Of a stretch of 30,710 bases of DNA, positions 1 to 30,710 are shown piece by piece. The stretch spans positions 186,001 to 216,710 of the forward strand of contig LVLI01000294.1 of the NCBI GenBank assembly GCA_001687465.1. The letters are read 5' to 3'. A program made the position numbers and the translations under genes. Source of the DNA: Halocafeteria seosinensis (taxonomy: Eukaryota). A model generated the notes under the pieces. The model had not been told where the DNA came from. It saw only the letters and a program-made list of their open reading frames with translations, and ran no database searches. Numbering within the stretch: the first letter of the stretch is position 1; every line of letters begins with the position of its first letter.

Positions 1-19
1 AGGTCACAACAGTTTCAAC

Positions 20-817
20 ATGGCCAAAAGACGCCTTGGCATCGAAGCGGGTCTGGACGTGCAAGCGCTACTGGTCCTCGGGGGCTGTGACCCCAATTCT
101 TACGCTGAGGCGGATATGGCATGTGCACTCCACTGTGGACTTGCTACACGGTTTGTTCCCCTAAGTTATACTGATCCTGCGAAGTCAAATAGAAAAGAGC
201 AAGCCAAAGGTGCTTACGGATTGGCTCAAGAACTGGGGATGTATCAGCAGCATAGAACTGAATCAACAGGCGCAGATCCGAACATACCGTGGCATTCCGA
301 CAATGGATCCTGTTTAACCATGCACCAGCCCTGGGCTTCACTGGTTGTATCTGGTATCAAACGTGTGGAGGGGCGCCCTTGGCCGTCTAACTTTGCTGGT
401 GTTCTATGGATTCATGCGGCAGCAAGAGAACCTCTAGACAGTGAAATTGAACACGTGGAGCAGGAATACCAGTCAATTTACGGGGAGCAAAAGTTCGAAT
501 TCCCCAGCTCCTACCCAACTTCGTGTTTGCTAGGGTGTGTATATGTCCCCGCTGTGATGGATCAGTCGTCTTTCCGTGAATTCACGTCGCAAGCGAACCT
601 GCACTCTGTCCAGGCGGAGAGTACAAGTGAACATGTTTTCCTCTGCGAAAGACCGCATAGACTGATAGCTCCATTTTCTTTAGCAGGATCGAACAAAATA
701 TGGAACCTCTCAAAGACCAAGTCGGAATTGGCATCGCTACAACGGGGATTACGAGCAGTTCGAGGACAAGAACCAATCGAATTCTCCGAACTTCTTCGGG
801 ACTTCAAGAACTCGTGA
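20..817 (+). CDS. ASCH (ASC-1 homology/PUA-like) domain protein, TRIP4/ASC-1 C-terminal-like; may extend 5' of the window
   Basis: ASCH signature CLTMHQPWASLVVSGIKRVEGRPW...LWIHAA and YPTSCLLGCV. The frame is open from position 2, so the true start may lie upstream. Confidence 0.85.
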   Translation: MAKRRLGIEAGLDVQALLVLGGCDPNSYAEADMACALHCGLATRFVPLSYTDPAKSNRKEQAKGAYGLAQELGMYQQHRTESTGADPNIPWHSDNGSCLTMHQPWASLVVSGIKRVEGRPWPSNFAGVLWIHAAAREPLDSEIEHVEQEYQSIYGEQKFEFPSSYPTSCLLGCVYVPAVMDQSSFREFTSQANLHSVQAESTSEHVFLCERPHRLIAPFSLAGSNKIWNLSKTKSELASLQRGLRAVRGQEPIEFSELLRDFKNS

Positions 818-1155
818 TTTCCGAGTTCTCATTATTGGGAACTCCACAATGCTACCACACTGTCATCTGGCTGATAAAGGGAATGAGAAATGCATCATTA
901 TCCTACGAAGTCTTCGAATTTTATCATGGTTTGGCTAGTGGCGAACTACTTTGCATGGACCAGGCATCTGCACCTGAGTGTTGTTCATGTATCATGTATA
1001 GGTTCTTGCCGTCATGAAATTGGGAAAGGAAAGTGGGGGAAGAGCCTGCGCTAGAAACATATTCAACGCATAGTGCCTTGAGAAGAACGAAGTCCAAGAA
1101 TGGATGATATATGACCTGGTGGTAGAATTACTACAGGAGGAAGACGCACATGTCT

Positions 1156-4079
1156 TTATTCATCACAGATCTCCTGTTCAAATCTGGATTGGATTGTGTG
1201 CATGCTGATGTCACGGATATCCCGGTGACTGCGGAAAAACTCAAGAATGGCATCTCCCGTTACATACCGGGGACGTTTCGGGCTATTTCCTGTGAGTCCG
1301 TCTACAATGGAAATTTTACGATACACCTTTTTGGAAAATGCAACAGGGTATCGCGAATATAGGTGCATATGCTTTCCGCCAAGATGCTCGTTGATGATCT
1401 CTTTGACTGTTTGCACCGCTAAGTCTAGCGGAAACAGGCCGCTGTCAAGAGTTCCTAATTCAGAGAGTGTGCCTCCATTAGCGCTCCATGGTAAATCTGA
1501 AGCCGCACTCGTTCCTGCTACGCTACTGTCTGATTGCACGCCATTCTTTTCATTTTCTTCACTTTGCTGATCACGTATTCGCATACGCTTATGTTTCAGC
1601 AAACGGGTTTCTTCCTGGGTGAATCCCATGAAGCACAAAACAGAAGATGTGTCCTCAAAGCGACATTGATCCGTCATGAGTCCTCTGAGAAGGATCAAAG
1701 CGGTGACAACTCCTTCAAACTCATAAGGGGTCGTTGGGTCTGGTGGTAGCAGCTTTTCCGTCTCGTTCTGGAATGCGTGTAGGGCATCCAGGTTTTCATG
1801 GTTTTTCGCCATCAATGCGTCGCTAAGGGCAAACGTCAAAGTTCGACATATCTCTTCTACTCGTGTCGCAAGACTATCCGGAGTGACCAAGTTCCCGATT
1901 AAAGACTCAAACGCCTCCGTCTCCGTACCATCCACCTCGTTTCCAAGAATTGCAGCGCAACTCGATAGCAGGCTACCGGTACATGACCACCGGGCCGTAA
2001 GGCAACGAAGATAGGCTTCGGCATACTGTAAATATCGATCTCCATGTTGCTGTGACTTACCAGAGAGGACTGCAAACGCTGCGACAGTATAGTCATACAG
2101 TGTCGTTTTCATACTTTGGTAGCAGTCGTGGAGCTGTCGGTGCCTGCACAAATAGTCCCCTTCGAGCCGTTTCTCATGTATTTCTTCATACGTGTAAACA
2201 CTCTCGTTCAATTTTGGCAGGAGGGTAACGTCTCTTATGTACGCCTGCAGTTCTTCCCTAGTCAGTAGGCTGGTTAGGTCTTCAGCTATCTTCGATGGCA
2301 ACTGGACACTGTGCTTGTGAACGATTATTGCGTGCTTGATAGAGGAGTTAGTGGCCACTCCGTAAGGCGTGTTCCCGTTCTATGTTGACAAAGGAGCAAG
2401 AGAGTATAGAAGTGCGTGGTCGCTGTAGTTACCTCAGTACTCACCTTGTCCTTCGGCGTTGGACTTGCGTCCAGTTCATTTATCAAGAACTGTACCATTC
2501 CAGTCTGTCCCTTCCTAGCCGCTTTGTGGAGTGCGGTCTCTCCACTGCCCTGTGTTGACCTGGGTAATGAGCACGGAAATAGGGGCAGGGCGTCGACGCT
2601 ACTTACTCGTACGCTATTCTCTACCCAGTCCACACTGACTCCGTACTCCAATACCAGGAGACGTGCTATCTCGGTATGACCGCGAACGGCTGCAGAATGC
2701 AATGCAGTCATCCCTCTCTGTGATGAAAAATCACTGTTAGAAAATCCAGCGGTGATACTGAAAATGTAAGGGCGTACGTTGCTCGTAGAAGTTGGAGATG
2801 CTTGATACTTGTCAAGCAACAACTTGACTGCGTAATAGTTCCCTTCAGCAGCAGCGATATGGAGAGGGACGAATCCAGACTGCAGGAGTACCCATGCATA
2901 ACTTGATTCATGTTAACTCAGAAAGGGCAAATTGTTGTACTTACATTATCTTTGGCTACAGGTGACACGTCGTACTCATCAATGAGAAGCTCGATAACAT
3001 TGCACCCTCCACCATGAGCAGCACTATGCAAAACCGTTGATCCGTTCTGTATTTGCGACCATGCACTGTATACAGAAACAAGCTTTCATTTTAGAATGTT
3101 GACACACTCTTACTTCAGTACAAGTGCGGGGATGAACTCCATATTCGTCAATAAACAACCTAACGAGGTCAGTGAAACCTCCGGCAGCGGCATCATGCAA
3201 AGCTGTTACTCCTCCCTGTAACAAATTTCAAAGAACCCTGAAGTCTCTATGATGATAGCAGTTGAGACACATCCTTGGAATACCTCTGCGCCTATCGCTG
3301 GATCCACACTAGCGTGTTCAACGAGCCACTTGACAACATGTATTTGGCCAGCCGAAGCAGCACCATGCAATGGTGTCGCTCCGTCCTGCAAAAAGACTCA
3401 TTTTTACAACGAAGTGTTTCTACTATCCCATTGACAATTTAATATGTACTGTGAAACCATTTACGGATGCTTTAATTTCTGGATCCACTCCGTAATGATT
3501 GACTAGAGTTTTGACTACGTGTAACTGTCCACCCAAAGCTGCCGCATGCAAAGGAGTATGTCCGAGCTGAAATAAAGCACTCATCCCGTAACTTGTTGAA
3601 AATTTGCGTGGTAACACTCAGTAACTTACAGAATGAGCCTTTGAACGAGCACGGGCCCCGTATTTCTGAATCAAGAGGTTCATAACATTGTGATGACCAT
3701 AGAGAGCAGCTGTGACGATCAGGGTTAGGTCTTTGCTAGGTCGCAGACCGCCTCCATGCTTATTCCACAACACTATGGCTCTGGATATAGTATCAAGATT
3801 CGAGCCTGCTATGTCGATTTTGTGAATGCGTATATACGCGTCCAAGGCTTTTTGGAAACGATCAAGCAGAAGATCGGAACGGCTGTGGGAGCTCTCTTGG
3901 TGGTCTTCTCCATGCGTCGTTCCCAAAGGTGCATAAACTTTTGCTGTCGATGTGGCCTTGCTCCCATCAGTTCCATCTTCCGAATGGAGATCGGAGGAGC
4001 GTATTTCATAACCTATGTCCTTATCCGTGGCATTAGGTTCCATCAGGATACCAAAGAGCATGTGCTTTTCTTGCTCCAT
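1156..4079 (-). CDS. Ankyrin-repeat protein (~797 aa, 9 exons) with an uncharacterised ~400 aa C-terminal region
   Basis: Exons 4079-3630, 3566-3465, 3385-3284, 3215-3114, 3046-2945, 2879-2778, 2717-2613, 2549-2445 and 2379-1156, joined by GT-AG phase-0 introns. Repeats such as GHTPLHAAALGG, GATPLHGAASAG, GVTALHDAAAGG and GETALHKAARKG. The start and the extreme 3' end are less certain. Confidence 0.85.
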
Positions 4080-4979
4080 CTCTTCGTCGTGGTCGTCACC
4101 CGAGACAACACAGAGACATGAGCAGTCTCAACCCTACCAGTAGATCTTATTGTAATATAATCTTTCCGTTGATTTAACAGTCACTAATATAGGTAAGTTA
4201 GTAAAAACACTGCGCAACCATCCGATTTCACAGTGTGACGTAGGTAGGGCTGTACGTGGCAGGAACAATCGCCATATCTCCGCAACAACGGTTGTCGTTG
4301 CGACATCCTATGTTATGTGTGCAGAAACTACCATGGGATCGTATTCAGGAAATACGGTAAATACATTACCACTAAACCAGAGTCAGATCAAAGGAACTCT
4401 CGGTTACGTGCGCCGGTACTGGTGGTAGCGTTCTCGTAGCTCTCACACTCTCCCACTAGTCACAGAGTAGTGTATGTTATACCGCGTGTACACTTTGAAG
4501 AATCAATTCCCCAACTCTATGCCGGTTTTCGTCAACAAGTTTGCTTCCACGTTTCCAAGCAGCCAGTACAATTTTCCAGTTCATCGTCCTGTACAAACAA
4601 TTCATGAATTATTGTTTCTGCATCTACATAATACATGTACATATTGTCAATAGTACACAACATAGTCCAGCAACCGAGGAGTTCAGATGTCATCATAAAA
4701 ATAGATGTAGCATTTTCATACAAAATTATGCAATCACCGCCCTGAATTAGTTCATTCATACGTCCACGTCGTCCAGCGACAAGCCCCGAGTTACCAGTAG
4801 TAAGGTTGTGAACTTGCTGAGCTGCTCGACAGTAACAAAAACAGCCAGGAATGAAACAATAGCATCGTCAGAACTGGTCAATAATACTGCGAGATATTAT
4901 TCTCTTTGATTATAGAGCTCTTCATATATCGTAGATTTGATCTTACTTGCATGAAGAAAACACACACCGGTAGTACCCA

Positions 4980-7900
4980 ATGAAAGTCCCGAAGTGGTTG
5001 CCACTCTTTGTGTTTGCCAGCTACATTACGTATGTTAGCGCGGAAACACTGAGTGGAGGTGACAATAACACTCAATACTTGACAAATTTTTTGAAATGGA
5101 TAAAACAAGAGGGAGGTACGCTGACTAACTGAGTACCTTTGAGGCAACCGACTACAATGCTTGTTTGAGCGCAGGGAAACTATATAATGTCACTCTCGCC
5201 AACTTTGATGGAATGGGTGTTGGAATAAAGGCATTGCATCCGATTGAGAAGAATCAGAAGACTATTCATATGCCTCTGTCCTTAGTAATGTAAGTGGTGT
5301 TGAACGCAAAGTGCGAGACTAGTCACTAAGACGTGCTCCGTTGGAATCAGGTGTCGGAAGAGCATATTGGAGAGGGAGAAAGACAATGAGGAGCTAGTTC
5401 AAGCACTGTGGACTATGGAGGATGCTGACTTAATTGCTGCCTACGTTCTTCATCAGCTTTCCCTCGGAAGCAACTCATTTTGGGCACCTTACTTGTCGAC
5501 TCTACCAGCGTACGTTCCCGTGTTATATACATGGGACGAGGAAATCCTTGAACGTCTCTCCCCTAACGTTTCTAAAAGTCAAGCAAGCAAAAAACGCGGA
5601 GCAGATTTAGCTACATCAGTATACAGAATCAGAAGATCACTGAGGAAGTCCTACGAAGCGTACTCAACGTATCGGCATACTTTCTTGGGTGGCAACGCCG
5701 AAGTATCCCTTTCTGCAGAGGCAGACGCACAAACTATGCTAGATCCTTCATGGTTAGAGTCGTTTTCTGCCTGGATGTGGGCACATTCTATTGTGGATTC
5801 TAGGGCCTTGTCTATCGAAGGAAAGAGGTATCTGGTACCGTTCGCCGATATGCACAATTTTGTGCCCCAAGATGAGGCTAGGGCTCAAAATTCTGGTCTG
5901 TCCTTCCTCAAGTACCACAAGGTAACAGAAAACAGGTCAGTACTCACTCATTGTGTGATTAGTCTTGCAAATGCTCAGGTCGAGAACAACATTGGCTTCT
6001 GCAGTTTTGATATCTACGCTGACCGACGCTTCAGTCAGGATGCCCAAGTATACGAGGATTATGGTGACAATGCCAATGATGTGTATTTGCTTCACCATGG
6101 ATTCGTTCCCAGCAAGAATCCTTTTGAATGTATTAATATTGTTGAAGAAGTGCTCAGCTTTCTTCGCTTGACTCTTCCTGCGGAGCAAAAGGACAAACAT
6201 TTGAAGGTTGTAGAGTCTATACTGAATTCGGTGTCGATCCCTACGAAATGTGTTGTACCGACTGCTGAAGCTGCCATTCCGTTCAGGTTATATTCAATAC
6301 TAGCAGTAGTCAACATGACTTCAGAAGAAGTCCCCAGGTGCGATGATTTCTTAGAAAAGAATACTTCTCCTGACGCTTTCGTCAAATGCGTCGGACGCAT
6401 TACCGACACTTTCAGAAATCAAGGTCATTTACTCCTTCGGCATTACTTGCATGGTTTGCGAATAAAGTACAAAAGGATGATAGCAGAAGTTTCAGCGATG
6501 GACCTCAATGTAGACGGAACAATTTTATCGCAAAGAATCGTACAGCGCAGAATGTTACCGGGAAGTGATGGGGTTTGCGCAGAGCGGGAGTGCAAAAGGG
6601 TGCAGTTGGATATACTGGCGAGATTTCTCAGCTCCAAAATGAATACACTCTTTTTGCTGGAAGGAGATCTGCAGCATGCAATAGAGAACGAACCGGGTAA
6701 CCAGAACGATGAGCATGAGAGACAAGCTGACACAGTAGCTAGCGCTACTCCAGATGACAATCTCCCATCAAACGCTTTCGTGATGGCTCACGAAGATTTA
6801 GCTAGGGAAGCATCACTCTCAGAAGGGGCCGAACTACTGAATCAATGGATCGCAGACGCAAATCCTCGGGCGTTCTTGATAAGAGCTAGCGTCTTCGGTG
6901 AAGGTATGCGCTTCGGGGTTGAAACAATTACTGATATAAGAGAGGGTGAGGAATACTTTAGTATTCCGACTTCTCATGTGATGAGTCTTCAGACAGCTCG
7001 CAGTTGTCCGATATTAGGTCTCGTTTTATCAGAACTGCGCGAAAGGTTTCCCAGAGGAGATCCATTTCATGAGCTATTGTTTCATCTCATTTTTGAAATG
7101 TTTGATCCCCGACGACGGCAAGAGAGTGTCTGGTATCCGTATCTCGCCACTTTGCCTTCTACTGACGAAATGCGAAACCCGCTCTACTACGAAGAATCCG
7201 ATTGGGATCAACTCGAGAATCCAGATATAGTTAAGGAGTTCAAGGACACACGGAAGACAATTATCTCTAAGTATAGATCCGTCCGCTCCGCAGTACTACA
7301 GAACTATCCTGAAGTTTTTGATCTATACTCGGTGTTTACTCTCAAAAATTATGCGTGGGCCCATACGATACTAGATAGTCGATCAATCTGGTGGAACAGC
7401 GAAAGGCATTTAGTTCCACTGCTGGACCTAATTAACTGCAGGGAAGGTCCGGACCCTACCAAGGTTCACAGCACGGTTCTTGATTCCTCTGGCAAGTTCG
7501 CAGTAACTAAAGCATCCTGGAGTTTTAAGAAGGGCGAGCAGTTGTTTGAAAATTACGGGCAGCCGAACTACATATATTTCACGTATCATGGGTTTGCATT
7601 ACTGCAGAATGCACACGATTGTGTCCCATTCTCATATAAGACGAAAGATGGCTCATCGCGAGTAAGTGTCCACAAGAAAATAATAATGAAACCTGCAGCC
7701 GCATCGTCTACCCTGTCAAATATGAGTACAGGCGCGCCAACTGAAGGAGGAGGGGATGCCCAATGCTATTCGTATATGCCTTCCTAAAAATGGAACCATA
7801 GAAGACTCCGATATAGCTTGGATGAAAGCCTACAGGAGATGGGGCCCTCGGTTTGAGACTGGGGTATCCTACATAGACCCAATGACCGGCAAAAAGATGA

Positions 7901-8231
7901 GCTGGTCACAACGCGAAGGTTTCGCGTCGAAACGCGTCATTGCTTTTCTGACCAAGCAAGCCCAAGTTCGACTCTCAAGATATACTACTAGCATTGAAGA
8001 CGATACCGGTTTGCTTAGAAACGAAAGCGAAGGCATTCTCAAGTATGTATGCACAAATCCTCATTCGTGACTCGTTCTCTTGACATATTCGTTCCGTTTC
8101 GCAGAAGCATTCGGCATGCAGTTGTGACTTTCCGATTGTCAGAAAAAACCACTTTGAGATCTTTCATTGACAACCACCACGATACATCTCACTTCGTAGA
8201 ATCCGTGCTGAAGAGCTCAGACGTCAGTTAA
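4980..8231 (+). CDS. Tandem SET-domain protein (Rubisco-LSMT/SETD3-like class) with a predicted signal peptide, ~976 aa, 6 exons
   Basis: Exons 4980-5115, 5175-5289, 5351-5935, 6005-7661, 7732-8042 and 8105-8231. The motif set occurs twice: SFWAPYLSTLP/WAHSIVDSRA/LVPFADMHN/DYG..HHGF and SVWYPYLATLP/WAHTILDSRS/LVPLLDLIN/NYG..YHGF. The N-terminus is MKVPKWLPLFVFASYITYVSA. Confidence 0.88.
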
Positions 8232-8232
8232 A

Positions 8233-9441
8233 TTACTTGAAGTAGAACGAAAGAACAAGCTGTGGCATATGAATCCGAAATACGGTGCACACAAAGCATG
8301 CAAGTATGCATAAAACAACAGGGTATAGCAACACATTGGTACGTCTCAGGAATGGAAGTACTGCAAAGCATCACGACAACAGCATCTCCAAAACAACATT
8401 GCAGCTCGGAATACGCAAGGCTTACCAACATATCCGGAAAATGTAATATACCAGTATCCTGCAATGGCTGCCGTATACAACAGGTTGCCACAGACCATCC
8501 CTAGGTTATAGTAATACTGGCTCAGTAGCAGTGGCAAAATTGCGTATTGTCCCACATATCCAATAAGGAACATTACCCAGAAAGAGTTCGTGTGTACGTC
8601 AAAAGCATACATCCATTCTACTTCTTGTTCGACTGCGTGAGGTGTTGACTCGACCTTTAAGTAATTGTTTGCCAGAGTTCGGCAAATAGCTGATATGCAA
8701 CCGCCAAATACAATATATTGCGCAAGTCCATGGAATAGGAGGCGAACGACTCGACTTAGAGTGAAGTGATTCAAAGCGAATGCATAAGCACAGCAAATAG
8801 GCTGCGAGTGGCCACACAGTATGGATCATTCAATAATGGCACAGCGCGCAAAAGAATTTCCAAGTGTGCTTACAAGAATAAAGAAGCATTGCAGCATTAC
8901 CACAGCTGGATCATCCCGCGCCCACTGGTTCTTCGTCTCTGCATTTCCACATGACATATTCTCAATTGGACGGGATTGTTACCAGTTAATAAATGATTAT
9001 TACCACACTTACGTTTACGCCGTTGATTGAGTCTATAACTGCGACAGGGAGACACGCACTAAGCATCGAGAGAGGCAATTCTGGAAAACATTAACACACT
9101 TACACTTTGGCAGGATGCAAGAGTAATTCCACCATTTGCCATGCCGCAAATTGCCAGTCCATGGCTTTCACACTAAGGGCTCGGCGAGCGTACGGTCCGA
9201 TAAACGACGATGACGACGAGGCTCCGGCGACACTGGATGATGATGATACGGGGTGGTTGCTTGAATGCTTTGAAGAGTCTTCCAGGAAAGAAGCTGAAGG
9301 GGCGGTCGCGCCACCCACGGGGTCCATCGATCGATGTGAAATTTCACTACCAGTATTGTCTGCTCTCGAATTATTGTATCCACCACTTGTTTTCCTGTTT
9401 GTCGTCGTCGAAGATCTGTCCAGAAGGTGCTGAGCATGCAT
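8233..9441 (-). CDS. UNC50: UNC-50 family Golgi membrane protein, 5 exons
   Basis: Motifs MDWQFAAWQM, QTKNQWARDDPA, VEWMYAFDVHTNSF and ITFSGY..LPFL.RT..LLYP. Exons ~9441-9104, 9038-9013, 8938-8874, 8801-8426 and 8360-8233. The start ATG is uncertain (low-complexity N-terminus). Confidence 0.92.
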
Positions 9442-9742
9442 TGTTATCGTCTACAATACCGAACTTCCCCTGCAGATCACACCGACACTGGAGATCGAGC
9501 CACGAGTACGGTGTCTGGGCAATCTCCTCTGAGGGAAAGTGTCTTAAAGCAATTCAGCAGGGGGGTATGATATCCCTTCTTCCCACAAGAGTAGGTATTG
9601 TCACCAGCGTTCCCACGATGAAATATATTTATATATCCCAGCTACCGCGTCAATACAGCGACACAATTGACATACAACTTAAGATAGATTCTGATAGTAC
9701 AGGAAATACTCATTATTCAACAATGAGCCATTATACTCTGTG

Positions 9743-9769
9743 TATGGTCCATAACTTATGGACCATAAG
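9743..9769. repeat. Nested perfect inverted repeat in a divergent intergenic region
   Basis: TATGGTCCATAA-C-TTATGGACCATA (12-bp arms, 9743-9767), overlapping CTTATGG-A-CCATAAG (9755-9769). Confidence 0.9.
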
Positions 9770-9962
9770 CCCCTCTTCAATGAAGCAAGCTGCCAGGGAC
9801 ACGACAAACTTTTATCACACCTATGGGGAAGAAATCTTCCCCTTAATGATGTTAGTGTTAGCGAAGCATCAGTTTAGTTTGCTTTCGTTTCTGCGTGACA
9901 TTTATGTATAGGAACAAGCGCTGCTTGGGTATAGTACTGTGGAAGAGGCAGAAGCCGGGAAA

Positions 9963-10510
9963 ATGAGCTGGCGGGCTTTCGTCTCCAGGAACGCACAGGC
10001 TGTTCGTGTATTTGTAGACCCTACACAAACTGCCCCAGGACAGAAATCTCATGGATTAATGTACGTATCCATCATACAACCACCTTGCTTGCTTTTTGTC
10101 TTTTCAACTGAGGCGTAGTCTTCTTTTGATGCTTGTATGATGAGGCGTTTTGGGGGCTTGCTTCTTACAGGAAATGGTATAAACAGAATTATAGAGAGCT
10201 AACAGAGCTCAATCCTCATATGGCTCTTCCCATTCGCGGTGTTAAAGGTACTCCAAGTATGGTTGGGGTTTCTTACGGTATGTGTATACCACAATGGTGC
10301 CTTGGTGTCTTCTGTCGGATACCATTCGTCGCCTCACTCATGGGATTTTGTTGAACAGATTACGGGCAAATGGAATGGTACAAATGCGACAATCGTCTTC
10401 CTCACGAAATCGATAACATGCTGGAAGAAGCGGTGTTGAAAGGAGAATATAAACCAAGGGCAAGATGGCAGAGTTTAACGAAGCCAGAATTACCAACCAT
10501 TGTTGATTAG
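9963..10510 (+). CDS. L51/S25/CI-B8 family mitochondrial protein, NDUFA2 (complex I B8)-like, 3 exons
   Basis: Exons 9963-10060, 10171-10277 and 10359-10510 give MSWRAFVSRNAQAVRVF...KWYKQNYRELTELNPHMALPIRG, resembling the B8 pattern MSWR..LSRN...NY.ELK..NP..PILIR. Confidence 0.7.
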
Positions 10511-10988
10511 GCAATTCTGCGGGTACACAACGCCAATATGATAGCTTTGCAGCGAGGAGAATAATTCAATGTGTGCTTTACCGTTTCGGCATTTTGGAAA
10601 CGATGTAGCTTTCCTCACAGCAATGCTGCTTGCGGTAAAAGAAAATACACAAATGTTCTTGTTTGAGTCGCTTCTGCTATGATGTGAATATGTACTAACT
10701 CATTGATCTCGCTATTCCTTGTCGTCCACGCTGTTGACAAAATCAACTATTGAAAGCCGAAGACGCTGTAGCAGTAGTAGCCTTCCGGGAAGGGGTTCAG
10801 TAACTTCAGTTCTCTCATAGGTTTGGCTTCACAAGCAACATTGGGCAATGACACCTTTACACAAGTTGACAGTTCATACATGTAGTTCTCCTTCCGTCCG
10901 GAATGATATCCGCGTACAGGTGATAAGATAAGATAGTGACTCATCTACACAGTGAATAGGAAGGTATTAAGTGGGTGGAAACGGTGTC

Positions 10989-12506
10989 ATGTATAGCTGT
11001 CCACTCCGGGCAAATACGTGGCGTCGAGAGGGCCTCGGGGCCCTCCGTTTATTACGCCATACGCATGTGCGCACAGGGCGTCATACTCATAGCATAGCAA
11101 CCATAGGAAGTTCATCGTCACAGTGTGTATCTTCATTGGGATCATATTTGCCTCCGAAACATGTCTGTGGAAGGAGGCACTTTGTCTCCCTGACACATCC
11201 CCGGCAAAGAGCTCAAAAAGAGGGAGGTGATAAAGACATTGAGGAGGATGCAACCGGTGCTTTTGTGGATGAGGAAGGTCTCGCTGATAGTGACTATGAG
11301 AGAGCGGATGCACAAGAGAAAACATTTGGAGAATATGAAAAGGGAAGGAAAGTAAGCGAAGGGGGAGCAAGCTTAGCCGAGGGAGAGGAGTGGTTGCGCC
11401 GTATGCAGTCAGATCCCAAGCCTGAGATGTTCAAGGACTGGGAATTAAATGCAGACGAACAATCGCATATTGCGCAAGAAATGGATGCGACAGCTGAAGC
11501 CGAGGTGGAAGCTGAAGTAGATCAACCAAAGCAACGCCCTGGAGCGTCCCGCCTGGATGGCACGTACTGGCAAGGTCAATGGACCAACCGTGACCTCCAT
11601 GACCCTCCTTACCGGCAACCTCGCCCCCATATGGCCCCGGCTCAAGATCCTTCGGAAAAACATATACCGGCTTTACGAGAACATCCAATGAGCAAGCAAT
11701 GGGGAGGTCTGATTGATATTATTGAACATGAAACGTACATGTCGAAACTCGGAGATGCTGATTCTGGGGGAGGATTTCATGACTTCGCCATGGCTCCCTA
11801 TGACTCCGAATCGCTCGAGGATCCCTTTTACAACAATTTCTTAACGGAAGATGAATATGTCTGGCCTTCGGACTATGAGCCGCAGCCATACATTCCTGAT
11901 TCTGTAAGACAGCAAATATACTTCTTATGGTCCTCCAAAGGCTGGTCTATCCCCAAATTAGGATCGAAGTTCAAAATGAGAACAGAGAGAGTGTCCTTCA
12001 TCATCAACTTAAAGCGCACCGAGCCAGAATGTATAGAGGAGGGGAAGTATGCTGATGAACTGGATGATGCTATGACTCAAATGTACGGGCGTGAGTATGA
12101 CTTCGGCGACAAAGATTATCAGTCTGAGGATGACGATATAGGGCTGAATGTCAACGTATTGAAAGACTCACAACTGCCAGATGATGTCGTGCCTAAGATG
12201 CCGTGGAAAGGGAATGTCCTTAAAACGGGAACGCATTTGCCTCCCGTAGAACTACCACCCAAAGAAGAACGAACATGCAAACATCGTTTCGCCTTCAAAG
12301 ATATCTCGAGTGGAGAATCAATGGATTCTAAATTTGTACCATTTTCGAAGAAGCATCTAGTTGTAGATCATGACGGCACAAGGCGAGTTTCTACCAAAAA
12401 GGAGGATTTATACAGGAGTAATAGAGCCAGACGGTTTATTGTTAAACGGGATGGTTCTGGTAGTAATAACTGGCCATTCCCGGACGAACAAGCAGACCAA
12501 ATATGA
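10989..12506 (+). CDS. Mitochondrial small-subunit ribosomal protein mS45/Bot1p-like, single exon
   Basis: Arg/Ser-rich N-terminus resembling a mitochondrial presequence. Core PQPYIPDSVRQQIYFLW..KGWSIPKLGSKFKMRTERVSFIINLK resembles the Bot1p helix-turn-helix motif. First ATG at 10989. Confidence 0.65.
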   Translation: MYSCPLRANTWRREGLGALRLLRHTHVRTGRHTHSIATIGSSSSQCVSSLGSYLPPKHVCGRRHFVSLTHPRQRAQKEGGDKDIEEDATGAFVDEEGLADSDYERADAQEKTFGEYEKGRKVSEGGASLAEGEEWLRRMQSDPKPEMFKDWELNADEQSHIAQEMDATAEAEVEAEVDQPKQRPGASRLDGTYWQGQWTNRDLHDPPYRQPRPHMAPAQDPSEKHIPALREHPMSKQWGGLIDIIEHETYMSKLGDADSGGGFHDFAMAPYDSESLEDPFYNNFLTEDEYVWPSDYEPQPYIPDSVRQQIYFLWSSKGWSIPKLGSKFKMRTERVSFIINLKRTEPECIEEGKYADELDDAMTQMYGREYDFGDKDYQSEDDDIGLNVNVLKDSQLPDDVVPKMPWKGNVLKTGTHLPPVELPPKEERTCKHRFAFKDISSGESMDSKFVPFSKKHLVVDHDGTRRVSTKKEDLYRSNRARRFIVKRDGSGSNNWPFPDEQADQI

Positions 12507-12523
12507 TTCGAATACACAAGCCT

Positions 12524-14351
12524 TTACTTATCGGCTTTATCTCCGTATTCCTGGCGACCTTTTACGTTCTTAAGTTCATCTTTAGAGTATTTGTACACTG
12601 AGCCACCCTCATATCCTGCCACCACCTTGGCGGAAATCTCTACCTGAGCATCCTCTGGTACCATTTCAGGCGGGATAGGAACGCGTTCTTTAATTTCAAT
12701 GCCTGATTTGGTTATGGCGTTGTACTTCATATCGCTCATACTAATGAGCTTATCAATCTTAGTGATTCCTAGCCAATGCAGAGGATCGGGCATTAGAGCT
12801 TGAAATCTAACATCCTCAGTACCAGCGACAGTTGCAGTGCAGGTGAAATACCGCTCAGCCGAGTCACCCCCTTCCTGCCGTTTTCGCATATTGTATACGA
12901 GATATTTAGTAACTTCGCCCAGCGCTCTACCTTCTTTCCTGAAATATACAATGACACCGTTTCCTCCTTGTTGTGCGGTCCTAATGCATTCTTCTATACC
13001 ATGCACAAGGTAAGGGCGACAAGTACAAATGTCGCTGCCAAACACGTCACTGCCATTGCATTCATCATGCACGCGTACTGTCAAGGGCACTGAAGGGTCA
13101 GACACGGTGGAGGGATCCCCATACACGTATATCTGTAGAGAGAATAGAAAACAAGGCGAGAACACGAAGTGGTGTAGAGGCACGCAAAATGTGATACAAT
13201 AATTGATGCACATACGGTAAGACCTCCAATGGGTGGGAGGAAAACCTTTAAGTCCTTTCGCGTTACCAGTTCGGGGTACATGCCATTCGTTTGCTCAAAC
13301 AAGCTTTTACGTAGCTCATCTTCGGTACAGTTAAACCGCTCGGCTACACCCGGGAGGTACCAAACAGGGTCTACAGCAGCCTTGAGCACATGAACTTGGC
13401 CGTTCTTGAGAAGTACTTTTCCATCGGGAGTTAAGCGCTCAGAGCTCATAGAATGCTTAATTTCCGGCAATTCGCAGTGAGCCTTGGTGACAGCAATGGT
13501 TGGACGCACATCATACCCTTTGTCAAAGTAGTGGCGGAATACTTCGACAGCCGTGGCACCAAATGGGTCCATGGTTACGATCTGCTATTGAAGAGAAGCG
13601 GAGAATGACACAAGGCAGGGATGAGCTATACTTTCCAGGTCGTTATCTCACCTTCTTTGGATCAAACCAGGAGGGGTAAGGTCCAATTTGAGCCGCTGGG
13701 GTGGTGAGGCTAAAGTCTGGGCGATAGTTAGGGTCGAGAGCTCCGGATGCCACAGCAAGGCTTCGATAAATGCTGTAGCTGCCACCATGGGCGCCAACCG
13801 CATTGCGGGTTCCGGCATGCATAGTGGAGGCAATGATAGGACCGCGCTCTTCAGCGGACGGTGCACCCCACTGCAATATAGAAGAAGGATAAGATAATTC
13901 CACTATGACTTCATAGCTAGCAGCTTAATCGTAGTACATACCTTCAAGGGTACTGGCTTTACTCCTTGAACGCCAGCATGACTGGTGAGGCTGATGTAGC
14001 TCTGGCCCTTTCTCGCCGTAGGTGCTTGCGGAATATGTTTGGCAATAGGAGACACTTTCTCAGCGGCCTGCTTCTTGGCGGTTCCATTGTCTGCACGAAA
14101 TGTAGGTCATGAAGATAGTAAGTTCGATGTTCGCAGCCTCGTTCCCCTTCCAGTTCCCCTTTAATTCCCTTTTTGTACTTTCCCGCTCAGACACCAACTC
14201 AGCCCACGTGCAACAACGCGACATTCTCGGCGTTGCAGCTCGATGCAGTCTAGCGCTCTAACTTACTAGCTTTGTCGTTAGCTTCCGTCTCTTCTGCTGG
14301 GCGTTTCTCACCAGCTTTAGAGGCGGTTCTACTGCTTCTTCTGGAAGACAT
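12524..14351 (-). CDS. URC1/Urg1-type GTP cyclohydrolase II-like protein (GTP_CH_N + GTP_cyclohydro2), ~475 aa, 5 exons
   Basis: Exons 14351-14267, 14090-13942, 13870-13652, 13581-13216 and 13132-12524. Motifs WGAP..EERGPIIAS, RNAVGAHGGSYSIYR, RVHDECNGSDVFGSDICTCRPYL, RKEGRALGEVTKYLVYN and SMSDMKY. Confidence 0.92.
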
Positions 14352-14761
14352 GGTTCAGAATAAACCTGAAAGGCACGGTAGTGCTTTTGATGTAAGATCA
14401 GTAAGTGCTGCAGCAAAGTGCTAAGCCTCAAACAGAAAGTTACCAACTAACCCACAAGACACGGACATCAAGGGATTATGTCTTTGCGGCCACAAGGGAA
14501 CAGATCCGTAGGTGGGTGCCAACTGGCAGTGTGTGAAGCTGGTATCCAGCCCCGTCCGATCCCCCTTGGGAAGCCTTTTTGTAGTTTACGGGATATCTTC
14601 GCGGCCACGCTTCCATGACTTTTTTCAATATATTGTCTTTGCCTGCCGACACAGCATTAAACTGTCTTATTCACTTTGTCAGTGCTGAGCGCCCTTAAGT
14701 GGTGGAAACGGGTCATTCGGAATTCCCCCGCTGATTGAAGTTGTCTCGTTGAAGTTGCCGT

Positions 14762-14783
14762 CTAAACGCCGTTTAGTAAACGG
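14762..14783. repeat. Two overlapping 15-nt palindromes in a divergent intergenic region
   Basis: CTAAACG-C-CGTTTAG (14762-14776) and CCGTTTA-G-TAAACGG (14769-14783). Confidence 0.8.
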
Positions 14784-14909
14784 TCGGCTTTGAGAGCCAT
14801 TCAGTCGATTCCAGAGCGTTTTATAAGGTATCCGGATTGCTAGGTATTTTTTTAGTTGCGTACTCCACTGCTGACGTGAGCATCGGCCTCAGCCTTAACA
14901 GTCTGAAAA

Positions 14910-17203
14910 ATGCCCCCTCCTCAGGCGATCAGCTGCGAGATATGCGGCAAGAAGTTCTTTAAAAACTCATACGCCATTCATCTCAAACAGTGTGCCAAGA
15001 AGCGAGAGGATTCGACGTCTCAATGCGAATATTGTGGACACTCTGTATCGCATGATGAGTTTGAAAACCATGTCTCTGAATGCAAGGTAAGCAAAACGTT
15101 AGGTCTGGGTCGGGATACCTGTGGGTTGATGGTATAACGCCATACGTATGCTATTTACAGAAAGCTCATAAAGGTAAAAAGGCAAAGAAGTTAGGCAAGC
15201 ATAGTGCGGTTTCTGATTCCGTTCGGCAGAAAATTGAGAAAGCTGATAGGGGAGAGTCCATAGTCCCTGAAGATGGAGGACAGTTAGGCGGAGAATTTGA
15301 CCCATTCAGACGATTAGATGTAAGCATATGGTCATGGAGCACATCTTCAAGGCTCTGGTGCATATAAATGTATTTTGATACAATCCTGCAGGAGATTGTG
15401 CGAAATGAAGATGTTGTCAAGGACGAACCGGAAGATAGTCGAGTGGAGTGTGAAATTTGTCACCGTAAATTCAATTCAGACAGAATAGCGAAACATCAAC
15501 TGGTATGCCAAAAGGTGAAAGAGAAGGAAAAGCAAAATCGGCGTAAACCCTATACCTCCGAGGACTGGAGAGTGAAGGGTACAGATTTCGAAAACTTCAA
15601 GGATAATCGAACAGACGTATGTCTACTGCGGCGTCCTATTTCCTCTTTTTCGTCGTATGAGTCTATCTTCGGATTGCAGGTGAAAGAGTTGAAGAGGCAA
15701 GCCAAAGAGATGGCAAAGGGGCAACAAAGCGTTCCGCCTGCCAGTTTTCGGCCCGCTGCCGCACCCGCAGTTGAGGCCAGTATAGCCGGAACAGCTACTG
15801 AGACCTCCAGTCAAACGGAAGCAATCAACAGAGCAAATAATGAAGAAATGGAAAATATGCCACCGAGCTCCATGGAGATACAAACAGCTAATGGAGCCCC
15901 TGCTTTTAATGAAGACACGAATTGTTCGACTGATCATTCTAACAGCCGAACTGAAATCTGTAATAGTGAGGCGGAATCCTCTGTATCAATGACAACTGCC
16001 GTTGATAACACGACTGATGCTGAGGAAGACCATTCTGTGCCTGCTTCGACAATTGTTGGTAGCGATGTGGCCGCCGCGTCGACCAGTGTTGCACAAAAAC
16101 AAGCATCTGAAGTCCACAGTACTACCGCGGTCTCAACCTTGCATGCTTCTTCGACGAATAACCAACTGAATGCGTCTATGTCTTCTACGGGAAGCACAGG
16201 GAAATCAAAATTGCGTGTTGGAGACCGAGTAAAGACTTCTAAAGGTCACGAAGGAATATTGCGGTTCAAAGGAAGAGTGTGGGGCTTATGGAAAGGCATG
16301 TGGTACGGTGTGGAACTGAACGAAGCTTACGGCAAGAACGATGGATCGTGCCAGGACGTAAAATATTTTGAATGTACCCCTGGTCACGGTGTCTTTGTAC
16401 GTCCTCATACAATTGTGCCCGTGAGAAAGTGGGACGATGACGTTGAGGAAATCAAGCAAAAAGAGAAGGAAGAGAAACAACGCTTATACCAGGAACAACT
16501 GCGCATTCGGGAGAAGCTAGCGGCAAAGCAAGCAGCGCAAAAGGAACAAGGAAAACACAGGAAACATGGGCCAGAAAAGCCATCAGGCCAAAATCCAAAG
16601 AATGACAAAAGCAAGGAGCAGCAGAGCAGTGTCGTCCCGAGACTAAAGACTGATTCTCGGAATAATGATGCACCAGCAGGTTCTGCTATAGAAGCAGTAC
16701 GCAAGTTAAGCGCTCGTAGCTCCGGAAGGAACAATAGCGCCGGTCAATCCTCCGCTACGAGCACAAAACACCAAGGGCAGTCACATGGCAGGCTCAGTGC
16801 TCGAGCATCTAACCCCGGTAGTGATCCCAGTTCTCATCCCACAAGTGCAACAGCGAAATCTTCCAGCAGCTTATCTCGTGGAGTATCAAAACGCAGCGAA
16901 ATGAAGAGTACAGTTAATGGAGACATCTCGACGTCTCAGTCGAGGTCTCACCCCTCTTCTTCGCAACATACAGCGACAAAAACCAGCAATGCCTCCCAGG
17001 ATAGCGGAGTCTCGAAGCGGAAACCTAATATGCCGTCTTCAAAGCCTCTAAGTGAAACAGCTGCTAACAAGCCCAATAATAATCGAGCTGAGCCGAGAAA
17101 GGAAAAGAATCAGGAAGCACCTGACGATGCTGCTGCCCTTCGACGCAAACGTGCGGAATTTTTCGAGAAAAAGTTCAAAGAGAAGGAAGCACCCAAGTCC
17201 TGA
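14910..17203 (+). CDS. C2HC zinc-finger + CAP-Gly domain protein, 4 exons
   Basis: Introns 15087-15160, 15320-15391 and 15617-15679. Three C-x2-C-x12-H-x3-C fingers (CEICGKKF..HLKQC, CEYCG..HVSEC, CEICHRKF..HQLVC). CAP-Gly motif WYGVEL..AYGKNDGS...YF.C..GHGVFVR. Ser-rich disordered linkers. Confidence 0.88.
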
Positions 17204-17263
17204 AACATGCCAGCATTAAGAAATACACACAAGGAATGATACAGTCATTACCTTACAATGCTG

Positions 17264-18493
17264 TCATGTATTCGAGCGCTTGGCATCGGCTGCCCGTGCC
17301 AAGTTGGTGCGAACCTCAGCACAAAATGAGCGGTAGTTTGCCCACGTGTTGTACGCCAACAATCCGCTAGCTGCAAATGTGCACAATGTTGCATACCGTA
17401 ACGTCTTAAAGCGACGAAGCACTGCCAAATTTAGTAGTGCGAAGGACCCGATGGCGCATCCTCGAACACATGAATGTAGCGCATCTGAAGAGGGGACTTC
17501 ACTTAGAGGGAGGGTACTGTAGTAGTCTGAGCTTTCCCAATTACGCCAAACTCCAGACGCAAGAGCAGGAGGTAAAACTGCGACAGAATGCATTCCGGGA
17601 AGTTCATGAATACTGCAGGTTACAATTTTGGATCGTTCTTCGTAGCGCTGTTTACTAGCTGATAGTGCTAGGTATGCTTGAAATTCGCGAAATTGTTGGT
17701 AGTTCTGTTTCAAAACCGTAAAGGATGTGCGGTCTCTCTCTTGCTGCTTCTTGCGCCGATTCATTTCTTCCTCCGACAAAATGATTGCACCCGGGGCGCC
17801 TTGCGGAGGATGCATCAGATTTGCCAAATTGTGCAGGAAGTGCCTAAATGCATCGATAGTGTCCTGTTCCACGTTCACATCCTCTTTCATAGGACATAAG
17901 GAATCCTCCAACGAGATGGCTTCAGCCGTGAACGTACAGTGAACTCTATCGGCGAAGTCTCGCAAAGATTTCCCCAGATCTGCATAACTACCTCGGACCA
18001 ATGCATATACACAGCGTCTGCCTTCTTTCGTCCACACAATCCATCTCAGTACCGGAGCACGTTCCCACCACGGGAGGCGTTGGTTCTCCACGTACCAAGA
18101 CCGCCCAATCGTCACGAGTTCCACTCCTTCATTTTCAAACACGAATTGTTTGAGCTCATCCCATGGTCCCTGTTGTTCATGGGAAGACCCTGCTATCACA
18201 GGGTCTTGTAGCACCAGAATCAGAGGCTTACTGATACACTTCTCAATCAGTGGCATGATTCCAGGCCATTGGGGTTTGGCGGGCTCCTGGAACGCATTGG
18301 GCCTGATTCTCCTGGCATCGAGTCCGAATTGCAGAAACGCACTTCGCCGTGAAATGGGAATGCCAACGTCATCTGGAACGTGGGCCCTTAACTTCTCGCG
18401 TATCTGAGGCCATTTCTCCTGAACTTCCCACACATCCATGACGTAGATGTCCACCACCCCTCCATTTTGCTTCTGGCGTCGTACGACTTTCAT
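17264..18493 (-). CDS. Hypothetical protein, 409 aa, with two C-terminal hydrophobic segments
   Basis: Long intronless ORF that fills the space between two clear genes. C-terminal segments CAIGSFALLNLAVL and YATLCTFAASGLLAY. No family recognised. Confidence 0.7.
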   Translation of the reverse strand: MKVVRRQKQNGGVVDIYVMDVWEVQEKWPQIREKLRAHVPDDVGIPISRRSAFLQFGLDARRIRPNAFQEPAKPQWPGIMPLIEKCISKPLILVLQDPVIAGSSHEQQGPWDELKQFVFENEGVELVTIGRSWYVENQRLPWWERAPVLRWIVWTKEGRRCVYALVRGSYADLGKSLRDFADRVHCTFTAEAISLEDSLCPMKEDVNVEQDTIDAFRHFLHNLANLMHPPQGAPGAIILSEEEMNRRKKQQERDRTSFTVLKQNYQQFREFQAYLALSASKQRYEERSKIVTCSIHELPGMHSVAVLPPALASGVWRNWESSDYYSTLPLSEVPSSDALHSCVRGCAIGSFALLNLAVLRRFKTLRYATLCTFAASGLLAYNTWANYRSFCAEVRTNLARAADAKRSNT

Positions 18494-18718
18494 GACGACA
18501 CCAAAAAGAGAACAGAAGCTCGAAGGCAGTCAACGACACAATGACAAGAACACTATCCCTGCCAGCTTATAGTACAACACAGTGTCAGAAGACAGTACAC
18601 TTCACAACACGACACGGAAGTAACGACGGGGCACGAAAAAACTACACGAAAAGATGCGAATTTTTTTTGGATTGTTCGTGTTGTACTTGTGTATTAAGTG
18701 TGTCAACCAAAATAGCTG

Positions 18719-21700
18719 CTATGACCATGCTTGGTACTCGTTATCAGAATCGGAATCACTTTCTAAGACGTCGTCGACGAGCTCATGGAAAGTCTGCTGC
18801 TTTTTCTCCCACTTTTCTTCTGCGTCCTCAACACACTTTAGCTTCGTTGCCCCGGGGTTCTTGCGTTCTTCCTTCAAGTCAGCGTAAATCCGCTTCATCC
18901 ATCTCCCGCGATTATCGCGCAGTAAGCGAAGTACAGGTTTTGCTTTTGGAAGTAATCGGGACACTTTCGCAAACAACGGGGCAACGATGAAATCAATAAA
19001 ATTTACAGAAAGCTCATTTTGATTCGTCGTATTTCGATCCATGTTGGCTGATAGAGGCAGATTCTCCTTCTTCTCCCGGTCACCCTGGTTAAAGAACTCC
19101 CCGATCAAACGGTCGCTCCAAATTTTGCTCAGGTCAAATGCCTTGCAACAATTGTTGATATCGGCTGCGTGTAGCAACGTCTTCATGAGCACCATTCGTT
19201 CTCCAGCGGATATTGTTATTGCAAAGTCATGCCCTTCTTTGAACTTATACTCGTCGGGATAGATTCCGTGAGTACTTTGTTTGTCGTTGTTTGTCAGTAG
19301 TTCCACGATTCTGTTCTGTCTACTTTCTTTCAACAAGGTCCTGATACGTTTCTTATTATTCTCAATTACAGAACCAAAGTCTTCAGTTAATGTCATATGG
19401 CATGTCATATCCGTAGCCAATATTGTTGACACAAACACTTTCCTGGCATATTTCTTGTCATCCGCTTCCAGACCATCCCAGAGGCCGTGCTCATTCAGGA
19501 GAAATGATCCGACCGCCGCATGATGGTTTTCCAGTACTGATGAGTCGTTATACCGAATCGCCAGCTCCGTTTGGGCACTTACCTGGTAGCTATTTCCGAG
19601 TCCTGGATGTTCCAGATCGTGACACAAACATGCTACTGCAAGAGCGTGGACTTCTAGAGGAGAAAACAAGCATGCTGCATCAAAGTTGATACACATGATA
19701 TAGAAACAATGTAAAACATCTACGGCGTGCCAGAAGTTGTGATACTTGACGACATCTGAAGAAAATAAACTCATGCGCTCGCATACGTCTTCAATAAAGT
19801 TGACATAGGAGTTCGCAGCAATCTTAAAGTACTGAGGTAAGCGCAGCGAAACGAACATGTACGTAACAATCGGGATCAAATGTTCCGGTTCTTCAGCGGG
19901 AAATTGAAACATATTGAACTCCCAAGTGTTCACATCCCCACAACGGGATCTATTCGAAGCAATGTCTTCCCGCAGCGCCGATATGTGCGCCACAATAGCA
20001 ATTTCGTATACAACGTCCTCCAAAACATGTGCTTCTTTCTCGGGCCCGCACAACACTTCCATCTCTCCGGGCAAGTGGTCGTCGACGTACCATTCGTATA
20101 TCGTCTTCGCATCAAAGGGACCATGCACATCGTCCTCCTCGCCTTCGTAATACAACTCGTCGAAAATACCGTTGGCTGCAGTACTATCTGCCTCGAGAAG
20201 TGTTTCCAGGCCCCAACCGAACCGACCGCGTGAAAGGGAATATTCCAAGATGCGATCCTTTGCGCACAGCTTGCTAGCGGGTAAATATCCTGGTACCCAT
20301 TTGCAACGTTGATTGTGTACAGTGGAGGCATCCAATTGTTTAATTTCGTCGTTATCGGACCAACTGGTCACAGACCCTTCACTTTCCTCTCCGTCAATGG
20401 CTTCGGCCTCTGGAACAGACTGTAAGCTTCGCAACGAAATTTGTCCGGCACTGACTCTGCTTGCACGCCGGCTGTTTGATTGCGCAGAATGAGGACGGTC
20501 TTCTGAGGAATCCTCAGAAGGCCGTCTAACATCGCCTTTGGAGGATGAGCGACGGAACTTTGAGATCCCAAAACTGCTTCCACGCTTCAATCTTGGGATG
20601 CCATTCCGACTCGGAACATCGGACATGACTCCCAAACTCGCCCTGCGCAGAGCATTGCCAGCATTCTGTTGAGACGCAAGGCTCTGTTGGGCAATTGGCG
20701 TGTAGCTCTCGTTAGGTCTAGCGTACTCTGACAAGAACCAATCTCGGTTGGCTTCATCAACATTCAGGAACGAGAGTATTCGCGACAACTCTCCCTGGTT
20801 GTCAGTTTGCTTGTTAGCGTCAGGGCTTCCAGGCAGAGCTCTATTTTCGCGGTCATCAAGTATCTTAACTACAGCACTTACAATATCCTGTAGCATGCGG
20901 TGGTACCAGCTCATTTCTTTCTCTGTCACGCGTTCTTCGTTGTCAGCCTTAGCCCCAATGAGCTCATCCAGTCTCTTTAATTTTCGTTTGACGGATTCCA
21001 TCTCATCACCGCGAACAACGAAGTATCCACTCTCGCTTTCACTGATGCTATCATCGTCGCTGTCAACCGTAGCTGTATCCTGAGTTTCGAGACTGCCCAC
21101 AAAATCTAATGTACCTGAGGCAACAGAAGAAAGGGCTTGTAACGCAAGAAATGACGCGGTCGAGTTTTGGGTTTTCTGTTCCTTCGCTCCTTCATTCGCA
21201 TTCTTTTCTAGAAGTCGTCTTGTCACCTCGTCGTAAGCCTTTGGGGGTAATACAAGCTGCAAGCGCACCTGAAGGCTTCCCCTGTAGATCCATTCATTCT
21301 TATCTGGTTGGTGTGCCCACAGGTTTCTACGTTTGTAGCCTTGAGGCTCGGCATCATGGTAGAACTCCCAGCTTCGCGAAGAGTGTAGCGGCAACTCTTT
21401 TGTTTCGCCCTTGAATTCCACGGAATGAGCAGTTGGGGAGGGAGAAAAGCCACCGTTCTCATCAGCGCTCAATGAGCCATTCACTGTAGCAGTATTTTCC
21501 GAGTATGAGCGGTCCAAACTGTCTGTATCCTCATCTTGTTTTATTATTTCCACTTGAGACAACGCAACCTCGGTCATTCCTAGAAGCATATTTGCCCCAT
21601 ATTTGTCTTTGTCCCACACCATAAAGCGCAACTGACAATTCTCAATTTGATCAGCTCGTACAGGAAAGATAAAATACTGTTCCCATCTCGGGGTTTTGTC

Positions 21701-24700
21701 CAACGTTCGAACTGTTGAATCTTGGGAGCTCCCATCCAGGTCTACGGTGACAAAAGGAGACGCGTACCCATTAGACTTGGCCGGAACTAAGTGTTTGGCA
21801 CTTTCTAGATAGACTGCCAATCTATTCCCACCGAAATCGAACGCTGCAGGCTCTGATTCGTTTTGTATCAGTTCGGATGCAGCTTTTGTCCCAGAGGCAC
21901 TAGTACGCTTGTCAAGAACCGATGTGCTGTTAGCTTGCTGCTTCTTGAGGAAGTATCTGAGCACGAGATACCACTCTTCTGCTTGATCCGCGCTTTCTGC
22001 AGCAAAGTAAAAGCAGCGACTTTCGTCCATTTTTCCGCCCTTCTTGAACCAATGAGGGCAATCCAGTTGTAAAACATTGGCTACGGCAAACTCCCCTTCT
22101 TGAACCTTCTTGATCGAAGCACCTTGGAGAGGCACTATCTGAACAGGTCGTTCTCCTTTCTGCGAACCCCTTTCCTCTTTGAACATCGATAGTTTCTCAG
22201 AGTCCATTTCTACCCATCTCCACTTCCAAATTTTCTTCCCGAAAAAGCTTTTCGTCGTATCCACATTTTTCCGGACGTTTGCCCAACCCGCCTGAAACGT
22301 CGTTGTCGAAGAGCGCTGTACCATCTGGTCGAGCTTAGCCCGCGTAACCGCCTCTTTCTCTTTCATTAAAGATTCCTGAATAGACTTATCTAGATTCTTT
22401 CGCTGCTCCGCTAACACACGAAGGCGCACCGTGTCACTGACGAAAGAGTGGGTGAATTCGTATTGTGGCTCTATTGAAGATTCCGAGCCCACAGTGGGCT
22501 CAACGAGGGATCGGATAATATATCCCTTGCTTTCAAGTTTCTGAAGCAATTGCGGTAACTGGGAACGGAGCGAGTCCATGGGGAAACTGTCATATAGCAC
22601 GCTGAACTTAAAAACCTGCTGAAATAGCTGTGCTACATTTTGCGGAGTAGCGGCCGGATTTGGCGAACCTGGGGCCTGTCCACTTCCTTCTTGTGGAGTT
22701 TTGTCTCCATCGCTTAGGCTCAGCCTCTCCTGCCCCGTTTTCCGCTTGTCTTGCATATTATGGTGAGCAATTATTGACCCTACTTTGAGTAACAGCTGCT
22801 CATGCGGCTCCAGACGATCAACTTGCATACCAAGATTCTTGTGGGTCATCCGACAAAAAGGTACCAGCGTGCGCAATCCATTGACAAGCTTTAAAATCCC
22901 ACCCTTTCCAAAATCTGAGCCTTTGCTAAACAGATCATTCCTATCTTCTGTACTGGTACTACGCTTGGGCTGAGAGGCAGTGCGTCCCCGCTTCCTTATT
23001 TTCTCTTTAGCAAATAGAGGGAATGGGACGAGGTGGGTGCCCTTTTCCACAGTGACTCTATCCTCGTCTTCCGGGTCATCAGGTTCAACAATAACTCGCT
23101 GTTTGTTGATAAGGTTGATTATAACTTCTTGTATCATCAGAGGGTTTCCCTGGGCCTTCCCTTCCACCAGATCGAGCAGCTGTCTAGAGAGAGCTCCATG
23201 CCATTGACAGCAAGATGCAACCAACACCTGGGAATCTCGTCGAGGGAGGCGGGATAGCCGAATAAAATTAACGAACGGGGCTTCCAGCATTGCACTATAG
23301 CTAGAAGGCGGTTCCGGGGTTATGGTGTCCAAGTATTGAGATATTGGGCGAGTCCCTAGGACTAGAGACAAAGGCAGGGACCCCGGTTGTCCCTTGGGAG
23401 CATCGCACGCGGCCGCCAGCTGCGAGACAGGAGTTTAGTGGCAACACAAAGTATGTCAAGATGGGTTGCGCAGATTTACTTACTTCTAAGGCAATATCCC
23501 ACGACTCCGCGTGCATATATAAGGCATCGTCAATAATAATTACAGCCGGTTGGCTACTTACGATTGACCTTAGTAGTGCGAGAATGAGCGACTTCATGAC
23601 TTGCTTCTTAACTGCAGTGGTCAAATTTGATCCAACGGTAGTGGCGGGAATCTCAGTTCCCAGTAGTTCGTTTACAAAGGAAAACATCGAAGATAAGCGA
23701 GGGTCTGGGGCATATTCATGAAGAAGTTCGCGCGCAACCTCAGTCCTGGAGGAGTCTCCACGCTCATTGACCAGCTTGTCCAGATACTGGGAAAGGATGC
23801 TACCCCAGACTGAATACCGTTCAGTCCTAGTAAAGGGACTTCCATTTGAGCAAAAAATGGAAGTCTTTCCGGTCATCATTTTCGTAAATTCTCGTAGTAA
23901 AAACGTTTTCCCGCAACCACTTGGGCCTTCAAGTACCACGCAGCTTCCTTGGTTGCTGCAGTACAGTTGCATTTTTGATAACAAAAGCGCTTGCTTCGCC
24001 GCATAATGCCGTGACTGGAGCATTGCCGCGTCTCTAGCTCTCACAAGAACAAAAGGCCACGGTTTCATTCCTTTGGCCAGCTCCGGATATTCCATGATAT
24101 CTTGAAGCTCCGTGATAAAAATGGACACCCATCTCGTGTCCATATCCAATCGCGGCAAGAACATTTGGCTACCCTTGAACAAAAGCAAAAATTCCTTATC
24201 GTCAGCGCTCTTATCCAATAAACTCAGCGACTTCGCCATATCAGTAGCACTCTTCACTAGCGAATTAAGTGTAAGATCTTCGCCATTGACCTCCAATGCT
24301 TCTGGAAAGTCGCGCAAAGCGTCATACTTAATTTCTTTTGTCAAATAGTCACCGTCTTGGAGGCCATTGGGGATCTGAATAGTGAGAGATCCTACTTCTG
24401 GTATAGTTGTAAATGTGTATCGCGGTGGAGAGTTTAGAAGTAGAACTTCTGTAATGGTCTTCGCAAGGGGGGCTGGGGGAGTCCGAGGTATCATCGACAA
24501 ATACAATGGCTCCGAAAAATTCATCAGATTAGCTCCTTCTGATTTCTTTAAGCGCGGTGTTTTAAAGGAAGGGCTGGCAGATTTCTTTTCCTCAGCTCTA
24601 GCCATCACTTCCCCTGGATCAGATCGAGGAGGGGGAGGGTCTACATAATGTAGGTGTAGATTCGAAAACTCATGGTATTTCTTAAGCTGTTCCAGGTAAT

Positions 24701-26282
24701 TGGTGTGATAGGACGACATATTCGAATCGTTGTTTTCAGTATCGACGATTGGCTGGTAGATCTTTATAGGCATTGTCTTTCCTTTAACGTATATCGCATC
24801 CAGCTTCTTGAAGGACAAGCCATTCTGGCTGCCCTTCATTATTTCCTCATCGACAAGCACTCCACCACCCGTTTGGCATGCGCGTTGCATCAACCTGGCG
24901 GAGAGGTTAACAGTGTCGCCAAGCACGCTGTACTCCTTCCGGGTAGTTGAGCCCGCAACGCCACAGAAAACAACACCAGTGGTTATACCAATCGAAGCAG
25001 TGAGTCCAAGTTCCCATAATCGGTCGCATATAGCTAAGCCACAAAGAACACCTCTTGTGGAGTCGTCCTCGTGAGAAAGAGGGGGCAGACCAAAAACTGC
25101 AATCAAAGTAGATCCCTTATCATCCATCAGAAACTTATTAACCGAGCCTTCATATTGGTATACAGAACGCTGAACAGCGACCAAAACTTGATGGGACCGT
25201 TGCATAGCGTCATCATATTGCGCTGCAGCAAGTAAATCATGCTCTTTCAGTCCTAAATTGACAAATAAAACACAAGCGTTTCGAAGATCACCACCCCAAG
25301 ATTCCAAATCGGGACAGTCAGGGGAGATCCAAGGTAGAATAGCGCCTGGCAAATAACTTCGTAGAAGCCTTTCCAGTTCGGGGCCATGGGTATCCAGGTC
25401 ATCCAAGCCCATCTTTTTCATCATGTAAACCTTTCCCATTTTTGTTAATTTGTGTTTGATAGGCCCTGCAGCAAAGTGGATAGGTGCTCGTTCCTAAACC
25501 TCCAGGTTAGGTAGCAAACAGCCTGTCGGACGAATGGCTTACCTTCCTGATTGCTTTCTTCGGGAGAAATCCCAACGCCATCTCTTGTTAACCGGACGGC
25601 ACCGGATTCCATCACATTAAGAGGGTTAAAATACTTTTCGATCATTGACCACGCTTCAGCGGAAACTATAACCTCTCCTCCAGCTTCAGCGTGGTGCTCC
25701 GCTTCGAAAGCCTGGACTAAGGGTTCACCAACAGCAACATATTCCATTCTGTTAAGTACACCTCCTAAATGCAGTACGGACACGTTTCCAACGCCTATAC
25801 CAACTTTCACACTAAGGGTAACTCCTTCTGCCAGGGCGGCTTTATGCAAGGACTCTTGAATAGCTAAAGCACACTGTGCAGCGCGTCGAGCTCGAAGTTC
25901 GAGTTCATCTACATCTGGCCATAGAATGATCATAGCATCTCCAGCAAACTTGAAGATATCCCCACCTTCCGAGGCGATGAGCTTTACCATCTGGCTAAAG
26001 TACGAGTTGAGATGTTTAGCAAGGTATTCGGCGCCTTCTGGTCCATATTTTCCCATGGCTTCACTGAGCGCAGTGAAGCCACTCACATCGGCAAACATAC
26101 ATACTGTGCTATAGCTGCAGAGCCCAAAGACAAGGCAGTGAGATTCTAGTGAGGTGCATCGGTTGTATGAGGAACAGCACTTACTTTTGCCGCGTTGGAG
26201 GGTTATCCGTCGTATCATGGTCAGCCAAATGATGGACGATAAGAGAGGGCAAATAGGAGGCTAAAATCTCCACGAATTTCAT
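18719..26282 (-). CDS. Soluble-adenylyl-cyclase-like double class III cyclase + STAND NTPase + PH + C2 + GYF-like + class I cyclic-nucleotide phosphodiesterase, ~2450 aa, 4 exons
   Basis: Exons 26282-26185, 26114-25543, 25465-23484 and 23419-18719 (7353 nt; frame preserved over three GT-AG introns of 70, 77 and 64 nt). Cyclase: FADVSGFT, KFAGDA, NKFLMDDKG, GDTVNLSARLM. STAND: GPSGCGKT, IIIDDA, GNPL, YEFTH. PH: WKWRW..AESADQAEEW. C2: PRWEQYF..VWDKD. GYF-like: HGPF..IYEW. PDE: YHNFWHAVDV, CHDLEHPG, LENHH, ATDM, HAADI, EFFNQGDRE. Confidence 0.92.
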
Positions 26283-27056
26283 CGTTCAATCAAGAAAGAG
26301 AAATAGGCCTTTTACTCAGCGCGCCCCTCCTTGTCCAAGGAAACAAGGGGAGCAAAGGAATCTCTTTGTGCTCTCTTACACTTCCAAGAATGTGAGGAAA
26401 GACTTAACAGATCGGCACCAATAACACAGATACAAAATTACGGCTGAGGAGAGCAAAGAGATGGATAATCAGCTAGAATTCACCCGTACCCGCGGTACTG
26501 CCCAGGCTCCAGCTCGCCCCAAGTCTTATTCTCTGTGAGGTACCCATTCCACTGCCAGTTTGGCGTCTAAAGTACATCAACGCAGTGGAGTCTCTAGCTG
26601 GTGTACCTCCACACATTAAGCAGCCCGCACAACAACACTTGTCGACTCAGACAATGCGAGTGTGATTCCCTTTGCGACAGTTGTAGCCGGCAGGGTCCGG
26701 AACGGAAGCCAACCGCGCGGTCCCCGGCTGGAAGTATGCAACCCCAATTAAGCGTCAGCACCGATCTGGGGAGCACTTTTCTTAGAAAAACATAGAGCAA
26801 TATCGCATCACCACAAAAACGAAGATCAGAAAGGTGCTATTTGGCATCGCATGGCTTTTAGTCTCGATGGCGCCAAAATGGTGGCGGGGTTGGNGATTGA
26901 TGACAGCAGGGAACTGACTGGTAGGAATACTCGTAGCGTCGTGTTATTATAAAAAAGTGCACAAGTTGCCGCTATACAGACATGGAGAAAAAGAACAATT
27001 ATCGCCCTTCCAGTGGTTCTCAACGTGGAGCGAGAGGGCACCACGTCTACGGCACA

Positions 27057-28661
27057 TTATTGAAAAACCCGTTCCCCAACGGAGTTCATAGAAACTACAA
27101 GTAAGAATTTGAGATCTGACAACAAGTAATTCATCGCTTGCGTCCATAACACTTTATCTGTAGACCGAATAGTTACACCGCCGATTCTGTCATCCTCAAT
27201 CGGGTAGGGGATGTTTAAGTCCGAGTACTTCGGCAGCCGATGCTCTACCAGCGACTGGACACAATGAAGCAATTTCACTAGAGCTTTGTCTAAACGCTTC
27301 CTTTTCGAGTTATTTTCGCAGTATCTGCAAGAAATGAAAGGATAAACGAATGGCTGTCAAATAAAGAGAATTTGTAATAATGAACGTACAAAGGATCGGC
27401 GTTTTGCTCATCGCCATGACGAGCTACTGTGGAGAAACTACCCATCGGAATAACGATGTACGGTTCCAACCGATACTCCAGTCTGTTAGCCACAACCAAT
27501 AACATTAAAGCGGCATGGCCCAGAGCGGCATTTACTTCTCTCCAGTCTAACTCATGACTGGGTAAGAGTCCTATACGCAAGTTATTGATGGTAGCCATGC
27601 TTCCGTAATGCCAAATGAAGAACGCATCGTTTGTGGCGTCTAGTTGTTGCAATTTAAGAAGCTGCAAAGATAGAGGCTTAATTGCTTTATCTAACAACAA
27701 AGTGGAGACGGTAACACTCCTCCATTAACTTACCCATCTGCTGAGTACTCTTGTTCGAATGCGATAACTCGAGTGCTGATCCGCAAGTTTCGACCTGTAG
27801 CTGGCCAGGGTTCTACTCAACTCCCACACTCTGTATTGAAACATAGGAGTAAACCATTAGTAAAAAAAGACGTATATGACGTATGTCAATGTCTCCACGT
27901 ACTGGTCGTATTTACGTTTAAGTTCATACTCCCGCTGTGCCTCTTTCTTCTTTTCTTCTAATAATTTTTGCTTCCGCTCTTTCAGCTCCTTAATCTCTTG
28001 CTCCAGTCGTCTTTCTTCATCAGTAAGCGCTTGCTGAGCCACAAATCAAGGCAATAAAATTGAACTCGGTATAGGAACGACACGGCTTTACGGAAGAAGC
28101 ACCCACCAATGAGTTTTCTGGCGAACTTGTATAAATATCTTCGAACGAGTATTCTAAGCTATCTTCAAAGCTACCTCCAGAAGTGGCGGCTTGATACATG
28201 TCGAGCAATTTATCCGTCATCATAAGGGAGTGTTGCTCACTGTAATCAAACTCTAATTCCGAAAGAGTCTGCTCAAACGTCGAATCAGTCTCACATGCCA
28301 CTTTGTTTCGAAAGGATTCCCAGGAGGAGTCTGGCTTGGTGTATTCCCAGGTCACCAGGTATTGAGCCCGAAAATCTAGGCCCGACGCAAAGCCTCTTGT
28401 TGCATACTCTAGCTCGGCATCATCTATCCATGCCGCCCTCATTGGCCGATGATACAGCCGGTTCTGTGTACTCTCTCCGTCTGTGTTTTGCTGGGTTGGT
28501 CGACTATGATCCGTAGGAGGCTGCGGCGGACGAACTCCCTCGGAGTGTCGTGGAGACGAGTGTGCTGTTTCACTTCGTGTGGTTGCATTCGTCTCAGCTT
28601 GAAGGTCCTGGGAGACTTGGGAGGCATTTGTGCCTAATTTCTGTTGTGGAGTGCTGTTCAT
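27057..28661 (-). CDS. ATG6: ATG6/Beclin-1 (VPS30) homolog, multi-exon
   Basis: BARA-domain motifs NDAFFIWHYGSMATINNLRIG, WREVNAALGHAALML, IVIPMGSFS, IPYPIEDDRIG and WTQAMNYLLSDLKFLL, preceded by a coiled-coil exon (EERRLEQEIKELKE). The 5' end is uncertain. Confidence 0.88.
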
Positions 28662-28992
28662 TGCGTGTCTACGGAGGACAATGTATCCATACTAGCAGCC
28701 TATTAAAGGGCCATACACCACTGATTAGTTTCAGTGGAAATAAGGACACTGTAGGGATATCACTATGCAACAAACATAGACACTATATTGACACAAGGGT
28801 CCACTTCGTCAACTTGTCGGGCAGCCCCATCTTCAATGTTTAACAAGGCAAGGCTCTCTGATAGTATTTATTAGAGTCTCTCAGGACTGTATCGTCCCAT
28901 TTTACGAATGTAATTACTCTGTTGTATATTGACCTTTTTCATTCATTTCTGTATAAGGTATAAAAAGTGGAACCCAAACATTTACTAGCAAA

Positions 28993-29531
28993 ATGCCACT
29001 GCCGAGACACATTAGAAAGCCGGCGAACAGACGCAGCACCATCCCAAGGTAAGTAAGCACCACTCGTGCGGCGCACATGTACGATGGACCTTAGTTTTGT
29101 CAACATTTCTCCGTGTCAATTTTACCTCTTTCAGGCCTCACCAAGGCAGGCCTGAATTCCCTGCAAAAGTATTGCATGCCAAACCAGGCACGAAGGAAGT
29201 CGAGTTATACACAGCCTACAAGGGCCCCGGACAAGGAGCTTTAAGGTATGAGTACAGTGGCTCTGTTTGCGTCAGAAGCCGAACGCTAATGAGGTATTAG
29301 TTGGCTTCGTTCCTACGCAGGACATGGATCAGGACCTACCTCCCGTCCCTACGCTATCATAACCAGGAAATAATATGGAGGCATAAAGGAAAGCAGGAAG
29401 GCGATGCCACTATTCGAATTGTTTCAGACTCAGGGGAGAAAACACTTAATGTGACACAGGAGAAGATGTCGCACGGTCAAATTTTTGAAGCATTAGTGCA
29501 GAGCTCACCCACCGATCAGGCAGAGAGGTAA
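28993..29531 (+). CDS. L51/S25/CI-B8 family mitochondrial ribosomal protein (mS25/mL61-like), 3 exons
   Basis: Exons 28993-29048, 29135-29245 and 29321-29531. GPGQGALRTWIRTYLPSLRYHNQEI resembles the GAR.F....LP.LKY.NP family motif. Basic N-terminus. Confidence 0.65.
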
Positions 29532-30060
29532 AACGCGCAGATATAGTGAGTCGGTGCGTGACTACCACTGGGAGAGTCTTAACGAGAGACCAGAGTGAGT
29601 GATCTACAAATTCTTGAGCATTTTCCCATTCTACCGACAGTTCTGTGCGGTCCGATGCCGACGGACCGATGGCAGCCTGCACCCAGGGATGCTTGCGCAA
29701 CTTGCTGTAGTGTGTCAATATACATTATAACCATCCGTGGTGAAAGATTTTATATTAAATTGGTACCCGTTTGGTGGCCTTTATCAGCTTTTCCGGTATG
29801 TAGATCTCAATCATTTGAATAGTATGCTTCACAGCCGGGCAAAGGTGTCGTGGGGGCTAATTCTGGTGCTAACGCCGCGACGCCGACATCGAACGGTCTG
29901 TGAGTTCAACTCGATTATCCGAACAATCGCGAATCAAAAATGTACTCTGTTGCACCATATGTATTTTGGGTGTGAGTTCAAGATAAACGCGACACGGTAT
30001 GAAGTGGTCGAGAAAAAACCAGAAAAGTATTGGGCGTATGTGGGCGTATGCAGCCGATGA

Positions 30061-30710
30061 ATCCCGGAAGAGGAGCGCGCTCAAGTGTTCGCTGTAGATC
30101 TGTGGAACAAAGACTTCATTGTGCGCCTGTACGAGCATTTCGGATGCAACGACACGGCCGAGGCGTATCGGGTAGGTCACGTCCACATTCTCCATCCTAC
30201 CTCAGGTATCTAATTCGTGGCGCAATCCGAATGTGCAGAACTTGGAAGGATCAGTGCTGGATAGGTTCTGTTCTAACTTTTCTACTGATAGGTCAACTGA
30301 AGATGGTTATTGCAAAGACTTCTCCCACAGAATCACGCCAGTCAATTATCCTGCATTTCACGCTGTCGGAAAGATGGCACACTTGGGTGTGTATCCCGAG
30401 TTAATATACGTTGATTGTGATCTGGAATATTCTCGGTTAAAGAATCTACTGGTGCTAATTATGGACAAGGTTTGGAACCGCAACCGTTGCCACATTGTAG
30501 GTGGTGGCTGGGGTGTGTCCAAGGTTAGTCAATTTGTTTGGCTACAACCTCCATATGAGTTGAAACAAATTCGTTGGCACGCAGGGTGTGCGCAAGGCGG
30601 CGACAGAAATAGCCACAGAGTGGGGGATGAGGCTGCACGTGGAGCAAGGGCAGTGTTGGACATTTTCAGGGGTATACATAAAAACAACCAAAAATAATTC
30701 TGATGATATC
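30061..30710 (+). CDS. Partial class I SAM-dependent methyltransferase-like protein (Methyltransf_24-like); 5' structure unresolved, runs off the window
   Basis: Introns 30172-30238 and 30524-30584 join VFAVDLWN...VLDRFCSNF...PELIYVDCDLEY...HIVGGGW..GVRKAATEIA, which follows the order of Rossmann methyltransferase motifs. Confidence 0.5.

Follow-up and report, generated by a model that had tools for sequence, protein, structure and literature searches.

The window analysed here is a 30,710-nt stretch of Halocafeteria seosinensis DNA (assembly GCA_001687465.1, contig LVLI01000294.1, positions 186,001 to 216,710), and one long gene lies on its minus strand. Three GT..AG introns (70, 77 and 64 nt) separate its four exons, which together read as a frame of 7353 nt, or 2450 amino acids and a stop, with no internal stops. 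Three listed ORFs and a 98-nt first exon make up the full coding gene, in agreement with the original prediction that three ORFs join by short canonical introns. All of the sequence motifs quoted in that prediction are present in the joined frame, and the profiles named there (Pfam Guanylate_cyc twice, AAA_16, PH, C2 and PDEase_I) were all matched. The predicted domain order is tandem sAC-type cyclase, ubiquitin-like domain, STAND NTPase, PH, C2, GYF-like domain and a phosphodiesterase (PDE) of class I, laid out as follows (X2 to X4 are runs; P0008 is a homolog).

26185..26282, minus: exon 1 (98 nt, ATG at 26282, aa 1-33); homologs align with the N-terminus from its first residue
26115..26184, minus: intron 1, 70 nt, GT..AG; skipped in X2 and X3 contigs
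25543..26114, minus: exon 2 (aa 34-222), cyclase domain C1 by Pfam, human sAC alignment (E 7e-20) and conservation; predicted metal Asp42 and Asp92, Lys88, and Phe169 at the sAC Arg176 position
25466..25542, minus: intron 2, 77 nt, GT..AG; skipped in X2, X3 and X4 contigs
23484..25465, minus: exon 3 (aa 224-884), cyclase C2, linker, ubiquitin-like domain and most of the STAND nucleotide-binding domain (ORF list, Pfam, AlphaFold)
24741..25328, minus: cyclase C2 (aa 270-465) with Lys334, Ser403, Asn410 and Arg414 (human sAC alignment, E 5.6e-26)
24036..24395, minus: predicted ubiquitin-like (beta-grasp) domain, PI3K Ras-binding/adaptor-binding type (aa ~581-700; AlphaFold, profile)
22367..23981, minus: STAND NTPase module (aa ~719-1235; AAA_16 E 2.8e-9), split by intron 3, with Walker A (23904-23927), Walker B, GNP motif and winged-helix region
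23420..23483, minus: intron 3, 64 nt, GT..AG, splitting the STAND module; skipped in X2, X3 and X4 contigs
18719..23419, minus: exon 4 (aa 885-2450, stop at 18719-18721; ORF list, joined frame)
21938..22300, minus: PH domain (aa 1258-1378) with a basic K-x-R motif (Pfam E 2e-9)
21548..21823, minus: C2 domain (aa 1417-1508; Pfam E 1.9e-14)
20042..20158, minus: GYF-like domain (aa 1972-2010), immediately preceding the PDE (Pfam E 0.0015; P0008 E 2e-9; high-confidence fold)
18872..19939, minus: class I PDE (aa 2045-2400) with His2111, His2115, His2151, Asp2152, Asp2304 and Asn2307 (PDEase_I E 7.3e-74; PDE4B alignment)

The 2450-residue frame is one spliced gene, and it is transcribed. The splice evidence spans four runs, from at most three samples of one study. 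All three introns are skipped exactly in one contig of run X2 (7759 nt) and in one of run X3 (7645 nt); the X4 contig skips two and ends before the third, and run X1 carries the unspliced DNA of the gene on a 51-kb contig. The run type is absent from the record, none being registered as RNA, and X2 to X4 are called transcriptome-like from the behaviour of their contigs, because these also skip GT-AG introns of neighbouring genes and break into gene-sized pieces. For intron 1 two acceptors keep the frame, giving 70 or 76 nt, and the contigs skip the 70-nt version. The three separate ORFs of the raw sequence could also have meant two neighbouring genes that a faulty gene model had run together, with transcripts ending between 23420 and 23483. 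Single contigs skip all three introns exactly, and intron 3 with at least 255 letters on either side in three runs, so a gene break at this point is refuted. Intron 3 also splits the STAND domain, the PH, C2, GYF-like and PDE domains lie in one exon (exon 4), as first described, and the homologs are single proteins; the chance left to two genes is vanishingly small.

At the N-terminus, Pfam Guanylate_cyc matches twice (E 1.4e-10 and 2.2e-8), and both Pfam and alignment place this C1-C2 tandem closest to sAC. The fold of the exon-3 model matches class III cyclases, and such matches filled the fold-search lists. Conservation was counted over 44 aligned proteins, 43 homologs plus the H. seosinensis protein. 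Lys334, Asn410 and Arg414 are kept in all 44, Asp92 in 43 and Asp42 in 39 (with 3 gaps). Lys with Ser/Thr in cyclase C2 matches the adenine-type pair found in human sAC, and the proposed sAC-type tandem with adenine-type residues stands, with its metal Asp pair in C1 and Lys, Ser, Asn and Arg in C2. Judged from these residues, the enzyme very likely makes cAMP rather than cGMP. The equivalent of sAC Lys95 is kept in 43 of 44 proteins and the position of sAC Arg176 is Phe in every one; we take these two sAC residues to be those of the bicarbonate site. The Phe in place of the bicarbonate Arg had escaped the original prediction.

Also overlooked there was the ubiquitin-like domain between cyclase and STAND module, whose predicted secondary structure runs strand-strand-helix-strand-helix-strand (AlphaFold, as part of a longer model). 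The best match of its profile in a structural database is the PI3K-gamma Ras-binding region, a weak one (E 0.0027; subsets, E 0.028 and 0.1). Pfam PI3K_rbd matches one of 18 family members (E 0.009), and most of the basic residues of PI3K are missing from the linker domain of the H. seosinensis protein. Against 1.84 billion representatives the profile found 19 matches, no PI3K among them: four known family members, eight new proteins with family domains, five without a Pfam match and two repeat artefacts. Between the linker profiles of stramenopiles and of the rhizarian clade there is only a weak match (E 0.002, probability 14%), and atlas searches with the domain gave scores all below 0.9 and no usable match. 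A ubiquitin-like fold is tentatively predicted, with weak scores that fit a Ras-binding or an adaptor-binding domain equally; control of the predicted cyclase by a small GTPase seems doubtful.

The STAND module keeps its Walker A Lys in 43 of 44 proteins, the following Thr/Ser in 44 and the GxP Pro in 43. PH residues Lys1283 and Arg1285 are kept in 34 and 37, respectively, and PH-driven membrane binding is somewhat likely. The C2 domain keeps two of the five usual Ca-binding Asp positions, which we assigned from the general C2 motif; this shortfall had not been remarked before. No convincing membrane helix was found along the protein, the highest 19-residue hydropathy (1.98) falling in an NTPase helix and the Walker B strand, and the chain is predicted to be soluble, as originally proposed.

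The model of the PDE has a pLDDT of 81 and a TM-score to PDE4 of up to 0.90 by target. Metal ligands and catalytic His are all kept, as judged from the PDEase_I fold and alignment; His2111, His2115, His2151 and Asp2152 occur in all 44 proteins and Asp2304 in 43, which bears out the intact metal site (His/His/Asp/Asp) described earlier. The catalytic residues of both cyclase and PDE are near-invariant across the 44, and both predicted enzymes are likely to be active. The position of the invariant purine-binding Gln is Ser2355 in the PDE4B alignment, a substitution not picked up at first; Gln is present in 4 of 44 proteins and replaced in 40. Beside Asn2307 stand Asn and Cys, against Ser (38/40) and Pro (35/40) in the family. 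Upstream, the GYF-like assignment held in part, rising above the cut-off in two close homologs and falling below it in the H. seosinensis protein itself. About 90 residues before this domain are predicted to be disordered, aa 1510-1970 are poorly conserved, and no regulatory domain of the PDE's own, other than the GYF-like one, is recognisable. Docking of the two enzymes (P0008 aa 1-460 with 1812-2230) scored 0.00 and carries no weight either way.

The layout is a conserved family among the predicted proteins of stramenopiles and Rhizaria. All but one of the 44 database proteins having both enzyme domains are collinear with the H. seosinensis protein, and they include transcriptome-derived complete ORFs (P0008). 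Named stramenopiles, together with Plasmodiophora among the rhizarians, are the sources of the 43 collinear homologs, and the family occurs in bacterivorous flagellates, labyrinthulids, brown algae and a plasmodiophorid, so that homologs in other protists, which the original prediction had allowed for, do exist and the rarity it claimed was overstated. Cyclase and PDE distances correlate (rho 0.47, with none of 2000 permutations as high), a correlation that kinship alone gives. All trees were quick ones (LG+G4, midpoint-rooted, without CAPE sequences) and do not establish a single fusion origin; 2 of 171 rows were left out of the cyclase tree and 36 of 143, near-duplicates, out of the PDE tree. 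The PDE of brown algae and Chrysoparadoxa keeps Gln and branches apart in the PDE tree. A PDE swap in these lineages was considered and is unsupported (AU p 0.356, 50 rows).

Fusions of cyclase and PDE are already known, and those in print extend beyond the plant CAPE first cited to diatoms and saprolegnialean oomycetes. Plant CAPE (Marchantia and streptophytes with motile sperm) likewise joins a class III cyclase and a class I PDE without the invariant Gln in one chain. It differs in placing the PDE first and a single cyclase at the C-terminus, with 2-4 membrane helices between the enzymes and no STAND, PH or C2 (PMC5159850); the reverse order, two cyclase domains and lack of a convincing membrane helix here confirm the distinction drawn earlier. 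CAPE has also been tested biochemically and genetically, whereas the present family is known here from sequences alone. The oomycete 'CAPE-like' proteins of Saprolegnia, Achlya and Thraustotheca are stramenopile proteins with a cyclase and a class I PDE, whose origin is described as independent of CAPE (PMC8115329); the wording and table of that paper set them apart by a CAPE organisation with one cyclase domain, against the C1/C2 listed for sAC-type enzymes. The GC/PDE of the diatom Seminavis robusta, also a stramenopile, has its cyclase before the PDE in one chain, but with two predicted membrane helices, guanylyl-type residues and a predicted cGMP PDE, and the available part of its description makes no mention of STAND, PH or C2 (PMC4726125).

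Mammalian ADCY10/sAC shares the N-terminal tandem class III cyclase (~30% identity to 4clf), the Asp/Asp/Lys/Asn/Arg set, the Lys95 equivalent and a STAND NTPase after the cyclase core, described for sAC as a putative NTPase domain (PMC6023465). It differs at the Arg176 position (Phe in 44/44); here a ubiquitin-like domain precedes the NTPase, and PH, C2, GYF-like and PDE domains replace the sAC C-terminal region. Dictyostelium sGC is soluble, combines sAC topology with an AAA-ATPase domain and is activated by Ras-GTP at the membrane (PMC8684759), but it makes cGMP, has a separate PDE and carries a long actin-binding N-terminal segment. There are also PDE-less SAR paralogs of the same cyclase subfamily, arranged as cyclase-cyclase-STAND-FYVE-PH in oomycetes (43-49% identity to P0008) and cyclase-STAND-PH in Paramecium and chlorarachniophytes; they share STAND and PH and lack PDE, C2 and GYF. 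No ubiquitin-like domain was detected in the oomycete paralogs, and the literature searched held no functional paper on the PDE-less group, which is known from database annotations. The diatom and plant fusions are membrane proteins of other layout, and literature searches, mostly open-access and excluding bioRxiv supplements, found no published description of cyclase-STAND-PH-C2-GYF-PDE.

The explanation that we favour, and consider reasonably probable, is that of a single spliced gene whose product is a soluble, switch-gated adenylyl cyclase carrying a tethered, likely cAMP-preferring PDE. C1 and C2 would form a sAC-type pseudo-heterodimer that makes cAMP from ATP, and the STAND module would keep the cyclase off until nucleotide exchange. 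The PH domain would carry the protein to membranes containing phosphoinositides, and there the ubiquitin-like domain next to the cyclase could be bound by a small GTPase. From some 1,600 residues farther along the chain, beyond a disordered stretch, the PDE would degrade cAMP close to where it is made, and the signal would therefore be short and local. In favour stand the single spliced contigs, the collinearity of 43 of 44 proteins, the conservation of both active sites and the retained Walker A; activation of Dictyostelium sGC by Ras-GTP is a precedent (PMC8684759, in part). The same enzyme counts against it, as a case in which sAC topology can make cGMP, and the listed oomycete, ciliate and chlorarachniophyte relatives without a PDE imply that the fusion is dispensable. 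Loss of CAPE is reported to impair sperm flagellar motility (PMC11032487, in part), and a role in flagellar motility may be entertained tentatively. A broader view seems unlikely: an ancient, SAR-wide one-chain machine in which small GTPase and phosphoinositide switch on a STAND-gated cyclase and a Gln-less PDE ends the signal, giving a self-limiting pulse in flagellated stramenopiles and rhizarians without a heterotrimeric-G-protein-coupled membrane cyclase.

Bifunctional enzymes that make and break a product are often reciprocally controlled, and here the two enzymes are separated by a STAND module with a conserved P-loop; the switch might turn cyclase and PDE on in turn, source or sink, in all-or-none pulses. 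The disordered and poorly conserved stretches before the GYF-like domain fit a loose tether instead, and the PDE is without a recognisable regulatory domain besides the GYF-like one, making such alternation quite unlikely. Another reading has the cyclase making cAMP while the Gln-less PDE is slow, cGMP-preferring or mainly a nucleotide-binding feedback sensor. The Gln is described as critical for substrate binding in PDE9, and the PDE of the H. seosinensis protein may therefore be weak; its replacement in 40 of 44 proteins and the local departures next to Asn2307 point the same way. Against this, metal ligands and catalytic His are all kept, and PDE5A without Gln is reported to lose cGMP affinity about 60-fold with cAMP kinetics unchanged (PMC3069055, in part). 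Marchantia CAPE, with Thr at the Gln position in our reading of the supplement alignment, is reported as an active, cAMP-preferring PDE (PMC5159850, in part), so that absence of Gln leaves class I PDE membership possible. A weak or cross-talking PDE is quite unlikely, and the Ser at this position predicts a PDE that likely prefers cAMP. Cleavage of the long form, or alternative splicing, might instead leave cyclase and PDE to act separately. Mammalian sAC has a truncated form, the long low-complexity linkers could be cleaved, and a transcript that retained intron 2 or intron 3 would encode a truncated form of the cyclase; yet the contigs, which drop rare forms, show only the fully spliced one, and members from two supergroups preserve the whole layout, so this possibility is highly improbable.

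On the favoured reading of a gated cyclase with a tethered PDE, the family is a further independent case of cAMP source and sink in one chain, so whether a tethered PDE can confine cAMP could be tested within a single gene by severing the tether. The family is also a natural test case for the 'invariant glutamine' of PDEs and for the question of which signal the STAND domain senses in sAC-type cyclases. The likely outcome would be short, local cAMP signals at membranes, and the family is a concrete, expressed candidate for the way in which cAMP is produced and confined in stramenopiles and rhizarians, a little-known field.

The gene is real, and it is spliced into one frame. On the minus strand a 98-nt first exon and three long ORFs give a 7353-nt frame of 2450 aa with no internal stops, interrupted by three introns:

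26184-26115, minus strand, intron 1, 70 nt, GT..AG
25542-25466, minus strand, intron 2, 77 nt, GT..AG
23483-23420, minus strand, intron 3, 64 nt, GT..AG

The original prediction had joined three ORFs into this 2450-aa frame; the GT..AG introns and spliced contigs uphold the joins, but the 98-nt exon is also needed. The gene's DNA is present in four public sequencing runs (X1-X4), all from one study. X1 carries it unspliced on a 51-kb contig and may be where the window comes from; a single contig in X2 (7759 nt) and another in X3 (7645 nt) lack all three introns at the exact predicted positions, and an X4 contig skips introns 2 and 3 and stops short of intron 1. Though RNA is not on record for these runs, X2-X4 behave like transcript assemblies, since GT-AG introns (63-176 nt) of neighbouring genes are spliced out of them as well and their contigs are gene-sized. 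That this is one gene, not two, is likewise borne out: no transcript end falls within 23420-23483, and the X2, X3 and X4 contigs cross intron 3. Single-base differences between runs at 12875 and 23016 are probably alleles; the latter, seen in X1 and X2, changes Leu1019 to Pro (Leu1019Pro) within an insert that varies.

Convergent gene pairs lie alongside. A plus-strand ORF (10971-12506) with a weak Bot1p match faces a spliced GTP cyclohydrolase II gene with a GTP_CH_N domain; a single contig in each run covers both (10875-14267), and their 3' ends probably overlap. Between 15000 and 18595, again on a single contig per run, a spliced plus-strand CAP-Gly/zf-C2HC gene meets a minus-strand 421-aa ORF (17264-18529) with no Pfam match. 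Other neighbours encode UNC-50 family (8346-9104), Apg6/Beclin BARA (27290-27724), ASCH (2-817) and ankyrin-repeat (2325-2912) proteins. No further cyclic-nucleotide gene appeared among the window ORFs scanned.

The protein belongs to a family conserved across two eukaryotic supergroups. Among the matches listed (120 in each of two listings), at least 44 proteins combine Guanylate_cyc with PDEase_I; of these 44, 43 are collinear with it at the N-terminal cyclase and C-terminal PDE, and 42 in the STAND region also; another listing adds three shorter proteins with both enzymes. Members include Cafeteria roenbergensis, a Paraphysomonas transcript, Hondaea fermentalgiana, Chrysoparadoxa australica, the brown algae Nemacystus and Cladosiphon, Chrysophaeum taylorii (shorter) and Plasmodiophora brassicae, and their database names go no further than 'phosphodiesterase', 'class 3 adenylate cyclase' or 'hypothetical'. 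One complete transcriptome-derived ORF (P0008) has every domain in unchanged order. C2 and GYF-like domains are apparently confined to stramenopile rows. Extra-domain variants (P0012, P0013, P0038) carry a C-terminal WW domain (Cafeteria) or have a GNAT acetyltransferase inserted after PH and before the PDE.

In a cyclase tree of 169 rows, the protein and Cafeteria share a 10-row branch (SH-aLRT 99) within a 36-row branch containing ochrophyte rows (support 95); Plasmodiophora stands apart, with Paulinella and chlorarachniophyte rows. By this placement the gene's host is most likely a stramenopile with a heterotrophic way of life. In the PDE tree the 24 core members sampled, which come from both supergroups, fall together to one side of a branch (support 90), a grouping that fits, without proving, a single old fusion followed by losses. 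A larger PDE tree has a 51-row branch (support 96) taking in 39 of 45 fused rows, and most of its 12 remaining rows resemble truncated members. PDE-less relatives occur in oomycetes, Paramecium and chlorarachniophytes; the oomycete paralog (P0231-P0263) reads cyclase-cyclase-STAND-FYVE-PH, a layout for which the full-text searches gave no paper. The cyclases of P0027, P0030 and P0032 (Chrysoparadoxa, Nemacystus, Cladosiphon) nest with ochrophyte members and their PDEs with other stramenopile PDEs, and a PDE swap may have taken place, but gained no support (AU p 0.356). These PDEs keep the 'invariant' Gln and have Ala or Ser at the Asn321 position. In both trees P0132, which carries the label Durusdinium trenchii, clusters with Hondaea (support 100). 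P0106, assigned to Batrachochytrium salamandrivorans, falls amid FYVE-PH cyclases that are stramenopile-like; each may stem from contamination of the assembly concerned.

In Pfam the two cyclase domains, AAA_16, PH, C2 and PDEase_I all pass the cut-off, and GYF falls short of it. Human sAC, whose domain layout is published (PMC6023465), is the nearest solved relative of both cyclase halves, and PDE4 that of the PDE; AlphaFold models of exon 3 (pLDDT 77) and the last 593 residues (pLDDT 81) match class III cyclases and PDE4, respectively. A hydropathy scan gave no convincing membrane helix, because its top window falls within the NTPase.

Residue counts refer to the 44 proteins with both enzyme domains extractable. 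The cyclase residues are intact, as had been claimed: Lys334, Asn410 and Arg414 are each present in 44/44, metal Asp92 in 43/44 and Asp42 in 39/44 with 3 gaps (40/44 with 4 gaps in a second count). Ser403 aligns with sAC Thr405 (Ser or Thr in 44/44), and with Lys334 forms the adenine-type pair. The bicarbonate Lys of sAC is retained in 43/44, but the position of Arg176, in the sAC bicarbonate site, holds Phe in 44/44, and activation by bicarbonate is therefore not to be taken for granted. In STAND the Lys of Walker A is conserved in 43/44, and the acidic pair of Walker B and the GxP motif are kept too. The PH domain has the basic K-x-R motif, with Lys in 34/44 and Arg in 37/44, of the kind linked to phosphoinositide binding; C2 keeps two of five usual Ca ligands, making Ca-dependent binding doubtful.

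The earlier domain list overlooked one module. Residues ~581-700, conserved among stramenopile members, are modelled by AlphaFold as two strands, a helix, a strand, a second helix and a further strand, the order of a ubiquitin-like domain. Compared with 177,635 solved sequences, a profile of 18 stretches, picked after the pattern was seen and scoring weakly, matched the PI3K-gamma Ras-binding region best (1he8, E 0.0027), with PI3K-gamma the first 22 of 29 matches. The 13 stramenopile-clade stretches alone again found that region first (E 0.028), and the five rhizarian-clade ones PI3K-alpha residues 22-73 (E 0.1), presumably its ubiquitin-like adaptor-binding domain; similarity between the two subsets is weak, and Pfam PI3K_rbd matches 1 of 18 members (E 0.009). 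Weak as the scores are, and with exon 3 modelled whole, the segment probably adopts a ubiquitin-like fold. That it might bind a Ras-family protein is a tentative analogy, with a precedent in Dictyostelium sGC, described as sharing sAC topology and an AAA domain and as activated by RasG-GTP (PMC8684759).

The PDE metal ligands are also intact and, with the catalytic His, present in 43-44/44. The 'invariant' Gln is replaced by Ser2355, and across the 44 the position holds Ser in 29, Thr in 6, Gln in 4, Ala in 3 and others in 2. Unfused PDEs (P0140, P0141, P0142; Planoprotostelium, receiver-domain PDE) lack it too, so Gln-less class I PDEs extend beyond the family. Its loss need not mean inactivity, because PDE5A Q817A is reported to lower cGMP affinity about 60-fold with cAMP kinetics unchanged (PMC3069055), and MpCAPE, a similarly Gln-less class I PDE with Thr there (by eye in the supplement alignment of PMC8115329), is reported to hydrolyse cAMP in preference to cGMP (PMC5159850).

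Most likely, by its sequence, the protein is a STAND-gated soluble adenylyl cyclase that its PH domain would bring to phosphoinositide membranes, where a loosely tethered, cAMP-preferring PDE would limit the signal's range and lifetime. Alternatively, cyclase and PDE could form a reciprocal toggle, or the long protein could be processed into separate enzymes. The PDE could also be weak or cGMP-type; the paper with the PDE5A result, which deals with PDE9, describes the Gln as critical to binding (PMC3069055), and beside Asn2307 this protein differs from the rest of the family, which together counsel caution, against which stand the PDE5A and MpCAPE precedents. As to where the tethered cyclase-PDE might act, all named hosts have, to our knowledge, flagellated stages. 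From these, and from the link reported between CAPE and sperm flagellar motility (PMC11032487), a flagellar role may be guessed.

Published cyclase-PDE fusions comprise streptophyte CAPE (PMC5159850; PMC8115329), saprolegnialean 'CAPE-like' proteins (PMC8115329) and, in the diatom Seminavis, a membrane GC/PDE (PMC4726125), all lacking, by their published descriptions, the sAC-STAND core and PH-C2-GYF series; PMC13466520 deals with a different chimera. No description of the family's layout was found in the full-text literature, whose coverage mostly excludes subscription journals, and the family is apparently undescribed. A cAMP source and sink in one chain was thus already known; what is new is the domain layout, the candidate GTPase-binding module and a Gln-less PDE in this family.
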